From Promethearchaeota archaeon (GTDB taxonomy: Archaea > Asgardarchaeota > Lokiarchaeia > Sigyniarchaeales > SOKP01): a stretch of DNA of 64,000 nt. This document shows positions 1 through 64,000 of the stretch, piece by piece (the first letter of the stretch is position 1; each line of letters begins with the position of its first letter). The notes under the pieces are model-generated. The model searched no databases. It saw only the letters and a list, made by a program, of their open reading frames with translations, and was not told the origin of the DNA. Position numbers and translations under genes: made by a program. The stretch lies in the NCBI GenBank assembly GCA_029838195.1, contig JALGVJ010000003.1, positions 128,678 through 192,677 on the forward strand, read 5' to 3'.

Positions 1-520
1 CGATCCACCATGGTACCAGATTCCGTCTCTCTTTTTCGGTACGAAATATATCAGGACGAACCACACCAATATTAAGGCCATAAAATACCAAGAAAGTGTC
101 TTGTAAACTCAGCATTACTATTAAATACCAGAAAAGAGGCCAAGGATTCGTAGTAATATCAATAGCAGGAGTAGCAAAAATAAAATAAAAACTTATACAC
201 CAGGGGAAAAATCCTAAAATCATCCAAGGAAATCGTCTCCCCCACTTTTTAGTAAACCGAGTATTACGATCCATTAAATAGGATAATAGAGGATCATTGA
301 TCGCATTATATATTGTAAACAGACTCATGGCAGAGAAAATAATTGCTCCATTTAACCCCAAAACGACTTCATAGAAAAAATATAAATAGATAGACATTGG
401 AGTTCCTATAATGTTAAAGGCGAATTGAGAAGAACTATTAGATGCATATTTCCACCACCGATGTCTTGACTTAGGAGCTTCATACTCTAAAGTTATGCTT
501 CCTTTTCCTGTATCATTCAT
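1..520 (-). CDS. GPH-family (MelB-like) MFS transporter, N-terminal part (runs off window start)
   Basis: Hand translation from ATG at 520: MNDTGKG...FFYEVVLGL...IYNAINDPLLSYLMDRNTRFTKKWGRRFPWM, the GPH 'NDP..G..SD...GRR.P' motif; not in ORF track. Confidence 0.85.
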   Translation of the reverse strand, partial: MNDTGKGSITLEYEAPKSRHRWWKYASNSSSQFAFNIIGTPMSIYLYFFYEVVLGLNGAIIFSAMSLFTIYNAINDPLLSYLMDRNTRFTKKWGRRFPWMILGFFPWCISFYFIFATPAIDITTNPWPLFWYLIVMLSLQDTFLVFYGLNIGVVRPDIFRTEKERRNLVPWWI

Positions 521-894
521 TATCAATCAATTAAAAAAAATTTTATTTGTTGTTTTACATGAGAATATTTTTAAGTTTATAATATAGCTTGCTTTTTAAG
601 TTTTTTAAATTTCATGTTGAAAAACCTTTAATTATACAGCATCTAATTTCGTCGCTCCTTCAGAAAATCATTTTTCTAAACGGCTGAAAATCTCACGTGC
701 CATCCTTGCACCAATTTAATTTTTTTAAATTTGAAGCCAAAAAATTAAATGAAAATTTCTGTTAAGCGAAAAATATTAATTTAAGGTCAGAATTATACCA
801 AAACATTTAAAAGAGCCCCAGGATTGAGGATCTCAAAAACACGAGGAAAACAATTGCTCATCTTAAAATATAAAAAAAGCCCTCGGTCATCCAA

Positions 895-1509
895 ATGCAG
901 CTCACGGATTATCTCTCTCCTCCCAAAATACAAGCTTTCTGGATGAACATTCCAAAAGAATACAGGATGGCGATAAAACTCTTATATAGGGTGCCCTGAA
1001 GGGCACCCCGAAAATGAGGTGGGAAGCGAGATCATGCTAAATTGTTCTATAAGATGGACCAATTCATTAAAAAGGCGTATTTAACGACAATTAAACCGAA
1101 ATTTCTAGAAGGTTTAGAGAAGTGCCCGTGCTGAGTCAATCAGAGATACACTACGAGGGCATCAGTAAATTCGAAAAAATGATGTTGAAGGCCTTCCGGG
1201 TTTACCGGTTTTTTTGAACACGTGATCTATTGCAATGATTTCTTCTTTTTTGATGAGCTTCAAGAAGAATTAGAAGCAAAGGGCTTTTCTTTTAGGAATC
1301 GATTCTTACATGATATCATCATTTTTGAACTTTCCCGGATTCATTTAGGCATTGAGAATTATGTTTCTTACGTGAATGCCGTTAAATTATTTCAAGCAAA
1401 TTATCTCCTGAGCGTGCTCCATAACCCGACCCATCTTCTCGATGCAGATATCGTCAGTAATACCCTTCGGGTAGTCCCTTTAGAGAAATTGAAGCTGTTT
1501 TTACGATAG
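895..1509 (+). pseudogene. Degraded, truncated gene, probably a transposase N-terminal remnant
   Basis: Coding-like, relatively GC-rich segments in shifting frames (QMQLTDYL; DHAKLFYKMDQFIKKAYLTTIKPKFLEGLEK; then ORF 1222-1509) broken by stops and frameshifts; no DDE motif present, so the transposase call is tentative. Confidence 0.35.
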
Positions 1510-1653
1510 AATGAATAGCTCTTTTATTGGTTTTGTATTTTCAATAAAAAAAAATAAATTTTCATGAGAAATCATGATAGATAAAAATTACTTTAATAAC
1601 ATTTAAATAATAAAATACTCTACGAAAAGGAAATCAACGAGTTAAAAAATTAA

Positions 1654-2766
1654 TTACTTGCTTCCGGATTCCCGATATTTTAATATTTTTTCATGCAGTG
1701 AAAAAAAATCCTTTTCCGGCCTGAGATATTTTAAATCTTTCCTCGGAACTATTTTTATGGCATCATTTGAACATTTAAAAAAGCATAACCCGCAGCCAAT
1801 ACACCAATCTTCATCAACTTTAGCCTTGTTATCTTTCACGATGATTGCATTTGTAGGACAAATCTCGCTACAATTCCCGCAGCCCGTACATTTTTCCACA
1901 GATGTTTCACGAATGAAATATGTAGCGATAATTTCATCTCGTGGCACGTGCCTCCTGCGAATTCTTCCTAAGTTCCAACAAGAGCACCCGCAGCAATTAC
2001 AAGCTTGCTGGATGTTTCCCATGGCATTATCAGTAAAATGAACAAGACCCGCTTCTGATGCTTTTTTATTGATTTCCAAGGCCTCAGCAGTAGAAATTTC
2101 TCTTGCAAAGCCATTTTCAATCATGTATCGAGCTAAATCATTGAATTTCATGCAAACTTCAGTTGGATGGTTGCAACCACGGTTTAATAACTTCATTTCC
2201 ACGCGACACATGCAATGGGCAACGGCTATTATTTCAACACTTTTTATTATATTTTCCATGACGTGAAAAGGAAGAACGCCCTGAGTAGGTACATCAATTG
2301 CTTTCTTAACCGGAACAAATCTGTAGGGAAGGGGCTTAGTACAAAAGGTTTTTTTGGTCACATCGAGATCATAGTAGGAAATGATTTGCCGTGCTAAATC
2401 TCTTTTTTCGGGGGTGTCTTCATTTTTCCAGAAAAAGATTTGAGGAAATCCAAATCCCGGTTGTTGGAGTGCATATTTATAGATACCGGTGTCCTTATCC
2501 TTGCTTGAAAACATGAAGCCACGTTTCGAAAGATTTTTTACAAGGGTTTTTAATCTTTTTAATGAAAATTCTGTAGTTTTTGAAATCTCTTCCAAACTAA
2601 TTCCTTTAAAGGGCACTTGCTTGGAAGGAAGGGCTAATAATACTCTTGCTTCTTCAGATGTTAAATGTTTTCTCAAAATTGTTAGGAGATCATCTTTAGG
2701 AGGAAAACTCATGCCTAATAAAGATAAATGATGCATTAATTTTACATGGACATCTTCTTGAGACAT
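1654..2766 (-). CDS. 4Fe-4S binding protein (N-terminal wHTH-like region, CxCR and CNCCxCxC motifs, C-terminal 2x[4Fe-4S] ferredoxin)
   Basis: CTGCGNCSEICP and CIGCGLCFFKC ferredoxin motifs; HCMCR; CNCCGCSC. Confidence 0.85.
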   Translation of the reverse strand: MSQEDVHVKLMHHLSLLGMSFPPKDDLLTILRKHLTSEEARVLLALPSKQVPFKGISLEEISKTTEFSLKRLKTLVKNLSKRGFMFSSKDKDTGIYKYALQQPGFGFPQIFFWKNEDTPEKRDLARQIISYYDLDVTKKTFCTKPLPYRFVPVKKAIDVPTQGVLPFHVMENIIKSVEIIAVAHCMCRVEMKLLNRGCNHPTEVCMKFNDLARYMIENGFAREISTAEALEINKKASEAGLVHFTDNAMGNIQQACNCCGCSCWNLGRIRRRHVPRDEIIATYFIRETSVEKCTGCGNCSEICPTNAIIVKDNKAKVDEDWCIGCGLCFFKCSNDAIKIVPRKDLKYLRPEKDFFSLHEKILKYRESGSK

Positions 2767-3018
2767 TTTCTTTACTATTGATTAATAAATAACTCGAATT
2801 TATTAAAATTGCAATGGTTATAATAGAATTTAGAGTTTTTTCAAATTTTTGCTAATATACCATTATTTAAAAAGATGTAGTTTAATAGAGCCAATAAAAG
2901 TTCATGAGAGAATAAATATTAGCTAAATGATCATGAATATTTACTTTCTATAATGGGTAAATTGAGATAATAATGAGAATCCAAAGCAAAATGAATCAAA
3001 AATTACATGATATATTGT

Positions 3019-3384
3019 TCACGCATCAATGAGAGCAATGATAACGCCAATTATGCCTAGAAATAGTGATAAACTCAATAAAGAAGTCCCCACGAGAACT
3101 GCAATTTTAATTCTAAGTGGGAAAAAAATGATTTGAAGGAGCAGGCCAATTATTACCAAGATTCCTAAAACGTTTTTAGTTTTATACGAATATTTCATAT
3201 CAGGTAATAACAAGATCATCATGATTACTATTAGAATTAGCCCAAGAATGTCAATATTAATTTTTAATAAATACATCGTGACATCTTGCCAAAATGTTGT
3301 CATGGTGTACGTAAAAACCCCTATAAATAGAAAGATTAAACCAATGGCCGACCAGATTAAATATTTCCGAATATTCATTCCCAA
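3019..3384 (-). CDS. Small membrane protein (about 4 TM), unknown function
   Basis: 121-aa ORF with hydrophobic stretches. Confidence 0.6.
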   Translation of the reverse strand: MGMNIRKYLIWSAIGLIFLFIGVFTYTMTTFWQDVTMYLLKINIDILGLILIVIMMILLLPDMKYSYKTKNVLGILVIIGLLLQIIFFPLRIKIAVLVGTSLLSLSLFLGIIGVIIALIDA

Positions 3385-3566
3385 TAAATTTCTTCCATTC
3401 TTTTTAATTCATTTTTATTCAATCTTTTCTTATAAATTAAATGAAATCTAAAATTAAAAATTTATTTCATGCATGGAATATATAAAATCCCTTTAAAGAT
3501 ATAAATGATTCAAACTTTCACTTGAATAGAGTGAGGTAAAAATATGATCATTGTTTTATTCTTTTG

Positions 3567-4295
3567 TCACGATTCTTTTTTTAATAGTTCTAATATTTTA
3601 GAAGATAGATCGAATTCCGCTTCCTTTTTAGATTTAAAATAGGGGGAAATAAGATTAGGAAAGTACTTTATCACGTTTCCTTCAGGATCCAAAATTCTTG
3701 GATGTTTAGCTCTCCATCTAAGGGCATGATCTGGTCCTGTTTTCTCAAATTCGAATTCTATTCTGGGAGTAAATCTCAATATTTTTTGCAGATATTCTAA
3801 GAGAATATTTTTATTGAATATGGGTGATTCTTTAATTACTTTATGTAAGGTGTTATAGAATTTGTTGACAATTTTTTCTTCCACAATGCGTAAATTATAA
3901 TTAGAATCTAAAAAAATCGCTCCACAAATCGCCTCCAAAATATCAGCAAGAATGGTACTATTTTCTAAATCCTCATCGGGTGTTGTAAAGATAAAATCTT
4001 GCAATTGGAAACAAGAACGAGCAACCTTGCTCAGAATTTTATCATTTTCTATTTGTTGCTTTTTTTTTGTCAATTCTCCGGGATCTCGAAAATTTTCTTC
4101 ATAAAGTTTTAAACTTAATATTAATTTCAACACGGGATCCCCCAGAAATTCTAAAGGCTCATAATGTGGCAAGGACATGATATTTCCTAATTTAGGAGTG
4201 GTTAATGCAGCTTTTAGTAACTTATCATCGTGAAATTCATATCCAATCCATTCTTGAAAACAGAGGATTTTATCAACTTCAGATTCTTTCATCAT
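3567..4295 (-). CDS. rnc: Ribonuclease III (RNase III domain + dsRBD)
   Basis: Signature EPLEFLGDPVL, second acidic motif LADILEAICGAIFLDS, dsRBD-like KNILLEYLQK...GPDH...SKKEAE. Confidence 0.9.
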   Translation of the reverse strand: MMKESEVDKILCFQEWIGYEFHDDKLLKAALTTPKLGNIMSLPHYEPLEFLGDPVLKLILSLKLYEENFRDPGELTKKKQQIENDKILSKVARSCFQLQDFIFTTPDEDLENSTILADILEAICGAIFLDSNYNLRIVEEKIVNKFYNTLHKVIKESPIFNKNILLEYLQKILRFTPRIEFEFEKTGPDHALRWRAKHPRILDPEGNVIKYFPNLISPYFKSKKEAEFDLSSKILELLKKES

Positions 4296-4347
4296 TATAA
4301 GAGCAAAACCACAAAAATTTAAAATTTTTGCGCTGATTAATGTAAAT

Positions 4348-4782
4348 ATGGAAAAGAAGAATCGTGAGCATCTGCTTTTTTTAATAAAAAATTATAATAA
4401 AAAAAAGGAAGAATTTTTTCAGTATCTTGAAAATCATACTAATATCACCAGAAAAGAAATGCTCCTGGAGATCTCGAAAAATATCTTGAAAAATAATGAT
4501 TTATTAGAAAAAATTGGTTTTTCTGAAAAGGAAATCTCTAAAGAATTAGAGAACTTTAAGCACCCTCCCTTATCGGACGATATTATTAATGATTTCATGG
4601 AAAAAATTAAAAAAGATAAATCGAAAAAAGTACTGTATTTAAAAAAATTTCTCGAATTGTTTCAAGAAATTAATGAAAACGATAAGGCAGTTTTGCTTCA
4701 ATCTTTAGAAAAAGAAGAAGATTTAAATAAATTATGTATTAAGATGAAATCATTATTCAATTCTTTCCCGATATCAAGATAA
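4348..4782 (+). CDS. Hypothetical helical protein, divergent from rnc
   Basis: 144-aa K/E-rich ORF, 52 bp from the rnc start. Confidence 0.65.
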   Translation: MEKKNREHLLFLIKNYNKKKEEFFQYLENHTNITRKEMLLEISKNILKNNDLLEKIGFSEKEISKELENFKHPPLSDDIINDFMEKIKKDKSKKVLYLKKFLELFQEINENDKAVLLQSLEKEEDLNKLCIKMKSLFNSFPISR

Positions 4783-4861
4783 AACCAAGAAAATCTCAGC
4801 TTTTATATCTTTTATACTATTTTAAAATTGATTGAAAGTTATTCCTCTTTGGTCGTGCATG

Positions 4862-5257
4862 CTAACCCAACAAGCTAAACAAGTTATTTAATTCCATTAC
4901 GTACTTGGAACCTTTAATCTTGATTTTTCTAGTGATTAATTTCAAGAGCATTTTCAGGGTTGATAATTCTCCAGAAGCCAGTTTAAGGAATAATTCTGTC
5001 GTTGTTTCTAATTTTCCGTCCCATCCTAAAACTTCTTTCTTTAAATTTTCCTTATTATCATTTTTTATGCCCTCAACCTCCACTGTTCCGTTTTTGACCT
5101 TGATCAGAGCAGCATATCTACCATCGGTTGCATTGAGTAAGATCTTTAGGTCAGCATCTTTATATTGTTCCTTGAATTTTTCATTTGTATTTAGGGGTTC
5201 CAAATTTTTAGCAATGACACTAGCAAATCCACGCAGTTTTTTCTTTTTTTCTGCCAT
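4862..5257 (-). CDS. SCP2 sterol/lipid-carrier domain protein
   Basis: IKVKNGTVEV...FLKLASGELS...KIKIKG pattern typical of the SCP2 C-terminus. Confidence 0.7.
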   Translation of the reverse strand: MAEKKKKLRGFASVIAKNLEPLNTNEKFKEQYKDADLKILLNATDGRYAALIKVKNGTVEVEGIKNDNKENLKKEVLGWDGKLETTTELFLKLASGELSTLKMLLKLITRKIKIKGSKYVMELNNLFSLLG

Positions 5258-5582
5258 GGTTTTCTTTCCTCTTAATTTTAATTTTCATTGAATTTAATTT
5301 CATGATTACTTTTGAATTTAATTCAATTTTTTTCCCATTTAAATTTTTCTTTTTCTTTCACAAAAAATTATCTCATGGTTATTTCTCATTATCCTTATCA
5401 TGGATCACTCCTAATGGGTACAAAATTTACAAACGCAAAATTAAATAGAGTCCCATGAATTGCTAATAAAAATTCGTGAAGAATTAACTTAAATTAGAAG
5501 GCTTGTTAATGGATGGGACAAATTGGCTGGAATAAGGTATATTTTATTTTTAATTTTTAAAAAAATTTTTTCCCTCTTATCA

Positions 5583-5589
5583 TTTATAA
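5583..5589 (+). promoter_or_regulatory. Archaeal TATA box for a leaderless transcript
   Basis: TTTATAA ending about 24 nt upstream of ATG 5613. Confidence 0.5.
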
Positions 5590-5612
5590 CTTAAGATTTC
5601 TTGAATTCAATC

Positions 5613-6362
5613 ATGGCAAATCAACATTCCTATAGTTTTTTTGGTCAAAAATCCGCGTTTTTCTTTCAAAGTCCTTCAAAATTCGAAAAATATATCTATT
5701 TTAGGTTCATTAAAAAGAAGAATGATGGGAGTTGGGAAAAACCATCTAAGAAGGAAGGGTTGGTGGTAAAACTTTCTCTCGAGGAGCAAGTCATGATTTT
5801 GGAAGTCTTAAAGAAAAATATCCTTTTATGGACTGGATTTCACACCTACAAGGATACCAAAACGCCCATATCAATTAAATGGGAAAATGCTAAAAAGAAT
5901 CGGTTATGGTTAAATTTTGGTTCTTATGCAAAAATGCTACAAACGCCTGAAATCGAAATATTAAAAATGCTCATGACTCATATATTAGAAGAAAAAATAG
6001 AACATGCAACAAGCCTTATTTCGGGAAAAAAGCCTCGTGAGAAAACGGCAAACAAAAAATCCAACCATGCCGCTATAAAACACGATGCATCTTTTCAGCC
6101 AAAAGAGATGCGAGAAAATCCTTCTCACCAAAAATTACCAGTTTTAATTAAAGAAGAACCGAATAGCGAAGAATATACCACGCTTCGAGCACGAATAAAA
6201 GGTGAAACGGAAAAAGCGCTTCTACTTTTAACAGAGGAGAACATGGAACGGTGGATCCCTAAATCCGCCATTAAATATCCTCTCGATTCGCAAAAAAAAG
6301 ATATACCCCAATCTTTTCTTGTAAGGAATTGGGTATTAAGAAAATACAAAATTCTTTCTTGA
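5613..6362 (+). CDS. Putative Whirly/PC4-fold ssDNA-binding protein with C-terminal ETEKA...WIPKS small beta domain
   Basis: ATG at 5613 preferred over TTG 5601; motif order YSFFGQKSAF / KLSLEE / GFH / L..PEIEIL parallels plant Whirly; C-terminal GETEKALL...WIPKSAI...NWVL. Confidence 0.55.
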   Translation: MANQHSYSFFGQKSAFFFQSPSKFEKYIYFRFIKKKNDGSWEKPSKKEGLVVKLSLEEQVMILEVLKKNILLWTGFHTYKDTKTPISIKWENAKKNRLWLNFGSYAKMLQTPEIEILKMLMTHILEEKIEHATSLISGKKPREKTANKKSNHAAIKHDASFQPKEMRENPSHQKLPVLIKEEPNSEEYTTLRARIKGETEKALLLLTEENMERWIPKSAIKYPLDSQKKDIPQSFLVRNWVLRKYKILS

Positions 6363-6410
6363 GAAAGATGAAAGACATTGTTTTAATAGAAAATGGGGAG
6401 AATCGAAAAA

Positions 6411-6662
6411 TTACCAGCCACTTTCTTCTGAGGTGCCAAAGAATTCCTCATATGCTTTTCTATCTTCCCCTGAAATTTTAGAAATTTTAAGATTTTGTTT
6501 AATGACAACAGGTGCGGCTTCCTTATCATCATGGCGTATTTTTTTAATAATTTTATAATCTTCCGAATTTTTACCCATATCAAATTCCTTATCGCAAGCT
6601 TTACAATAAAGCTTTCCTTTTTTGGGTATTAACAAATTCGAACATTCCGGACAGAACCGCAT
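6411..6662 (-). CDS. TFS/RpoM-like protein with only the N-terminal zinc ribbon
   Basis: MRFCPECSNLLIP...LYCKAC; no C-terminal ribbon or ADE motif; GGAGG SD upstream. Confidence 0.8.
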   Translation of the reverse strand: MRFCPECSNLLIPKKGKLYCKACDKEFDMGKNSEDYKIIKKIRHDDKEAAPVVIKQNLKISKISGEDRKAYEEFFGTSEESGW

Positions 6663-7041
6663 TATTAATCAACCTCCTCGTGATGTTGTTGTATTTTTCT
6701 AATTCTCCTATTTAAAGTTTACGGTATCTTGTTATTTTTAAAAGAACAAAAATATATAAACAAAATCCATTAATAAATTTATTGCTTTTTGAATAAATTC
6801 TTTTCTTGAAAAAATAAAAATTTTTCTTTTTCAATAATTTATCATTCAAAATTTTTTGGGATAGCTTAGAACTTCTTTAGAGCTTTTTCATATATCAGCA
6901 ATTATCAAGAGATTAATACCATGGAGGAAGTTTTAGTACAAATAAGTAATTAATCAAAAAGATATTCATTTAATTTATTCTTTCTTTAGTTTAATTATCG
7001 GTATTAAAGAAATTATTGATTAAAAACAAGGTAAAAGTTTC

Positions 7042-7776
7042 ATGAAATCATCCAAAACATTAATAATTGCTCATCGTGGAGCTTCAAAAATCTGTCCTGA
7101 AAATACTTTAAAAGCCTTTCGAAAAGCCATTGAATTAAAAGCAGATTATATCGAATTTGACGTGCAAAAATCTAAAGATGATGAATTAGTAGTAATTCAT
7201 GATGAAGACACGCTTCGCACCACGGGAGTAAAGGGTTTAATTAATAACATGACACTAAAAGAGATAAAAAAATTAGATGCGGGGGAAGGAGAGCAAATAC
7301 CTACTCTTGAGGAAGTAATAGACTTAACTGCCGGTAAAATCGGTTTAAATTGTGAAATAAAGGTAGCGGGGATTGGTGAACGTGTTGTTGAGGTGTTTAA
7401 AAAAGAAGGTATCTTAGATTCTGTCATGATATCCTCATTCTTACACGATGAATTAATCAAAATAAAAAAAATGGAACGTTCCGTAACAATCGCCTCATTA
7501 GAGCCCTCAGACGGGAACATGCGATTTACTACGGAAACAAAAAAACAAATGGTTCAATTCGTTGAAAAAAACCAATTTCAAGCACTCAATCTCGTATATT
7601 CTTTAGTAGATAAACAACTGGTTCAATGGGCTCATGAAAAAAACATTAAAATCATCCCGTGGACCGTGGATACTAAAATTGGAATGAAACGGCTGTTGAA
7701 ATTAGGGGTGGATGGAATAATAACCAATGATGTTGAACTCTTAAAAGAGGTATTAAGGCAATATAGAAGTACTTAA
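7042..7776 (+). CDS. Glycerophosphodiester phosphodiesterase (GDPD)
   Basis: IAHRGAS..PENTL, IEFDV, HD, EIK, WTVD, GVDGIITN. Confidence 0.95.
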   Translation: MKSSKTLIIAHRGASKICPENTLKAFRKAIELKADYIEFDVQKSKDDELVVIHDEDTLRTTGVKGLINNMTLKEIKKLDAGEGEQIPTLEEVIDLTAGKIGLNCEIKVAGIGERVVEVFKKEGILDSVMISSFLHDELIKIKKMERSVTIASLEPSDGNMRFTTETKKQMVQFVEKNQFQALNLVYSLVDKQLVQWAHEKNIKIIPWTVDTKIGMKRLLKLGVDGIITNDVELLKEVLRQYRST

Positions 7777-7811
7777 GCAATAAAAACAAAATTTATTTAT
7801 ACTGAAATTAA

Positions 7812-8549
7812 ATGGAAAATATGCATGTCATGAAACCATTTTTAGTGATTGGTCATAAAGGAGCAAGCAAAACATGCCCTGAAAATACCCTAAAAGCTTT
7901 TAAAAAAGCCATTGAACTCAAGGCAGATTACATTGAATTTGATGTTCATCTTTCCAAGGATAAAAAAATTGTCGTAAGTCATGATCCAGATATTCAAAGA
8001 ATAACGGGACAGCCAGGAATAATAAAAGAAATGACTCTCTCGGAACTAAAACAATTTGATTTTGGAGAAGGAGAACAAATTCCAACTATGGAAGAGGTAA
8101 TCGAGGTTACTAAAGGTAAAATCGGATTACAAGTGGAAATAAAAGCGCGAGGTTTGGAAAAACAATTGGTTTCCATTTTAAAAAGAGAAGGATTGATAGA
8201 AACGACTATTATATCTTGTTTCATTCATTCTAAATTGTTAAAAATTCAAAAATTGGAGCCAAACCTCAAATTGGCTGCTTTAGAACCAGCTATTATTGGA
8301 AGAGATGTTTTACCTAGTGATCATGAAAAAATAGTAGCAAACGCAGTAAAAAATAACTTTTTTGCGATCCACCCTGAATATAGTTTAATAACTGAAGATT
8401 TTATCAAATTATCCCATAAAAATGGACTTCGCGTCCATGCGTGGACCGTGAATGATAAGGAAGTAATGAGAAAATTTGTACGCATGGGAATTGATGGTAT
8501 CATAACTGATGATATTGAAGCTTTAAAGGATGTATTAAATCGAAAATAA
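7812..8549 (+). CDS. Glycerophosphodiester phosphodiesterase (GDPD), tandem paralog
   Basis: GHKGAS..PENTL, IEFDV, WTVN, GIDGIITD; near-identical N-terminus to the upstream gene. Confidence 0.95.
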   Translation: MENMHVMKPFLVIGHKGASKTCPENTLKAFKKAIELKADYIEFDVHLSKDKKIVVSHDPDIQRITGQPGIIKEMTLSELKQFDFGEGEQIPTMEEVIEVTKGKIGLQVEIKARGLEKQLVSILKREGLIETTIISCFIHSKLLKIQKLEPNLKLAALEPAIIGRDVLPSDHEKIVANAVKNNFFAIHPEYSLITEDFIKLSHKNGLRVHAWTVNDKEVMRKFVRMGIDGIITDDIEALKDVLNRK

Positions 8550-8769
8550 ATCAATCTTGTTTCTTTATATCCATTCAAGAAAAGTTATAATTTTTTCCAA
8601 ACTCGAATTCTTTGAGAGATTTTAACTTATTTTGCTTGCAAAATTTCGAAACAATGATTTTTGCAGTAAAATGAAAAGATTTTCTTTCTATAAGTAAATT
8701 TTTTAAGTTACTCCAATTATTTTTTATCATCAAGCTAAAAAAAAATGTAAAATTGCAGAAGAAAAGAAG

Positions 8770-10284
8770 ATGAGTGAAAAAGTGGACAAAACCATTGATT
8801 TTGAGCGATTATTTTATCCCAGAGCAATTGGAATAATCGGAGCATCTCATAATCCGGCGGGGGGAGGCTATTTTGTTCAATGCATGGAAGGAAAATTTAA
8901 AGGGAAGATGTACTTGTTTAATCCACGGCTAAAAGGACAGAAATTAAACGATTATCCTGTATATGGCTCTATCTTAGAGGTACCGAATAATGAAATCATT
9001 GATTACGTGATTTTAGGAGTGCCCGCCCGATTATGTCCGCAATTATTGGAAGAAGTAGGACAAAAAAAAGTTCCTTTTGCCACAATTTTTGCATCCGGCT
9101 TCAGTGAAGTTGGGAGAAAAGATCTTGAAAAAGAAGTTTTATCTATTGCGCGAAAATATAATATTAGAATAATTGGACCGAATTGTCTTGGTGTATACAA
9201 TCCCTCAGCAGGCTTGTATTTCGGAAGAAATCAATCTAAAAAAGCAGGAAATTTCTCCGGAGTATTTCAATCGGGAGGTTTAGCAGTAAATGTGGCTCAA
9301 TTGGCTGTCGCTCATGGATGTTATGTGAGTAAATTATTATCGATAGGTAATGCGATAGACTTGTCCTATCCTGATTTTCTTGAATATTTTTTACATGACG
9401 ATAAAACGGCTATTATAGGGCTTTATCTCGAAAATTTAAAATCACGAGAAAGCGGACGGCGGTTTTTTGAAGCAGCTAAAAATTGTAATTTAAATAGAAA
9501 ACCCGTGATTTTATGGAAAGTAGGCTTCGGTGAAAGGACGAGAAAAGCAATTCAATCTCATACGGGCGGATTAGCCGGAGATGCGAGGATTTGGAAAACA
9601 GTAGCCAAGCAAACAGGCTGTTGTCTCGTAGAAAATTCTCTTGAACTAGCTACATTAGCAAGTGCGTTTAAATTGATTAGACTCCCTGCTTCTCGAAATA
9701 TAGCGCTTATCGGTATTGGTGGAGGCTCAACGATAGAGGCAGGAGATATTCTTGAGAGATATAATATTAAGATTCCGCAATTAACCGATAAAACCATTCA
9801 CAAGATGTCCCGATTTTTAAACGACGTGAATACAAATCTGACGAATCCCATCGATTTAGGAGCGCAAGGGGCTTTGCCAAATATCTATTACCGCACGATC
9901 ATAACTCTTGATAAAGATCCAAACATTGATGCCATAGTATTCGTAAAAGATCCCGAGAGATTTGGCAAGTTGGAAGAAACACTCATCGGAAAAATGGGTT
10001 TTAAGAAGGGACTGGATTTAAATAAAGCTTTCATAAAATATATAAGTAAAGCCAAGCGTGTCTGTAAAAAACCGATGATTTGTGTCATGCTTAAAATAAA
10101 TGAAGGTTTCGAAGAATACAAGAGCCGATACTACTTCAAATTAAAATTATTAAACAGGAATGTCCCTGTGTTCGAAAATTTTGAACTGGCGGGAAAAATA
10201 TTAAATCACTTGAATACTTATCGAGAATTTCTTCAAAAATATGACAAATACCCTAAAAATAATAAATCGAGTTCAAGTAGTTGA
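8770..10284 (+). CDS. ADP-forming acyl-CoA synthetase, alpha-type (CoA-binding) subunit
   Basis: IIGAS, IIGPNCLG, QSGG, phospho-His motif SHTGGLAG, NPIDL. Confidence 0.9.
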   Translation: MSEKVDKTIDFERLFYPRAIGIIGASHNPAGGGYFVQCMEGKFKGKMYLFNPRLKGQKLNDYPVYGSILEVPNNEIIDYVILGVPARLCPQLLEEVGQKKVPFATIFASGFSEVGRKDLEKEVLSIARKYNIRIIGPNCLGVYNPSAGLYFGRNQSKKAGNFSGVFQSGGLAVNVAQLAVAHGCYVSKLLSIGNAIDLSYPDFLEYFLHDDKTAIIGLYLENLKSRESGRRFFEAAKNCNLNRKPVILWKVGFGERTRKAIQSHTGGLAGDARIWKTVAKQTGCCLVENSLELATLASAFKLIRLPASRNIALIGIGGGSTIEAGDILERYNIKIPQLTDKTIHKMSRFLNDVNTNLTNPIDLGAQGALPNIYYRTIITLDKDPNIDAIVFVKDPERFGKLEETLIGKMGFKKGLDLNKAFIKYISKAKRVCKKPMICVMLKINEGFEEYKSRYYFKLKLLNRNVPVFENFELAGKILNHLNTYREFLQKYDKYPKNNKSSSSS

Positions 10285-10285
10285 T

Positions 10286-11101
10286 CTAATCTGCTTTATT
10301 TATTAAATTTTTAAAGGGTTTTCCCGGACTTCCTTGATAGTAGAATTCATTTGGCACGCCTCTCCAATTTTTATGGAGAACTGTATTCGGATATATGACA
10401 TGATTAGCCTCAGTTTCCGCGCCTGGCCCAACAATTATTCCGGGATATAAAATGGTTTTTTTATCTAATTTTACCTCCAGCAAGGTGAGTTTTCCAAAAA
10501 TAGAGTTAACCTCATGAGAAGATATAGCAGAAGTGGGATAAATAAAAACGTCATCTTCAATATGAGTGAATTCTAATCCATAGTAGCAGTCCTCATACAC
10601 TACATTTTTTCCAATTTTATTATGGCCAATCCTCCGTAGAGCTCTTTTCACGAGCCAGGGAAAGGGAGATTTAGACGTGATCCAGACGGGATATTTAATG
10701 ATAAATCCTCTTTTATGATAATATACTAATAATTGTCCTATTTCGCTATTTTTATCGGTCAAGATTCTTTGGAAAACGCCTTGTTTTGGAGGAGATTTAC
10801 GATTCCAATAATTCACCCAAATTCTACACGTTTCAATTAAAATCACCATGTAAAGATAATATAAAAATAAAAAAAAAGGAGGCAAGAGTAAAAAATGAAT
10901 TTGCACTGGTATGGAAAATAATCGAATGAAATAATATTCAAATAATAAAAATACGGCTAGGCAACCATATAAAGGTACAGAAAACGTGATGAGATTAATT
11001 TTTAAGAAATCATGAAGGGGTAATTTAAAAGATTTTTCTTGGTTTCTTTCTGCCGATACGTGTTTCTCTTTTTCTCCCTTTACTTCCTTCATGAAAATCA
11101 T
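10286..11101 (-). CDS. Membrane-anchored left-handed beta-helix (hexapeptide-repeat) acyltransferase-like protein
   Basis: Two N-terminal TM segments, then KIGKNV...IIVGPG...YQGSPGK. Confidence 0.6.
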   Translation of the reverse strand: MIFMKEVKGEKEKHVSAERNQEKSFKLPLHDFLKINLITFSVPLYGCLAVFLLFEYYFIRLFSIPVQIHFLLLPPFFLFLYYLYMVILIETCRIWVNYWNRKSPPKQGVFQRILTDKNSEIGQLLVYYHKRGFIIKYPVWITSKSPFPWLVKRALRRIGHNKIGKNVVYEDCYYGLEFTHIEDDVFIYPTSAISSHEVNSIFGKLTLLEVKLDKKTILYPGIIVGPGAETEANHVIYPNTVLHKNWRGVPNEFYYQGSPGKPFKNLINKAD

Positions 11102-11241
11102 TTTTAATCTGTTAGTAAAATTAACTTAATTCAAGGTTAAATAATTTGCTAAAATTTTTCAAATGAATTAAAGAGAAAAGATAAGATTTCCTTCCTTCAT
11201 GAAAAGTTAATTAAAGGCCAAGATTTAATAATAATTAACTC

Positions 11242-12261
11242 ATGGCTTCCGAAGTTAATTTGATCACGGTGGTTGTTGGAATCATTTTAGCCTTAATAAC
11301 CACGTTCTGCTTCAATTTAGCCATTGTCTTTCAAAAAAAAGGGTTAAGTGAAGGAATGCGATTAGGATATGAGGTAAATTTTGAAAAAGGGCTAAAAAAT
11401 ATTTTACAATCCTTTAAGGGGTTATTAAGAATTAGATCATGGTTGTTTGGGACTATTTTAGGAATTATTGGATGGTTTCCTTACATTATATCCATCGGAA
11501 TGATTGGAATTATCATTACAGAACCCGTAATGGCCACAGGATTTATTGTATTTGTAGTTGCGGCAAATCTTCTTTTAAATGAAAAAGTAGGAATTTTAGA
11601 ATATATTGCTATTGCCATGTTAACTTTTTCTCCCGTTCTCATTGGATTTTCAGGAATTTCGGACCCAGCTTTTGACTTAGTTGAGTTTGCTCCTAAGTTG
11701 CTCCTTTTTTTAACCCTAACCGTATCTCTCAGTATTTTTTTATTATTATTTTCAAAAAAAATTAATAACGAAAATATTAAAGCCTTGATGGTAATGTTTG
11801 GTGGGGCAATATTATTCGCTTTAGGAGGAGTTTTTACCAATATACTTGCTCAAGCGTTCATTCAAGCAAACATCCAAATCACTTGGTACTCTCTTTTTGA
11901 AACTTCTTTTGCTATAATTTGGTTTTTTATGTTTTCTTCTTTAGCGCATTTATGGGTATTTCTAGGACTATGGGGCATGATTATATTTAACGTGTCGAGC
12001 ATTCCCTTTTACCAAGGAGGTTTTCAAAAAGGAAAAGCTCTTATCATGTATCCGATTTTAGATTCCATCGCATTATTGCTTCCAATATTAGCGGGAATAT
12101 TCGTGTTTAATCAAATATTTTTAAAACCCGTATTTTTTTTTATTGCTCTTCTCTTTATTATAATTGGAACCGCTATCCTAAGCAAATATCAAGTAGCAAT
12201 TGAACAATTGTACGCGCCTTCTGGGATAAATATTGATGAAAATGAATTAACAAAAGGTTAA
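11242..12261 (+). CDS. DMT-superfamily (NIPA/Mg2+ transporter-like) membrane protein
   Basis: About 9 TM; CFNLAIVFQKKGL, SWLFG, LNEKV, FQKGKA..MYPI. Confidence 0.65.
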   Translation: MASEVNLITVVVGIILALITTFCFNLAIVFQKKGLSEGMRLGYEVNFEKGLKNILQSFKGLLRIRSWLFGTILGIIGWFPYIISIGMIGIIITEPVMATGFIVFVVAANLLLNEKVGILEYIAIAMLTFSPVLIGFSGISDPAFDLVEFAPKLLLFLTLTVSLSIFLLLFSKKINNENIKALMVMFGGAILFALGGVFTNILAQAFIQANIQITWYSLFETSFAIIWFFMFSSLAHLWVFLGLWGMIIFNVSSIPFYQGGFQKGKALIMYPILDSIALLLPILAGIFVFNQIFLKPVFFFIALLFIIIGTAILSKYQVAIEQLYAPSGINIDENELTKG

Positions 12262-12336
12262 CCGTGAGATATGAGACGAAAAATCGTGAGGAAATAATGA
12301 ATAATACCATGTATTTAAATACCGCTAAATGAAGTC

Positions 12337-13293
12337 ATGATGATGTTTGACCAACAAATTGTTTTAGGTATCATGCTCGCAATTATTGCAGCATTTTGTT
12401 TTAATTTTGCAATTATTCTTCAAAAAATGGGATTGAATCAAGTACCCATCATTGATCTTGGAAAAAACTTGAAAAATCTTCTTATGTCCGTAAAACTTTT
12501 ATTTTGCAATAAATCTTGGCTGGCGGGATTTTTATTGGGCATCTTTGGATGGTTTTTTTATGTAATTGCTATTTCGCTAGTAAGTATTTTAGTTGTTACT
12601 CCCATAATTAGTATCGGATTAATTATTTTCGTGTTTGCAGCTTGGACAATTTTAAAGGAAAAAATTGGTTTAAAAGAAATGATAGCAATTATCATGCTCA
12701 TTCTAGCGACCATATTCTTAACGCAAGCAAAAATTTCTCAGGTCTCAATCGATTTATTATCTATAGCTTTTCCATTCTTAATTTACACGATTATAATGAT
12801 TATTATTTGCATTATTTTTTTCATATTATCCCGAATTTATAAAGAAACTAAAGTGGAGGGCATTTTTTTAATTTTTATAGGAGCAATTTTCTATTCTCAA
12901 GGAATCTTATTTACCAATATTTTTACTCAAGCTTTATTTGACACCGGGATTAATCCCATCTATTTTTGGGAGATTCTTTTTGGTTTTATTTATTTAGATA
13001 CGCACGCATGGGTTGTTCTTAGCTTTTATAGCATGATTTTTTTCAATGGGAGTTCTATTCTCTTTTATCAGGCGGGACTTCAAAAAAATAAAGCCATTTC
13101 CATGTATCCCATTTTCAATTCCATTACGGTGGTTTTACCGATTTTTGGGGGTTTATTCATTTTCCACCAGAGATTCGAAAACAATATCCTTTTTCTCATC
13201 TCTTTTATATTAATACTTATTAGTACGTTCATATTAAGTAAATTCCAAGCCACATTCGAGAACCTTAAACAAATCTCTAAAGAAACGAATTAA
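12337..13293 (+). CDS. DMT-superfamily (NIPA-like) membrane protein, tandem paralog
   Basis: CFNFAIILQKMGL, SWLAG, LKEKI, LQKNKA..MYPI. Confidence 0.65.
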   Translation: MMMFDQQIVLGIMLAIIAAFCFNFAIILQKMGLNQVPIIDLGKNLKNLLMSVKLLFCNKSWLAGFLLGIFGWFFYVIAISLVSILVVTPIISIGLIIFVFAAWTILKEKIGLKEMIAIIMLILATIFLTQAKISQVSIDLLSIAFPFLIYTIIMIIICIIFFILSRIYKETKVEGIFLIFIGAIFYSQGILFTNIFTQALFDTGINPIYFWEILFGFIYLDTHAWVVLSFYSMIFFNGSSILFYQAGLQKNKAISMYPIFNSITVVLPIFGGLFIFHQRFENNILFLISFILILISTFILSKFQATFENLKQISKETN

Positions 13294-13348
13294 ATCTTTT
13301 AATCAAGAGACTAATCCAAAAAAAATTGGATTAATTTTGAAAAAAAAT

Positions 13349-14188
13349 TTAATTTTTTAAAAATTTAATGATGTGCTCGTTAATTTCAGGCGCTCTTTCC
13401 TTAGGAGAATCGTGTCCTGCCCCTTTAATTACCACGAGTTCGCTGTTAGGAATTTTCTCGTGAATTTTTTCATTCATTACTTTCGGGGTTTGTCTGTCTT
13501 TATCGGCACATATTATTAATGTTGGAGTTTTGACCTTGCTAAGATCCTCTAATACATTATAATTACCTAATGCATGCGTCTGATTAATGATATCTTGAGG
13601 CGTAGAAGGATTAATAGTAGATTCTTTTATTAAATCTTCGGCGGAAAAGAGCCCATGAAATACTTTCTTGGGATCCTCTCTCATCATTTTAAGAAATTGC
13701 CTGCTAAATCCCATTTTTGCCTTTTCAAAAAAAGTGCCAACAGGATCCTTTAAACGAGCATGATACGATTCAATTTGACTATTCTTATACATTTCTAAAC
13801 CAGATTTATCCGCAGGCCAACTAGGCAGCGTGTTAATTAAAACGGCTTTCTTAACTTTTTCCGGATAAAGAATCAGAAATTTTTGCACAATCATTCCTCC
13901 TAAACTCCAACCAACAATATGAGCTTTTGGAATATTTAAAGCATCCATTAACCCGGCTAGATCATCAGCAAACATTTCCATCGTATAAGGCTGATTGGGC
14001 CGATCGGATTTTCCAGCCCCACGATTATCAAATCTAATTACTTTAAAATGTTTAGAAAGAGGTTCAAACTGCCCGACCCACACTTCTTTTTTAGCTCCGA
14101 AACCGTGAACGAGAAATAAAGGTTCTCCTTCACCTTTTATCTCGTAGCAAATTTTTATTCCATTAACTTCTACGAATGATTCCGACAT
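13349..14188 (-). CDS. Alpha/beta hydrolase
   Basis: HGFG, FDNRGAGKS, nucleophile GWSLGG, ADKD, GAGH. Confidence 0.92.
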   Translation of the reverse strand: MSESFVEVNGIKICYEIKGEGEPLFLVHGFGAKKEVWVGQFEPLSKHFKVIRFDNRGAGKSDRPNQPYTMEMFADDLAGLMDALNIPKAHIVGWSLGGMIVQKFLILYPEKVKKAVLINTLPSWPADKSGLEMYKNSQIESYHARLKDPVGTFFEKAKMGFSRQFLKMMREDPKKVFHGLFSAEDLIKESTINPSTPQDIINQTHALGNYNVLEDLSKVKTPTLIICADKDRQTPKVMNEKIHEKIPNSELVVIKGAGHDSPKERAPEINEHIIKFLKN

Positions 14189-14397
14189 ATTTTAGTTAAT
14201 ACGAAATAATATATATATTTATTAATATAGACTTGCAGAAATTTTTATACTTTTTATAAGGCGAACGGATATATATAGGGGCTGCCCCACCACCAGAATT
14301 AACAGATCCGCTTATCATTTTACAATTATGAAATTTAGGTGGTTATTGTCGTACTTTTTTTAGGTTTCATGTGAAATGGGAGAAAAAAATAGAAAAA

Positions 14398-14838
14398 TTA
14401 TCCTAAAAAATCAGAGAAAAATTCCAGAATATTCAATAATTTGTTGGTTTTTAAATCCATGGCAAATCGGGTGGCTTTTACAACCGCTACTATTTTTCCA
14501 TCAGATTCTCGAGAAAGTTCATGGTAAAAAGTCATGGATTTATTCCCTATTTTCTCGATATTCGTAAGGACTACAATATAATCTCCAAAAGATGCCGGAT
14601 ATTCATAGGTAATATCCACGTGTTTCACGCCTAAAGCTATACCTTCATGAATTAATTGTTCAACGGGCTTTTTTCCACCCAATGAATTCATGAAACTGAC
14701 AAATCCGTCATCGAAATATACCATGTAGTTTTTGAAATGAACTATGCCCATTGCATCGGTATCATTGAATCTTACTTTCACTTTTGTGATGTCTTGATGC
14801 TCCAAGAGCTTAGTTTCTAAACCAAGCAATTTAATCAA
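14398..14838 (-). CDS. Acyl-CoA thioesterase (4HBT/YbgC hot-dog fold)
   Basis: VRFNDTDAMGIVHFKNY motif; TTG start uncertain. Confidence 0.88.
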   Translation of the reverse strand: MIKLLGLETKLLEHQDITKVKVRFNDTDAMGIVHFKNYMVYFDDGFVSFMNSLGGKKPVEQLIHEGIALGVKHVDITYEYPASFGDYIVVLTNIEKIGNKSMTFYHELSRESDGKIVAVVKATRFAMDLKTNKLLNILEFFSDFLG

Positions 14839-14924
14839 AATTAATTAATTGTTATTTAGTTTTATAATTTTCTTCTTCCAAAATCTAACGACCAAATCAA
14901 TCTCATTTAATTGTTAATTAAAGA

Positions 14925-15086
14925 ATCAAATATAATTCACCTAAAAATCTTATAAAGGGGGTCAAATTGCTCCATCCATGCTATTTTTAGCTTCCGAAAC
15001 CATGTAACTAAAATTAACGATTCTCCTTCACCTTTTATTTCATGACAAATTTCTATTCCATTAACGTTTGCGAATGATTCCGTGAA
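14925..15086 (-). pseudogene. Decayed duplicate of the 5' end of the alpha/beta hydrolase gene
   Basis: Reads ESFANVNGIEICHEIKGEGESLILV/HGFGS*.../WMEQFDPL versus intact ESFVEVNGIKICYEIKGEGEPLFLVHGFG...WVGQFEPL; start codon lost, frameshifts and stop. Confidence 0.8.
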
Positions 15087-15177
15087 TTTTTAGATAATCT
15101 GGAATAGTTTTTATAGCATGATTATAAAATTTCTGGAAAATTTTTTTATATTTTTTCGAGGCTTTATTATTTCCGTG

Positions 15178-17532
15178 TTATTTTTCATGAGAAATAATTG
15201 GAGGAGGTTTCAATTTTAAGAAGGAAAAATTTTCCAGAATGTTATTTAAATCTTCTTGAGTAACAACAATTTTCTGGCCCTCTCCATCTTTATTAGTTGA
15301 GATTTTAGTATTTAAACTTTTTTCTATGATAATATTTCCATAATAATTGTGATTTAATTGCGTGATATCATACTTATTATTTTTGAGTTTAATTATTTTC
15401 TTATTTTCTAAATCGATTTTTAATTCATTAATTATTTTTATTGTAAACTTGCGGAAAGAATAAAACCTTTTCAAGTTTTTAATATTAATTGCATGAAAAT
15501 CTCCTTTTTTAACGAATTCTATTAATTTTTTAACAATGAAATTCTTAAAATCTAATCTAAGTTCTTCCAAATTATTTCGTATTAAAGATTTCTTTTTAAA
15601 ATTGTTTAACACGTGCTTTTTCTTAAAAATGGAAGCGTAATGTTCAAAACCAAGCATCATCAAGATCTTATTCTTATTTCCTTTTTTAGTAATTAATTTC
15701 TGATATAATTCATTTAATTCTTTCTTAATCCTCGTGCGGACAAATTCAATAATGATTTTTCTCACTTCTTCTTTCTTAGGTAAAATACTTTCTTGAAAAA
15801 AATGTTGGAGCTGTTCTATTGCATCCATTTCATCTATCTTAAAATTCTTCATGTCTTGAATGATTTGAAAAGGAAATTGAGAAGTTATAAATTCCATTCC
15901 ATCCCATACCAAGTTGAGAGCGGTTGGTAAATTAACTCTTATGGAAGGCCGCAATATTTTTATGCCATTACCTTTTATTGCTACCGGCTTTTTAAAACAT
16001 AGAGTTAAATCAAAAGGCTTAATCTGATTTGTTAAAGGATGGGTATCATCAGGTATAATAAAACCTTCATGGAATTGACAGATATAGCTACCTAATAAGG
16101 GAATTTTTGCTAAATCCCATTCAACTAAAATAAGATCCTCTAAATTTTTAACATTTAATTGGAAGTTTAATTCGTCATCATGAGATTCGAATACAATATT
16201 TTTTATTTTTGGTTCTTCTTCTCCCCAAAATGCCTTTATCTTATGTGGCAGCGGATTATTGCTATTAAAAATGGTTTTAAATACGGGGTAATTTTGAATA
16301 AAATCCTCCTCAGAAATATATTCTAAGTGATGTCTTTCAATTCCACATTTTTCTAATACGTAATAATGCAATGGAGGCTCTTTACGATACGGATTGGTCC
16401 ATAGAATGGATGGAAAATTATATTTCTTTTTAAATTTTAATTCTCGGAGAGAGTCTTTTTTTTGATTAGAAATTACTAAAGATCGTAAGAACGCATGTTT
16501 TTGATTTAATCCTTTTAAAAAAAGCCCATTTAATTGAACTTTATAATCACTCAATTTTTTTTGAAGGTTAGGTAAATGAGGAAAATTGCATTCTCTTGAA
16601 ATCCTTTCAAAGATTTCGACATTTTCCAATGACTCCATGTTTAATATAGATTCATTAAACTCTTGAAGGGTCATGTTAGATATTTGTTGAAAAAGTTCAT
16701 TATCATCCTTGACATTCAAGTTTGCGAAAAATGATGGTAATTTGATGATTGGTGCGAATTCATGTAAAAAATAAAATTTTAAAATTTTGTTCGAAAATCC
16801 ACTTTTTTTAAACTCGTTTAAAAGAAGTTTTTTTTCCTTATCGGGCAGCGTTTTAAAAAAGGGTTTGATATTGCTTAAAATCAAAAATTGCTTCTTAAAA
16901 TCATGATCCATTAAAGATTTAAAAATAATTTTAATGGAATCTTCGATTTGTTCCGCTTGGGACTCAATTAATTTTGGATGTTCATTCAAAATTTGTAAAT
17001 ATTTTGTGAATAATTGATTTTGAAATGCAATTTGTAAAATGTTATTTAATAGGGTCGTATCCTTAGAAATGTTATATGCCCGTTCAAAACAATCAATTGC
17101 TTCAGTAAAATTTTTACTATCCAATAATCGTCTCGCTCTTAAAAGATAATTATTAACCTTGCTCTCTTTTACACTACTATAATTAGATGTAAAATAAATG
17201 TGTTGATTACATATTTGAGAACATAATTTTGGTTCTAAAACTAATAATAATTTTACCACGTGTTTACAATATCTATTACCTTTTTCAAAATCGGGGCAAT
17301 CATGAACGAGAGTAAAATTTTTATCGGTTTCATTCTGAGATACATGAATGATATATTTCGAAGTGCCAGAACCTTGAATTGTAGCAGAAATAGAAATCAA
17401 GGGCTCTTCTTGAATTGTTAAATCAATAATATTTTTATTGGGGATGCTTTTTCCCCGACTCAGTCGTGCCCCTCTTACTAGACGCTTAAAATATTGCAAA
17501 TTTTCATAATGATTTTTAATTTCCATGTTCAT
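15178..17532 (-). CDS. SWIM zinc-finger protein with TPR-like and helical extension
   Basis: ATIQGS..KYII...HDCPD..GNRYCKHV (SWIM, HxC variant); FTEAIDCFERAY TPR-like helix pair. Confidence 0.75.
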   Translation of the reverse strand: MNMEIKNHYENLQYFKRLVRGARLSRGKSIPNKNIIDLTIQEEPLISISATIQGSGTSKYIIHVSQNETDKNFTLVHDCPDFEKGNRYCKHVVKLLLVLEPKLCSQICNQHIYFTSNYSSVKESKVNNYLLRARRLLDSKNFTEAIDCFERAYNISKDTTLLNNILQIAFQNQLFTKYLQILNEHPKLIESQAEQIEDSIKIIFKSLMDHDFKKQFLILSNIKPFFKTLPDKEKKLLLNEFKKSGFSNKILKFYFLHEFAPIIKLPSFFANLNVKDDNELFQQISNMTLQEFNESILNMESLENVEIFERISRECNFPHLPNLQKKLSDYKVQLNGLFLKGLNQKHAFLRSLVISNQKKDSLRELKFKKKYNFPSILWTNPYRKEPPLHYYVLEKCGIERHHLEYISEEDFIQNYPVFKTIFNSNNPLPHKIKAFWGEEEPKIKNIVFESHDDELNFQLNVKNLEDLILVEWDLAKIPLLGSYICQFHEGFIIPDDTHPLTNQIKPFDLTLCFKKPVAIKGNGIKILRPSIRVNLPTALNLVWDGMEFITSQFPFQIIQDMKNFKIDEMDAIEQLQHFFQESILPKKEEVRKIIIEFVRTRIKKELNELYQKLITKKGNKNKILMMLGFEHYASIFKKKHVLNNFKKKSLIRNNLEELRLDFKNFIVKKLIEFVKKGDFHAINIKNLKRFYSFRKFTIKIINELKIDLENKKIIKLKNNKYDITQLNHNYYGNIIIEKSLNTKISTNKDGEGQKIVVTQEDLNNILENFSFLKLKPPPIISHEK

Positions 17533-17538
17533 GCTTGA

Positions 17539-20500
17539 TTATTGAGTTGAAATTATTTTTGAAATTAATTTTGGAAAATCACGCCATTGATTAAGGGTAA
17601 GTAATACTCCATTTACCTTTTTTACCATTTCTTGAGCCATGACAGGAGAATAATCAAACTTTGGTACGACCATGACAAATTTTACATCTTTCTCTTTTAT
17701 TTTTTCTAATTCCTCCAAGCTCTCCTCAAAATCGAACACGTCGGCGTCCGTAAAAAGAACATTTATTCTATATTTCGAGCGTGCTTTTTTTTCAAATTGA
17801 TTATTTGCCCATTCTAAAGCCGAACGAATACATGTCCCCCCTCTAGCTTCTATATCTAGCAATTCATCCACTAAATCTTCTAATTCAACATTTTCATCCA
17901 GATCTTTAAGTTTATGGGTATTAGATTCAAAAAACGTGAGTGCTAATTCTTCCGGTTTAAAAGCATAAACTAACATGGTTGCACATAAAGCCATTTGGGC
18001 TAGTTTTTCCCCGGTCATGCTCCCGCTTATATCTAATTCCAGCACGAGACATCTTAACCCTTGAGATGTTTTCGAAACAAGAAAATCTTCATCACTAATC
18101 ATTTCAATTGTTTTCCCGGATTCTAAAAGCGAGCTAATGGTCTCTTCTAAGTCAATTAATTCGAAATCATCCCCTAAGGAATAGGGAATGACAGTGTTTT
18201 CAACTATAGGTCCGGCATTTGCGGTGCCGATCAAAGAATTTGCTGAACGTAACCCTAAATCAATCATGATTTGTTTGATGATCTGTTTCAATTTCAATTT
18301 AATCTTAGAAGAAATGTTATGGCGAGAAAAAAACCATTGTTCTAACAAATCCAACCCGTTACCTGCTCCCAATGAAGATAAGACCATCTCTAAAGCATCA
18401 TCTCCCATTTTTTGTACAGAATTAAATACATCGGATAAAGATTTTTCACACAGACAAGTAATAGCATCAAAATTTGGTTTGCCATTACTGGTTCCTTTCA
18501 AAGCAATTTGCAGAACCTCCTCTACTTGTTGAGAACTTAAATCTAATTGATTCAAGCTATCTTTATAAAGTGGATAACCTTTAGGCATGTTTTTTTTTAC
18601 TAAAGCTTTAAAATAGTTAAATTTTGATTCGATTAAATTTAAAATGTCCTCTTCAGCCATTCCTAACATTCGTCCTCTCTTAATGATTGAATCTGGATTG
18701 GGAGGAAAATTTACATCTCTAAAACTTTTTACGATAGTTCTTAAAAGTTCCGGAGTTGGCACGACATTAATGGTTTTATCTATAATTTCTGCGATTTCAT
18801 GTTCAAGTTGTAATCTACAAGTTAAATCAGGACAATTGGTCCGATTCGAAATGAATTGATCCGCTAGCATTTTAAGTGAAATGCATTTATTTTTCGCATC
18901 ATGAGAAGTCGTGTTAATTTCATTCATGTCTCTTTCAATTAATTCGTGCATCAACTTGCGCCAAGCTGGTGATTTGACCGGAGATTTTATTAATTCTTGC
19001 TTAATTTCCTCGGTTTGATTATTGACCGAAAAGGTATTAAGGTTATTTAGTATCGTGTTAAGATAAGATTCCGTATAATTTCCTCCAAAATATCTATCTA
19101 AATTTTGACAATCATGATACACGTCCTTAAAAGGGAGATCCATGCTGTTCTCGATTACCTGATTTATTTCTTCGTCATCAAATTCAAAATGTCTTCCTAG
19201 AGTAGTAGCTGCATTAAATAAATCATGGACCGTTCTATTTTGCTCAAGTAACGTGTTTCCTATTATATCTTTCAATTCTCTTTTAGTTTGCTCGTCCATG
19301 AGATCTGATTTTAAAAAGAAGTCCATATCTTGAATTGTTCCGTTAAAATCCTTACGCATTGATTTCTCCATGCTATTTAAAAATTGATCTTTATTTGCAA
19401 TAGGGTTCTCCTTTTTCTTGTTTAAAATATCTTTTTGAGCTTCAATTGCATCGATTAATTTTTCATTTTTTTCTAATTCTTTCTGTAATCTTCTTTTTTC
19501 TTGCTCTTTCTCTACTTTTGAATATAAATATTCTATATTTTCTTTTTCTTTTTTTTTCCAGGAGAGAAATCGATCCAGAAAATTCATGGTTTCATCCAAT
19601 TGAGATTTTTCCGTAAACATTGCCTCATTTTCTCCAAGTCTCTTGGCGAAAAAAATTAAGTTATCGAGTTCCTCTATGTCTTCAAGTCCCATTGCACCGG
19701 TCAATTGAGAATCTTTTATAGATTTATCAGATTTAGGTGGAGGTTGGGTCTTTACATTTGAAAGATTTTCAATAATAGTATCCAAGAGGTCAGTAAATTC
19801 CTTTTTTTCATCATCACGCCATAATTCCTCCTGTTCTTTTTGAGCAATCCGTGCAAGTAATTTTTCCCGGTTAATTTGAGAGTTTTCAATGATTTCTTGT
19901 AACATGTTTAAATTTTTAGCATCCAACACGTCCGAAGGTTCTAAATGATTGATTTTTTCTGATAAAAGCTTCCTGGCCATGCTGACTAACGAATCGAGAT
20001 CTTTTATTTTTTGAACATCTAAATCTCCATGGTTTTGTATGATGTCTAAAGCCGTTTTATATGGTTCTTTCTCTAAATCATTCGCATGGGTTTCAAATAT
20101 GTTATTATCTATTATGCTCTCCACCTTCTCTATATCAAAATCTACTAATTCTTCTTGATATTGTCTCAAAAATTCAAGATCGTCGAAAATATCCTCCAAT
20201 TCATCATAATTTTCATTTAAATCACTCAATAAATCTACTGCTTTTTCTCCAAAAAATAAATTAGATAGAAATGCATCACCTCCCCGTCCCTTCTCGTCCC
20301 TGTCTGAATAAGATAATAATTGAGTCGCTATTCTTCTAGCTAAGGCCTGATTCTCTAATGGACTTGTTACTACGGCAATTTCAATGAAATCTTCAACCTT
20401 ACATGACCCCTTATTTAGAAATCTTGCTATTATCAGCGAACAAATAGCAATTGCTTGTCTAATGGATGGTTTATATAAACATTTTTCATGGTTTCTCAGA

Positions 20501-20553
20501 GCCGTGATAAATTTTAATGCAAACCAAGTCGGATTCATGGGAAATAGAATCAT
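17539..20553 (-). CDS. Large vWA (MIDAS) domain protein, MoxR partner
   Basis: C-terminal LELDISGSM, RGGT, FTDAD MIDAS residues; long acidic/coiled-coil middle. Confidence 0.88.
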   Translation of the reverse strand: MILFPMNPTWFALKFITALRNHEKCLYKPSIRQAIAICSLIIARFLNKGSCKVEDFIEIAVVTSPLENQALARRIATQLLSYSDRDEKGRGGDAFLSNLFFGEKAVDLLSDLNENYDELEDIFDDLEFLRQYQEELVDFDIEKVESIIDNNIFETHANDLEKEPYKTALDIIQNHGDLDVQKIKDLDSLVSMARKLLSEKINHLEPSDVLDAKNLNMLQEIIENSQINREKLLARIAQKEQEELWRDDEKKEFTDLLDTIIENLSNVKTQPPPKSDKSIKDSQLTGAMGLEDIEELDNLIFFAKRLGENEAMFTEKSQLDETMNFLDRFLSWKKKEKENIEYLYSKVEKEQEKRRLQKELEKNEKLIDAIEAQKDILNKKKENPIANKDQFLNSMEKSMRKDFNGTIQDMDFFLKSDLMDEQTKRELKDIIGNTLLEQNRTVHDLFNAATTLGRHFEFDDEEINQVIENSMDLPFKDVYHDCQNLDRYFGGNYTESYLNTILNNLNTFSVNNQTEEIKQELIKSPVKSPAWRKLMHELIERDMNEINTTSHDAKNKCISLKMLADQFISNRTNCPDLTCRLQLEHEIAEIIDKTINVVPTPELLRTIVKSFRDVNFPPNPDSIIKRGRMLGMAEEDILNLIESKFNYFKALVKKNMPKGYPLYKDSLNQLDLSSQQVEEVLQIALKGTSNGKPNFDAITCLCEKSLSDVFNSVQKMGDDALEMVLSSLGAGNGLDLLEQWFFSRHNISSKIKLKLKQIIKQIMIDLGLRSANSLIGTANAGPIVENTVIPYSLGDDFELIDLEETISSLLESGKTIEMISDEDFLVSKTSQGLRCLVLELDISGSMTGEKLAQMALCATMLVYAFKPEELALTFFESNTHKLKDLDENVELEDLVDELLDIEARGGTCIRSALEWANNQFEKKARSKYRINVLFTDADVFDFEESLEELEKIKEKDVKFVMVVPKFDYSPVMAQEMVKKVNGVLLTLNQWRDFPKLISKIISTQ

Positions 20554-20573
20554 GGCCCATTCCTCACCTCTAT

Positions 20574-21689
20574 TTAAGCTCCTCCCCCTATTACTTGAGA
20601 AACAATGTTTTTAGTGACGTCCTCTATTTTTATACCCGGTTTTGGTTGGATAGCTCCTTGAAGAACTATGGGCACAATTGTCCGCAAGATAGAGTGAGGG
20701 TCAGCCTTTTTTTCTTTCATTTTTATGATACCCGTTAATCGAGCCATGGCAATTCCCGCTCTAAGACTCGCCGGAACTTGAACTTGATGATGAGTACGCG
20801 TGCTGTGAATTATTAAATAAATCATTTCTAAGGCACTTTCATCGATTTGAAAATAGGGATTGTTATGTTCAATGATTTCCAATTCTGTTTTTTTATCGGG
20901 ATAATCTAATTCTATCCAAACATTAAATCTATCCTTTAGAGCTTCGCCAAGACGATGTGTACCTGCCAATTCCGAGGGATTCATAGACCCGATGAAAAAA
21001 AAACCGGGGGATGCTTTGATTCGTCCTAAATGAGGAACAGCCACGGTTTTTTCTTCTAAAGGCTCTAATAATGAATTTTGCGTATATTCCGTAGCCCGGT
21101 TAATTTCATTTGCTAAAAAAACCCCTCCGTATAACATTGCTTTAAGTAGTGGTCCTGGATTAAATGCTTCAAATGAAAACCCTTTTTGAATCGTGACAGC
21201 AGGATTAAAACTTCCAATTAAATGAGCCGGTTTAGTGGATTCATCAAATGTAATCCATTCAAAAGAATTATTTCCTGTTAATTCAGCTCTTGCTTGTGCA
21301 TAATATCGGCATAAAGTGGTTTTTCCGATTCCTGGAGGTCCTACTAATACTGGATAGAGATTCCCCGCATCAGCTTCCGCTATGAGATTAAAAGCTTTTT
21401 TGTATTGACCGGATAATACAATTTCAATTTTTTCTTCTTTTAATGTTATCAAATTTTGTTTAAAAAGCTCTTCCAACGATTTGGAACTAGAGCCATTTAC
21501 TCCAGCTTGGAGGTATGGCGACTTCTTTAATAGTCTTAAAATATCATTAGATAATTTTTCTTTTGCCGATTGTTTAGCCCCTTTTTTAGGCAATTTTTTC
21601 CCGGATCCACGAGTTTTCGACGACCGAGAGGAAGAGGAGGTAGCTTTTTTAGATGTTCTGGATTTTTTTACAGGTGGTTTTTTTGCCAT
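20574..21689 (-). CDS. MoxR-family AAA+ ATPase with basic low-complexity N-terminal tail
   Basis: Walker A GPPGIGKT, FNPGPL, FLANEINRA, GSMNP, Arg finger ALKDRF, DYP. Confidence 0.92.
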   Translation of the reverse strand: MAKKPPVKKSRTSKKATSSSSRSSKTRGSGKKLPKKGAKQSAKEKLSNDILRLLKKSPYLQAGVNGSSSKSLEELFKQNLITLKEEKIEIVLSGQYKKAFNLIAEADAGNLYPVLVGPPGIGKTTLCRYYAQARAELTGNNSFEWITFDESTKPAHLIGSFNPAVTIQKGFSFEAFNPGPLLKAMLYGGVFLANEINRATEYTQNSLLEPLEEKTVAVPHLGRIKASPGFFFIGSMNPSELAGTHRLGEALKDRFNVWIELDYPDKKTELEIIEHNNPYFQIDESALEMIYLIIHSTRTHHQVQVPASLRAGIAMARLTGIIKMKEKKADPHSILRTIVPIVLQGAIQPKPGIKIEDVTKNIVSQVIGGGA

Positions 21690-21913
21690 AAAACCTCATT
21701 TTTTTAATTTATTATTAGTAGATCATGAATAAATTATTTCTTAATTTTAAAAACCGCTTTAATTTTTGCCGCACTTATTAATACGAATCCTTCAATTAAT
21801 ATACAATATTATTTCTTAGATCTATGATTTTATTTAAATCTTTCGATAGAATGCATTATCTTCTTAAAAAATTTAAATCCATGAACATGAGAAGAATCGA
21901 GAAATTATATTTC

Positions 21914-22966
21914 TTAATAAATACAAATTTTAAATCCACAATATTTACATTCTCCCTTTAAATTTACGTGCATCTCATCAATTCCAAAAATTTTTCTTTT
22001 AATGACGATTTTGGAACATCTCGGACAAATAGTATTTTCATAAGACAAGTCGGGCACGTTTCCTAAATAAACGTGTTTTAATCCCGTATTTTTAGCAAGA
22101 GTATATAATTTTTTTAATAATTCTATAGAAGTGGGTTTATTAAATCCATGATCCCAACTTTTATAATGAGGATAAAATCTGGTTATATGGAATGGAGTAT
22201 ACTCTCCAAGCTCGGAATAGATTCGGGAAGCAATAGATTCAATCGTTGGACTATCGGAATTTAAATTCTCTATAACGAGAGTAGTTATTTCCACATGGAT
22301 CCCTAATTCTTTAGCAATACGTGCATTTCTCCACACTTTTTCAACATCTGCTCCGCAATATTTCCTTACAACTTCAGCATTTCCTTTAACATCAATGTTA
22401 ATGGCATCTAACCCCGCTCTTGCTAATTCCTTTAGCACGTCCTCTGTCATGTAGCCATTTGAGACATATGTATTATATAACCCATGTTTTTTAGCTAACC
22501 TAAATAATTCCAATGAATACTCAAGAAGTAAAGTAGGCTCATTGAAGGAAATTGAAGTTCCTTGACAATTATTACGGAGAGCAAGTTTAATGAGATCTTC
22601 AACCGAGAGATAATGAGATGATCTTTTAATTAATAACGGAATTGGGTCTCTAGGATGAGAGAGATGATGGTTTTGACACCAAAAACAATCAAAATTGCAT
22701 CCATATGTCCCTATAGTTAAAGCAATAGTTCCGGGGTGAAAATGAAATAATGGTTTTTTCTCTATGGGATTAAAAGAAATAGCAGGAATGCACCCATATA
22801 CGATGCTAAATATCTTTCCTTCTTTATTTATCCTGGTTTTACAACAACCAAGATTATTAGGAATAATCACGCATTTTCTTTCGCACGTAAGACATTGAGC
22901 ATTATTATTTTTTAATCTTTTTTGAAATCGCCCTTTTTTATAATATTTTGGATTAATTTCAATCAT
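21914..22966 (-). CDS. amrS: AmmeMemoRadiSam system radical SAM enzyme
   Basis: PIEKKPLFHFHPG, CNFDCFWCQN, FNEPT, SNGY, N-terminal CLTCERKC and C-terminal CPRC...CKYCG. Confidence 0.92.
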   Translation of the reverse strand: MIEINPKYYKKGRFQKRLKNNNAQCLTCERKCVIIPNNLGCCKTRINKEGKIFSIVYGCIPAISFNPIEKKPLFHFHPGTIALTIGTYGCNFDCFWCQNHHLSHPRDPIPLLIKRSSHYLSVEDLIKLALRNNCQGTSISFNEPTLLLEYSLELFRLAKKHGLYNTYVSNGYMTEDVLKELARAGLDAINIDVKGNAEVVRKYCGADVEKVWRNARIAKELGIHVEITTLVIENLNSDSPTIESIASRIYSELGEYTPFHITRFYPHYKSWDHGFNKPTSIELLKKLYTLAKNTGLKHVYLGNVPDLSYENTICPRCSKIVIKRKIFGIDEMHVNLKGECKYCGFKICIY

Positions 22967-23248
22967 AGCTACTGATATTAGAAAAAAATCTTTCTTTAAT
23001 TTTTATGGCATGATAAAGTTAATTAGATTTAAATAAAAACATGAGCTTCTTCATGAATTTAAAAAGATAATAGATTGGATAATAGAAAAAAAATATAATC
23101 ATGCTGAACATATAAGTGATAGGTCATGTCTTTTATTTTATTTAATCCATTTCTTATTCAGCCCTCATCCTTACCTTGTATTATTTAATATAACGGGCTG
23201 AGTTCTACATGGTTTAAGATATGGGGTGTTAATATTTTTAAATTCAAA

Positions 23249-23980
23249 TCATTCATGTTGAGGAACAATCAATTCTATAGCGTATTTTTTTAATAGAGTT
23301 AAAACATCTTCTTTAATTTTCTCTGCAATTTTAAAACAAATGAAAAATCGCTGAAATTCCATATTATAAGTTTTCTCAAGAAATTGAATTTTCTTAATGA
23401 AAGTTCGAATTTTATCTAATTCCGTGATTTTAAGGGTAGCTTCTCCAATTATATTAGGATTGATATGGAAAATATCGATTTCGACATCCTCCGTGTCAGG
23501 ATGCACGAAATGTTCTTTGTCCGTAAAATGCTGTCTTATTTGTAAATCTACATTTAAACCTCTATTTTTAAATTCACGTTTTACAATTGAATACCCCATC
23601 CCTTCTACTACATCAGAATATCCTATATCAATCGCATCAAATCGCTCGTATACTCTATCAAATCGATCGTCCATCTGTTTTTGCATGGCATTGAATCGGT
23701 CATCCATTTGTTTTTGCATGGCATTGAATCGGTCGTCCATCTGTTTTTGCATGGCATTGAATCGGTCGTCCATCTGTTTTTGCATGGCATTGAATCGGTC
23801 GTCCATCTGTTTTTGTATGGCATTGAATCGCTCGTCTATTCTTTCCATAGCATCGAGAAACTCATCTCTAGTAAGAAAATTTTCCTTCAGATATTTAATT
23901 TGAATAGCTTTTACTTTTTCTTCTATTTTAGATTCAATTATATTTTCAATTTCTTTAATTAAATGCGGATCGATGGTCAT
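23249..23980 (-). CDS. Coiled-coil tandem-repeat protein with C-terminal PD-(D/E)XK-like domain
   Basis: (NAMQKQMDDRF)x5; then E...EIDIF...IIGEAT. Confidence 0.75.
   Translation of the reverse strand: MTIDPHLIKEIENIIESKIEEKVKAIQIKYLKENFLTRDEFLDAMERIDERFNAIQKQMDDRFNAMQKQMDDRFNAMQKQMDDRFNAMQKQMDDRFNAMQKQMDDRFDRVYERFDAIDIGYSDVVEGMGYSIVKREFKNRGLNVDLQIRQHFTDKEHFVHPDTEDVEIDIFHINPNIIGEATLKITELDKIRTFIKKIQFLEKTYNMEFQRFFICFKIAEKIKEDVLTLLKKYAIELIVPQHE
23661..23836. repeat. 33-bp intragenic tandem repeat, 5 full units plus a partial unit
   Basis: Consensus aatcggtcgtccatctgtttttgcatggcattg, with units starting at 23661, 23694, 23727, 23760, 23793 and a partial at 23826. Confidence 0.97.
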
Positions 23981-24225
23981 GCTAAAATTTATATTTTTTT
24001 CTAAGCATTATATATCTTTCTAATAATTTATATTTAAGCTTCCCGTGAAAATTTATTTTCTTTAGTAAAAATGGGGTTGTAAATTTTTATAAATTCCTTA
24101 TAATTTTCATGGAATTATTCTTAGCTTTATTTTTAAGCTGGAGAAGGAATGAATAGAATTATTGAGAGAAAATAAAATAAGATTGCATGTTTTAATTCTA
24201 AAAATTTATAATTTTAAGAGAAATA

Positions 24226-25599
24226 TCATCTCGATTTCATGAGAGGCATGAAACATTGAAAAATTCTTGCATACATCGCTCTAATCACGGTTGAATTAAA
24301 AAGAATTCTAATTGCTTTCAATAAGAAGTAATGATTTCTCGGGAAGAACGTTGTTCGCTTTTTATCATAGGTTATTTTTTTAATATAAAATTTCTTTTGA
24401 AACAAGGAAATTATCAGTTGATACGTGATAATTGCTATAATATCCCACGCCCTTTTCACATGGGCTTCCGGATAGGGTAATTCTTCTCCCATGGCTAGTC
24501 GAACGACCTCTACAACATGATATATATCAATTTTACTTCTCAATAATTCCCTAGTTGCCCATAATAAATACAAGCATCCTCCACAATAAGATATCAATGC
24601 TCGTGCTCCTGTTTCTTCTGCTTCCTTGAATTTTTTTGTCCCCTCCGAAATTATATCAAAAGGAATGGCAATATTTTTTACCCAGGACGCACCCGCTCCA
24701 AAGCCGCAACATAATGAATCTTTTCGATTATGCTCCATCTCTACAATTTCACATCCACATTTTTCTACGATTTTTCTTGGAGGCTCCCAATATTTTCCTT
24801 CAATTGCTTTTGAATAACAGTTATCATGTATTGTTACCTTGAAATTTAATTTCTTCTTAATGGGTATTTCATTTAAATTCAATTTCTCCAATAACCATTC
24901 ATCGAGATTTTTAAAATGTTGCTCATGTATCACACCCATTTCTTTTGGATGTACTTCATTGAAAATGTATTCTACCGCATCTAACGTTGCAACCACTTCT
25001 TTTACGCCCCATTGATCAAAATCATTTTTGGTTCTACGCGCAATCTTTTGAACCACATCTAAATAACCGCCTTGATATAAATATGCCCCTCCCTCCCATT
25101 GATCAATTCTGTCAATGGGTTTAAAATATGATAATAATTGGCTTCCACCAAGAACAAAAGGAAATAAATGAGTATAATTTCCCACTAATAAAATTTTATC
25201 CCCTGGTTTTGGCACGTAGTTCATCCACTCATGAATCCATTTTCGCTCTTGGGGAGAGAGAAACACATTAAGTAATTGCCAAATATTCGGGGTTTCCGTG
25301 GGGCAAACAAACCGATATAACGGAGGCGCTCCTCGCTTATAATATAAATCATTCCAGCGTTCTAATATTAATTGATAAGGATTCGCTCCTTTTGGACAGT
25401 AAAGATTGCATGAAAAACAAGTATTGCATTTGTATAAAGCTAACTTAGACTCTTTTCCTTCAATTAATCGAGAAATTTCCTCTTTTGCTTCTTCCAAAGG
25501 TAACTGTAAAACGGGACATTTATGAAGGCAAATCCCACACTCATCGCATGCTTCTTTCTTAAAAGCTGAAATTCTTTTTATCTTGCTCATTTTAAACAA
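24226..25599 (-). CDS. HdrD/GlpC-like Fe-S oxidoreductase (CCG family)
   Basis: CDECGICLHKCP, CNTCFSCNLYCP, HDNCY, LCCGFG, YCGGC. Confidence 0.88.
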   Translation of the reverse strand: MFKMSKIKRISAFKKEACDECGICLHKCPVLQLPLEEAKEEISRLIEGKESKLALYKCNTCFSCNLYCPKGANPYQLILERWNDLYYKRGAPPLYRFVCPTETPNIWQLLNVFLSPQERKWIHEWMNYVPKPGDKILLVGNYTHLFPFVLGGSQLLSYFKPIDRIDQWEGGAYLYQGGYLDVVQKIARRTKNDFDQWGVKEVVATLDAVEYIFNEVHPKEMGVIHEQHFKNLDEWLLEKLNLNEIPIKKKLNFKVTIHDNCYSKAIEGKYWEPPRKIVEKCGCEIVEMEHNRKDSLCCGFGAGASWVKNIAIPFDIISEGTKKFKEAEETGARALISYCGGCLYLLWATRELLRSKIDIYHVVEVVRLAMGEELPYPEAHVKRAWDIIAIITYQLIISLFQKKFYIKKITYDKKRTTFFPRNHYFLLKAIRILFNSTVIRAMYARIFQCFMPLMKSR

Positions 25600-25644
25600 A
25601 AATCCTCCTTTAATTATTTGATATTAAATTGCAATTAAAATTAT

Positions 25645-26919
25645 TCAATAAGCAATATCATACGAAGGGGGATCCTCTGCTATATCGGCAATCTTAATTT
25701 TTTTTAAGGACAATAGCTTAGGCATTTGTTTTTTAATGATTCCCCAGAAAAAGTGTGATGCTCGTTGTTTTTTTGCCTTTTCTGTTAAAGAAGGCTCTTC
25801 TCCCATCGCTTTTTGAATTAATTCATTAATGTGGAAAATTTTCATTTTCTTTCCCATTATTAATTTTTGAACCGTCGTTAAAGTGGCCAAACATCCGGCG
25901 CAATACACGCAAATTGCATCTGCTTTAGTCTCTTTGAACTCTCTAAGATTTCTCATTCCTGATTGAATTAATGAAAGTGGATGGTAAGCAGAGTTTACGG
26001 AAAATCCACCCCCAATACCACAACAACGCATGTTTTCTCGGCATGCTTTAGTTTCTATCACCTTTACTCCTAGGTGATTCAGGATTTTTCGGGGCAAATC
26101 CATGTATTCATCACCGAACATTTTAGCATAGCAAGATTCTTGAATAGTAACTTTCATATCAAGTTTCTCCTTTATTTTCACTTCTCCTCTTTCGATTTTT
26201 TCCCAAATATATTGTATATAAGATTTTATTGAGTCAAATTTGTAGGTGAGTCCATAGTGCGGTAGAACGTTTTTAAAAACATTTGTTCCAGCCGTGCACA
26301 TGACAATCAAATTTTTGGGCTTTAAAGTATTAAACCATTTATCCAATCTCTTAGTTATTTGAAATAATTTATCTGCATATCCCGTTCTAAATAATGTTTC
26401 ACCGCAACAATATTCTAACCGGCCTCTAATGTCTAAATCTTGAAAAATGGAAAGTTGCGTGAGCTCAGGAAACGTGATGACATTACAGCCCGGATAAGTC
26501 AATGTAACTCCTTTCAAGGGAGTCAACGCAGCCCATTTTTTAACTAACTCTTTCATACTTTCAGGTAATTTATCTATAACATGCGTGCGAAAGTTAGGAT
26601 AATGGGGATATAAGGTCATGAAATATTCTCCTCTCTTTTTGAGCCCTTCTTCTTGATATTGTTCGTACCATCTCTTCAAAATTAAACTGGCCGGACGAGC
26701 ATTTTCGGGGCAATAAAAATTACAACTAAAGCAGCTTTGGCATTTTTTCAACACGATTTCTGTTTTTTCCCCATTTATTAAACGATTAATTTCTTGAATT
26801 GATTTAGCAAGCGGCAAGTGCATTATAGGACAATCATGAAAACATAGGCCGCAGCGCGTGCAGGCTTTCTCATCAAATTCGGAGAAAAAATCAATATTTA
26901 CGGGTTTAATCTCGTTCAT
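25645..26919 (-). CDS. HdrD/GlpC-like Fe-S oxidoreductase (two CCG domains)
   Basis: CTRCGLCFHDCP, CQSCFSCNFYCP, YPGC, YCCGE, RCCGIGGG, YCAGC. Confidence 0.88.
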   Translation of the reverse strand: MNEIKPVNIDFFSEFDEKACTRCGLCFHDCPIMHLPLAKSIQEINRLINGEKTEIVLKKCQSCFSCNFYCPENARPASLILKRWYEQYQEEGLKKRGEYFMTLYPHYPNFRTHVIDKLPESMKELVKKWAALTPLKGVTLTYPGCNVITFPELTQLSIFQDLDIRGRLEYCCGETLFRTGYADKLFQITKRLDKWFNTLKPKNLIVMCTAGTNVFKNVLPHYGLTYKFDSIKSYIQYIWEKIERGEVKIKEKLDMKVTIQESCYAKMFGDEYMDLPRKILNHLGVKVIETKACRENMRCCGIGGGFSVNSAYHPLSLIQSGMRNLREFKETKADAICVYCAGCLATLTTVQKLIMGKKMKIFHINELIQKAMGEEPSLTEKAKKQRASHFFWGIIKKQMPKLLSLKKIKIADIAEDPPSYDIAY

Positions 26920-27158
26920 GGCATGTATTTTTTATTATATTATCCATTATTTTTTTTTATATTATATAATATTACTTTTCATGAATTTTAATCATTTCCA
27001 CCTTTCTAAATTCAAATTTTTTGAAATGCGTCATCAACCAGTAAGCAACCCCTCAAAATCAAAAGATTTTTTTCACGTCCAATAAATAATTTATTTGAAT
27101 ACTGTAAATATATTTGTTTTTTATTGAAAATAAAAATAAACACCCCTTCCCTTGAAAG

Positions 27159-27968
27159 ATGTCCGGTAGAATTAGTTTATTAAGGTTAGATTATGCGTTT
27201 TCCGTATTAATTCCCTTGTTATTAGCCATTTTTCTAAATAAATTAAATTTGTTTCACCATTTAGATATTTTAATTGGTTTCTTGTTTTTAGCCATTACCG
27301 GAAATACATGGAATGATGTCATCGACATGAAAAATCCTGAGGACATGGACACTTTAAAACGGGTGGAGGGATATCATCCAAAGGAAATTTTTACAATTGG
27401 ATTGGCGAGTTTTATACTAGGAATGACATTATTACTACGCACGTGTCTTCAACATTTTCTTAATTTTATTATTCTCCTTTCCATTATTGCCATGGTGTTG
27501 TTATATTGCATAGTATTTAAACCCATTCCGATTTTAAACAATATTCTATTAAATATTTCTCACGTCCTCTTGCCCTATTTCATGATAAAAATTGATGCTA
27601 ATTTACCTTTAATGCGTGGTGAAGAATGGACGGTAATTTTAGGGTTTCTTTGTTTTGCCTTCAATGCTCAAGTAGTCCATGAGGTCATTGATGGTGAGGC
27701 TATTCTTAAAAAACTTAGTTTAAGACGTTGTCAAATAATCATCCAAATTTCTGCCTTAATAACCTTGATTTTAGGCATCGGAGCAGTCATTTTAACTAAT
27801 ATTTATTACTTCTTTCCCTTCATATTTTTTCCACTGGGAATAATGTACACGTTTCGACGTCCTACCACATCTACGAAAGGTGTAAAAGATGTAGGGTTAT
27901 TAAGCGGTAATTTTTTGTTAATTTATTTTCTCTGCTTGATCGCCCTTCAAATGACGGGCATGATTTAA
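27159..27968 (+). CDS. UbiA-family prenyltransferase
   Basis: Multi-TM; NTWNDVIDMKNPED Asp-rich motif; LLYC..KPIP. Confidence 0.75.
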   Translation: MSGRISLLRLDYAFSVLIPLLLAIFLNKLNLFHHLDILIGFLFLAITGNTWNDVIDMKNPEDMDTLKRVEGYHPKEIFTIGLASFILGMTLLLRTCLQHFLNFIILLSIIAMVLLYCIVFKPIPILNNILLNISHVLLPYFMIKIDANLPLMRGEEWTVILGFLCFAFNAQVVHEVIDGEAILKKLSLRRCQIIIQISALITLILGIGAVILTNIYYFFPFIFFPLGIMYTFRRPTTSTKGVKDVGLLSGNFLLIYFLCLIALQMTGMI

Positions 27969-27993
27969 GAGATTTTATTTTTTAATAATTTTT

Positions 27994-28803
27994 TTAAAAA
28001 TACATTCGTATCGCCACGCCCATCAATATTATTGCTACAAAAAATTGTAAAGTCACCCTTGGCATTCGGTAAGAGATTCTTGCCCCTAAAAAAGCTCCAA
28101 ATACAGATCCAATTCCTAAAAACATGCCAATTAGATAATTAACATGTCCGGTAATACTTTTGATGATAACATTATATATGGCGGTAAAAAAAATCATGGA
28201 CGTGGATATTGCCGTAGAATTATGAATGGGAAATCCTAATAATATATTTAAAGTAGGGGTGTAAATCACTCCGCCTCCGATCCCAAGTAAATTTGCCGTA
28301 AATCCTCCTAAAATGAATAAAGGTATTCCTTTTTTAAGGTTGGTCTTATAATCATGTTCCTTCAATGAAAAAGGTGAATTTTCCTGAGAATTTTGGGGCA
28401 ATTCTTTCTTTTTTCTTCTAGTCAATATCCCTTTTCGAATCATGTTTAATCCCGTTAATATCAATAAGGTAGCAAAAATAAATCTTAGAACAGTATTATT
28501 TAAAATAACGAAAGAAAAAATGATTGTACTTAATAGACTTCCTAATATCGAAAAACAACCGAAAATCAGCGACAATTTAATATCCGTACGCTTTTGTCTC
28601 AAATAGGTAATGAATCCTGAGGTTGAAGAAATGAGAATTACAAAGGTGGAGGTATCAATTGCTTGATTAATGGGAAGAAAAAAGAGTAAAGTAAGACTCG
28701 GCACGTAGAGAACACCGCCCCCTACTCCCGCAATGGTAGAAACGATTCCAATGACCACACCTAAGATGATCAACAAAATAATTATAGAAACAGATAGTTC
28801 CAT
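27994..28803 (-). CDS. Sulfite exporter TauE/SafE family protein
   Basis: Repeated GVGGG/GIGGG...P motifs, about 8 TM. Confidence 0.9.
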   Translation of the reverse strand: MELSVSIIILLIILGVVIGIVSTIAGVGGGVLYVPSLTLLFFLPINQAIDTSTFVILISSTSGFITYLRQKRTDIKLSLIFGCFSILGSLLSTIIFSFVILNNTVLRFIFATLLILTGLNMIRKGILTRRKKKELPQNSQENSPFSLKEHDYKTNLKKGIPLFILGGFTANLLGIGGGVIYTPTLNILLGFPIHNSTAISTSMIFFTAIYNVIIKSITGHVNYLIGMFLGIGSVFGAFLGARISYRMPRVTLQFFVAIILMGVAIRMYF

Positions 28804-28941
28804 GGATATTAGAGTGTTGAATCTTTATATTTAGTTTATGAAAAGATAACAAATAATAAGGATAATGTTCTTATAACCTATAGTACTTTACATCATCGGG
28901 TTCGTGAAATTTACTATAATTACCATTCATTTTTTCTTAAA

Positions 28942-29337
28942 ATGTCAGATCCAAAAAACAATAAAATGATTCTTGAATTAGTTGCATGTTCTAAATGCGG
29001 AAATCCATACATGAAAAAAAAAGATGAAGAAGAAAAAGAATTAATTTGTGAAAATTGTATAAAATTAGAAGAGAGAAAACGCAAGTTAGCAATTGAAGTG
29101 TTTGATAATGTTATCGAAGTAGAAAACGAAATGGAAAAATGCATTAATGAAATGAAAAATCAATTAAATATTGCGAAAGCTCAATTTAATAAAAAATATT
29201 TTTTAGAAAACATTAAAAAAAGATCTCAAACCCTTCTGAAATCAATCGAATTAATTGAAAAAATTAATGAAACTAATGATGAGAAATATCTTGAAGAATA
29301 TAAAAAATTATTTCTTGAAAAATTGAAAAAGAAATAA
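28942..29337 (+). CDS. Zinc-ribbon plus coiled-coil hypothetical protein
   Basis: CSKC...CENC followed by a helical K/E-rich region. Confidence 0.7.
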   Translation: MSDPKNNKMILELVACSKCGNPYMKKKDEEEKELICENCIKLEERKRKLAIEVFDNVIEVENEMEKCINEMKNQLNIAKAQFNKKYFLENIKKRSQTLLKSIELIEKINETNDEKYLEEYKKLFLEKLKKK

Positions 29338-29476
29338 AAAATCAAGGTTTTTTTTAAAAAATTCTTTCAAAACCTCATTCTTTGAAGATTCTTCTCATCT
29401 ATATTTTCAAAGCTCAATCTTTTTTAAGGGTTAATAATAATTGTGACTAATTATTTTAATTTAGAGCGAAAAAATC

Positions 29477-30070
29477 ATGAATGAAGGAGACATCTCTCTT
29501 CCTCGAGAGAATTTTTGGAAAACACAAATTATGAACCATAAAATCGCATTCGTATTTGTACTCGTAGCCTGTCTGGTCTTTATAATTAATGCGGTAAGCG
29601 TGTTAATCTGGTACATGGAGACGTCTGCTATAGGAGGCTACGGCTCTTGGTCAATTAATCAATGGAGTTTAAAAGATGTAATAATTTTTATGATAATTCT
29701 AATCTCATGGGAATTATTGCTTGCAATTGCGCCTGCGGGAGTATTGTTTTTTATCGGAGGCTATCTTTTTTGGTGGAAACGTTTAACACCAGAAGAAAAG
29801 CAAGAATATAGGCAAAGAGAAGGAAAAAAAAATAAGAAAACATCGGGTAAGCACGGAGGAGGAAACATATTATCCTTTTTGTTGTTTATTGCTTTTTGTA
29901 TTTATATCTTTATCGATGGAAATTTCAGTACTCCTTTTGGAGAGCTCCCCTATAGTTATTTTATATACGCCTATTTATATACGATAATGTGGTTATTAAT
30001 TATTTTTGGAATCCCTATTGCTATTATCTTGACTATTGCTTATTTTAAAGCATGGCGTTATAATAAATGA
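29477..30070 (+). CDS. Membrane protein (about 4 TM), unknown function
   Basis: Hydrophobic segments with a basic loop. Confidence 0.7.
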   Translation: MNEGDISLPRENFWKTQIMNHKIAFVFVLVACLVFIINAVSVLIWYMETSAIGGYGSWSINQWSLKDVIIFMIILISWELLLAIAPAGVLFFIGGYLFWWKRLTPEEKQEYRQREGKKNKKTSGKHGGGNILSFLLFIAFCIYIFIDGNFSTPFGELPYSYFIYAYLYTIMWLLIIFGIPIAIILTIAYFKAWRYNK

Positions 30071-30164
30071 ATTGAATAATGTAGGGATTTCATTTTTTTT
30101 TAATTAATCATGATATCTTCGAGAGATGATGGAAAATGTCATGAAATTTTAAAGAATATAATAT

Positions 30165-30986
30165 TTAATACTTTTTAACTAAAATTAAGCCAATGTTTCT
30201 CATTTTTCTAAAAGGGGTACAATTTACATCCCATTTCATTATTTTTGAGAATATCTTAGCAATTACATCCCAAAAATGTTGAAATAATTTATTATTCGAA
30301 TATAGATCTCTTAATTTCAAGATAGATTCTTCCACTTTCTTTGAATGACTACTTTGAATTCGGGATATTGCCATTAACCTTCCATATACCCCAAATATTT
30401 TCAATATCTGAAATCCCATTTCGCTAAAAATTAAAATTAAATCTCTCGTTTCATATCTTCTATAATGTCCGATGATTTTATCTTGATTTGAATAAAATTT
30501 CATGCTATGAGGAACTGTAATTATTAAAATGCCCCCCAATTTCATGATCCCATGGATTTCCTTAATCGCAAGCACATCGTTTTCAACATGCTCTAAAATA
30601 TCTAAGGCAAATACAACATCAAAAACCTTCTTTCGATAAGGAACATGAGTTATTGCAGCACAAATGGGATGATAAAAGTTAAATACATTTTCTCGGGTGT
30701 TATTTAGATTAGATTTCCTAATATATTGCTTTAGTGGAATTAAAGCAATGTCTAAAAAAGATTTGTGATTAACTCCGTTTAAATTAAAGAGGATTGAATT
30801 TCCTGAACATCCCAAATCCAGTACATTTCGTGCTTTTATCCCTAAACTTATAAGGTTATGTTTTATAAGATCAAATTTACACCTAATTCCTGGCGAAATT
30901 TGATATTCTAATGAAGTCCTACATGAAAAATTCACGTGTTTCTCGTAAAAAAAACGTTTATTCTCCGGGAATTGCGACTTAATCAA
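30165..30986 (-). CDS. Class I SAM-dependent methyltransferase
   Basis: VLDLGCSG, FDVVFALDILEHV, GGILIITVP, GHYRRY. Confidence 0.85.
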   Translation of the reverse strand: MIKSQFPENKRFFYEKHVNFSCRTSLEYQISPGIRCKFDLIKHNLISLGIKARNVLDLGCSGNSILFNLNGVNHKSFLDIALIPLKQYIRKSNLNNTRENVFNFYHPICAAITHVPYRKKVFDVVFALDILEHVENDVLAIKEIHGIMKLGGILIITVPHSMKFYSNQDKIIGHYRRYETRDLILIFSEMGFQILKIFGVYGRLMAISRIQSSHSKKVEESILKLRDLYSNNKLFQHFWDVIAKIFSKIMKWDVNCTPFRKMRNIGLILVKKY

Positions 30987-31129
30987 AATCCTCCTTACTC
31001 TCCTCCTTAGCCCCGCATTTATAAATTAGTTTGCTTATTTTCTTTATCTAACTTATTATGCTCTCTTTTTATTATAGTATTTATTATATTTTTTAATATA
31101 TTAAAATTATTTTCAAGTGATAACTACCC

Positions 31130-32479
31130 ATGAAATATAATTATTTCGATGAAAAAAGAGAAAAAACCCCATGGAATGAACTTGAAAAAAATATTATCAA
31201 ACGCGGACAATGGACCTTGAAACGATTATGGGATAACATCCCCTTTTTAAAAAAAAGATATCAAGAAGCAAACGTAAGCCCCGATTCCCTGAAAACTATT
31301 GACGATTTCCAAAAAATCCCCTTCATGTCAAAACAAGATTTCTTGGATAGCTTCCCTGATAAATTAGTATGTGTTCCTAAAGAAGATCTCGTGCGAATGC
31401 ACGCAACGTCCGGCACCTCCGGACACAGACCCACATGTGGATTTTATAATCAAAATGATTTAGATAATTGGACTTATTTGTGTGCGAGAAATTTAGGAGC
31501 TATTGGTATGACTAAGAAAGATGTATTCCAAAATACGACTTCCGCTGGGTTATTCACGGGCGGATTCGGCTATGCTCAAGGATGTACTTTATTAGGAGCA
31601 ATGCTCATTCCTTTTGGACCCGGCATGACCTCAAGACAATTAGAATTCTTTAAAATTTTCAAGGTAACCTCATTTCATGCTATTCCATCATTTGGACTCC
31701 GATTAGCTGAGGTAATGGAAGAAGAAGGTATAAAAAAAGAAGATTTGTTTTTAGAACGAGCCATTTTAGGAGCTGAAGGTTGGGCTGAATCCACTCGAAA
31801 AACGATTGAGGAACGCTTGGGGATAAAAGCCTATGATAATTACGGCCTCACGGAAGCCTATGGACCTGGCGTGAGTTGTGAATGCCAAGAACAAAACGGA
31901 TTGCATTTATGGACGGATTATTTTTATCCCGAAATAATTGATCCGAAAACGGGAGAGGTCTTATCGGAAGGAGAAACTGGGGAATTAGTATTAACCAGCC
32001 TGTATAAAGAAGCCATGCCCATATTCCGTTATAGAACCGGAGATATCACGGCTTTAAGAAAAAGTGAATGCCCTTGTGGAAGAACTGGGTACATGATTGA
32101 TAGAATTAAGGGACGGAAAGACGACATGCACGTTATAAAGGGTGTGAACGTCTACCCCTCCATGATCGAAGAAGAAATCTTTAATCTCTCATCTTACTTT
32201 ACGGACACGTATCTAATCATTTATCATACGGTAGGAGTAATGGATCAAGTTACGGTGAATGTTGAGGTTAAAACAGGAATTAATGCGGAAAAAGCAAAAA
32301 GAGAATTAGAGAAAAAACTCTTGGAGGCAACTTTTTTAAGGATTGATGTCCACACTTTCCCTCCAGGTGCATTACCTCGTCAGCCAGGTAAGGCCATTAG
32401 ATATATTGACATTAGGGACCGACCAGAGGGATATAAAGGATGGCTAAAAATGATGCAAGAGGGACAAGGTTCTCAATAA
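31130..32479 (+). CDS. paaK: Phenylacetate-CoA ligase family protein
   Basis: HATSGTSG, GLFTGG, GAEGW, YGLTE, YRTGD, GRKDD..IKGVNVYPS. Confidence 0.88.
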   Translation: MKYNYFDEKREKTPWNELEKNIIKRGQWTLKRLWDNIPFLKKRYQEANVSPDSLKTIDDFQKIPFMSKQDFLDSFPDKLVCVPKEDLVRMHATSGTSGHRPTCGFYNQNDLDNWTYLCARNLGAIGMTKKDVFQNTTSAGLFTGGFGYAQGCTLLGAMLIPFGPGMTSRQLEFFKIFKVTSFHAIPSFGLRLAEVMEEEGIKKEDLFLERAILGAEGWAESTRKTIEERLGIKAYDNYGLTEAYGPGVSCECQEQNGLHLWTDYFYPEIIDPKTGEVLSEGETGELVLTSLYKEAMPIFRYRTGDITALRKSECPCGRTGYMIDRIKGRKDDMHVIKGVNVYPSMIEEEIFNLSSYFTDTYLIIYHTVGVMDQVTVNVEVKTGINAEKAKRELEKKLLEATFLRIDVHTFPPGALPRQPGKAIRYIDIRDRPEGYKGWLKMMQEGQGSQ

Positions 32480-32515
32480 TTTAAAATTTTATTTTTTTAC
32501 AAATATTTAAAAATA

Positions 32516-32707
32516 TTATAAATTTTTTTCTTTCCATTCTTTCATGAATTTTTTAAACTCGGATTCGGGCATGCCAAGAGAGTTTAACTTTTCCAGAGCT
32601 GGCGAGCATGAATTCTCACTATCAAATTTTTTATCCTGTTTTTTTAATGTTTTTTTTCTAAAATTCAACTCCCAATCAAAGTAAGAATTCGAACTCGATT
32701 TTGACAT
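32516..32707 (-). CDS. Small hypothetical protein
   Basis: 63-aa ORF with ATG, convergent with paaK. Confidence 0.45.
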   Translation of the reverse strand: MSKSSSNSYFDWELNFRKKTLKKQDKKFDSENSCSPALEKLNSLGMPESEFKKFMKEWKEKNL

Positions 32708-33158
32708 GGGATTAATACGTATTTAGTCGCTAATAAATATTAAGGGAGTAATAATTTTCTAATACATGAATCTTAGGTAATAAGATAAAATTCCCTTAAA
32801 GACATTCGACATGAGAGGAGATCTTAATATAATTAAATTCATGTAGTATAAAAAACAAAGAAACAATCATGAGAAATTTTAGAATGATTTTGAATTTTAG
32901 ATTTAACTCTAATATTTTCATAAAAATCGTTGAGAAATTTTTAAAAAGTGCTATTTATTTAAATAAAGAGGAATTAATTTTAAGGCATTCTATTAAAAAT
33001 TATCTGATTGGGCTGGAAGTTTCGATCCCTCTTTCACGAATTTAGGAAAAGAATTATCTTTTTTCTAATAATTCTCCTGTCCAATTTCCCTTTTCTATCA
33101 AATTTTTAACGTGCCCTTAATTTTCCTTATCAAACAACATGTTAGGGATTTGTATAAA

Positions 33159-34304
33159 ATGAATAGTATAGAACGTGTTTTAGCAGCGTTAAATTTAGAA
33201 ATTCCGGATAGAGTTCCACTACACACGGTTGCCGTAGATGGAAATTTAGTAGATGAGGTGATTGGAAAAAATCCTAAAACGGCGTTTGATTTAATTACTG
33301 ATTTAAGAACCCAATATCCTGAAGATTGGATTGACCGAATTAATCAAATAATGGGAGACCTCCAAATTACAATTTTCTCACGAATGATGGAAGCAGCCCA
33401 TGAATTAGGATATGATACGTGCCCGGCAGGTTACATTCCCATCAAGTTTGAAAGTGAAAAAGAAATGTCAGATATATTTGGACGCCGCTATAAAATCGTG
33501 AATAATAATGGGAATATTTTTCCAGATTATTATATGGGTACGATTAGAAATCGGGAGGATTGGGAAAAGGCACCAAAACCAGATGTTAAAGAAATCTGTC
33601 GAACGGCAAAAAAATTCTTTAGAGCCGTGGTGCGAAGAAATAAAAATAAAATTTTAGTCATGGCAGCCGATGATTTCACGTCCGTTTTTCCTCCTGTCTG
33701 GCAAGGCATGGGAATGGCTAATTTTGCTAAAGCCTTAAAGAAAGATCCGAAATTAATTGAAGAACGATTTGAAATGACTACGGAAATCGTGATAGGATTA
33801 TATCAAACGTATAATAAAGTAGGAGCAAAAATATTTTTTGAAGGGGCTGATATGGCTTTTAAAAACGGGCCTTTAATCAATCCAAAATACATTTATCAAT
33901 ATGTTCTCCCGGCAATGAAGAATGTAACAGAGGCCGTGCATGAAATGGGTGGAAAAATTATTTTCCACTCTGACGGCGATATCACCTCTCTACTAGATTT
34001 TATTGTAGAAGCGGGGTTCGATGCCATTCACTGCTTAGAACCCCCTTACGTTGATTTGAAGCTCGTTAAAAAGAAAGTAGGAGATAAATTATGCTTGTTA
34101 GGGAATATAGACACCTCTCATGTTCTCGTCCGTGGAACAAGAAAAGAAGTGGAGGATGCCGTAAAGCGTGCCATTAAAATTCTCGGTCCAGGAGGCGGAT
34201 TCATTCTTTCCCCTTCTAATTCTCATCCCGCCATGTCTTTAGAGCGCATCAAATGGATGATTGAAGATACGAAAAAATATGGCGAATATCCCCTCAATTT
34301 ATAA
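33159..34304 (+). CDS. Uroporphyrinogen decarboxylase / MtaA-CmuA-like family protein
   Basis: MNSIERV..AL...PDRVP start (ATG 33159 rather than GTG 33111), HSDG, GNID, GGGFILSPSN. Confidence 0.88.
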   Translation: MNSIERVLAALNLEIPDRVPLHTVAVDGNLVDEVIGKNPKTAFDLITDLRTQYPEDWIDRINQIMGDLQITIFSRMMEAAHELGYDTCPAGYIPIKFESEKEMSDIFGRRYKIVNNNGNIFPDYYMGTIRNREDWEKAPKPDVKEICRTAKKFFRAVVRRNKNKILVMAADDFTSVFPPVWQGMGMANFAKALKKDPKLIEERFEMTTEIVIGLYQTYNKVGAKIFFEGADMAFKNGPLINPKYIYQYVLPAMKNVTEAVHEMGGKIIFHSDGDITSLLDFIVEAGFDAIHCLEPPYVDLKLVKKKVGDKLCLLGNIDTSHVLVRGTRKEVEDAVKRAIKILGPGGGFILSPSNSHPAMSLERIKWMIEDTKKYGEYPLNL

Positions 34305-34544
34305 TCTTCTTTTCTATTTTAAGAGAAGTGGTCAAACTCCTAAATAATATGAAATCAATTAAAATTATAAAAAATTAGAAAAGTATCCATGAGACTTTAA
34401 AAAAATGAACGTTATTCGGATTAAATACTAATAATTATGATCTTAACTTTTATTACTTTCGTAGCGAACAAATATTAAGCATGAACTAAAAAAAAATCAA
34501 TGAAGTCAACATTAAATTCCTAATTAAATAGGTGAAATTCTCAA

Positions 34545-35366
34545 ATGTCACTTTTCTTCACTTCTAAATTTAAATTAAATAATGAAGTCGAAATACCCGT
34601 TTTAGGTTTGGGAACGTGGAATTTATTTGGAGAGGATGCATATAATGCGGTAAAATGGGCTTTAGAGGCAGGATATAGGCTCATTGATACGGCTACCATT
34701 TATGCTAATGAACGTTCTATCGGAGAAGCACTTCAGGATTCAAATATTCCCCGCGAAGAACTTTTCATCACCAGTAAAGTTTGGGAAACCGATTTTGGAT
34801 TTGATTCCACTCTGAAGGCATTCGAAAAAAGCTTGAAAAAGCTGAAAACGGATTATTTAGATCTCTATTTAATTCATTGGCCTCAAAAAAAACGCTTGGA
34901 AACTTGGAAAGCATTAGAAAAACTTCTGAATGAGGGCAAGGTACGTGCTATTGGGGTAAGTAATTTTACCATCCGACACTTAAAAGAATTATTAGAAATA
35001 GCTACAATCGTTCCAGCCATCAATCAAGTAGAATTCTCTCCCTTTCTTTATCAAAAAGAATTATTGGAATTTTGTGCTTCACATGAAATTCGACTGGAAG
35101 CCTATAGCCCCCTCACGCGAGGTAAAAAACTCGATCACCCGGTTCTCCAAGAAATAAGTTCTAAATATCAAAAAAGCCCCGCACAAATCTTAATTCGATG
35201 GGGATTACAACACGGTATTGTGGAAATTCCTAAATCCAGCAGTAAAAAACATCTTATCGAAAATACTCAAGTATTCGATTTTAAACTCAATCCAGAAGAC
35301 ATGAATCGGTTAAATTCGCTGAATGAAGATTTTCGCATTACCTATGATCCTGAAACAATAAAATAA
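34545..35366 (+). CDS. Aldo/keto reductase
   Basis: GLGTW, IDTATIY, SKVW, DLYLIHWP, GVSNF, IPKS; AGGTGA SD. Confidence 0.95.
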   Translation: MSLFFTSKFKLNNEVEIPVLGLGTWNLFGEDAYNAVKWALEAGYRLIDTATIYANERSIGEALQDSNIPREELFITSKVWETDFGFDSTLKAFEKSLKKLKTDYLDLYLIHWPQKKRLETWKALEKLLNEGKVRAIGVSNFTIRHLKELLEIATIVPAINQVEFSPFLYQKELLEFCASHEIRLEAYSPLTRGKKLDHPVLQEISSKYQKSPAQILIRWGLQHGIVEIPKSSSKKHLIENTQVFDFKLNPEDMNRLNSLNEDFRITYDPETIK

Positions 35367-35537
35367 ATTAATCTCGATGTTTTTTTCCTTTCTTCTCATC
35401 TAATTTGTTTCCTTTCTATTAAATTGCGCTTTAATTCGGAGTATTATCTTTCTAAAAATAAAATGAAACGATACTTGAGAATAAGAGTAGAAAAAAGTAA
35501 TAAAATTAAAAAAAAAAATTAAAGAATTTCGGAAAAG

Positions 35538-37169
35538 TTAAGCTTCTTTTTTAGCAGATTTAAAAACATTAAAGATTTCGGTTAAGAACTCCTCCGAAGG
35601 CTTCGAATTGGGCGTTAAAAGCGAAATGATCGGAAAGGCTATTAAAGCAATTATTTGTGAAACAATAAATTCATGAATGGAACCGATTGTGATTGTCATT
35701 AAATCCGTGGTTAGAATTACTGTAGAAGCTAATGGTACCATGTACGTTGCGTAGGCATCGGAAGCACCTACCATTGCCCAGAGAGACGCACCTCTAAAAA
35801 ATACTTTCCATAAAATCGCTACGATAAATGCAACTGCGCCACTATAAAGCGCTCCCTTGCTCGTGCCCCCTTTCCAGAACAATCCAAAAACATAGGGGAT
35901 CAAGATAACCGCTGCCATCACGGACCATGCGAACATGCAGAGGGCAAGTACGGCATCGGGTTTAAAAATTGCAAGAATCACCGCTATTACCACCACCGTT
36001 GTTGTCGTAATTTTTGTCACTTTTAGGGCGGTATCATCCGAGCAGCCCGTTTTAGCTTGATACACATCGATAGAAAAACTGCTGGCAGCCATTATGATAA
36101 CTTTCTCTCCCGTCGTTAAAGATGCCGCTGTAACCGCAGCCAGGAATAAACCTGCGAGAATGGGATGCAAGACAGCTTTCATCAACATGGGAACCGAATT
36201 ATCGGGATTTACTGTTCCATCTGCAATCATGGAAGGATCGTGCATGGTATAATACACGCGTGAAATTGCTCCATTGAACCACGCAAAAATAGCCACTGCG
36301 AATGCCCAAAAGCATGAAACGAATAAACCCCAGCGAATAGACTTTTGTTTTTCGGCAGTATAAAAGCGGGAGATCATTTGAGGCATTCCCCACACGCCGA
36401 AGCTCGTGACGAGGATATATCCGATTAACCCCATACCTCCTGCGCCAGGAAAAGTTCGCAAGGCCCCTTCCTTCATTCCTTGCGATTGTTCAATAATTGC
36501 CAAGCCATTTAATAACCCACTAATGCCACCTACAGCGATGATTCCTGCAATGAATATTAAAATCACTCCGATAAACATTATGAGGCTTTCCGCTGCATCG
36601 GTGAATATAGCCCCGTGGCTACCCCCGACGTTAAGGTAAAAGATGGTAATGATTCCACAGAGAATAACTGCCACGAGATAAGCGAATTCTTCGCCCGGCA
36701 TTAATACCGACATTAGTATACTGAGGCCCATGTAAATGGAAACTAAATAGACCGTCTCAAAAACCAAGATAATAATTGACGTGAAAGTTTGAACCTTTGA
36801 ATCATTATATCTTTTTGCTAAGAATTGGGGAACGGTCATGGAGTTGAAATGTTTTCCAAGAACTCGAGTCCTGCTTCCAAATAAAACAAAGACTAAAAAG
36901 ACACCTACAAGCACGTCTATGGAGGCAATCCATAATACACCAAGGCCCCAGAGCCATGATTGGACACCTCCTCCCACGATCATTACTGCAGAAAAGTAAG
37001 TCACGCCAAATGAAAGTCCTAATAAAAGGGGGCCGATTTTTCTTGATGCGACCATAAAATCCTCGAGCGTTTTCGTTTTCTTTTTAGCATAATACCCCGC
37101 TAAGGCTAAAAAGGTCAAATAAAGGACAAATACGATCCAATATACGATTTCTAATCCTGTTTCCGCCAT
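35538..37169 (-). CDS. Sodium:solute symporter (SSS) family protein
   Basis: DFMVASR, TYFSA, LAKRY, GMPQMISRFY, AASLTT; about 13 TM. Confidence 0.92.
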   Translation of the reverse strand: MAETGLEIVYWIVFVLYLTFLALAGYYAKKKTKTLEDFMVASRKIGPLLLGLSFGVTYFSAVMIVGGGVQSWLWGLGVLWIASIDVLVGVFLVFVLFGSRTRVLGKHFNSMTVPQFLAKRYNDSKVQTFTSIIILVFETVYLVSIYMGLSILMSVLMPGEEFAYLVAVILCGIITIFYLNVGGSHGAIFTDAAESLIMFIGVILIFIAGIIAVGGISGLLNGLAIIEQSQGMKEGALRTFPGAGGMGLIGYILVTSFGVWGMPQMISRFYTAEKQKSIRWGLFVSCFWAFAVAIFAWFNGAISRVYYTMHDPSMIADGTVNPDNSVPMLMKAVLHPILAGLFLAAVTAASLTTGEKVIIMAASSFSIDVYQAKTGCSDDTALKVTKITTTTVVVIAVILAIFKPDAVLALCMFAWSVMAAVILIPYVFGLFWKGGTSKGALYSGAVAFIVAILWKVFFRGASLWAMVGASDAYATYMVPLASTVILTTDLMTITIGSIHEFIVSQIIALIAFPIISLLTPNSKPSEEFLTEIFNVFKSAKKEA

Positions 37170-37170
37170 T

Positions 37171-37272
37171 TTATTGTTCTCCTCGCTTTATTTGATAATA
37201 GCTATATAAAAAAGCTAGGACAACGGTAATTATTCCTACCCAGATGCCCAAACTTATTGTCCAATCTAACAT
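37171..37272 (-). CDS. Small single-TM symporter accessory protein (33 aa), missed by ORF track
   Basis: Hand translation MLDWTISLGIWVGIITVVLAFLYSYYQIKRGEQ*; stop 1 nt before SSS ATG; its 3' end carries the GAGGAG SD of the SSS gene. Confidence 0.7.
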   Translation of the reverse strand: MLDWTISLGIWVGIITVVLAFLYSYYQIKRGEQ

Positions 37273-37327
37273 TTGTAAGATCACTTTTCTTTTTATATTT
37301 TTTACAATGCGTTTAACTTCAAAAAAA

Positions 37328-37345
37328 ATGGGAAACCTTTCCCAT
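37328..37345. promoter_or_regulatory. Palindromic operator-like site ATGGGAA-N4-TTCCCAT (copy 1)
   Basis: atgggaa-acct-ttcccat, upstream of the SSS operon. Confidence 0.6.
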
Positions 37346-37361
37346 CTTCAAAGTTAGTAGG

Positions 37362-37384
37362 TTAAAGCATATTGAATGCTTTAA
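37362..37384. promoter_or_regulatory. 9-bp perfect inverted repeat at the SSS promoter
   Basis: ttaaagcat-attga-atgctttaa. Confidence 0.4.
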
Positions 37385-37611
37385 AAACCTTTTTATTCTC
37401 AGACGGGATCTTGGCATGTACACCCCTTGAAAAGATGAAATGATGATACCTACAGGTTTAGTTATTTAAAACCAATGATGTGAAGGATCCCCAAATAAAG
37501 CGATAATCTTTTCCAAATGGCGGGAGATCGCAATTTACCATTCTCATCTCTCCAAAAAGAGTGGAAATAAAAAGATTTTTAAAGTTTTTAATATGAAAAA
37601 GGATAAAGCTC

Positions 37612-37629
37612 ATGGGAAATAATTCCCAC
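37612..37629. promoter_or_regulatory. Palindromic operator-like site ATGGGAA-N4-TTCCCAC (copy 2)
   Basis: atgggaa-ataa-ttcccac, downstream of TTTTTAATA box and upstream of paaK. Confidence 0.6.
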
Positions 37630-37667
37630 TAAAACAAATTATTATTCACTAGTGGAGTTGATAACAA

Positions 37668-38972
37668 GTGCCCTATTGGAATGAAAAAGCAGAAACCATG
37701 CCCCGAGAAGAATTAGAGAAGCTTCAAGGGCAAAAACTAAGAAAATTATGTAAATATGTATATGATAGAGTTGAATTTTATAAAAAAAAATTTGACGAGC
37801 TTGGAATAAAACCGGATGATATTAAGTCCGCAGAAGACATTACAAAATTACCCCTTACATTTAAGACAGATTTGAGAGATCATTACCCTTTTGGAATGAA
37901 TGCCGTTCCACTTGAAGAAATCGTGCGGATTCATGCATCCAGCGGAACGACCGGAAAGCCTACCGTCGTCTCTTACACCCGGAAGGACATAGAGGATTGG
38001 ACGGAGCTCATGGCACGCACGGTGTCTGCTCCCGGCATAACTCGTAAGGACATCATTCAAAATGCTTATGGATACGGATTGTTTACAGGAGGATTGGGAT
38101 TTCATTATGGAGCTGAGCGCGTGGGAGCTACCGTCATTCCCATTTCGGGGGGTAATACGGAACGACAATTGATGATCATGCAAGACTTTGGTTCTACAGT
38201 ACTCACGTGCACGCCTTCTTATGCTCTCTATATAGCTGAATATGCTAAGAAAAAAGGGATTGACGTTAGTAGCTTGTCACTAAAGAAAGCCATTTGCGGA
38301 GCAGAACCATGGTCGGATAATCTTAGAAAAACCATCGAAGAATCGTTAAATATTGATGCGTATGATATCTATGGGTTGAGTGAAATCTATGGCCCTGGTG
38401 TCTCCGTAGAATGTGAAGAGAAAAACGGCATGCATATTTGGGAAGATTTTTTCATTGTAGAAACCTTGGATAAAGAGACTTATGAACCCGTAGGAGAGGG
38501 AGAAGAGGGGGTTTTAGCATTTACCACATTAGAGAAAACGGGGATTCCCTTAATTCGGTACATTACCTACGATATATCTAAGATAACTAAAGAGAAATGT
38601 GCTTGTGGGAGGACTTGTTGCCGAATGGCAAAAGTTTCCGGAAGAGCAGATGACATGTTAATTGTACGGGGCATAAACGTGTTTCCTTCTCAAATAGAAT
38701 CCGCCTTAATGGAAATACCGGGTATGGCGGGCTATTATCAAATCATAATCGATCGTGATATCATTGATTCTCTTCTGGTTCAGGTGGAGTTAACGGAAAA
38801 GACATTTTCAGATAAAATGAGTGTTTTGGAAAAGTTTCAGAAGGAAATTGAGACGAAATTATATAATGTTTTACAAGTTAAAGCCAATGTGGAATTAGTG
38901 GGCCCTGGAACATTACCGCGTACCGAAGGAAAAGCAAAGCACGTCATTGACAAAAGAACTAAAAATATTTAA
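37668..38972 (+). CDS. paaK: Phenylacetate-CoA ligase
   Basis: [51 protein letters not shown]; GTG start with GGAG SD. Confidence 0.93.
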
Positions 38973-39021
38973 TTGATCTTAAATTTATAAGGGAGAATAA
39001 CATCTAAAGTGGTGGAAAATA

Positions 39022-39435
39022 ATGTTAAAACAAATTAGCGTCTTTCTAGATAATGCCCCAGGTGAATTAGCTAAATTTACCAAGATATTAATGGAGGAGG
39101 GAATAAATCTTCGCGCTATTACGGTAGCTGAAACAGCTGATTTTGGAATTCTTAGGATTTTAGTGGATAATGTAGAAGAGTGTATGAAGATCCTTAAAGA
39201 TGCGAACTACTTGGTTTCTTTGACGGATGTTATAGCTGTTGAAGTTCCTGATAGACCCGGAGGATTACATGAAATAACTAAGATTTTAGGAGATGCGCAT
39301 ATCAACATTGAATACGTCTACAGTACGCTCCTTAAAGAAGAAGCAATGATTATTTTAAGAGTGGATGATGTGGAAAAAGCCATGCGTATTTTAAAAGATG
39401 AAGGGGTCAAGTTAGTAGAAAAACAAGAGTTTTAA
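39022..39435 (+). CDS. ACT-domain protein (tandem ACT, Bt0572-like)
   Basis: QISVFLDNAPGEL, DRPGGL, INIEYVY. Confidence 0.9.
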   Translation: MLKQISVFLDNAPGELAKFTKILMEEGINLRAITVAETADFGILRILVDNVEECMKILKDANYLVSLTDVIAVEVPDRPGGLHEITKILGDAHINIEYVYSTLLKEEAMIILRVDDVEKAMRILKDEGVKLVEKQEF

Positions 39436-39575
39436 TAAAATCTCTCTTTTTTTTATTTGTTTATTATCATGGAGGATTTATGGTACATATTGAGTTCGAA
39501 TAATAGTTCTAATAAAAATTATCATTAAAAAAAAAAATTAATGTGAAGATTGTAAAAAAAAGGTGTTATAGAAGG

Positions 39576-39989
39576 ATGATACAACTTTCCGTGTTTTTAC
39601 CTAATCGACCAGGTGAGTTCTCGAAATTCCTTGATGTGTTCATTGAGAATGATATTGAGATTCTCGGAATAACGGTTGCTGAAAGTGATGAGTATGGATT
39701 ATTACTCTTATTGGTAGATAAACCTCAAGAGTGTATCAATGTTTTGGATGAAAGCGGGTATGGCGTTTCTGCCACGGAAGTAATTGCTGTTAAAATTGAT
39801 TCGGACAGTAATACTAAATCAATGAAGAAGATAGCGAAAGTCCTTGGTGATAATAACATCAACATTGAATATCTTTACTCGAGCTTGTACAAGGAGGTAT
39901 TATATTTAATTTTAAAAGTGAATGACATTGAAGGGGGCAAGAAGGTTTTGAAAGAAAGTGGTTTCGAGGTAGAAGAAGATAAAATTTAA
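39576..39989 (+). CDS. ACT-domain protein, paralog 2
   Basis: MIQLSVFLPNRPGE...INIEYLY; ATG 39576 after AGGTG SD. Confidence 0.88.
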   Translation: MIQLSVFLPNRPGEFSKFLDVFIENDIEILGITVAESDEYGLLLLLVDKPQECINVLDESGYGVSATEVIAVKIDSDSNTKSMKKIAKVLGDNNINIEYLYSSLYKEVLYLILKVNDIEGGKKVLKESGFEVEEDKI

Positions 39990-40180
39990 CTCTGAGAACG
40001 TTTCTGAATGACGCTTGTTATCAAGATAAAAAGGGCAAGGTGATAGCCAAGAATAAAATGAGGCGTAAGCGATATCTTTTAAGTGCACCTTTTAAATTAA
40101 AATCTAAGTTTAGCAGTATATTTTCTTGAATTTTAACATGAACATGAATGAATAAAAACTGGAAAGAGGTGACTCGTCCC

Positions 40181-40597
40181 ATGATAAAAGAAATTTCATT
40201 ATTTCTCCCGAATTATCCGGGCATGCTATCTCAATTAGTCAAGTTATTACGGGCTAATGATATTAATTTAATCGCGATTTCTGTTGCTCAAGCAAAAGAT
40301 TATGGATTAGTAATGATCATAGTAGATAAGCCATCGGAATGTATAGATCTTTTGGAGGAAAACAACTATGAACTCTCAGTTAAGGAGGTGATAGCCGTTA
40401 AAATGTCGGCGAGTGCAGAAATTATCAATGATATTGCGGAACTAATGGGCACAAATAACGTGAATATCGAATACATGTATTCTACCTTATTAAAAAGTCG
40501 AAAAAATGAGGCATTTATCATTCTTCACACGGATAATAACCAAAAAGCCTTCCTGCTTTTAAAAGAAAAAGGGCTTTTTCCCTTAGAGAGTATTTAA
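40181..40597 (+). CDS. ACT-domain protein, paralog 3
   Basis: MIKEISLFLPNYPGML...VNIEYMY; ATG 40181 after GAGGTGA SD. Confidence 0.88.
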   Translation: MIKEISLFLPNYPGMLSQLVKLLRANDINLIAISVAQAKDYGLVMIIVDKPSECIDLLEENNYELSVKEVIAVKMSASAEIINDIAELMGTNNVNIEYMYSTLLKSRKNEAFIILHTDNNQKAFLLLKEKGLFPLESI

Positions 40598-40780
40598 GTA
40601 ATCTATATTTTTGCAAGGAGATCCAACAATCATTTATAATAATTATTTATTTAATTAAACAAGTAGAAATTTAAATTTTCCTTAATATATCAACTTAATA
40701 AGCGTTCAAGCATGAAGTAATAAGTACAAATAACTATACTATTTTATATTTGGTTTATTTATCAAAATATTGAAACGATT

Positions 40781-41683
40781 ATGGCAATAGACCTTCATGA
40801 TAAAGGAAATATTAGCTTGAAAGAAAAGCTTGCCCTTAAAGAGAACTTTAATGCTCTCTGCGTGGGTGTGGGGGGAACAGGAGTAATTCGAGCCTCCATT
40901 ATCCTGGGTTGGGCGGCAGTAAAGGAAGGGTATAAAGTAAGAACGGCAGAAACTCATGGAATGAGTCAGAGAGGCGGTTCTGTTTCTTCGTATTTACGTT
41001 TTGGGAGAACCTTGGAATCTCCCTTTATGATAGAGGGCGATTTAGATGTTTTACTAGCGTTTGAGATCTCTGAAGCTTTGAGGTACTTATATTTCGCCAA
41101 TAAAGACACTTACATTATCGTATCTACGAATAAAGTTATACCACCTTCTGTTTTAACCCATAAAACGTTAAAAATAGATGGTAATAAATGCGTGGGCTGT
41201 GGTAATTGTATTTCTCATTGTCTAATTGATTTTGTGTATAACACACCTTCCGATAATCATCCTTATACACTCATTAAGGGCCCCGCTCGCAAGGTTTTTA
41301 ATGGTTATTCTCGAGTTTTGGAGTCGTGTACGGGCTGTCTTCGTTGCATTATTGATAAAGTGTGTCCTTTTGGAGCAATCTCGGCGTTTAATGAATGGGA
41401 ATACGTGGACGTGGAATTAATAGAAAAAGATATTCATTCCGTTTCCAAAAATGCAATTATTGTAGATGCTAACGAAATAGCTTTAAAAGCAGGAAATATT
41501 TTAGCTGCCAACGTGGTATTATTGGGTATATTGGCGGGGATAAATGCTCTCCCAATTAAAAAAAGCACTTTAAAAGAAACAATATTAGAATTCATTCCAA
41601 AAAAAGCACTTTCTGTTAATGAAAAGGCTTTTAATTTGGGATTTGAAATAGGAAAGAAAAAAAGAAAAGAACTGAATAATTAA
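40781..41683 (+). CDS. iorB: Indolepyruvate:ferredoxin oxidoreductase beta subunit with inserted ferredoxin domain
   Basis: GVGGTGVI, ETHGMSQRGGSV, ANVVLLG, NEKAFNLG; insert CVGCGNC...CTGCLRC....CP. Confidence 0.88.
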   Translation: MAIDLHDKGNISLKEKLALKENFNALCVGVGGTGVIRASIILGWAAVKEGYKVRTAETHGMSQRGGSVSSYLRFGRTLESPFMIEGDLDVLLAFEISEALRYLYFANKDTYIIVSTNKVIPPSVLTHKTLKIDGNKCVGCGNCISHCLIDFVYNTPSDNHPYTLIKGPARKVFNGYSRVLESCTGCLRCIIDKVCPFGAISAFNEWEYVDVELIEKDIHSVSKNAIIVDANEIALKAGNILAANVVLLGILAGINALPIKKSTLKETILEFIPKKALSVNEKAFNLGFEIGKKKRKELNN

Positions 41684-41747
41684 ATGATTGAATAAGTAAA
41701 TTGAATGCTTAATTATACAGTTAATTGTAAAAGAAGGAGATATATTA

Positions 41748-43625
41748 ATGAGTAAACCTTTTTACGCGCTAGATGATCCCAATGTACGGGGTGTCGTCCT
41801 TGGAAATGAAGCCATTGCCAGGGGAATCTTTGAGGCAGGAATTGCTGTTGCGGCGGGATATCCGGGAACCCCTTCTTCGGAGATCTTAGAAACATTAGCT
41901 GAAATTCATCACTATTATCCCACGTTTCAAATTGAATGGTCCACGAACGAAGCAGTAGGCTTTCAAGTAGCATTAGGAGCCTCCATGTGTAATGCTCGGG
42001 CTTTTGCTTGCATGAAACACGTGGGATTAAATGTGGCTGCGGATAGTTTCATGACCGCAACGTATGCGGGAGCTCATGGCGGTTTTGTTGTTTTATCTGC
42101 AGATGATCCTAACTGCTATTCCAGTCAAAATGAGCAAGATAATCGGCATTATGGACTCTTCTCATTATGCCCAGTGCTTGAAGCATCTAATTTGCAAGAA
42201 GCTAAAGATATTGTTAAATATGCTTTTGAATTTTCAGAAAACTTTCAAAGCTTAGTAATGATGAGAACAACCACGCGTTTAAATCATGCCAGGGGAGATA
42301 TCACGCTTGGAGAAATTCAATCATTTAAAAACCGTACATTTCAATTCGATAATGATAGAGCTCGTTGGACATTTTTGCCTTCCAATGCGAGAATCCAAAG
42401 GATAAAGCAATTGGAAAGATTTGAACTCCTCCGCCAGCATTCAAATCAATTTCCTTACACCAAATTGGAAATAAAAGACGGAGCTAAAATTGGTTTGATC
42501 TCATCGGGAATCCCCCATGCATATGCCATGGATGCGCTGAGAGCGCTTAATTACGAAAATAAAGTATCGATATTAAAATTGGGGATGGTATTTCCTCAAC
42601 CCGAAGAATTGATGCGAGAATTATTTGAAAATTCTGAAAAAATCATAATTGTGGAAGAATTAGAACCCTTTCAAGAAAATTTTGCCAAAAAATTAGCGTT
42701 TGAATTAGGAATCCCAATAGAAATCGAAGGAAAAAAGTATTTTCCACGCAATGGAGAACTTGATTTAAATAAAGTGGTAGAAGGGCTTTCAAAATTTTTA
42801 GACGTTCCTAACCCCTACGTTAATCTGCACGTGGATACTTCTAAACTAAATAAAGCATCACCTAGACCACCCGTGTTATGTGCTGGTTGCCCTCATCGCA
42901 GCATTTTTTATGCTCTTAAATTAATTGAACAAAAAATGGGTAAAAAATTTGTATATTCCAGCGACATCGGGTGCTATACCTTAGGATTTTACAAGCCCAT
43001 TGAAACCATTGATACTTGTATCTGTATGGGTGCTTCAATAGGAATGGCAAATGGAATTGCCAAACTCCATAATGGCCCCGTCCTTGCATTGATTGGAGAC
43101 TCGACATTTTTTCACACGGGCATTCCTGGCTTAATAAATGCGGTTTATAATCAAAATGATGTTTTTGTAATCATTTTAGATAACAGCATTACTGCTATGA
43201 CTGGTTTTCAGCCCCATCCAGGTACAGGAATAAAAATTACGGGAGAACCAGGAATTAAAATTCCGTTAGAGTCAATCGTACGAGGAGCTGGAATCGCAGA
43301 AGATCATCTATGGATCGTTGATTCTCATGATTTAGAACAAACAACCCGAGTCCTAGAAGAAGCAATTCCCTTAAAAGGGCCAAGAGTCATGATTGCACGT
43401 CATCCTTGCTCGTTATTTGAACGAAGAACCCAAAAGGATAAAAAAATTATTCCAGCAACGATTAATGAAGATAAATGTAATAATTGCCTCTTATGTATTA
43501 AAAATTTTGGATGCCCTGCCTTCACACTAATTAACGGAAAAGTCGCAATTGTAGAAAAAGATTGCACGGGATGCGGGGTGTGTCTCTCAATTTGTCCCTT
43601 TGGGGCCATCGAACAAAAATCATAG
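41748..43625 (+). CDS. iorA: Indolepyruvate:ferredoxin oxidoreductase alpha subunit
   Basis: GNEAIARG, GYPGTPSSE, KHVGLNVAAD, RPPVLCAGCPHR, DIGCY, GDSTFFH, C-terminal ferredoxin. Confidence 0.95.
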   Translation: MSKPFYALDDPNVRGVVLGNEAIARGIFEAGIAVAAGYPGTPSSEILETLAEIHHYYPTFQIEWSTNEAVGFQVALGASMCNARAFACMKHVGLNVAADSFMTATYAGAHGGFVVLSADDPNCYSSQNEQDNRHYGLFSLCPVLEASNLQEAKDIVKYAFEFSENFQSLVMMRTTTRLNHARGDITLGEIQSFKNRTFQFDNDRARWTFLPSNARIQRIKQLERFELLRQHSNQFPYTKLEIKDGAKIGLISSGIPHAYAMDALRALNYENKVSILKLGMVFPQPEELMRELFENSEKIIIVEELEPFQENFAKKLAFELGIPIEIEGKKYFPRNGELDLNKVVEGLSKFLDVPNPYVNLHVDTSKLNKASPRPPVLCAGCPHRSIFYALKLIEQKMGKKFVYSSDIGCYTLGFYKPIETIDTCICMGASIGMANGIAKLHNGPVLALIGDSTFFHTGIPGLINAVYNQNDVFVIILDNSITAMTGFQPHPGTGIKITGEPGIKIPLESIVRGAGIAEDHLWIVDSHDLEQTTRVLEEAIPLKGPRVMIARHPCSLFERRTQKDKKIIPATINEDKCNNCLLCIKNFGCPAFTLINGKVAIVEKDCTGCGVCLSICPFGAIEQKS

Positions 43626-43683
43626 ACCTTTTTACTTCAACTTTTTAACCCTTTCTTTCTAAAATGAATTTTATTTGGTTTTT

Positions 43684-44418
43684 CTAATAAGATTTTTGAA
43701 AAAAATCTTTCAATTTTTTGGTTTCAATTTTTTGATTGATAAAAATCGTCGGAGCACGTTTTTGATATTCCTTATAGAACCCAATAAAATGTTGAATTAG
43801 CTCTTTTTCTTCAAGAAAATGAATATGAATATGGAAAAAAAATAATAAAAGAAGAACGTAATAATTGAATAAAGCGTCAATTGGAAGATAAATCCTCCTA
43901 AGCAAATCGATCCTAAAGCGGTGTAAATCGAATGTCGCAAGACAGATTATATCTCATAATCTTGAAGCGGGCTCTCTTCTGGAATATAAAAATACAATAC
44001 GGCAATGTAATCAATCCTGAAAGAAGTAATGGCTCTAAATATCATTATAATTCCACTGATGAGGAAAAAAGATTTTTAAAATAATTTGTACGCTTCTTAA
44101 AAAGGGACGCATTGTTAGAAAATAAAAAATTAGGGATGTACTAAAAAGTGAGAGAGAATATTGGAATAAGTATACAGGACTTAAACGATATATTGGAATC
44201 CAATTATAAATGGAAATGCTAATCATTATAATGATGCTAATTAGCCCTATTAAAATAATTTTTTAGTAAGCCAACTGGCCATGTTTCGCTTTTAATCGAT
44301 CTCTTTTAGACCTTACTTGATAAATTAAATATAATCCCAGAAAACCCACAGAAATAGTTTTCAAATTTGGAAACAAGAAAATGAACTCATTTTCAAGTCC
44401 TTGATAAAATAAGGGCAT
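43684..44418 (-). pseudogene. Isoprenylcysteine carboxyl methyltransferase/PEMT-family pseudogene
   Basis: Pieces across frames: MPLFYQG...HGQLAY*; FRIDYIAVLYFYIPEESPLQDYEI*SVLRHSIY; EEKELIQHF.GFYKEYQKRAP (RHPxY and EExxL..YxxYxxRVP motifs). Confidence 0.7.
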
Positions 44419-45333
44419 GTAAGTCAAAACATGGTTTTATTAAAATACTGATTATTAAAATACTAAGGAAATAGAAAGGAACGAAAATGCTTTTTGTGAT
44501 TTTAAGTTAGAATGAGGTAAAAGTTCTGCTATTCCTTGAAATTAAATACTTGATGCGAACATAAATTTTTCTTGAGGATCCTCACTTTCTCATGTAATTT
44601 CTGAGTTAACAAATATAGGGATAACGGAGCAAATTTGGGGGTCTTACCACGAAATTAAGGGGTTTAATGTAGAGCTCTTTTATTATCAAATGTTCTCAAT
44701 GTACCAAATTTTTTCCTAATTTGTTTTTCGATACATTCGAGATTTAATTTAGTTTTAGGCATATTATTGATGCTTTTCCATTTAGTCTTATCATACATTA
44801 ATATTTTGAAAATAAAATGAATATCATTTATCGAAAAAATAGATTGAAAAATATCGATAATTTAATAGATATAAAAATAATCCTGTTGAGCCAAGAATGG
44901 TTTATCATGCGCACTTGTGCTAATCTCATTAAAGTCTCATTGATAATTAATTCTTTCTTGAAGTCAAATTCACATTTTAACGCATTTGTTTATTCGAGAG
45001 AAAAAAAATTAATTGAAGCTTATCATGATCTTAATAAATTCCAAGATCATCTACCCAATGGGGTTGTTGAAAAATTTTATATCCCAAATTTGGTCAAATA
45101 ATTTTTTCATTATTCGAAAATATCCCATGAATTGAACGTAAAATTTTAATTTTATATTTAAATTCATGCGATAAAATGACTTTTTTTTCTATACCTAAGA
45201 TGTACTGATAAAATGTAAAAATTTTAATGGCAAAATCCTATGCTATCAAGCTATTTAATCGATTAAACGATTCCAGCTTAACGAAAACTTTATATTTAAC
45301 TTGATCTATATTTATACTATCAATAAATTTTTT

Positions 45334-45444
45334 AAAAAAGAAGTAATGGAATGAATTATATTAGCCCATAATTTTTATTCCTCCACTAATAAACGTACGT
45401 GTGCTATATATGTCTTCTTTCCTCATTCCATTACTTTCTTTTTT
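45334..45444. ncRNA. Candidate structured small RNA or MITE-like element with long terminal inverted repeats
   Basis: aagtaatggaatga (45341-45354) perfectly pairs with tcattccattactt (45423-45436); inner stems tagc/gcta and tttatt/aataaa. Confidence 0.35.
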
Positions 45445-45805
45445 CTCCTCTTTTAATTTTTTTATATAAATTCACGTGTATCTTAAATTTAGGACCTAAA
45501 ATCCTTAATTAAATCATTGTTATTTCCAAATTTAGATTGTTCTTATCTTGATAACCCCTATTAGAGAAAATTTTGATTAAGCTTATCATTCAATCTTCTA
45601 TTATTTGTACTCTATTTATGAGTTCTTTTCTTTTTTCCATTTAAAAGTTAAAATAATTTCTTTTTGAAAACTTAAAACATTTATTATTTATCACGACTTT
45701 TTACTTATCAGTTTATTGCTTCAGTTCATTTCGAAAACCATTAATTTTAATTATCTTGAACAAAATTTTAAAATATTATAATAAAATAAAGAAGAGGAAA
45801 TAACA

Positions 45806-47107
45806 ATGGCAAAAGTAACAATCGTCCATCGTGATAATATACCGGGATACCCCAGTAAATATACTGAGGAAGAATTTCAGGTAGTTTTGGATATGGTGGA
45901 TGAGATGTTCCATAATCTCGGAGGAATCGATAAATATATAAAACCCGGAGAAACCGTTGTCCTAAAGCCAAACTCGTGTACCTATTTCGGCTCCGTCATG
46001 ATTGATAAAACCACCGGAGAAGAACGTGTTAATTTACAAGGAGCCGCCAATACGGATGCTAGAGTGCTCGCTGCAATTACAAAATTAGCCTTGGAAAAAG
46101 CAAATGCTAAAGAAGTATTGACAGCGGAGACGTGTGCTTTTGATTACCACGAACGATGGCAAGCATGTATCACGTTAGATGTATCGGGTATTAAAGCAGC
46201 GGTCGAAGCAGTCGGGGGAAAGGCCGTGGATTTTAATGACATGGAGCGGGTTGAAATTGAGATAAAAAAACCGGCAAATGCTATGGATAAAATCAAAGTA
46301 CCCGAAATTTTAACCAGAGATGACGTGGTATTCATTAATTGTCCTGCCATGAAAACTCATTCTTTTGAAACTGTAACTTTAGGCATGAAAAATTATCAAG
46401 GCATTTTTAAATGGGAAGATAAACTCATTGCCCATGATGGAAAATTAAGCTTGAAATTCGTAGACATGGTGCGCACGCTCCCCCCACGTCTCACGGTAAT
46501 AAGCGGTCTATGGGCCGTTCAGGGACAAGGCCCCATTCCCATGCGGGGCCATGATTACATGACCATAACCGACATGAATACGATTGTCGCTGGAGATAAC
46601 GTGATTGCCACGGATGCAGTATGTGCTCGTGTAATGGGATTCGATCCCATGGAAGTTAGAACAATTAGATTAGGTGCTCATCTTGGAGCAGGACCATTAG
46701 ATTTAGAACAAATTGAGTTGTCAGGAACTCCAATCGAGGCGGTAAAAAGAGATTTTATGAAACCCTCTGGTGAATGTAATGGTATTTATCCCACGGTGCG
46801 AGTTATTGAAGGTTCACCTTGTTATGTTTGTAAGGCATTAGTTCGCGCTATTTGTGATGGATTAAGTTTTACTTTTCCTTTATTACATGAAAAAGGAGAA
46901 GATCCCATTTTCATTCTTGGTTTAAATGCTTACATTCCCGAGGATATTCGGGGAAGTGATAAAGAAGTATGGGTAATCGGAGATTGCGCTGCTGAACACA
47001 AAAATGTAACTTCTAACACGCACTTTTATCCGGGCTGTTGCCCCATGCAAGCTAATATTGAGCTTCCCGGGACAATAATAAGTAAATGGAAAAAATTAAA
47101 AGGTTAA
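45806..47107 (+). CDS. DUF362 family Fe-S protein
   Basis: IKPGETVVLKPN, MKTH..VTLGMKN, QGQGP, IATDAV, C-terminal CYVC, IGDC, PGCCP. Confidence 0.85.
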   Translation: MAKVTIVHRDNIPGYPSKYTEEEFQVVLDMVDEMFHNLGGIDKYIKPGETVVLKPNSCTYFGSVMIDKTTGEERVNLQGAANTDARVLAAITKLALEKANAKEVLTAETCAFDYHERWQACITLDVSGIKAAVEAVGGKAVDFNDMERVEIEIKKPANAMDKIKVPEILTRDDVVFINCPAMKTHSFETVTLGMKNYQGIFKWEDKLIAHDGKLSLKFVDMVRTLPPRLTVISGLWAVQGQGPIPMRGHDYMTITDMNTIVAGDNVIATDAVCARVMGFDPMEVRTIRLGAHLGAGPLDLEQIELSGTPIEAVKRDFMKPSGECNGIYPTVRVIEGSPCYVCKALVRAICDGLSFTFPLLHEKGEDPIFILGLNAYIPEDIRGSDKEVWVIGDCAAEHKNVTSNTHFYPGCCPMQANIELPGTIISKWKKLKG

Positions 47108-47143
47108 AAATTAAAAATTTATTTTTTTTAATTCATTTAATTA

Positions 47144-48346
47144 TTATTTTTCTTGAGCTTTCACTTCTTTTATTGCCTTAATGAGAATAGGAATGACTTT
47201 ATGTAAATCTCCTACAATGCCATAATGCGCTACCTTGAAAATAGCGGCATTGGGATCTCGGTTAATTGCCACGATTATATCTGAATTTTGCATTCCCACT
47301 AAATGTTGAATGGCACCTGAAATTCCGCACGCAATGTATAGTGTTGGAGAAACGGTCTTTCCGGTTTGTCCTACTTGTCTGTCGGGGTCTACCCAACCTA
47401 ATTCTACCGTGACACGCGAGCCTCCAACTTCTGCATTTAAAACATCTGCAAGTTCTTCAATAATCTTAAAACCCTCCTTGCTCCCCACGCCTCTACCACC
47501 AGATACGATGATTTTTGCATCTTCAAGATTCACTTTCTGCTTTTCCTTCGTAATTATTTTCACGATCTTGGCGACAGAATCTTTTTCTTCTAATTTTTTT
47601 TCAAGGGTCCTAATTTTCACGTCTTTTTTGACTTTCGGAGGAATTTTAAAAATGCCGGGTCTCACTGTAGTCATCTGGGGCCTACTGTTAGGTGTTCGAA
47701 TGGTTGCCATGATGTTTCCGCCAAATGTGGGTCGCGTTTGACGGAGATTTCTTGAATCTTCTTCAATATCTAACCCCGTACAATCTGCCGTCAATCCAGC
47801 ATTTAACCTTTTAGCCACGCGAGGTGCAAAATCACGTCCCGTAGGAGTTGCTCCAATCAACACGATTTCCGGTTTATATTCTAAGATTAATTCGCTTAAA
47901 ATGTTTACGTACAAATCGGAGTAATAATTTTTAAGAACCTTAGATTTCACATAAATGATTTCATCTTCTCCATATTGACTTAGAGCATCCAATTGGTCCT
48001 CAAAATCTGCGCCTAAAATTACCAATGTCAAATTCACTCCTAGTTTATCTGCCAGTTCTCTGCCCTTTCCTAATAATTGAAAAGCTACTGGATGTACTTT
48101 ATTTTTATAATGTTCAGCTATTACCCAAACTCCCCTGTATTGTGAAAGATCCATTTTTTCTACTTTAAACTCTTCCCGCTCCAGTGTTATAGCTTCAACA
48201 GGGCATACCTCCACGCAAGCGCCGCATAACGTGCAACCCTCCTGAATGCAAGCAACATTATCCACTAATTCAATGCCCCCATAAGGACAATTTGCTACGC
48301 ATGCTCCACATCCTGTACATAACTCATCATCTATTTTTATGCTCAT
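47144..48346 (-). CDS. etfA: Electron transfer flavoprotein alpha subunit with N-terminal 2x[4Fe-4S]
   Basis: CTGCGACVANCP, CTLCGACVEVCP, GLTADC, RPTFGG, QVGQTG, GISGAIQH. Confidence 0.95.
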   Translation of the reverse strand: MSIKIDDELCTGCGACVANCPYGGIELVDNVACIQEGCTLCGACVEVCPVEAITLEREEFKVEKMDLSQYRGVWVIAEHYKNKVHPVAFQLLGKGRELADKLGVNLTLVILGADFEDQLDALSQYGEDEIIYVKSKVLKNYYSDLYVNILSELILEYKPEIVLIGATPTGRDFAPRVAKRLNAGLTADCTGLDIEEDSRNLRQTRPTFGGNIMATIRTPNSRPQMTTVRPGIFKIPPKVKKDVKIRTLEKKLEEKDSVAKIVKIITKEKQKVNLEDAKIIVSGGRGVGSKEGFKIIEELADVLNAEVGGSRVTVELGWVDPDRQVGQTGKTVSPTLYIACGISGAIQHLVGMQNSDIIVAINRDPNAAIFKVAHYGIVGDLHKVIPILIKAIKEVKAQEK

Positions 48347-48360
48347 GATTTCACCTCTTT

Positions 48361-49164
48361 TTAAATAACATTATCCTCCTTTAAATATTCAACCAATTGT
48401 TTTACTTGATCTTCCAATTTGCCTTCTAAAATGATGTGTTCTCCTTTTCTTTCAGGCACGAAAATTTTCCATACTTCTGTCATGGAACCAGTCAGACCAA
48501 TTTGTTCCTTTTTAGCGTTTAACTTTTCGGCGTTTAATTTTTCGGTATTTTTCTTGTATGCCTTGACAATTCCTAACATGGTGGGATATCGTGGATGATT
48601 GATTTCTTTTAATACCGAAACTAATGCGGGTAATTTAGTTTCAATAATCACGGTTTCTTCTGGTCTAAAAGCCCGTTCTACTTTAATAATATCTCCTTTC
48701 AATTCAAATTTGAAAACATAGGTGATTTGGGGAATTCCCAGTTCTTCTGCCAATTCTGGACCTACTTGAGCGGTGTCTCCATCAATTGCTTGCACTCCGC
48801 ATACAACTAGATATTTTTCATCTTTAGGATAATCTTTTAAGATATATTTAATCCCTAGAGCTAGTGTATGGGAAGTTGCAAGCGTGTCTGCTCCAGCAAA
48901 AGCCCGATCCGTGAGGAGATAAGCTTTATCCGCGCCCATCGCAAGAGCTTCGCGCAAAACTTCTTCCGCTTGAGGAGGGCCCATACTAAGGACGATGACT
49001 TCTGCTCCGTGTTGTTCTTTCAAGGCAAGTCCCAACTCCACGGCATGCTTGTCATGAGGATTCATGATTGAAGGAATTCCTTCTCTTATCAATGTATTGG
49101 TTTTAGGATCGATCCTCACTTCTGAAATTCCGGGAACTTGTTTTATACACACAAAGACTATCAT
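48361..49164 (-). CDS. etfB: Electron transfer flavoprotein beta subunit
   Basis: CIKQVP, NPHD, SMGPP, AGADTLAT, AIDGDTAQVGP. Confidence 0.95.
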   Translation of the reverse strand: MIVFVCIKQVPGISEVRIDPKTNTLIREGIPSIMNPHDKHAVELGLALKEQHGAEVIVLSMGPPQAEEVLREALAMGADKAYLLTDRAFAGADTLATSHTLALGIKYILKDYPKDEKYLVVCGVQAIDGDTAQVGPELAEELGIPQITYVFKFELKGDIIKVERAFRPEETVIIETKLPALVSVLKEINHPRYPTMLGIVKAYKKNTEKLNAEKLNAKKEQIGLTGSMTEVWKIFVPERKGEHIILEGKLEDQVKQLVEYLKEDNVI

Positions 49165-49168
49165 TTGA

Positions 49169-50332
49169 TCACACCTCCGGAAATTTTCCTCTTAAGAGAT
49201 GATTGGCTATCACCATGCGCTGAATTTCAGAGGTTCCCTCATAAATTTCAGCCATTTTTGCATCCCTGAAATATCGCTCAACGGCATAAGCTTTCATCAA
49301 GCCATATCCGCCATGAATTTGGACAGCGTCATGAGTTGCTTGCATTGCGGTTTCAGAAGCTTTAAGTTTTGCCATGGAGCTTACCAAGCCGTATTCCATG
49401 CCGTGGTCGCACATCCAAGCTGCTTTATAAGTTAATAATCGAGCAGCTTCGACAGCTAGCCCCATATCAGCAATTTTCCACTGGATTCCTTGAAATCGAG
49501 AAATTGGCTGCCCAAATTGAACTCTTTCATTTGAATATTTAATTGCAGCTTCTAATGCGGCTTGTCCTAATCCAACGCACTGAGCCGCCATTAAAATTCT
49601 TCCATAATCTAAAATTTTGAGTCCTAAACGGTATCCATCTCCAACTTTTCCCAAAATATTTTCTTTCGGAACTCTCACGTTATCAAACACGAGCTCACAG
49701 GTGCTGGACGCACGAACCCCCAATTTATCTTCTTTTACGCCCACGGAATATCCTGGTGTATCAGTATCTACAATAAATATTGTTAGTTGCTTTCTCTTTC
49801 CTATTTCGCTGGTATTTGCTACCACGAGCAAGATATTGGCAATTCCACCATTAGTTGCAAAGATCTTACTCCCATTCAGTACCCATTCATCTCCATCTTG
49901 ATAAGCGCGCGTTTCCACACCTCCGGCATCTGAACCCGCATTTGCTTCTGTCAAACAAAAAGCGCCAATTTTATCCCCTTTTGCTAGTGGAACTAAAAAT
50001 TCTTGTTTTTGTTCTTCCGTACCGAAAAGATAAATTGGATATGCCACTACAGAACAATGCACTCCGGTGGTAATGGACCAAGATGCGTCAATCCTGCCAA
50101 TCTCTTCCGTAACTATGCAGAAACTAATTGTGTCATCATGTAAATCAGCACCTCCATATTCTGCGGGAATACATGTCCCAAAAAATTTCATTCGTTTCAT
50201 TTCTTCCATGACCTTCGGATCTAATTCAGAATTTTGATCGCTCTTTTCCGCCACCGGTGCGATGTATTCTTCTGCAAACTCCCGCGTTATTTTCTTAATC
50301 ATGAGTTGTTTTGGTGTCAGTTTAAAATCCAT
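49169..50332 (-). CDS. Acyl-CoA dehydrogenase (Bcd-like)
   Basis: FCLTEANAGSD, NGSKIFATNG, RVQFG, QIHGGYG, EIYEGTSEIQR. Confidence 0.95.
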   Translation of the reverse strand: MDFKLTPKQLMIKKITREFAEEYIAPVAEKSDQNSELDPKVMEEMKRMKFFGTCIPAEYGGADLHDDTISFCIVTEEIGRIDASWSITTGVHCSVVAYPIYLFGTEEQKQEFLVPLAKGDKIGAFCLTEANAGSDAGGVETRAYQDGDEWVLNGSKIFATNGGIANILLVVANTSEIGKRKQLTIFIVDTDTPGYSVGVKEDKLGVRASSTCELVFDNVRVPKENILGKVGDGYRLGLKILDYGRILMAAQCVGLGQAALEAAIKYSNERVQFGQPISRFQGIQWKIADMGLAVEAARLLTYKAAWMCDHGMEYGLVSSMAKLKASETAMQATHDAVQIHGGYGLMKAYAVERYFRDAKMAEIYEGTSEIQRMVIANHLLRGKFPEV

Positions 50333-50823
50333 ATTTCATCATCTTCAATTTATTAAAAGTTATAAATCATAAATCAATAAATTAATCGTGCTATAAAAAA
50401 TCCATGATTTATGTTTTTCCAATTTTGAATAATTAATGAAATTAGCATGAATTCTAAAATGTTGTACAAGAACGCGATGAGCTTAGAGAGATCTTTAAAT
50501 GTGGACTAAAATTCGAAATCCATTATTACAATTTCTTGCAAATTCTTCTCTCATTTTATCAAAAATATATAAAAAAAAGAGGAACGAGATTTCATTCAAG
50601 GTATGTATTGATGTTCTCTTGATTTTATTGCTGATATTTCCACCGGATAATTAAATTAAATTTTTTTTACCAAATTGAAAAAAAAAAAGAAAATTTTAAG
50701 TAAAAAATGAATAAATCCGTCTGTTTTTGAAGATTAAATTCTTTAAGAATTTTATATATTTATACTCAATAAATTAGATAATTACAAGATCAATTATCAA
50801 GCCCGAATGAAATGTGAGAAACC

Positions 50824-52494
50824 ATGTTTGATAAAGAAGAGCTCGAAAAAATTAAAATAGAATATGAAAAATGGGATAAAGAAGTAGAAAATCAGAAAGA
50901 GAGAAATATCAAGTTCGAAACCGATTCCGGTATCCCGATTAAACGATTGTATACTCCTTTAGATGTCAAGGGAACTTACTTAGATAAAATAAGTTTTCCG
51001 GGTCAACCGCCCTATACCCGTGGGGTCTATCCAACCATGTATAGGGGGCGTCTGTGGACGATGCGCTTGTTCGCAGGACATGGCACTCCTGAAGAAACCA
51101 ATAAACGGTGGAAATATTTATATGAACACGGTGAAACGGGATTCAGTGCCGCTGTAGATGCCCTTACCTTCAATGGCATAGACCCTACAAATCCTGATGG
51201 CGCTCCTGAAGTAGGAACCTCAGGCGTCCCCCTCTATTGCATCGATAGCATGTTTGCATTAACCGAAGGCATTCCCATTGATAAAGTTAGCGTGGCACTC
51301 GTCGTGGAACCCTTCACGTCGGCCCCTGTTTGCTCGATGTACTTTAATATGGCACGAATGAGAGGTATCGATATGAAACAACTCATGGGAACGACGCAAA
51401 ACGACATCCTTACCATGACAGTGGGTTATATCCCCTATAAAAATGTTCCTCCTGACCACATTTTAAGATTAGCCTGTGATTTCATCGAATGGACAGTGCC
51501 CATGAAAAATGTACCCAAATGGCATCCCATCAATTTCACGGGGTATAATTACCGTGAAGGAGGAATAGATGCCATCCAAGAATTAGGATTCGTGTTTGCC
51601 AGTGCGTGTTCTCATATTGATAATCTTTTAGAGAGAGGATGGAAGATTGATGATTTTATTGAGCGTTTAGCGTTCCATCTTTCCGCTCATAAGGATTTTT
51701 TTGAGGAAATCGCTAAATATCGCGCCGCCCGTCGCATTTGGTATAAATTAATGAAAGACAGGTACGGAGCCAGTGAAAAGAATTGTAGATTCAGATTTCA
51801 CATTCAGACTGCCGGCAGCTCATTAACTGCTCAAACACCTTTAGTCAATATAATTCGAACAGCCATTCAAGCTCTTGAAGCTACCCTGGGAGGATGTCAA
51901 TCATTACATACGAATTCGTATGATGAAGCGATATGCCTTCCTTCCGAAGAAGCTGCATTAATCGCATTACGCACGCAACAAGTCATTTCTGATGAAACCA
52001 GGATTACCAATACAATTGATCCGCTCGCAGGTTCTTATTATGTTGAGTGGCTTACAGATGAAGTCGAGGAGCGTGTCTGGAAATACATGGATAAAATTGA
52101 AAAAATTGGAAGTATTGATAAAGCCTTATCCTCTGGCTGGTTGTATAAAGAAATGCGAGATGCCTTTCATAAGAGAAGAAAACGCATAGAAAGTGGAGAA
52201 GAGATCATGCTGGGCGTGAATAAATTCCCCGTATCGTATGATGATGTCACCGATGTCTTTAGAACTAATAAAAATGCAATTGAAATCGAGGTAGAACGGA
52301 TTAAGAAATTAAAAGCGAGAAGAGATAACGCTAAGTTGGAAAAAATACTTGATAAATTGCGCAATGTATGTGAAAAAGAAGAAAACGTGATGCCCGTCGT
52401 GATGGAAGCAACAAAAGAAGGGGCTACTGTCGGTGAAATCTGCGACATTTATCGGGAAATTTGGGGTATCTGGGAACCCCCCCTTGCCATTTAA
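50824..52494 (+). CDS. Adenosylcobalamin-dependent acyl-CoA mutase, large (substrate-binding) subunit
   Basis: PYTRGVYPTMY, WTMRLFAG, GTTQNDIL, QSLHTNSYDEA, DPLAGSYYVE. Confidence 0.92.
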   Translation: MFDKEELEKIKIEYEKWDKEVENQKERNIKFETDSGIPIKRLYTPLDVKGTYLDKISFPGQPPYTRGVYPTMYRGRLWTMRLFAGHGTPEETNKRWKYLYEHGETGFSAAVDALTFNGIDPTNPDGAPEVGTSGVPLYCIDSMFALTEGIPIDKVSVALVVEPFTSAPVCSMYFNMARMRGIDMKQLMGTTQNDILTMTVGYIPYKNVPPDHILRLACDFIEWTVPMKNVPKWHPINFTGYNYREGGIDAIQELGFVFASACSHIDNLLERGWKIDDFIERLAFHLSAHKDFFEEIAKYRAARRIWYKLMKDRYGASEKNCRFRFHIQTAGSSLTAQTPLVNIIRTAIQALEATLGGCQSLHTNSYDEAICLPSEEAALIALRTQQVISDETRITNTIDPLAGSYYVEWLTDEVEERVWKYMDKIEKIGSIDKALSSGWLYKEMRDAFHKRRKRIESGEEIMLGVNKFPVSYDDVTDVFRTNKNAIEIEVERIKKLKARRDNAKLEKILDKLRNVCEKEENVMPVVMEATKEGATVGEICDIYREIWGIWEPPLAI

Positions 52495-52520
52495 CCTTTT
52501 AACGAGAAATGAGGTGAGGC

Positions 52521-52922
52521 TTGATGGGAGAAAAAAAAATAAGAGTGCTCATGAGCAAACCAGGAATTGATGGCCATTGGCGAGGTGGCATTGTTGTTTC
52601 TAGAGCTCTAAGAGATGCCGGAATGGAATTAATTTTCGGAGGGTTCCAAAATGCTGAACAAATCGTGCAGTCGGCAATTGAAGAAGATGTTGATGTAATT
52701 GGGCTTAGCATCCACTCCGGGGCTCATTTTGCTTATACCCAACGAGTCATTGATTTACTTAAAGAAAAAGGCGTTTTCAATGATATCATGGTGCTCGTTG
52801 GAGGTGTCATTCCAGCTAAAGACTTCCCAAAATTAAAAGAAATGGGCGTCGCAAATGTCTACGGACCTGGTGCTATAACAAGTGATATTGTTAAATTTAT
52901 CAAGGAAAACGTGAAAAAATAA
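52521..52922 (+). CDS. Acyl-CoA mutase small (B12-binding) subunit
   Basis: KPGIDGHWRG (DxHxxG), IGLSIHSGAH, VGGVIP. Confidence 0.92.
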   Translation: MMGEKKIRVLMSKPGIDGHWRGGIVVSRALRDAGMELIFGGFQNAEQIVQSAIEEDVDVIGLSIHSGAHFAYTQRVIDLLKEKGVFNDIMVLVGGVIPAKDFPKLKEMGVANVYGPGAITSDIVKFIKENVKK

Positions 52923-53103
52923 ATTTTCTTTTATTCTTTTATTTTAACTTAATTGCTAAATTTCTAAAATTATTCTTATAAAGAAACTTAATCCTATTGC
53001 ACCTGAAAAGTTGAATAATTATTATGATATTATGTTATTATCATATTACTTATATAATACAAGCCAATTTGGAATCATCCCTCTTTTCTAAACCTCTGCA
53101 AGG

Positions 53104-53796
53104 CTATCCCGTATATCCACACATTCCGACCCGTGGAGAATTAACTACCGGTAAGAACATGTCTTCGTCACATTCATGTTTGCGAGCACACTTATCGCAA
53201 AGCCATCCTTTATCATCCCATATACATTCAGTGCATACCTGCGTCGCAATCTTTCCACACTCCTCGCATAGGATCAATGGGGGTTCATTTCTGGCAAGTA
53301 ATTGAATTGGCTTGCCTGCAATTTCACCTTCACGTTCTGCTACCACCTTCAACGCAAGCTCTGTTGTAGTTCCGAAATCGTACTCGTAATGGAACTTTAG
53401 TCCTTGAAAAAGAACTTTGCTTAGAGCAATATTCATGGGCTTTTCACCAAGGGAAAAATCTATATCTACCCATATTGAATCTAATCCTCCCCCAGTCATA
53501 TATCTTGTACTCTGAATTGTGAATGCGCTCATGTGTCCACAACATTCTAACCAGATATCTCTGAGGAAATCATCCAGATCTTCAAGTGTTGCATTGGCTG
53601 GTGCTTCAAGATGCATCCAATATTCGGACAGGTAGCGTCCTTCCACCACAATATGAAAGATTTTTGTTTTTAGAACCTTCGTCTTTTTCAAGGTTGACTC
53701 CATTGCAGCTTTTCTTCGCTTGCATGAGTTCAGATGTTTAGTCATTGCTGCCTTACTAAAGGTGGCATTGCAAAAACTACACTTTCCTTTTGACAT
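53104..53796 (-). CDS. pRiA4b ORF-3 / IS1096 passenger TnpR-like protein with zinc fingers
   Basis: TLEDLDDFLRDIWLECCGHMSAF, YEYDFGTTT, PVVNSPRVGMCGY; GGAGG upstream. Confidence 0.8.
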   Translation of the reverse strand: MSKGKCSFCNATFSKAAMTKHLNSCKRRKAAMESTLKKTKVLKTKIFHIVVEGRYLSEYWMHLEAPANATLEDLDDFLRDIWLECCGHMSAFTIQSTRYMTGGGLDSIWVDIDFSLGEKPMNIALSKVLFQGLKFHYEYDFGTTTELALKVVAEREGEIAGKPIQLLARNEPPLILCEECGKIATQVCTECIWDDKGWLCDKCARKHECDEDMFLPVVNSPRVGMCGYTG

Positions 53797-54480
53797 CTTT
53801 CTTATTATTTTCTCAACACCTCCTTATATTGTGCCGCTTAATGTGTTCGATAACATTTCAACCACAAGCCGAATGACAGATAACGACTTTGATGTAAAAG
53901 AAGTTCCTATCAATTGGATCAATTTGCGCTGTATTTTTCCCCAATTATTCCAAAGTGTTTTAAATTTGACTTTAATTATTGGCGGATTTTTTAAATTTTT
54001 AAATTTCATCTTATCTAAATGAATATCTATTCTGAAAAGTCATTATTTAGATTAAAAAATTTGATTTTATTAATAAATAATTATTAAATCATTAATTATT
54101 TATGATGGACTCAATAATATGGCATGATTGAGAGGAGATCTAAATACTTTAAATTTGGTTGCCAGGAGCAATGATTACTTAGATGGGGATTTTAACTTAA
54201 ATGGAGAAAAGGAATGTTTCGAGGTAGGGAAAATTGGAAATTAAGAATGAGTTAGATTATCCAATACGCAAAAATTCATAGGTATTGATATATTCATTTT
54301 AGGAAGAGGGACTTTTGACAATATTAATTTCAGTTTCTATTTCTTTGCATAATATTAATTTTTGACGAGCTATTGTACTATTAAAAAAACCCTTCAAAAG
54401 TGTAATTTTAATAGTCAGCAAACTAATCTTTAAATTTAGGATCCGAAGAAAAAGAAAAAGAGCTATCACAGAACCTTTCA

Positions 54481-54850
54481 ATGATTGAAAATTCTTTTCA
54501 AAAAGATCAAGACTTAAATGCTATAAATGAATCAATTGAACTAATGAATAAAGTTAGACTCTTTGATTTAAATAAGATTCTTATTAAGGCATTACACATT
54601 GCAATATTCACATTGAACAATATAGATTATCTTATAAGTTGGAACTTTAAACAATATTGTAAAAATGAAAAGTAGAAAGATAATAGATTTCGTTAACCTC
54701 TCTAATAATCATTTATGGAAAAAAATAATAAAGGATTTTCCTCACGATCCTGCACTACAAGAAGTTCATTATGCAAGATTAAAGATATACGAATAAACAA
54801 AAGATTTGACCGATGAGGATTATAATAAATTTATAAAAATGAAAGCAACT
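54481..54850 (+). pseudogene. Degraded PIN-domain gene plus small partner (type II TA-like remnant)
   Basis: ALHIAIFTLNNIDYLISWNFK (PIN C-terminal motif with catalytic Asp lost); downstream KDFPHDPALQEVHYARLKIYE* with internal stop. Confidence 0.55.
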
Positions 54851-55324
54851 CCGTATTTTTGCTTCACGTGCTCCACCATGAGCTTAAGCATTTAGTTGCT
54901 ATAGTCAAATCCCGGTACCATGGGAGATTTTAGTAGGTTTTAGATGACCTCTTTTAAGCGAAAAGGCAAATATTAAAAAACTTAATACTTACGTTCTTTT
55001 TTTTAAAATTAACGGTCGTCAGAAAGAAATCATTTATTATGCTGTTCATCACGGATACTTCACGAGATTCCGCGCAAGATCACGACAGAACAAATAGTAA
55101 ATTTATCATTCTCTCTTCAAATAAATAATAACTCTTTAACAATTAATAGATTTTACTTGATTTATCCTTTTTCCACTCTAAAATCCGGGAATTTTTGGGA
55201 GAGAAGAATTGTGGTGTATTTTATCATCAATGTTAATAAAAAAAACACAAAAAAATAAATTCCATTCATTATTTTTTTTCATATTAAAAATTTTTAGATT
55301 AAAGTAATCTGAGGATGATTTTAT

Positions 55325-56299
55325 TTGAGCAGTAGACACGATATTGACTCTCTTATTGATAGATTTAAGAAGCACGACAAAATTGCGTTAGCACGGTTGA
55401 TCACGCTAATTGAAAATCAGCCTGAGCTCGCTCCCGAAATCTTTAAGCATTTTGAAAATAATACAAATGAGGCTCACATCATTGGAATTACCGGATCGCC
55501 AGGAGTGGGAAAATCGACTCTTACAAATGCGATTTGTAAGAAATTATTGGAAGAAAATAAAAAAATTGGGGTAATTTCAGTCGATCCAACATCTCCCTTT
55601 AGTGGAGGGGCATTTTTAGGGGATCGCGTGCGCATGACAGATGTTTCTCTCCATCCGAACGTGTTCATTAGAAGTTTGGCTTCCAGAGGTTATCATGGTG
55701 GTCTTTCAAGGGCCGTTTTCGATATCAGCATGCTTTATGAAGCATATGGAATGGACATTATAATTATAGAGACCGTGGGAGTAGGACAAGCAGAATTAGA
55801 CATTTATAACTTAGCTTATACCATTATAGTGGTGCTGGTGCCCGGGTATGGAGACGTGATTCAAATGCAAAAAGCAGGCATCATAGAAATAGGAGATATT
55901 TATGATGTTAACAAAAAAGATTTGGGAGGAGAAGATATTGCCGTACAAATTGAGATGATGCTCGATGATAGCACCACGTTTCAAGGAGGATGGCGCCCGC
56001 CTGTTTCAATGACTAATTCCATCACGGGTGAAGGAGTCATAGAACTCGTACAAAATATATGGGATCATGAAGAACACCTCCGGCTTTCTGAATTAATCAA
56101 GGAAAAGAAAAAAAACCGTTATTCTTACAAGATACGGCAACTCTTAAGCAGTAAAATTGAACAAATTTTGATAGAAAAAGTTCTTGGCAAGGAAGAGATT
56201 TCCCAATTAGCCATGAAAACACTTGAAAATGGAAAGTTTAAATTGTATGATGAAGTTCAAAAGGTTTTTGAAGACGCCTTGAAAAAGATTCTAAAATAA
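55325..56299 (+). CDS. meaB: MeaB/ArgK GTPase chaperone of B12 mutases
   Basis: GITGSPGVGKST, VDPTSPFSGGAFLGDRVRM, IETVGVGQ, NKKD. Confidence 0.93.
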   Translation: MSSRHDIDSLIDRFKKHDKIALARLITLIENQPELAPEIFKHFENNTNEAHIIGITGSPGVGKSTLTNAICKKLLEENKKIGVISVDPTSPFSGGAFLGDRVRMTDVSLHPNVFIRSLASRGYHGGLSRAVFDISMLYEAYGMDIIIIETVGVGQAELDIYNLAYTIIVVLVPGYGDVIQMQKAGIIEIGDIYDVNKKDLGGEDIAVQIEMMLDDSTTFQGGWRPPVSMTNSITGEGVIELVQNIWDHEEHLRLSELIKEKKKNRYSYKIRQLLSSKIEQILIEKVLGKEEISQLAMKTLENGKFKLYDEVQKVFEDALKKILK

Positions 56300-56548
56300 T
56301 CTGATCTTCTTTTTTCTCTACATACTCTTTATTAATAGGAGTAAACAAGAATAAGCAATCCCTTTATTAAGTCAAAATTAATTATTTCTTCCTGGATATC
56401 TTGTTCATTTAAGAAAAATGAGCGATAAAACTTTCTCAAATTAAAAACCCTAATATAATGAAATTTTATTCTAATGAAAAGGAGTAAACATTTAATAAGG
56501 AAAGAAGCCAATATTATTCAATTAAATTTCTCGTGAACTTGAATTAAA

Positions 56549-57727
56549 ATGTCGAAACCCATGGAAAAAAAATTTTCTTATAAATATGCAATATCTTATA
56601 GCATTGGTCAATTATCGGATATTTCTGCTTATCAAACGTTCACTTTTCTGGTGTTTACTTTCTATTTTGCTGTTATCGGTATTAGGATCGATTTAATCGT
56701 CGCGGGATTCATAATTTGGGCATTATGGAATAGCTTTAATGATTTTATCATTGGATATCTTTCTGATCGCACTCATACGAGATGGGGTCGTCGGAAGGTC
56801 TATATAATGATTGCGCTTGTTCCTTTAGCATTACTCGTTTTTCTTCTATTTACACCGCCTTTATCCCTTGGAATTTCGGGTGAAATAGCTAATTTCATCT
56901 ATTTTCTCATTATTATCATGGCATTCGAATTATTTTTCACCATGTACGACGTTAATTTCACGGCACTTTTTCCCGAATTATTTCTAACCGTCGAAGAACG
57001 AACGAAAGCTAATAACGTGAGACAAGCATTTGCTATTGTCGGGCTTATCATGGCTTTCGTGCTGCCAGGGATGTTTATCTCAGATTATTCTGATCCCTTG
57101 AGCTTGGGGCAATATCAAACCTTTGGCTTTATTATTTCTATTGTCATTATAATTCCCGGGCTGATCTTTTTAAAATTCTCTCCTCATGAAAAGGTAGAAT
57201 TCCAAGAAGATTAATAAAAAAACGCCGAAATTCGTTGATGCTTTAAAAACATGCCTTCGTAGTAAATCCTTTAGATGGTACATCCCGGCTGAAGTTGCTA
57301 CATGGTTCGTTTATGGCATGCTTCCTGCTATTGTTCCTCTCTACGGAAAATTCGTGCTCGAAATTTCTGATACCCTCCTTTTATCTTTATTACTAGGGGC
57401 TTCCTTTATCTCTGCGGCAGTTTTCATGACTATCTTATGGAAACCATTAGTTCAGAAAATAGGTCCGCGTAAAAGCTGGTTAATATCCATGACCACGTGG
57501 ATTATCTTGCTTTCCACGCTAATGTTCATCTCGAATTATATTGTTGGATTAATAATATTTGCTCTAATGGGAATGGGGTTATCTGGTTCCATATATATAT
57601 TTATCCCATCATAGCTCTAATCATTGCGATCATTGTCATCTATAAGTATCCTTTAGACGGTGAAAGGCTTACAAAAGTAAAAGAAATGAGAGAAAAACTC
57701 CATGAAGCAAAACGAGCCAAATTGTAA
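56549..57727 (+). pseudogene. GPH-family MFS transporter pseudogene (frameshift plus internal deletion)
   Basis: +1 nt at about 57213 (removing it gives EDYKKTPKFVDALKTC...GMLP, in frame with 57318); second break at about 57595 in an ATATAT run, where the C-terminal D...RRE loop region is missing. Confidence 0.8.
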
Positions 57728-57768
57728 ATCGCAATTTTTTTTTTAATTTTTTTAAAATCGGAAAAATT

Positions 57769-58791
57769 TCAAGCATTTTCCTTTCTTTTTTTATAAAATT
57801 GGCGAGAGAATTCTTTAGCATGTCTATATGCTCCGAGGATGGATTCAATGGCCATTCCCTTGAATAAACTGTTAGAAGAGGAAAAAAGGTATCCGCCCCC
57901 TGCCGCTCCTTGAGTAATGCACCGCTCTACGTCTTGTCTCACTAAATTTAAATCGGTTTGAATTAATACGGTTGAAACATCAACATTACCAGCTAAAATA
58001 ATTTTAGTACCATGTAGCCTCTTAATTTCTCCAAGATCGATATGCGCATTTGGTTCGAGAGAGTGAATTCCAGCAAATCCTGCATCAATAATCATTGGGA
58101 TTAAAGGACGAATATCACCGTCAGAATGCCAAATTAGGGGAACTCTTGAAGCCTTAACAATTTTTTTATAATGAGGAAGAATTAGTTCTGCAAATAATTT
58201 AGGAGAAAGCATGGATCCAGAGGTAAATGCTACATCATCCCCGAATAAGATAAAATCTACCTCAGTTCTGCATGCACGCTCAATCATGGCAATTGTCCAT
58301 TCCGTGCTACGTGCTAATAATTCATTAACCAATTCTCTATTTTTATGAACTGCAATAAAGAAATCTTTTAATCCCATGCTCATATAGGACATTCCTAAAC
58401 AACCATCATGGAAAGCATAATAAAGCGCATGAGTTTCGCCATATGTTCTTGTAGAATAGTTTATTTCTTCTTCAGAAAACCAAGCATCCGCATATTCTGT
58501 ATCAGGCGTGTAATCTTCCACGAGGTCTAACCTTTTAACTTTCCCATCAATATACATGCCATTCTTGAAAATTCGCCCCCATTCATCCGTGCCTGTTTTC
58601 CAAGCGTTGGTACTTTTAGGGTGTCCAACGGCAACGGGAAAACAATCTAATTCCAATTTTTCTCGAGCTTTATATGGATCACCATTCGAAAGAACATTTA
58701 GTATATCTGATTCAATCCAGGCTTCAAAAAGAGGTGCTTGATCGGGTTCTTGAAACTTAAAACTAGTTAAAACACGCTCTCTTGAATTCAT
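57769..58791 (-). CDS. Uroporphyrinogen decarboxylase / MtaA-CmuA-like family protein
   Basis: MNSRERV, DEWG, GDD, WHSDG, GNVD, GGGYLFSSSN. Confidence 0.88.
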   Translation of the reverse strand: MNSRERVLTSFKFQEPDQAPLFEAWIESDILNVLSNGDPYKAREKLELDCFPVAVGHPKSTNAWKTGTDEWGRIFKNGMYIDGKVKRLDLVEDYTPDTEYADAWFSEEEINYSTRTYGETHALYYAFHDGCLGMSYMSMGLKDFFIAVHKNRELVNELLARSTEWTIAMIERACRTEVDFILFGDDVAFTSGSMLSPKLFAELILPHYKKIVKASRVPLIWHSDGDIRPLIPMIIDAGFAGIHSLEPNAHIDLGEIKRLHGTKIILAGNVDVSTVLIQTDLNLVRQDVERCITQGAAGGGYLFSSSNSLFKGMAIESILGAYRHAKEFSRQFYKKRKENA

Positions 58792-58974
58792 GCTTTAAAA
58801 TTTAATTAGTTTCTAATTTGTTAATGATTTAAATAATACATGCTTCACTTTTAATTGTAAGGGGAGAAAAATTAAATTTTTTTTCTGACTCCGGTAAAGT
58901 TCCTGATCTAAAAACCTCTAAAACTTAATTTTTAAATAGAAAATCTGATTGAATGTAATTAAGGTGATTTAAAA

Positions 58975-59802
58975 ATGGAGTCCATGAATGATTTTAAAAA
59001 TATTACAATTGAAATTGTTAAAGAAGGAAATTATGCCGTAATTTCTATCAACCGCCCCGATAAATTGAACGCCCTGGATTACTATACTCTTAAAGAAATA
59101 GCGGAGGCTTTAGAATTACATGAAGTAAACCCTCAAGTAAGATGCGTGGTTTTGAGAGGAACAAAAGAATATACTAAAAAACCGGCATTCTCTGCCGGAG
59201 CGGATCTTTCAGCGAGAGGATTTGAGGATCTTGAAAAAGATAACTTGAGACATCAATATCAAGCAATGTATAGAAGGCATAAATATTATGATTTAATTGA
59301 AGAATTTCCCAAACCCTTGATTGCTGCTGTCGATGGATATGCTCTCGGAGGAGGCTTTGAATTGGTTCTCGCATGTGATATCGTAATCGCTTCTGAACGG
59401 TCTGTTTTTGGATTTCCCGAAATAAGAAGGGGAATTTTTCCAGCCAATGGAGGAACTCAGAGATTAGTGCGCCATCTTGGAGTGTTTGAAGCTAAAAAAT
59501 TAATGTTTTTCGGAGATCATTATTCAGCGAAACAAATGCATGAATTAGGAATCGTAGGATTTTTAGTTAAAGATGATGAATTTGAGCAATTTGTCCATGA
59601 AAAAGCCTCATGGTTAGGAAATGCTCCCACAAATAGCTTATTTCTCATTAAAAAAAGCATTAATTATGGTACCCAGGTTGCTTTGAATGTAGGTCTCCAA
59701 TTCGAGCATTTCGGATACGCTCTCAATTCAACCAGCCAAGATGTTCAAGAAGGTGTTAAGGCATTTTTAGAGAAAAGAGAGCCAGTATTCAAGGGAAGAT
59801 GA
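58975..59802 (+). CDS. Enoyl-CoA hydratase/isomerase (crotonase)
   Basis: NRPDKLNAL, FSAGADL, GYALGGGFE, PEIRRGIFP, GGTQRL. Confidence 0.93.
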   Translation: MESMNDFKNITIEIVKEGNYAVISINRPDKLNALDYYTLKEIAEALELHEVNPQVRCVVLRGTKEYTKKPAFSAGADLSARGFEDLEKDNLRHQYQAMYRRHKYYDLIEEFPKPLIAAVDGYALGGGFELVLACDIVIASERSVFGFPEIRRGIFPANGGTQRLVRHLGVFEAKKLMFFGDHYSAKQMHELGIVGFLVKDDEFEQFVHEKASWLGNAPTNSLFLIKKSINYGTQVALNVGLQFEHFGYALNSTSQDVQEGVKAFLEKREPVFKGR

Positions 59803-60184
59803 GCAAATTTTTCTTTAATTTTTAAATTTATTTCATATCTGAGGTTAAGCACCTTTTTTTTTTATTTTTTTAATCCACTCCTTAATATCATTTTAATTTC
59901 TAATGCAAAGCAATTCAAATTTTTTCATGATAATTTATTCTGCTCATTAAAAATATACTTATTAACTAAGCTTGAGAGTAATAATATAACAAATAGTTAA
60001 AAATTTTATTTCAATTAACTTTTCAATTGTTTGAATATTTATTATTTTAATACATGACTCATGGAGGGTCTAAAAATTCTAATTCAAATGATGAGTACGT
60101 TTAGAATTACATGAGTTCTTAATTTTGATATTTTTTTAAAAGAACAAATGAATTTATCACACGAAAAAAGGCATTTTAATAACG

Positions 60185-61585
60185 ATGAAAAATTCAAATC
60201 GAGAAAAAAACCACGGGAATCTTGAGATTTTATCCTATGGAGGCGGTAGTTTCCTTCAAGAATTTATTGGTACGGTGTTTGGAAGTTGGTTATTCTTTTT
60301 TTATGAAATTGAGGTAGGATTAGATCTCTGGTTATTAACATTAGGCTATTTAATTTATGCTACATGGAATTCTGTCAATTCTCCTCTCTTGGGGTACTTA
60401 ACAGATAAAAAAAGATTAAAATCAGCTTTTTTAGGGCGTCGTTTTCCTTGGTTATTGATATCAGGCGTTCCGTGGATGCTCTCTTTATTTTTTCTCTATA
60501 CACCCTTATTGAATGAGACAAGTACAGAAAAACAATCTATAATGATATTTATATGGTTCTTACTATTTATTTTATCTTTCAGTCTATTTGGAACGATCTT
60601 TGGAATTAATTATTCTGCTCTCTATCCCGACAAATTTCAGGAGGAAGAAGAGAGAAGAGTGGCTTCGGGCATTGTAGGTGCTATTTCCTTTTTAGGAGGA
60701 GGGCTCGGGAGCTTATTGCCTGCGTTAATTATCAAATATGGAGATAGAAATTCCTATTCAAAAATGGCTTTAATTGCCATTTCTATTGGTATCCTAGTCT
60801 ATATTTTCTCTCTTCCGGGATTTTGGGAAGAGAAAAGTATGAGACAGCGCAATTTAAAATATCAAGAAAAGAATCCCAAAATCAGTTTCTTTCACTCCAT
60901 GAAAATAGCCCTCAAGCATAAAAATTTTGTAATTTTCATTATTTTATTTTTTTTCATTCAATTTTCAATGGTAAGCGTGGGAGCGGCTTTTCCTTATGCC
61001 GTTAGATATATTTTTCATAAAGAAGCTATATACACGGCATTTTTAGCAATGCTATACATTTTAGGCGCAGTCCTCAGTCTTCCTCTATGGATGTTAATTA
61101 ACAAAAAATTAGCAGATAACAAAAAATCTCTAATTATTGCGGGATTGATGGTCATGAGTTCTCAAATCGCAATTTTTTTCACTTTAACTATTTCTTTTGC
61201 CATCTTTTCCGTCATTTTTTACGGTTTTTCGATAGCAGGTTTCTGGACGAACATAAAATTAAGAATCATGGGAAATGTTTTTGATGAAATCGTGGCAGAA
61301 ACAGGATTTAGAGATGAATCCACTAATGTAGGAATTAGTGGTTTTTTTATCAATTTTACAACCGCTCTACAATCTTCCATCTTCGCCCTAGTCCATAAAT
61401 TCACGGGATTTAAAAGTAATGCTGAAGTTCAAACAGGGTTAGCTCAGTTAGGTATAAGATTAACCTTATCATTTATTCCTTTAATCTTCATTCTCGTGGG
61501 CATGATTATTTTTTTAAAATGGTATGATTTAACACCCCGAAAAATAGAAAATATTAAGCTTAAATTAGAGCAATATGAGTTATAA
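60185..61585 (+). CDS. GPH-family MFS transporter
   Basis: FFFYE, WNSVNSPLLGYLTD, GRRFPW; about 12 TM. Confidence 0.9.
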   Translation: MKNSNREKNHGNLEILSYGGGSFLQEFIGTVFGSWLFFFYEIEVGLDLWLLTLGYLIYATWNSVNSPLLGYLTDKKRLKSAFLGRRFPWLLISGVPWMLSLFFLYTPLLNETSTEKQSIMIFIWFLLFILSFSLFGTIFGINYSALYPDKFQEEEERRVASGIVGAISFLGGGLGSLLPALIIKYGDRNSYSKMALIAISIGILVYIFSLPGFWEEKSMRQRNLKYQEKNPKISFFHSMKIALKHKNFVIFIILFFFIQFSMVSVGAAFPYAVRYIFHKEAIYTAFLAMLYILGAVLSLPLWMLINKKLADNKKSLIIAGLMVMSSQIAIFFTLTISFAIFSVIFYGFSIAGFWTNIKLRIMGNVFDEIVAETGFRDESTNVGISGFFINFTTALQSSIFALVHKFTGFKSNAEVQTGLAQLGIRLTLSFIPLIFILVGMIIFLKWYDLTPRKIENIKLKLEQYEL

Positions 61586-61732
61586 TCGCTCCAATAAATC
61601 TTATTTAATTCCTTCTCCTATTATTTATTAAAACTTGTATCATTGGTAATAATGAGTCTTTCTTAAATTAAAGAAAAAATAATAATCATTTAAAAATAAG
61701 ATTGGTGAAATCTCTAAGTATGATTTAGATGT

Positions 61733-62605
61733 TTAATTGTTAAGAGGCTTGGGAAATCTATTTTCCATCGCTATTTCTTTTTTAATTATTTGATATAATA
61801 ATTCTTCACGCTCTTTACCCGATAATACTTCTAATTTTCTAATTCCCAAAGGATCAACTTTTTCTCTTAATAATTGAATTTCTTTTAATGTGGGAGGTCG
61901 TGTTTCCTCAATTTTTTCTGGGATTATTAAATCGAATCCCGTAGATTCTTTTACGGTCTCAAGTTCGACCTCGGGATGAATGGTCCCAATTTTCATCCTT
62001 TTTGTAGCCTTATCAAAAACTAAGTAAGCTAAATTAGAAACCACACATTGAGGCCCGGCTCCTCCGCAGATACTTTTCTCACCATTAGGAAATCCAACAC
62101 CGGAAACAAAATCCAATTTAGGCACGAACACTTTTTTATTATGTCGAGGCGTGTATAAAAAACTACCGCGGTCATAGAACATGGAAAAATCAGCTATTCC
62201 AGCGCAGCCAGGAAATCTCAGTTTAGGCCGTTCCCAATTTCCTATGCAAATATTATTTGTATTTCCATACATATCTATTTGAGCGGGACGGAACCATTCG
62301 ATTGTAGTCAGACGAGGGGAAGGCAATGATTCTAAAGTACATTCTCCCGAATTTTGAAATCTATAAGCCCTGGCAGTATTCATTTCTAAATATAACAAAG
62401 ATACTTGGCGTGGTTCAAAAACGAATGTATTTCCCATGATATAATGATAAATTGCATCGGGAGCATGTGTGAGTTTAGCCAATGTAAATGCAGCCCACAC
62501 CATGGGCGTAGCCACGCCTACTATCATTATATCCGTATTTTTTACTTCTCGAGCCATTAATACCGTAAGAAGCTCATCAATAGTATAATCATTCGAAAAT
62601 TCCAT
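61733..62605 (-). CDS. Class I CoA-transferase beta-type subunit (GctB/IpdB-like)
   Basis: AQIDMYGNTN, RFPGCAG, FVPKLDFVSG, VVSNLA, IHP...STGF, DPLG. Confidence 0.8.
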   Translation of the reverse strand: MEFSNDYTIDELLTVLMAREVKNTDIMIVGVATPMVWAAFTLAKLTHAPDAIYHYIMGNTFVFEPRQVSLLYLEMNTARAYRFQNSGECTLESLPSPRLTTIEWFRPAQIDMYGNTNNICIGNWERPKLRFPGCAGIADFSMFYDRGSFLYTPRHNKKVFVPKLDFVSGVGFPNGEKSICGGAGPQCVVSNLAYLVFDKATKRMKIGTIHPEVELETVKESTGFDLIIPEKIEETRPPTLKEIQLLREKVDPLGIRKLEVLSGKEREELLYQIIKKEIAMENRFPKPLNN

Positions 62606-62799
62606 TTTTAAGCACGCTCACTTCGAACGTTCACGATATTTTAAAGTGCATGTATATTAAATATGGAATATTATAAATGATTATCTTAAATTGATGAAAA
62701 ATTATATCAACTCGTTTAATTGAATAAAGTTTAAACGCTATTCAATTCCAAGAATTATTTGATTGTAAGAACACTTACCATCTTTTTTGTCAGAAGAAC

Positions 62800-63372
62800 A
62801 TGAACTTTTATTATTTTAAATCAAAAATCTTGGATCTTTATATCTTGATTTTTTATCATTTTTCGGAGGAAAAAAATCAAGTTCTTCTGAAGCGTATATT
62901 TTATTGTAAAAATCTAGAAGACATTAATAAAAAGGTTAAAAAAATTAATAATGATCATTTAAAACAACCTTCAACTCTCCAAGAGCAGGAAATTCTCTTG
63001 AAATTAAATAATTTAATCGATTCTTATTTTTCCGGGGTAAATATTGATTTATTAGATGCTATAAAACAAATAAATGTAAGCTATGATTTAAAGGAATTAT
63101 TTCCTACAGAATTCTCTCAAAAAGTAATGAAAATTCTAAGCAAAACGAAATTTGGAGAGAGAATTACTTATTCAGAAATAGGAGAAAAAATAAATTCAAG
63201 AGCTTATCAAGCCATCGGAAACGTGCTTAAAAATAATCCGCTTCCTCTAATTTTTCCATGTCATCGCGTGATTAGAAAAGATGGAAAAATAGGAGGATTC
63301 ATGGGCATTACTAAAAAAAGCTGGGAAACGGATCTGAAAAAAAAATTATTAAATTTGGAGAGGAGTCCTTAA
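62800..63372 (+). CDS. ogt: Methylated-DNA--protein-cysteine methyltransferase
   Basis: TYSEIG, AIGN..KNNP, PCHRV active site. Confidence 0.92.
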   Translation: MNFYYFKSKILDLYILIFYHFSEEKNQVLLKRIFYCKNLEDINKKVKKINNDHLKQPSTLQEQEILLKLNNLIDSYFSGVNIDLLDAIKQINVSYDLKELFPTEFSQKVMKILSKTKFGERITYSEIGEKINSRAYQAIGNVLKNNPLPLIFPCHRVIRKDGKIGGFMGITKKSWETDLKKKLLNLERSP

Positions 63373-63523
63373 TTATAGAACTTTTACAACTTTATTTAAA
63401 ATCTAAAATCATTTACACCAAGCATGACAAAAGAAGTTACCTTTTACATTATTTCATCCTCTTGAAGGTGTTAAAATTAAAAAAAAAATGTTCTTTTTAT
63501 TATTTAGTTAAAATATTTGAAAG

Positions 63524-64000
63524 ATGATTTTACAAATTTTTTTGATATTTTCAATAATTTTTTCTTGCTCCTGTAGTTTTTATTATTTTCTTATTTACAA
63601 TAAAAAAAAGAAAAAATCTTATAGTCCTTCAAGATTCTTGCTAATATTTCGCCTATTCATTATCTCATGTCTTGTTTTATTAATTTTCTTGTTTGCTTTA
63701 AATCTTGATCAATTTGTTCGCAAAAAATATGATTTAAATGATTTATTAATGATCAATTTTTCAATGTTCTTACTTTTCTTCTCTTTATATTTGCTCATTC
63801 TTTCATTTCAAGGGCCTAAAATTTTCTATATTGAGTTAGAATATCCATCTCGGTCAGAAAGTCATGGAGGAAAAATCAAGCTTGGAAGAATTCTTTATAA
63901 AAATAAAAAAAAATACCATTATTATTTAAACCTCGACGATCTCACACAGCACGTGTTCGTGTGCGGCATCACGGGCTCCGGGAAGAGCAATTTTGTCCAG
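63524..64000 (+). CDS. Membrane-anchored HerA/FtsK/VirB4-like (DUF87) P-loop ATPase, 5' part (runs off window end)
   Basis: Hand translation from ATG 63524: three hydrophobic segments, then IKLGRI...LNLDDLTQHVFVCGITGSGKSNF; not in ORF track. Confidence 0.8.
   Translation, partial: MILQIFLIFSIIFSCSCSFYYFLIYNKKKKKSYSPSRFLLIFRLFIISCLVLLIFLFALNLDQFVRKKYDLNDLLMINFSMFLLFFSLYLLILSFQGPKIFYIELEYPSRSESHGGKIKLGRILYKNKKKYHYYLNLDDLTQHVFVCGITGSGKSNFVQ

Follow-up and report, generated by a model that had tools for sequence, protein, structure and literature searches.

The locus analysed here lies within a 64,000-nt stretch of a Lokiarchaeial genome (the window) and is centered on a complete open reading frame for a protein, P0001, in which two conserved domains are joined by a linker that is predicted to be disordered (Table 1). 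An earlier note made from the DNA letters had located this frame correctly, and it is intact over all of its 249 codons. The program that listed the open reading frames began it with a TTG at 5601, and the ATG given in Table 1 is the likelier start because the N-termini of the homologues follow the consensus M-x-[DN]-x-H-S in the family alignment and because TTTATAA, a putative archaeal TATA box, is found ~27 nt upstream. At the locus of the closest orthologue (L008) there is a TTTA(A/T) box at equal distance and the start context ATCATGGCA, both of which are common to P0001, and from the spacing of the box and its recurrence we infer that the mRNA is leaderless or near-leaderless, with at most a very short leader. 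The gene is monocistronic since both flanking genes are on the opposite strand, and an Rfam scan of 4700-7100 gave no match.

Table 1. Features at the P0001 locus, with positions in the window (L008 is the locus of the closest orthologue).
Feature	Position	Strand	Remarks
RNase III protein, 242 aa	3567-4295	-	PF00636 E 6.5e-17; PF14622 E 1.7e-16; position kept at L008
144-aa ORF without family assignment	4348-4782	+	order and length kept at L008
131-aa ORF without family assignment, upstream of P0001	4862-5257	-	order and length kept at L008
Putative archaeal TATA box TTTATAA	5583-5589	+	~27 nt 5' of the ATG; read directly from the sequence
Complete ORF P0001	5613-6362	+	249 aa plus stop; ATG at 5613, stop codon 6360-6362
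Predicted N-terminal Whirly/MRP-type domain	5613-6023	+	residues 1-137
Predicted first beta4-alpha repeat	5625-5810	+	residues 5-66; DSSP on AlphaFold2 model
Predicted second beta4-alpha repeat	5826-6014	+	residues 72-134; DSSP on AlphaFold2 model
Predicted disordered linker	6024-6173	+	residues 138-187; Lys-rich in P0001
Predicted C-terminal small beta-barrel	6174-6359	+	residues 188-249; conserved ETxKALL...WIPKS...Q.F...W motif
83-aa zinc-ribbon protein, downstream	6411-6662	-	PF02150 E 6.3e-7; kept at L008
Tandem paralogous GDPD genes (glycerophosphodiester phosphodiesterase)	7042-7776, 7812-8549	+	tandem at L008 too

On one side P0001 is flanked by two small ORFs and a gene for RNase III, the bacterial type of which is uncommon in archaea, and on the other by an RPB9-type zinc-ribbon gene and two GDPD genes. 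The zinc-ribbon protein has only the N-terminal RPB9/TFS-type ribbon and no second one, and its gene is convergent with P0001 at a distance of 49 bp. The gene order around P0001 is kept at L008, where the orthologue is 53% identical.

P0001 is a member of a well-conserved family that is modeled neither in Pfam nor in NCBIfam. Among 5.8 billion proteins searched there are 165 full-length homologues (E<=1e-46, 39-53% identity), all of them hypothetical proteins of Asgard MAGs, and when 1.84 billion cluster representatives were searched exhaustively with a profile, the number of matches was 669 with E<=1e-3 and 183 with E<=1e-30, where each of the 669 represents a cluster at 50% identity. P0001 itself has no match in Pfam at E<=10, and single-protein and profile searches of Pfam, NCBIfam and the PDB gave nothing significant for the N-terminal domain; the weak matches to otoferlin, an encapsulin-associated ferritin-like protein and a secreted effector were judged to be due to chance. 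The earlier note had called the protein undescribed, and full-text literature searches on Whirly proteins of archaea, Asgard archaea and Loki found no description of the family. The main review of the PC4-like superfamily never mentions archaea (PMC7549692), and an earlier survey reported PC4 and PUR-alpha to be absent from archaea (PMC3575825).

The family alignment (A1) comprises two conserved blocks, residues 1-135 and 190-249, separated by a linker that cannot be aligned. H5, F9, F10, G11, K36, W41, E42, W73, H77, W90, Y105, K107, H123, E127 and K128 are invariant in the first block, as are I129 and T133 together with the last three of these in helix 111-134, and in the second block K201, A202, L204, W214, P216, K217, S218, Q233, F235 and W240 are invariant. 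All of the strings that had been singled out for P0001 are present, namely YSFFGQKSAF (7-16), IYFRFIKK (28-35), VVKLSLEEQVMI (51-62), TGFH (74-77), RLWLNF (96-101) and LQTPEIEILKMLM (109-121) in the N-terminal domain and ETEKA (198-202) and WIPKS (214-218) in the C-terminal module. The N-terminal domain is basic throughout the 45 members considered (median pI 9.3, range 8.5-9.7). The linker had been described as lysine-rich, which holds for P0001 (pI 9.5) but not for the family, whose linkers are variable (23-74 aa) and often acidic (median pI 5.2, range 4 to 10.5). In the AlphaFold2 model, linker residues 146-182 have pLDDT values <50. Domain-only forms of 139-148 aa also exist, and in the rare members P0170 (995 aa) and P0252 (361 aa) long unrelated extensions replace the C-terminal module after the Whirly-type domain; P0200 and P0183 were grouped with these two as proteins that have either long unrelated extensions or very long Ser/Gly/Pro linkers of low complexity in front of the barrel.

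A survey of Asgard genomes, which had been proposed as a check on the protein, found the family in one class only, with matches to the N-domain profile in 146 of 400 genomes. With taxonomic groups defined relative to the window's genome (f1-f7), these include 133 of the 134 genomes of its own family (f1) and, within the same order, 1/1 genomes of family f2, 9/14 of f3 and 0/4 of f4. Elsewhere in the class both genomes of family f6 gave a weak match (E about 1e-16) and families f5 and f7 gave none (0/5), and the other classes of the phylum gave none in about 240 genomes, a count in which very divergent relatives could be missed because the profile was built from Loki sequences. When 185,579 species genomes were scanned by motif, 199 relatives were confirmed, and the 80 of these that are listed are all Asgard MAGs, mostly named Promethearchaeota or Promethearchaeia; some are labelled Hermod-, Hod-, Odin- or Thorarchaeota, and for a few the only name is 'uncultured archaeon.' Positive genomes usually carry two to three copies, and the window's genome has three. 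In the paralog tree, which carries no genome labels and adds little, the window's copy and the third copy of the genome fall into one small clade of six (support 0.99), and the second copy (L002, 1498-2226, plus strand) is located elsewhere. The family is a core, multi-copy Lokiarchaeial gene. The third paralog (L003, 1498-2181, minus strand, contig C89) has an intact Whirly-type domain and a truncated, degenerate C-terminal barrel, and it is convergent (44 bp) with the gene for a 315-aa OB-fold protein (L003, 507-1454, plus strand; PF01336 E 6.6e-5, CDC24_OB3 E 5e-4).

The front half of P0001 is confidently predicted to have a Whirly/MRP-type fold. In an AlphaFold2 model computed with a 45-sequence alignment, residues 1-130 have pLDDT values of 89-97, and the duplicated beta4-alpha topology that the earlier note had read from the order of the motifs is present as beta4-alpha-beta4-alpha. 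DSSP assigns strands 5-10, 14-20, 28-35 and 50-54 and helix 56-66 to the first repeat, and strands 72-79, 82-92, 97-102 and 105-109 and the long helix 111-134 to the second. The predicted sheets carry conserved basic (K36, K53 and K107) and aromatic (W73, W90 and Y105) residues. A Foldseek search of the PDB, which together with the model had been suggested as a check, returned only Whirly and MRP chains in the first 18 rows, including StWhy2 (3r9z, E 3.6e-4), AtWHY2, PBF-2 and MRP1/2, followed by PUR-alpha. The structural alignments rank MRP1/2 (2gia; Z 15.0, 122 residues, r.m.s.d. 2.9-3.0), AtWHY1 (4koo; 14.9, 141, 4.3), AtWHY2 (4kop; 14.8, 129, 2.9) and StWhy2 (3n1h; 13.9, 131, 3.3) above PUR-alpha (8.6-9.5, 114-116, 4.6-5.4) and SsgA/B (8.3-9.1, 106-116, 3.0-4.2), and an independent exhaustive alignment against 48,161 PDB representatives reproduced this ranking, with a clear gap after three Whirly/MRP rows. 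The modeled domain shows the packing that characterizes Whirly proteins, two four-stranded antiparallel sheets with a helix after each, as well as the Whirly-type fold of MRP1/MRP2; the packing of PUR repeats together with a sequence match, which characterizes PUR-alpha (PF04845), was not found in P0001. The nearest ESM-Atlas clusters to the N-terminal domain in a feature search with a protein language model are viral (scores 0.90-0.92, 201-208/256 features), with PF08536 on 25% and 12% of their members. A search of the same atlas by shape gave three Promethearchaeota clusters without a name, together with a bacterial cluster in which 17% of the members carry PF08536, and in BFVD the best match comes from a phage and bears the name 'Whirly transcription factor.'

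Kinship with Whirly proteins at the level of sequence is a separate question. The Pfam Whirly model PF08536 matches 0/45 family members at E<=1 and is found in 0/400 Asgard genomes at E<=0.01, and BLASTP against AtWHY1 gave nothing relevant. A comparison by hhalign of the family profile (A3, 49 N-domains) with a plant Whirly profile (A4, 22 PF08536 proteins) gave Prob 0.35% and E 0.17, values that apply to two narrow profiles (Neff about 2.6 each) and to a plant set that leaves out phage and bacterial Whirly proteins. The plant set was fetched with a 78-aa bait whose identity to a PF08536 protein of A. thaliana is 99%. The strings that the earlier note had given for plant Whirly proteins are real, as YKGKAAL, LLQFAP..YDW, VFSLSVTEIG, EFFHDP, HFFNL and AEFAVL are all present in these 22 proteins; the resemblance that it had drawn between them and the motifs of P0001 is, by the searches just described, not above chance. 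The best local hhalign alignment pairs segments of the second repeat roughly as the note had done, without significance, and the proposed parallels, which are not statistically supported, reflect a shared order of secondary-structure elements. The residues Y88-K-G-K-A-A-L94, the ssDNA-binding motif of plants, are invariant in the plant proteins, and the equivalent hairpin of the Loki family reads S-F-F-G-Q, in which F9 and G11 are invariant and KGKAAL is absent, such that only the turn glycine could correspond between the two hairpins. Membership of P0001 in the Pfam Whirly family is not supported at the sequence level. Because the fold is known from a predicted structure and the motif parallels lack statistical support, we have filed P0001 as a new family with a predicted Whirly/MRP fold and not as a member of Pfam Whirly.

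The C-terminal module, folded on its own, gives a model (pLDDT 83.5) with strands 188-198, 202-207, 212-216 and 233-238 and a short helix, which is a generic OB/SH3-like barrel as predicted. The earlier note had associated this module with hypothetical proteins of phages, and this proved to be correct at the sequence level. The model phrog_8389 matches 45/45 of the C-terminal modules (best E 3.8e-10; 1.8e-5 for that of P0001), phrog_37067 matches 41 of the 45 family members, and IMG/VR contigs encode stand-alone proteins of 63-75 aa with the ETxKA(L/I)L...WIPKS...W motif. Judged by these matches the module is homologous to small phage proteins; tblastn of the module against 50,697 phage genomes gave no match, and it took HMM and pattern searches to find the homologues. 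The nearest ESM-Atlas clusters to the C-terminal half are viral. The phage genes next to the stand-alone homologues (saccharopine dehydrogenase-like, dATP/dGTP diphosphohydrolase-like, EF-Tu-like and integrase) are uninformative, and sub-threshold matches of the module to RNase P p29 (PF01868) and S1 (PF00575) hint at RNA-binding barrels but are no proof of them. Some members can dispense with the module, as is seen from the degenerate tail of the third paralog, the domain-only forms and the extensions that replace it. Two IMG/VR contigs classed as viral carry members of the family itself. On the contig of 43.9 kb (L053, 3938-4420) the protein is a domain-only form of 139 aa, on that of 225 kb (L054, 3992-4777) it has both domains in full, and these contigs could be host fragments or could come from Asgard viruses that carry the gene.

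The N-terminal domain of P0001 is also predicted to form a tetramer with a helical core, which matches the whirligig of Whirly, MRP1/2 and ChmC. The earlier note had suggested that a tetramer be modeled, and a helix-mediated tetramer is supported in silico by ESMFold2 runs with four copies of residues 1-142 and three controls. The median ipSAE of the four-copy model is 0.73 compared to 0.00 for the best control, a score that may partly reflect memory of solved Whirly tetramers and whose mark was calibrated on a different kind of job (it was reached by 20/30 proteins solved as one-chain pairs and by 1/23 solved as single chains, whereas the tetramer job used four copies and its own alignment). 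At least 74% of the contacts are common between runs, with a partner pLDDT of at least 81. In the predicted interface, which is made up of residues 4-7, helix 56-64 and helix 111-134, each copy contacts two neighbors, and these segments contain H5, E58, I62, H123, E127, K128, I129 and T133, which are among the most conserved positions of the family.

The surroundings of other family members were surveyed at 45 loci from many genomes by clustering the neighboring ORFs, and shared ancestry inflates the resulting neighbor counts. Besides the group of the window's copy, at least three further paralog groups can be told apart by synteny. The head-to-head neighbor in one of them is an Antibiotic_NAT-like acetyltransferase, another group is head-to-head with a CoiA_nuc-like nuclease (16/45 loci) and convergent with a gene of the histone-deacetylase family, and in a further group (8 loci) the gene is head-to-head with that of an RPA32-like protein with an OB fold and RPA_C, after which a site-2 protease follows. 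The RPA32-like protein, in which the OB fold is joined by an RPA_C winged helix, is encoded at L011 (3943-4692, minus strand), with equivalents at L035, L038, L042, L044, L047, L049 and L050, and behind its gene there is a run of eIF-2 beta, DUF424, NMD3, RIO1 and KH/PNO1-like genes. The neighbors lean towards DNA metabolism for some paralogs and towards RNA for the window's copy. This is weak evidence because the neighborhoods differ between paralog groups and none of them forms an operon; an inference of function from an operon was rejected, as P0001 is monocistronic and its context differs from those of the other groups.

We propose, as a reading that we hold to be probable with moderate confidence, that P0001 belongs to a cellular, vertically inherited Lokiarchaeial family of Whirly/MRP-type tetramers that bind single-stranded DNA or RNA and carry a tethered phage-type barrel. 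Four copies would assemble via helices 56-66 and 111-134 into a whirligig-like tetramer whose basic beta-sheet blades would bind ssDNA and/or RNA without strict sequence specificity, in the mode of plant Whirly, trypanosome MRP1/2 and phage ChmC. The flexible linker would tether four beta-barrels of the phage type, each of which may add a second, weak contact to nucleic acid or may recruit a partner, for which RPA and the CoiA-like nuclease are candidates, and the two to three paralogs per genome probably either divide DNA maintenance and RNA handling between them or co-assemble. Binding of single strands on the basic sheets is suggested by analogy, from the fold and from the pI of the N-terminal domain, and no sequence-level link to any characterized Whirly, MRP or PUR protein was found with Pfam, the PDB, hhalign or BLASTP. 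A precedent is offered by phage ChmC, a homotetramer with a Whirly fold and a disordered tail that binds ssRNA at 58 nM and ssDNA at 184 nM (PMC11077065).

Compared to the known systems, the protein differs in several respects. Plant Whirly proteins (StWhy1/PBF-2 p24, StWhy2 and AtWHY1-3; PF08536) have no detectable sequence similarity to P0001, which lacks their YKGKAAL; it also differs in having an archaeal host, no organellar targeting peptide and, behind a disordered linker, an additional barrel of the phage type at the C-terminus. MRP1/2, which share about 11% sequence identity with P0001 (for which there is no Pfam or PDB sequence match), form a 2:2 hetero-tetramer of two paralogs and have their role in mitochondrial RNA editing, a process without a counterpart in archaea. 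The chimallivirus protein ChmC (gp61 of jumbo phage PhiPA3; PMC11077065), compared here by its description, differs in having beta3-alpha repeats and an N/G-rich tail with no folded C-terminal barrel, and it belongs to phages, where it is linked to the phage nucleus. PUR-alpha and bacterial Pur-alpha (PC4-like type I/II domains) have the same PC4-like superfold of beta4-alpha repeats that is predicted for P0001 (PMC7549692). The stand-alone proteins of phrog_8389 and phrog_37067 have the motif and the size of the C-terminal module in common with P0001, where in contrast the module is fused behind a Whirly-type domain in a cellular gene.

A Whirly-like fold might also serve as a protein-protein scaffold or chaperone that does not bind nucleic acid, and precedents exist in SsgA/SsgB, which recruit division machinery, and in the LcpA-type chaperones of type VII secretion, all of which have the same general fold in roles unrelated to nucleic acids. 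We consider this unlikely, however, as the structural matches to such proteins fall about 6 Z units short of those to MRP1/2 and Whirly, the N-terminal domain is uniformly basic, two of the paralog groups adjoin a nuclease and an RPA-like protein, and the oligomer is predicted to be a tetramer like that of Whirly. A more elaborate proposal, to which we give slightly less credence again, is that in Lokiarchaeia several paralogs, like MRP1/MRP2, form Whirly-type hetero-tetramers that serve as strand-annealing 'matchmakers' or single-strand protectors beside RPA in recombination and repair and in RNA processing, with the barrel as a docking module, in a lineage that may share a virus-borne ancestor with the organellar Whirly/MRP proteins of eukaryotes. 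The paralogs linked to the CoiA-like nuclease and to RPA32 would then act in recombination and repair, and the RNase III-linked copy in the window would act in RNA processing.

Two further explanations concern the origin of the gene and not its mode of action. That eukaryotic Whirly (or MRP/PUR) proteins have their archaeal counterpart or ancestor in this family, which would then be a eukaryotic signature protein from Asgard archaea, is suggested by an Asgard host and by best structural matches that are eukaryotic Whirly and MRP proteins, yet it seems very unlikely given the hhalign and PF08536 results described above and a distribution that is near-complete in one Lokiarchaeial family, patchy in its order and class and nil in the remaining sampled Asgard genomes. 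Moreover, Whirly-fold proteins are also found in phages and bacteria, such that the likeness can be explained just as well by spread through viruses or by an ancient divergence. The earlier note had considered a relationship to the eukaryotic family possible, and a special, vertical tie of this kind gets no support from the confinement of the family to one class among the 400 Asgard genomes. Least probable of all, in our estimate, is that P0001 was recently acquired from a virus or mobile element, for example as a viral ssDNA/RNA-binding or anti-defense protein. The homology of the C-terminal module to phage proteins, the viral ESM-Atlas clusters nearest to both halves and the two IMG/VR contigs with family members would fit such an origin, but nearly all genomes of the host family have the gene, in a synteny that is stable from genus to genus, no integrase or mobile-element gene was seen around P0001 and no recurrent mobile-element gene family among the neighbors at the sampled loci, and the N-domain family is found in only 2 of 2.9 million viral contigs, both of them possibly host fragments.

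Whirly/PC4-like single-strand binders have been described in eukaryotes, bacteria and phages, and the family to which P0001 belongs would fill the archaeal gap in this series. Claims about eukaryote origins have to be tempered because of the restricted distribution of the family and its lack of sequence kinship with plant Whirly proteins. The architecture, a predicted Whirly-type domain followed by a linker and a phage-type barrel, is new, and with the family an Asgard lineage that includes the cultured Lokiarchaeia gains a candidate factor for genome maintenance or RNA chaperoning. If the matchmaker proposal were true, the paralogs would make up the first nucleic-acid chaperone system of the Whirly type in Archaea.

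Follow-up and report, generated by a model that had tools for sequence, protein, structure and literature searches.

Do a MoxR-type ATPase, a very long vWA protein and a SWIM-like protein, encoded side by side in a Lokiarchaeial (Asgard) genome, work together as one machine, and, if so, on what might it act? The question arises from a window of 64,000 nucleotides (the whole stretch of DNA that was analysed), in which three genes on the minus strand follow one another with gaps of 20 bp (MoxR to vWA) and 6 bp (vWA to SWIM). The ORF listing confirmed this arrangement, as well as the product lengths of 1004 and 784 aa given for the second and third genes in the initial annotation. A GAGG lies 5 nt before the ATG of the 371-aa MoxR gene. 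The three genes are:

20574..21689, minus strand: MoxR-type AAA+ ATPase gene (P0001, type A paralogue), 371 aa (ORF listing; Pfam AAA_5/AAA_3)
17539..20553, minus strand: long vWA adaptor gene (P0002), 1004 aa (ORF; Pfam VWA_2/VWA_CoxE/VWA; alignment A2; AlphaFold model)
15178..17532, minus strand: SWIM-like scaffold gene (P0003), 784 aa (ORF; alignment A1; model mean pLDDT 74)

A literature search returned no publication describing a MoxR-vWA-SWIM machine. On balance we favour the view that the three genes encode a single ATP-driven remodelling machine, made of a MoxR motor, a vWA adaptor and a targeting scaffold, and that it is an accessory paralogue of a machine that we call type B. New here are the recognition of the window copy as the rarer paralogue, type A, whose MoxR has a strongly basic tail, and the finding of two sister machines in the same genome besides the window trio: a type B trio, and a type C operon in which a Rad50-like ATPase takes the place of the SWIM protein.

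The ATPase matched Pfam AAA_5 (4e-21, 75.9 bits, cut-off 22) and AAA_3 (9e-17, 61.6 bits, cut-off 27), both above the gathering score. Walker A motifs conform to GxxGxGK[ST], and GPPGIGKT is invariant in 89/89 MoxR relatives; the sensor-1 Asn, the DR Arg-finger region and the PASxR sensor-2 align with those of other MoxRs. As far as these motifs go, the sequence is that of a MoxR AAA+ protein. Walker B reads FLANE in all 89 relatives; because it has Asn-Glu and not the Asp-Glu of the consensus (hhhhDE), the rate of hydrolysis is uncertain. The same NE variant is found in the short-pair and CbbQ-like MoxRs of this genome. Two parts of the ATPase are needed below:

20925..21350, minus strand: AAA+ core, residues 114-255 (extent of the Pfam AAA_5 match)
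21489..21689, minus strand: basic low-complexity N-terminal tail, residues 1-67, net charge +18

All 26 of 26 type A ATPases have such a tail (54-106 aa, net +7 to +21); type B ATPases have none (median 2 aa), and in type C it measures 4-17 aa. Matches to plasmid MoxRs were at most 37% identical and all generically named. Membership of the CGN subfamily (CbbQ/GvpN/NorQ) was considered and rejected, as Pfam found no CbbQ_C domain in the ATPase and the GvpN model TIGR02640 scored 61 bits against a cut-off of 266.8.

The top PDB sequence match of the ATPase was midasin (4.7e-31), and the initial annotation had seen in the locus something reminiscent of a split midasin, which would make it a relative or forerunner of the eukaryotic ribosome-assembly motor Rea1/midasin. 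Like midasin, the system brings AAA_5 modules together with an acidic stretch and a terminal MIDAS, and its host is an Asgard archaeon. However, the E-value sums six weak AAA domain matches, the best of 25.8 bits, and the bacterial single-domain MoxR 2r44 reached 52.9 bits; NorQ and CbbQ gave 34.9 and about 22 bits, respectively, in the same search. Midasin has six tandem AAA modules in one chain, in contrast to one module in the ATPase here. In addition, the profile of the vWA domain matches CLCA1 and not midasin, Foldseek ranks the MDN1 MIDAS only 50th, amid generic vWA folds, and the acidic stretch lies near the N-terminus of the adaptor and not beside the MIDAS. We therefore regard a special link to midasin as very improbable.

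The adaptor consists of an N-terminal domain, a linker, a long helical region and a vWA domain. Its parts are:

20311..20532, minus strand: N-terminal four-helix domain, AAA+ lid-like, with a sensor-2-like PSxRQ motif, residues 8-81
20074..20310, minus strand: acidic disordered linker, residues 82-160 (pLDDT below 50)
19360..19800, minus strand: lineage-specific coiled-coil insert of 146 aa, residues 252-398 (gap in the other 20 A2 sequences)
18052..18228, minus strand: conserved pre-vWA segment, residues 776-834 (about 18 invariant columns in A2; pLDDT about 30)
17542..18054, minus strand: vWA domain with complete MIDAS, residues 834-1004 (DxSxS, T and D conserved in 96 relatives; Foldseek)

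Pfam matches to VWA_2, VWA_CoxE and VWA fall at residues 800-991, VWA_CoxE (PF05762) with 28.1 bits against a cut-off of 26.4 (residues 800-965). The C-terminal MIDAS that had been noticed from the DNA is complete: D841, S843, S845 and D936 are invariant in 96 relatives and T907 is kept in 95/96. Foldseek matches of the domain include NorD as well as MDN1. The segment just before it, partly inside the VWA_CoxE profile match, bears the signature GP..N.V.P...GDDF..IDLEET...GK...DDF.V..T..G.R, and may be a contact element for the ATPase. In the predicted model (mean pLDDT 70) the chain up to residue 773 is, apart from the linker, all-helical. The insert at 252-398 is the sole one longer than 30 aa among 96 adaptors; a 1009-aa database relative (P0199) that covers 100% of the query may share it. 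The reported acidic stalk also held up, as residues 82-160 are predicted to be disordered; the linker is acidic in adaptors of all types, and in type A its net charge ranges from -14 to -22.

The N-domain, with predicted helices at residues 8-21, 31-48, 53-63 and 66-81 and invariant P29, S30, R32 and Q33 (alignment A2), aligned with the lid/sensor-2 region of the MoxR encoded next to it (hhalign 84.5%, E 7e-6, 40 columns). This bears on the suggestion that the system resembles a chelatase. The layout part of the suggestion stands: subunit D of Mg/Co-chelatase (ChlD/BchD/CobT) likewise starts with a part derived from an AAA module, continues with an acidic linker and ends in a vWA domain that carries a MIDAS, and it is paired with a separate, active AAA+ subunit. 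The rest does not, since the ATPase core is absent from the adaptor; only a lid-sized AAA remnant of about 40 columns is present here, and some 600 aa of helical sequence are inserted. The BchD-ChlD family TIGR02031 (NCBIfam) did not match the adaptor, and no gene for a catalytic subunit of the ChlH/CobN type accompanies the operon.

The third protein divides into four regions:

17188..17532, minus strand: N-terminal beta-sheet and SWIM-like zinc knuckle, residues 1-115 (invariant columns; Pfam SWIM 0.002)
17260-17304, minus strand: candidate zinc ligands H77, C79, C89 and H91, within the knuckle (invariant in 20/20 aligned proteins, A1)
16453..17187, minus strand: TPR-like helical repeat region, residues 116-360 (pLDDT 80-95)
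15673..16452, minus strand: middle domain, signature EWDL...PD...PFD...C, residues 361-620
15181..15672, minus strand: C-terminal CT domain, a portable module, residues 621-784 (homology to a stand-alone 172-aa protein)

The putative zinc motif, HxC-x9-CxH, reads as a His-for-Cys variant of the SWIM motif CxC...CxH. The Pfam SWIM profile (PF04434) scored 0.002 and 18.1 bits on the scaffold, just below its cut-off of 19.6 bits, and matched only 4/20 members; a profile HMM of the N-domain finds many small SWIM proteins. The body that follows (residues 116-330) appears TPR-like at the level of fold only (VIA Z about 10): Pfam TPR_2 scored 0.011, and the region matched TPR proteins alone, with Foldseek E-values above 0.01 and VIA Z of 8-10. 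Whole-model structure searches matched only this TPR part, and the middle and CT domains gave no fold match; residues 360-530 are poorly modelled. The middle domain has invariant E471, W472, D473, L474, P494, D495, P506 and F507 (alignment A1), and its signature recurs in distant Heimdall, Thor and MK-D1 relatives. A search of 1.84 billion representative proteins gave only 203 relatives of the scaffold with E-values of 0.001 or less.

The MoxR-vWA-SWIM order was found in 21/21 related loci; in one of them the vWA and SWIM genes are separated by a gap. Of 80 loci, nearly all show it too, the exceptions being cuts at contig ends, one locus of 2 kb that was not long enough for scoring and two loci in which an extra ORF lies between vWA and SWIM. 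Distant relatives from Heimdall, Thor and Promethearchaeum syntrophicum MK-D1 keep the order as well. This linkage is far beyond chance; related genomes are non-independent samples. In each of four diverged lineages (types A, B, D and E, the last being a single metagenome locus, L034) the three genes stay together. The proposal of a conserved ternary system is borne out, and the refuting outcome named in the initial annotation did not occur: the SWIM gene was linked in all related genomes examined, and the ATPase did not reach the GvpN scores. All relatives whose organism is named in the record are Asgard archaea; as far as members could be named, the family is confined to them.

We built a quick tree of the ATPases, which places long branches with little certainty. 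In it, types A/E, B, C and D have MoxRs that group together (SH-aLRT 97), to the exclusion of the short MoxR-vWA pair, MRP-type and CbbQ-like ATPases and E. coli YehL. Type A is present in about 16/69 genomes of the family to which the window belongs, type B is near-universal in it, and 61/68 of its sampled genomes have A- or B-type scaffolds. We read the window copy as an accessory paralogue, type B being the commoner machine. Between types, the third protein is 25% identical and the ATPase 57%; the third protein evolves fastest.

The position of YehL matters because the bacterial YehL-YehM-YehP-YehQ set also places a MoxR, a CoxE-type vWA and a SWIM protein in one operon, and the initial annotation had likened the trio to it. 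The window operon would then be its archaeal orthologue, the 1004-aa protein being a fusion of YehM and YehP. Indeed, YehLMPQ has the same domain vocabulary (AAA_5 MoxR, large helical protein, CoxE-type vWA, SWIM) in a similar order; the SWIM motif here is HxC...CxH. However, the E. coli proteins (NC_000913) resembled those of the window only in the generic AAA, vWA and zinc-knuckle parts. YehL is 25% identical to the ATPase (1e-11), and its branch outside the family is 4.4 changes per site long; the DUF5682 domain of the YehM type gave no Pfam match at E up to 0.1. Scaffold alignment A1 against YehQ reached an hhalign probability of 0.09%, and the adaptor (A2) against YehM 1.8%; both templates were single E. 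coli sequences, so that a very remote homology is possible. We consider orthology to YehLMPQ quite unlikely; judged by sequence, the resemblances to both YehLMPQ and midasin are architectural only.

The CT domain of the scaffold was also found on its own. It matched a 172-aa protein of the type C operon (hmmsearch 8.9e-12; hhalign 98.7%, E 1.5e-16, 143 columns). An HMM built from type C CT proteins alone matched the type B scaffold of the genome (7.1e-13) and did not match the type A scaffold of the window, so that the CT homology of the latter rests on the A+B alignment. The type C operon (G000:C47, same genome) encodes, in order, a Rad50-like ATPase with a CEYC zinc hook, the CT-only protein, a MoxR and a long vWA adaptor. 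Its ATPase and adaptor are 37% and 30% identical to those of the window trio, and both adaptors have the lid-like N-domain; CT is shared, but as a separate gene upstream of the motor, and the gene order differs. The stand-alone CT gene directly adjoins the MoxR-vWA pair in 10/10 informative places, and a Rad50-like gene was confirmed on its other side in nine of the ten. Type C occurs in 4/41 relatives, and a literature search found no paper on an Asgard Rad50-like/MoxR/vWA operon.

Since CT is also encoded on its own next to the MoxR-vWA pair of a sister system, it probably links a partner protein to the motor, and the variable front end probably picks the target, to judge from the linkage. 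CT also occurs fused to LRR or HEAT repeats. More tentatively, CT may be a portable docking module that plugs varied front ends into MoxR/long-vWA motors, giving a modular, client-addressed remodelling of DNA-bound complexes. The proposed front ends are the SWIM-TPR scaffold, the Rad50-like ATPase (via a separate CT protein) and LRR/HEAT proteins encoded elsewhere. If this is true, the docking logic would resemble that of the midasin MIDAS, which docks onto tagged assembly factors, but would have evolved independently.

The variable third protein also recalls the MoxR-vWA ternary conflict systems (VMAP, iSTAND, FtsH, beta-propeller; Kaur et al. 2020, PMC7159879), which follow the same logic of MoxR, vWA and third protein. 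In an NTP-dependent anti-virus system of this kind, the scaffold would sense an invader and the motor would release an effector. As in those systems, the third protein here combines a variable helical part with a conserved C-terminal docking-type domain, and one genome holds several diverged paralogues; the distribution of types A and C is patchy, the third protein evolves faster than the others, and LmuB, a model from the Lamassu defence system, hits the type C partner (1e-33). We nevertheless think a conflict role unlikely. None of the three proteins has an effector domain (nuclease, protease, TIR or similar), and nothing follows the C-terminal vWA, whereas in the published systems effectors come after it. 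Pfam families for VMAP-C, iSTAND, FtsH or beta-propeller components gave no match here, the bpMoxR model scored 18.8 bits against its 27-bit Pfam cut-off, PADLOC gave no match for the adaptor or the scaffold, and a SWIM component has no mention in the conflict-system paper (PMC7159879). The genes lie at stable sites among housekeeping genes, no defence genes or mobile elements were seen around the window, type A or type B loci, and type B is near-universal in its family.

A closer parallel in mechanism is offered by NorQ-NorD and CbbQ-CbbO (CGN subfamily), in which a one-module MoxR likewise stands beside a long, mostly helical adaptor with a C-terminal vWA. In the NorQD account (PMC13036017), the ring grips the adaptor, the vWA finger sits in the ATPase pore and the linker is remodelled, and we take this as the best working model; ternary MoxR-vWA systems have been described in general terms (PMC7159879). 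By analogy, the MoxR would form a hexameric ring to which the adaptor is anchored, perhaps via its lid-like N-domain and the conserved pre-vWA segment. The motor would pull or twist the adaptor, and whatever the MIDAS grips would be remodelled or released. Comparison of the paralogues suggests that the third protein is the targeting subunit, whose CT would join it to motor and adaptor while the SWIM-TPR-middle part recognizes the target.

A rival reading is a chaperone for metal-cofactor insertion or enzyme maturation (NorQD, CoxDE, CbbQO, CobST type), with the neighbouring radical SAM protein perhaps as client. NorQD and CoxD, the characterized pairs drawn on here, mature metal centres (PMC3893208, PMC13036017), and the vWA here passes the VWA_CoxE cut-off. 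Around the operon, the window and the type A loci encode a radical SAM enzyme, hydrolases and a transporter, the radical SAM gene being co-oriented and directly upstream in the window and in 14/25 type A loci. However, 224 bp separate it from the operon in the window, and type B loci lack it. In types A, B, C and D taken together, no enzyme gene recurs beside the operon, and scaffold or CT proteins are the only constant partners. The family here differs further from NorQD/CbbQO: CbbQ_C and a linked metalloenzyme client were not found, and it has a third, obligatorily linked scaffold as well as the lid-like N-domain and acidic linker of the adaptor. The CoxE-type vWA of CoxD-CoxE (APE2220 subfamily) is present here, but no coxMSL or CO-dehydrogenase genes are among the neighbours in the window or the 80 related loci. 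We hold a maturation role to be rather improbable, and return to a remodelling machine aimed by its third subunit.

As to the target, the Rad50-like DNA ATPase that stands in place of the zinc-finger scaffold in type C is a first clue to what the machine acts on. Because of this zinc-hook ATPase, the SWIM front end in the window and the very basic type A tail, we speculate that the target could be a DNA- or chromatin-bound complex. The link to DNA is circumstantial, and SWIM domains bind proteins too. Type B loci carry CoaBC and Topo VI, with CoaBC in between, and this synteny with Topo VI may be plain inherited gene order. Beside the related short MoxR-vWA pair, an Nre repair gene is linked in only 17/68 loci.

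The window carries three co-oriented genes on the minus strand, and the ORF listing agrees exactly with the sizes and the gaps of 20 bp (ATPase/adaptor) and 6 bp (adaptor/scaffold) read by the initial annotation.

Genes of the trio, from the ORF listing (window coordinates)
20574-21689, minus strand: MoxR ATPase gene, 371-aa ORF (P0001)
17539-20553, minus strand: vWA adaptor gene, 1004-aa ORF (P0002)
15178-17532, minus strand: SWIM-like scaffold gene, 784-aa ORF (P0003)

GAGG stands five bases ahead of the ATPase ATG, an AT-rich spacer of 224 bp precedes the operon, and beyond the scaffold stop codon there is a short run of T. A search of the window against Rfam returned no RNA family. The domain calls made at first sight hold for the MoxR AAA+ and the C-terminal vWA domains, which pass the Pfam cut-offs, and nearly so for SWIM, which falls just under (18.1 versus 19.6 bits); the TPR match of the scaffold is weak. 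NCBIfam and PADLOC found nothing specific in the trio proteins, with PADLOC giving weak generic ATPase matches only.

We distinguish five paralogue types: A, the window copy; B, the common trio; C, a Rad50-like operon; D, a distant trio; and E, a single metagenome locus (L034). A search of 1.84 billion representative proteins gave only 203 scaffold relatives at E up to 0.001, with about 20 full-length clusters, and a match was present in 27 of 41 whole genomes related to the host. From 185,579 species genomes, a pattern scan recovered 135 relatives, the best 80 of which all come from Promethearchaeota (Asgard) assemblies or 'uncultured archaeon' bins. The gene-neighbourhood survey called for by the initial annotation found the SWIM gene to be linked: the MoxR-vWA-SWIM order is kept in all 21 related loci fetched, in nearly all sufficiently long loci among the best 80 of the 135 (in two of the 80, an additional ORF separates vWA from SWIM), and in distant relatives (type D) from Heimdallarchaeota- and Thorarchaeota-labelled assemblies and the cultured Promethearchaeum syntrophicum MK-D1, whose operon lies at about 2.98 Mb of NZ_CP042905.2. 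Heimdall-labelled type D scaffolds reach ~1575 aa, with a C-terminal HEAT array of roughly 800 aa (L125:4698-9443, L129:1174-5892). Wherever the record of a relative names an organism, this is an Asgard archaeon, and thus one of the prokaryotes most closely related to eukaryotes. Most genomes of the host's own family retain the system, with an A- or B-type scaffold in 61 of 68 (in a 301-genome phylum sample). Our literature search found no paper that describes a MoxR+vWA+SWIM trio. We consider that the window trio is probably a conserved three-gene remodelling machine of the MoxR-vWA kind.

Pfam places the ATPase in the MoxR class (AAA_5, 4e-21; AAA_3, 9e-17). None of 89 relatives departs from the Walker A (GPPGIGKT) or the Walker B (FLANE) sequence, and the sensor-1, Arg-finger and sensor-2 regions can be aligned with those of other MoxRs. 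Walker B has Asn-Glu in place of Asp-Glu; we rejected this as a hallmark of the family, because two other MoxR types of the host genome, the short-pair and CbbQ-like ones, carry the same variant. In all 26 type A ATPases the N-terminus is a tail rich in K, S, T and P, 54-106 aa long and with a net charge of +7 to +21; type B ATPases have no such basic tail.

The anatomy of the adaptor was read from a predicted model (pLDDT 70).

Regions of the adaptor (residues)
8-81: four-helix domain (predicted model)
82-160: disordered acidic linker (predicted model)
163-773: all-helical region (predicted model)
776-834: unmodelled segment with about 18 invariant columns (model and alignment)
834-1004: vWA domain (predicted model)

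The vWA domain scores above the VWA_2, VWA and VWA_CoxE cut-offs of Pfam, and its MIDAS residues (DxSxS, T, D) are invariant among 96 adaptor relatives, apart from T in 95 of 96. The N-terminal four-helix domain resembles the lid/sensor-2 region of the partner ATPase (hhalign 84.5%, E 7e-6, 40 columns), the adaptor PSxRQ being aligned with the ATPase PASxR, and the acidic linker is present across every type. A 146-aa coiled-coil insert (residues 252-398) occurs in P0002 alone within the adaptor alignment; judging by its coverage of the whole query, a 1009-aa database relative may share it. A sequence search of solved structures with the adaptor gave a generic vWA match only.

The scaffold was likewise divided from a predicted model (pLDDT 74).

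Regions of the scaffold (residues)
1-115: beta-sheet and zinc knuckle (predicted model)
116-360: confidently helical region (structural matches to TPR proteins only)
361-620: middle domain, poorly modelled, signature EWDL...PD...PFD
621-784: C-terminal (CT) domain

The putative zinc ligands H77, C79, C89 and H91 are invariant and form a His variant of the SWIM motif. No solved structure was matched by sequence with the scaffold as query, and searches with the whole model (Foldseek PDB, ESM Atlas shapes, VIA wide) returned TPR-like helical matches, or TM values of about 0.2 to SWIM/SNF2-associated proteins, and nothing else. The best ESM Atlas feature matches of the CT and middle domains (DUF8422, eukaryotic; 0.84-0.89) have ~115 of 256 features in common and were treated as noise.

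Type A scaffolds are 40-44% identical to P0003 and, by score band, occur in about 16 of 69 family genomes; scaffolds of the common type B show about 25% identity to P0003, and the host genome has a type B trio as well (G000:C38:110129-115929; locus L117). At least one complete genome (G009) shows only a type A scaffold, so type A can perhaps substitute for type B. A domain-by-domain HMM search of the host genome uncovered type C through a 172-aa ORF on contig C47 that is homologous to CT (8.9e-12).

Type C operon (outside the window)
G000:C47:18118-24758 (locus L116:5116-11744), minus strand: Rad50-like zinc-hook ATPase (847 aa), stand-alone CT protein (172 aa), MoxR (307 aa), long vWA adaptor (857 aa)

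The Rad50-like ATPase has a central CEYC hook; its matches to AAA_23 and the Rad50 models, at about 1e-34, fall far short of the cut-offs. Type C MoxR and adaptor are 37% and 30% identical to their window counterparts, and this adaptor, too, has the lid-like N-domain. The stand-alone CT gene directly adjoins a MoxR-vWA pair in all 10 informative places, one of them in a genome of another family; in nine, a Rad50-like gene was confirmed to flank it on the opposite side. The gene order of the host operon recurs in nine further places. Aligned profile to profile, the scaffold and stand-alone CT domains gave 98.7% (E 1.5e-16, 143 columns). An HMM built from type C CT alone picks up the scaffold of type B (7.1e-13) and misses the window type A protein; the CT homology of P0003 therefore rests on the A+B alignment. 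Some proteins whose genes are not near any MoxR gene also carry CT, joined to LRR or HEAT repeats. In a quick maximum-likelihood tree of the ATPases, midpoint-rooted and with unreliable long branches, types A (with its sister type E), B, C and D fall in one group (SH-aLRT 97), each type forming its own, and the short MoxR-vWA pair, MRP-type, CbbQ-like and E. coli YehL ATPases fall outside it. These sequence comparisons suggest that the SWIM trio and the Rad50-like operon are sister systems with motor, adaptor and CT domain in common; this common domain is newly recognised here.

MoxR-vWA motors are widespread, and to our knowledge clients are known for only a few of them. By analogy with NorQ-NorD, the MoxR protein would form a hexameric ring that holds and pulls the adaptor. 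In NorQD, a finger of the vWA domain reaches into the pore of the ATPase, which remodels a linker of the adaptor (PMC13036017); the general view of ternary MoxR-vWA systems agrees with the ring-pulls-adaptor model (PMC7159879). Candidate ring contacts are the lid-like N-domain of the adaptor and the invariant unmodelled segment before its vWA domain, and the MIDAS may grip an acidic residue of a partner or client. Since the third components in types A, B and C have CT alone in common, we infer that it couples them to motor and adaptor, in which case the variable front end would pick the target. We suggest only tentatively that this target is a DNA- or chromatin-bound complex, on circumstantial grounds: the scaffold has a SWIM finger, type C a Rad50-like front end and the type A ATPase a basic tail. 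Should both proposals hold, archaeal chromosome biology would gain AAA+ remodelling machines of a class that is both new and modular; through the common CT domain and the sister Rad50-like operon, the role of the trio becomes testable.

NorQD and CbbQO are the closest working analogues of the trio, although their curated CGN features are absent from it. The initial annotation had compared the trio with the YehL/YehP/YehQ type, but BLAST and hhalign against the E. coli YehLMPQ proteins show generic AAA and vWA similarity only; with YehL also outside the tree group, orthology was rejected and the likeness reduces to domain vocabulary. A literature search for yehL/yehQ found nothing relevant. A kinship with midasin was dropped as well: its E-value of 4.7e-31 proved on inspection of the alignment to be six weak domain matches, a scoring artefact of a six-module target, and YehL matches midasin too. 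The suggested likeness to chelatases survives in part, as the adaptor has the lid (matched by hhalign), acidic linker and vWA layout of chelatase D subunits, but by NCBIfam it is not a member of that family. The trio could instead be a defence (conflict) system, as the patchy distribution of types A and C and the resemblance of the type C partner to LmuB might suggest; however, no effector domain was found in the trio proteins and no defence context at the loci examined, making this unlikely. Published ternary MoxR-vWA conflict systems have other third components, with effector domains after the vWA, and the paper describing them does not mention SWIM (PMC7159879).

For the predicted remodelling machine, neighbouring genes at the type A and B loci examined gave no clear functional pointer. 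Directly upstream of the window operon and co-oriented with it is a radical SAM gene:

21914-22966, minus strand: radical SAM gene, 350 aa, PF04055

Of 25 type A loci, 14 have a co-oriented homologue in this position; next to a type C operon (L123) there is likewise a radical SAM gene of 350 aa. Other type A neighbours are a histidine phosphatase, alpha/beta hydrolases and an MFS transporter. Loci of type B have a DNA methylase upstream and, downstream and co-oriented, CoaBC (41 of 55 loci), then topoisomerase VI B (26 loci), unusually long at about 1100 aa, and Topo VI A (12 loci), as at L062:10989-15486; this synteny may be inherited gene order and not a functional link. In the window, the spacer downstream of the SWIM gene (14960-15090, minus strand) holds a decayed 5'-end copy of the alpha/beta-hydrolase gene at 13349-14188. 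As other type A loci have one or more intact hydrolase genes of the same family one or two genes downstream, the thioesterase gene at 14398-14838 seems to have been inserted downstream of the window operon.

The short MoxR-vWA pair of the host genome (G000:C94; locus L137:6775-10268), a MoxR of 289 aa and a CoxE-like vWA protein of 367 aa, is highly conserved in Lokiarchaeia (66-81% identity). Downstream of it in the host lies an Nre gene (PCNA-binding repair factor family); a DNA-repair link through Nre was dropped as evidence, with Nre beside the short pair in just 17 of 68 related loci. Two small host proteins with a His-variant SWIM (HDC...CKH), at G000:C42:144097-145125 (343 aa) and G000:C69:63055-63741 (229 aa), are encoded outside any MoxR operon. 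A 243-aa ORF in the window (23249-23980, minus strand) contains about five tandem 11-residue units (MQKQMDDRFNA).
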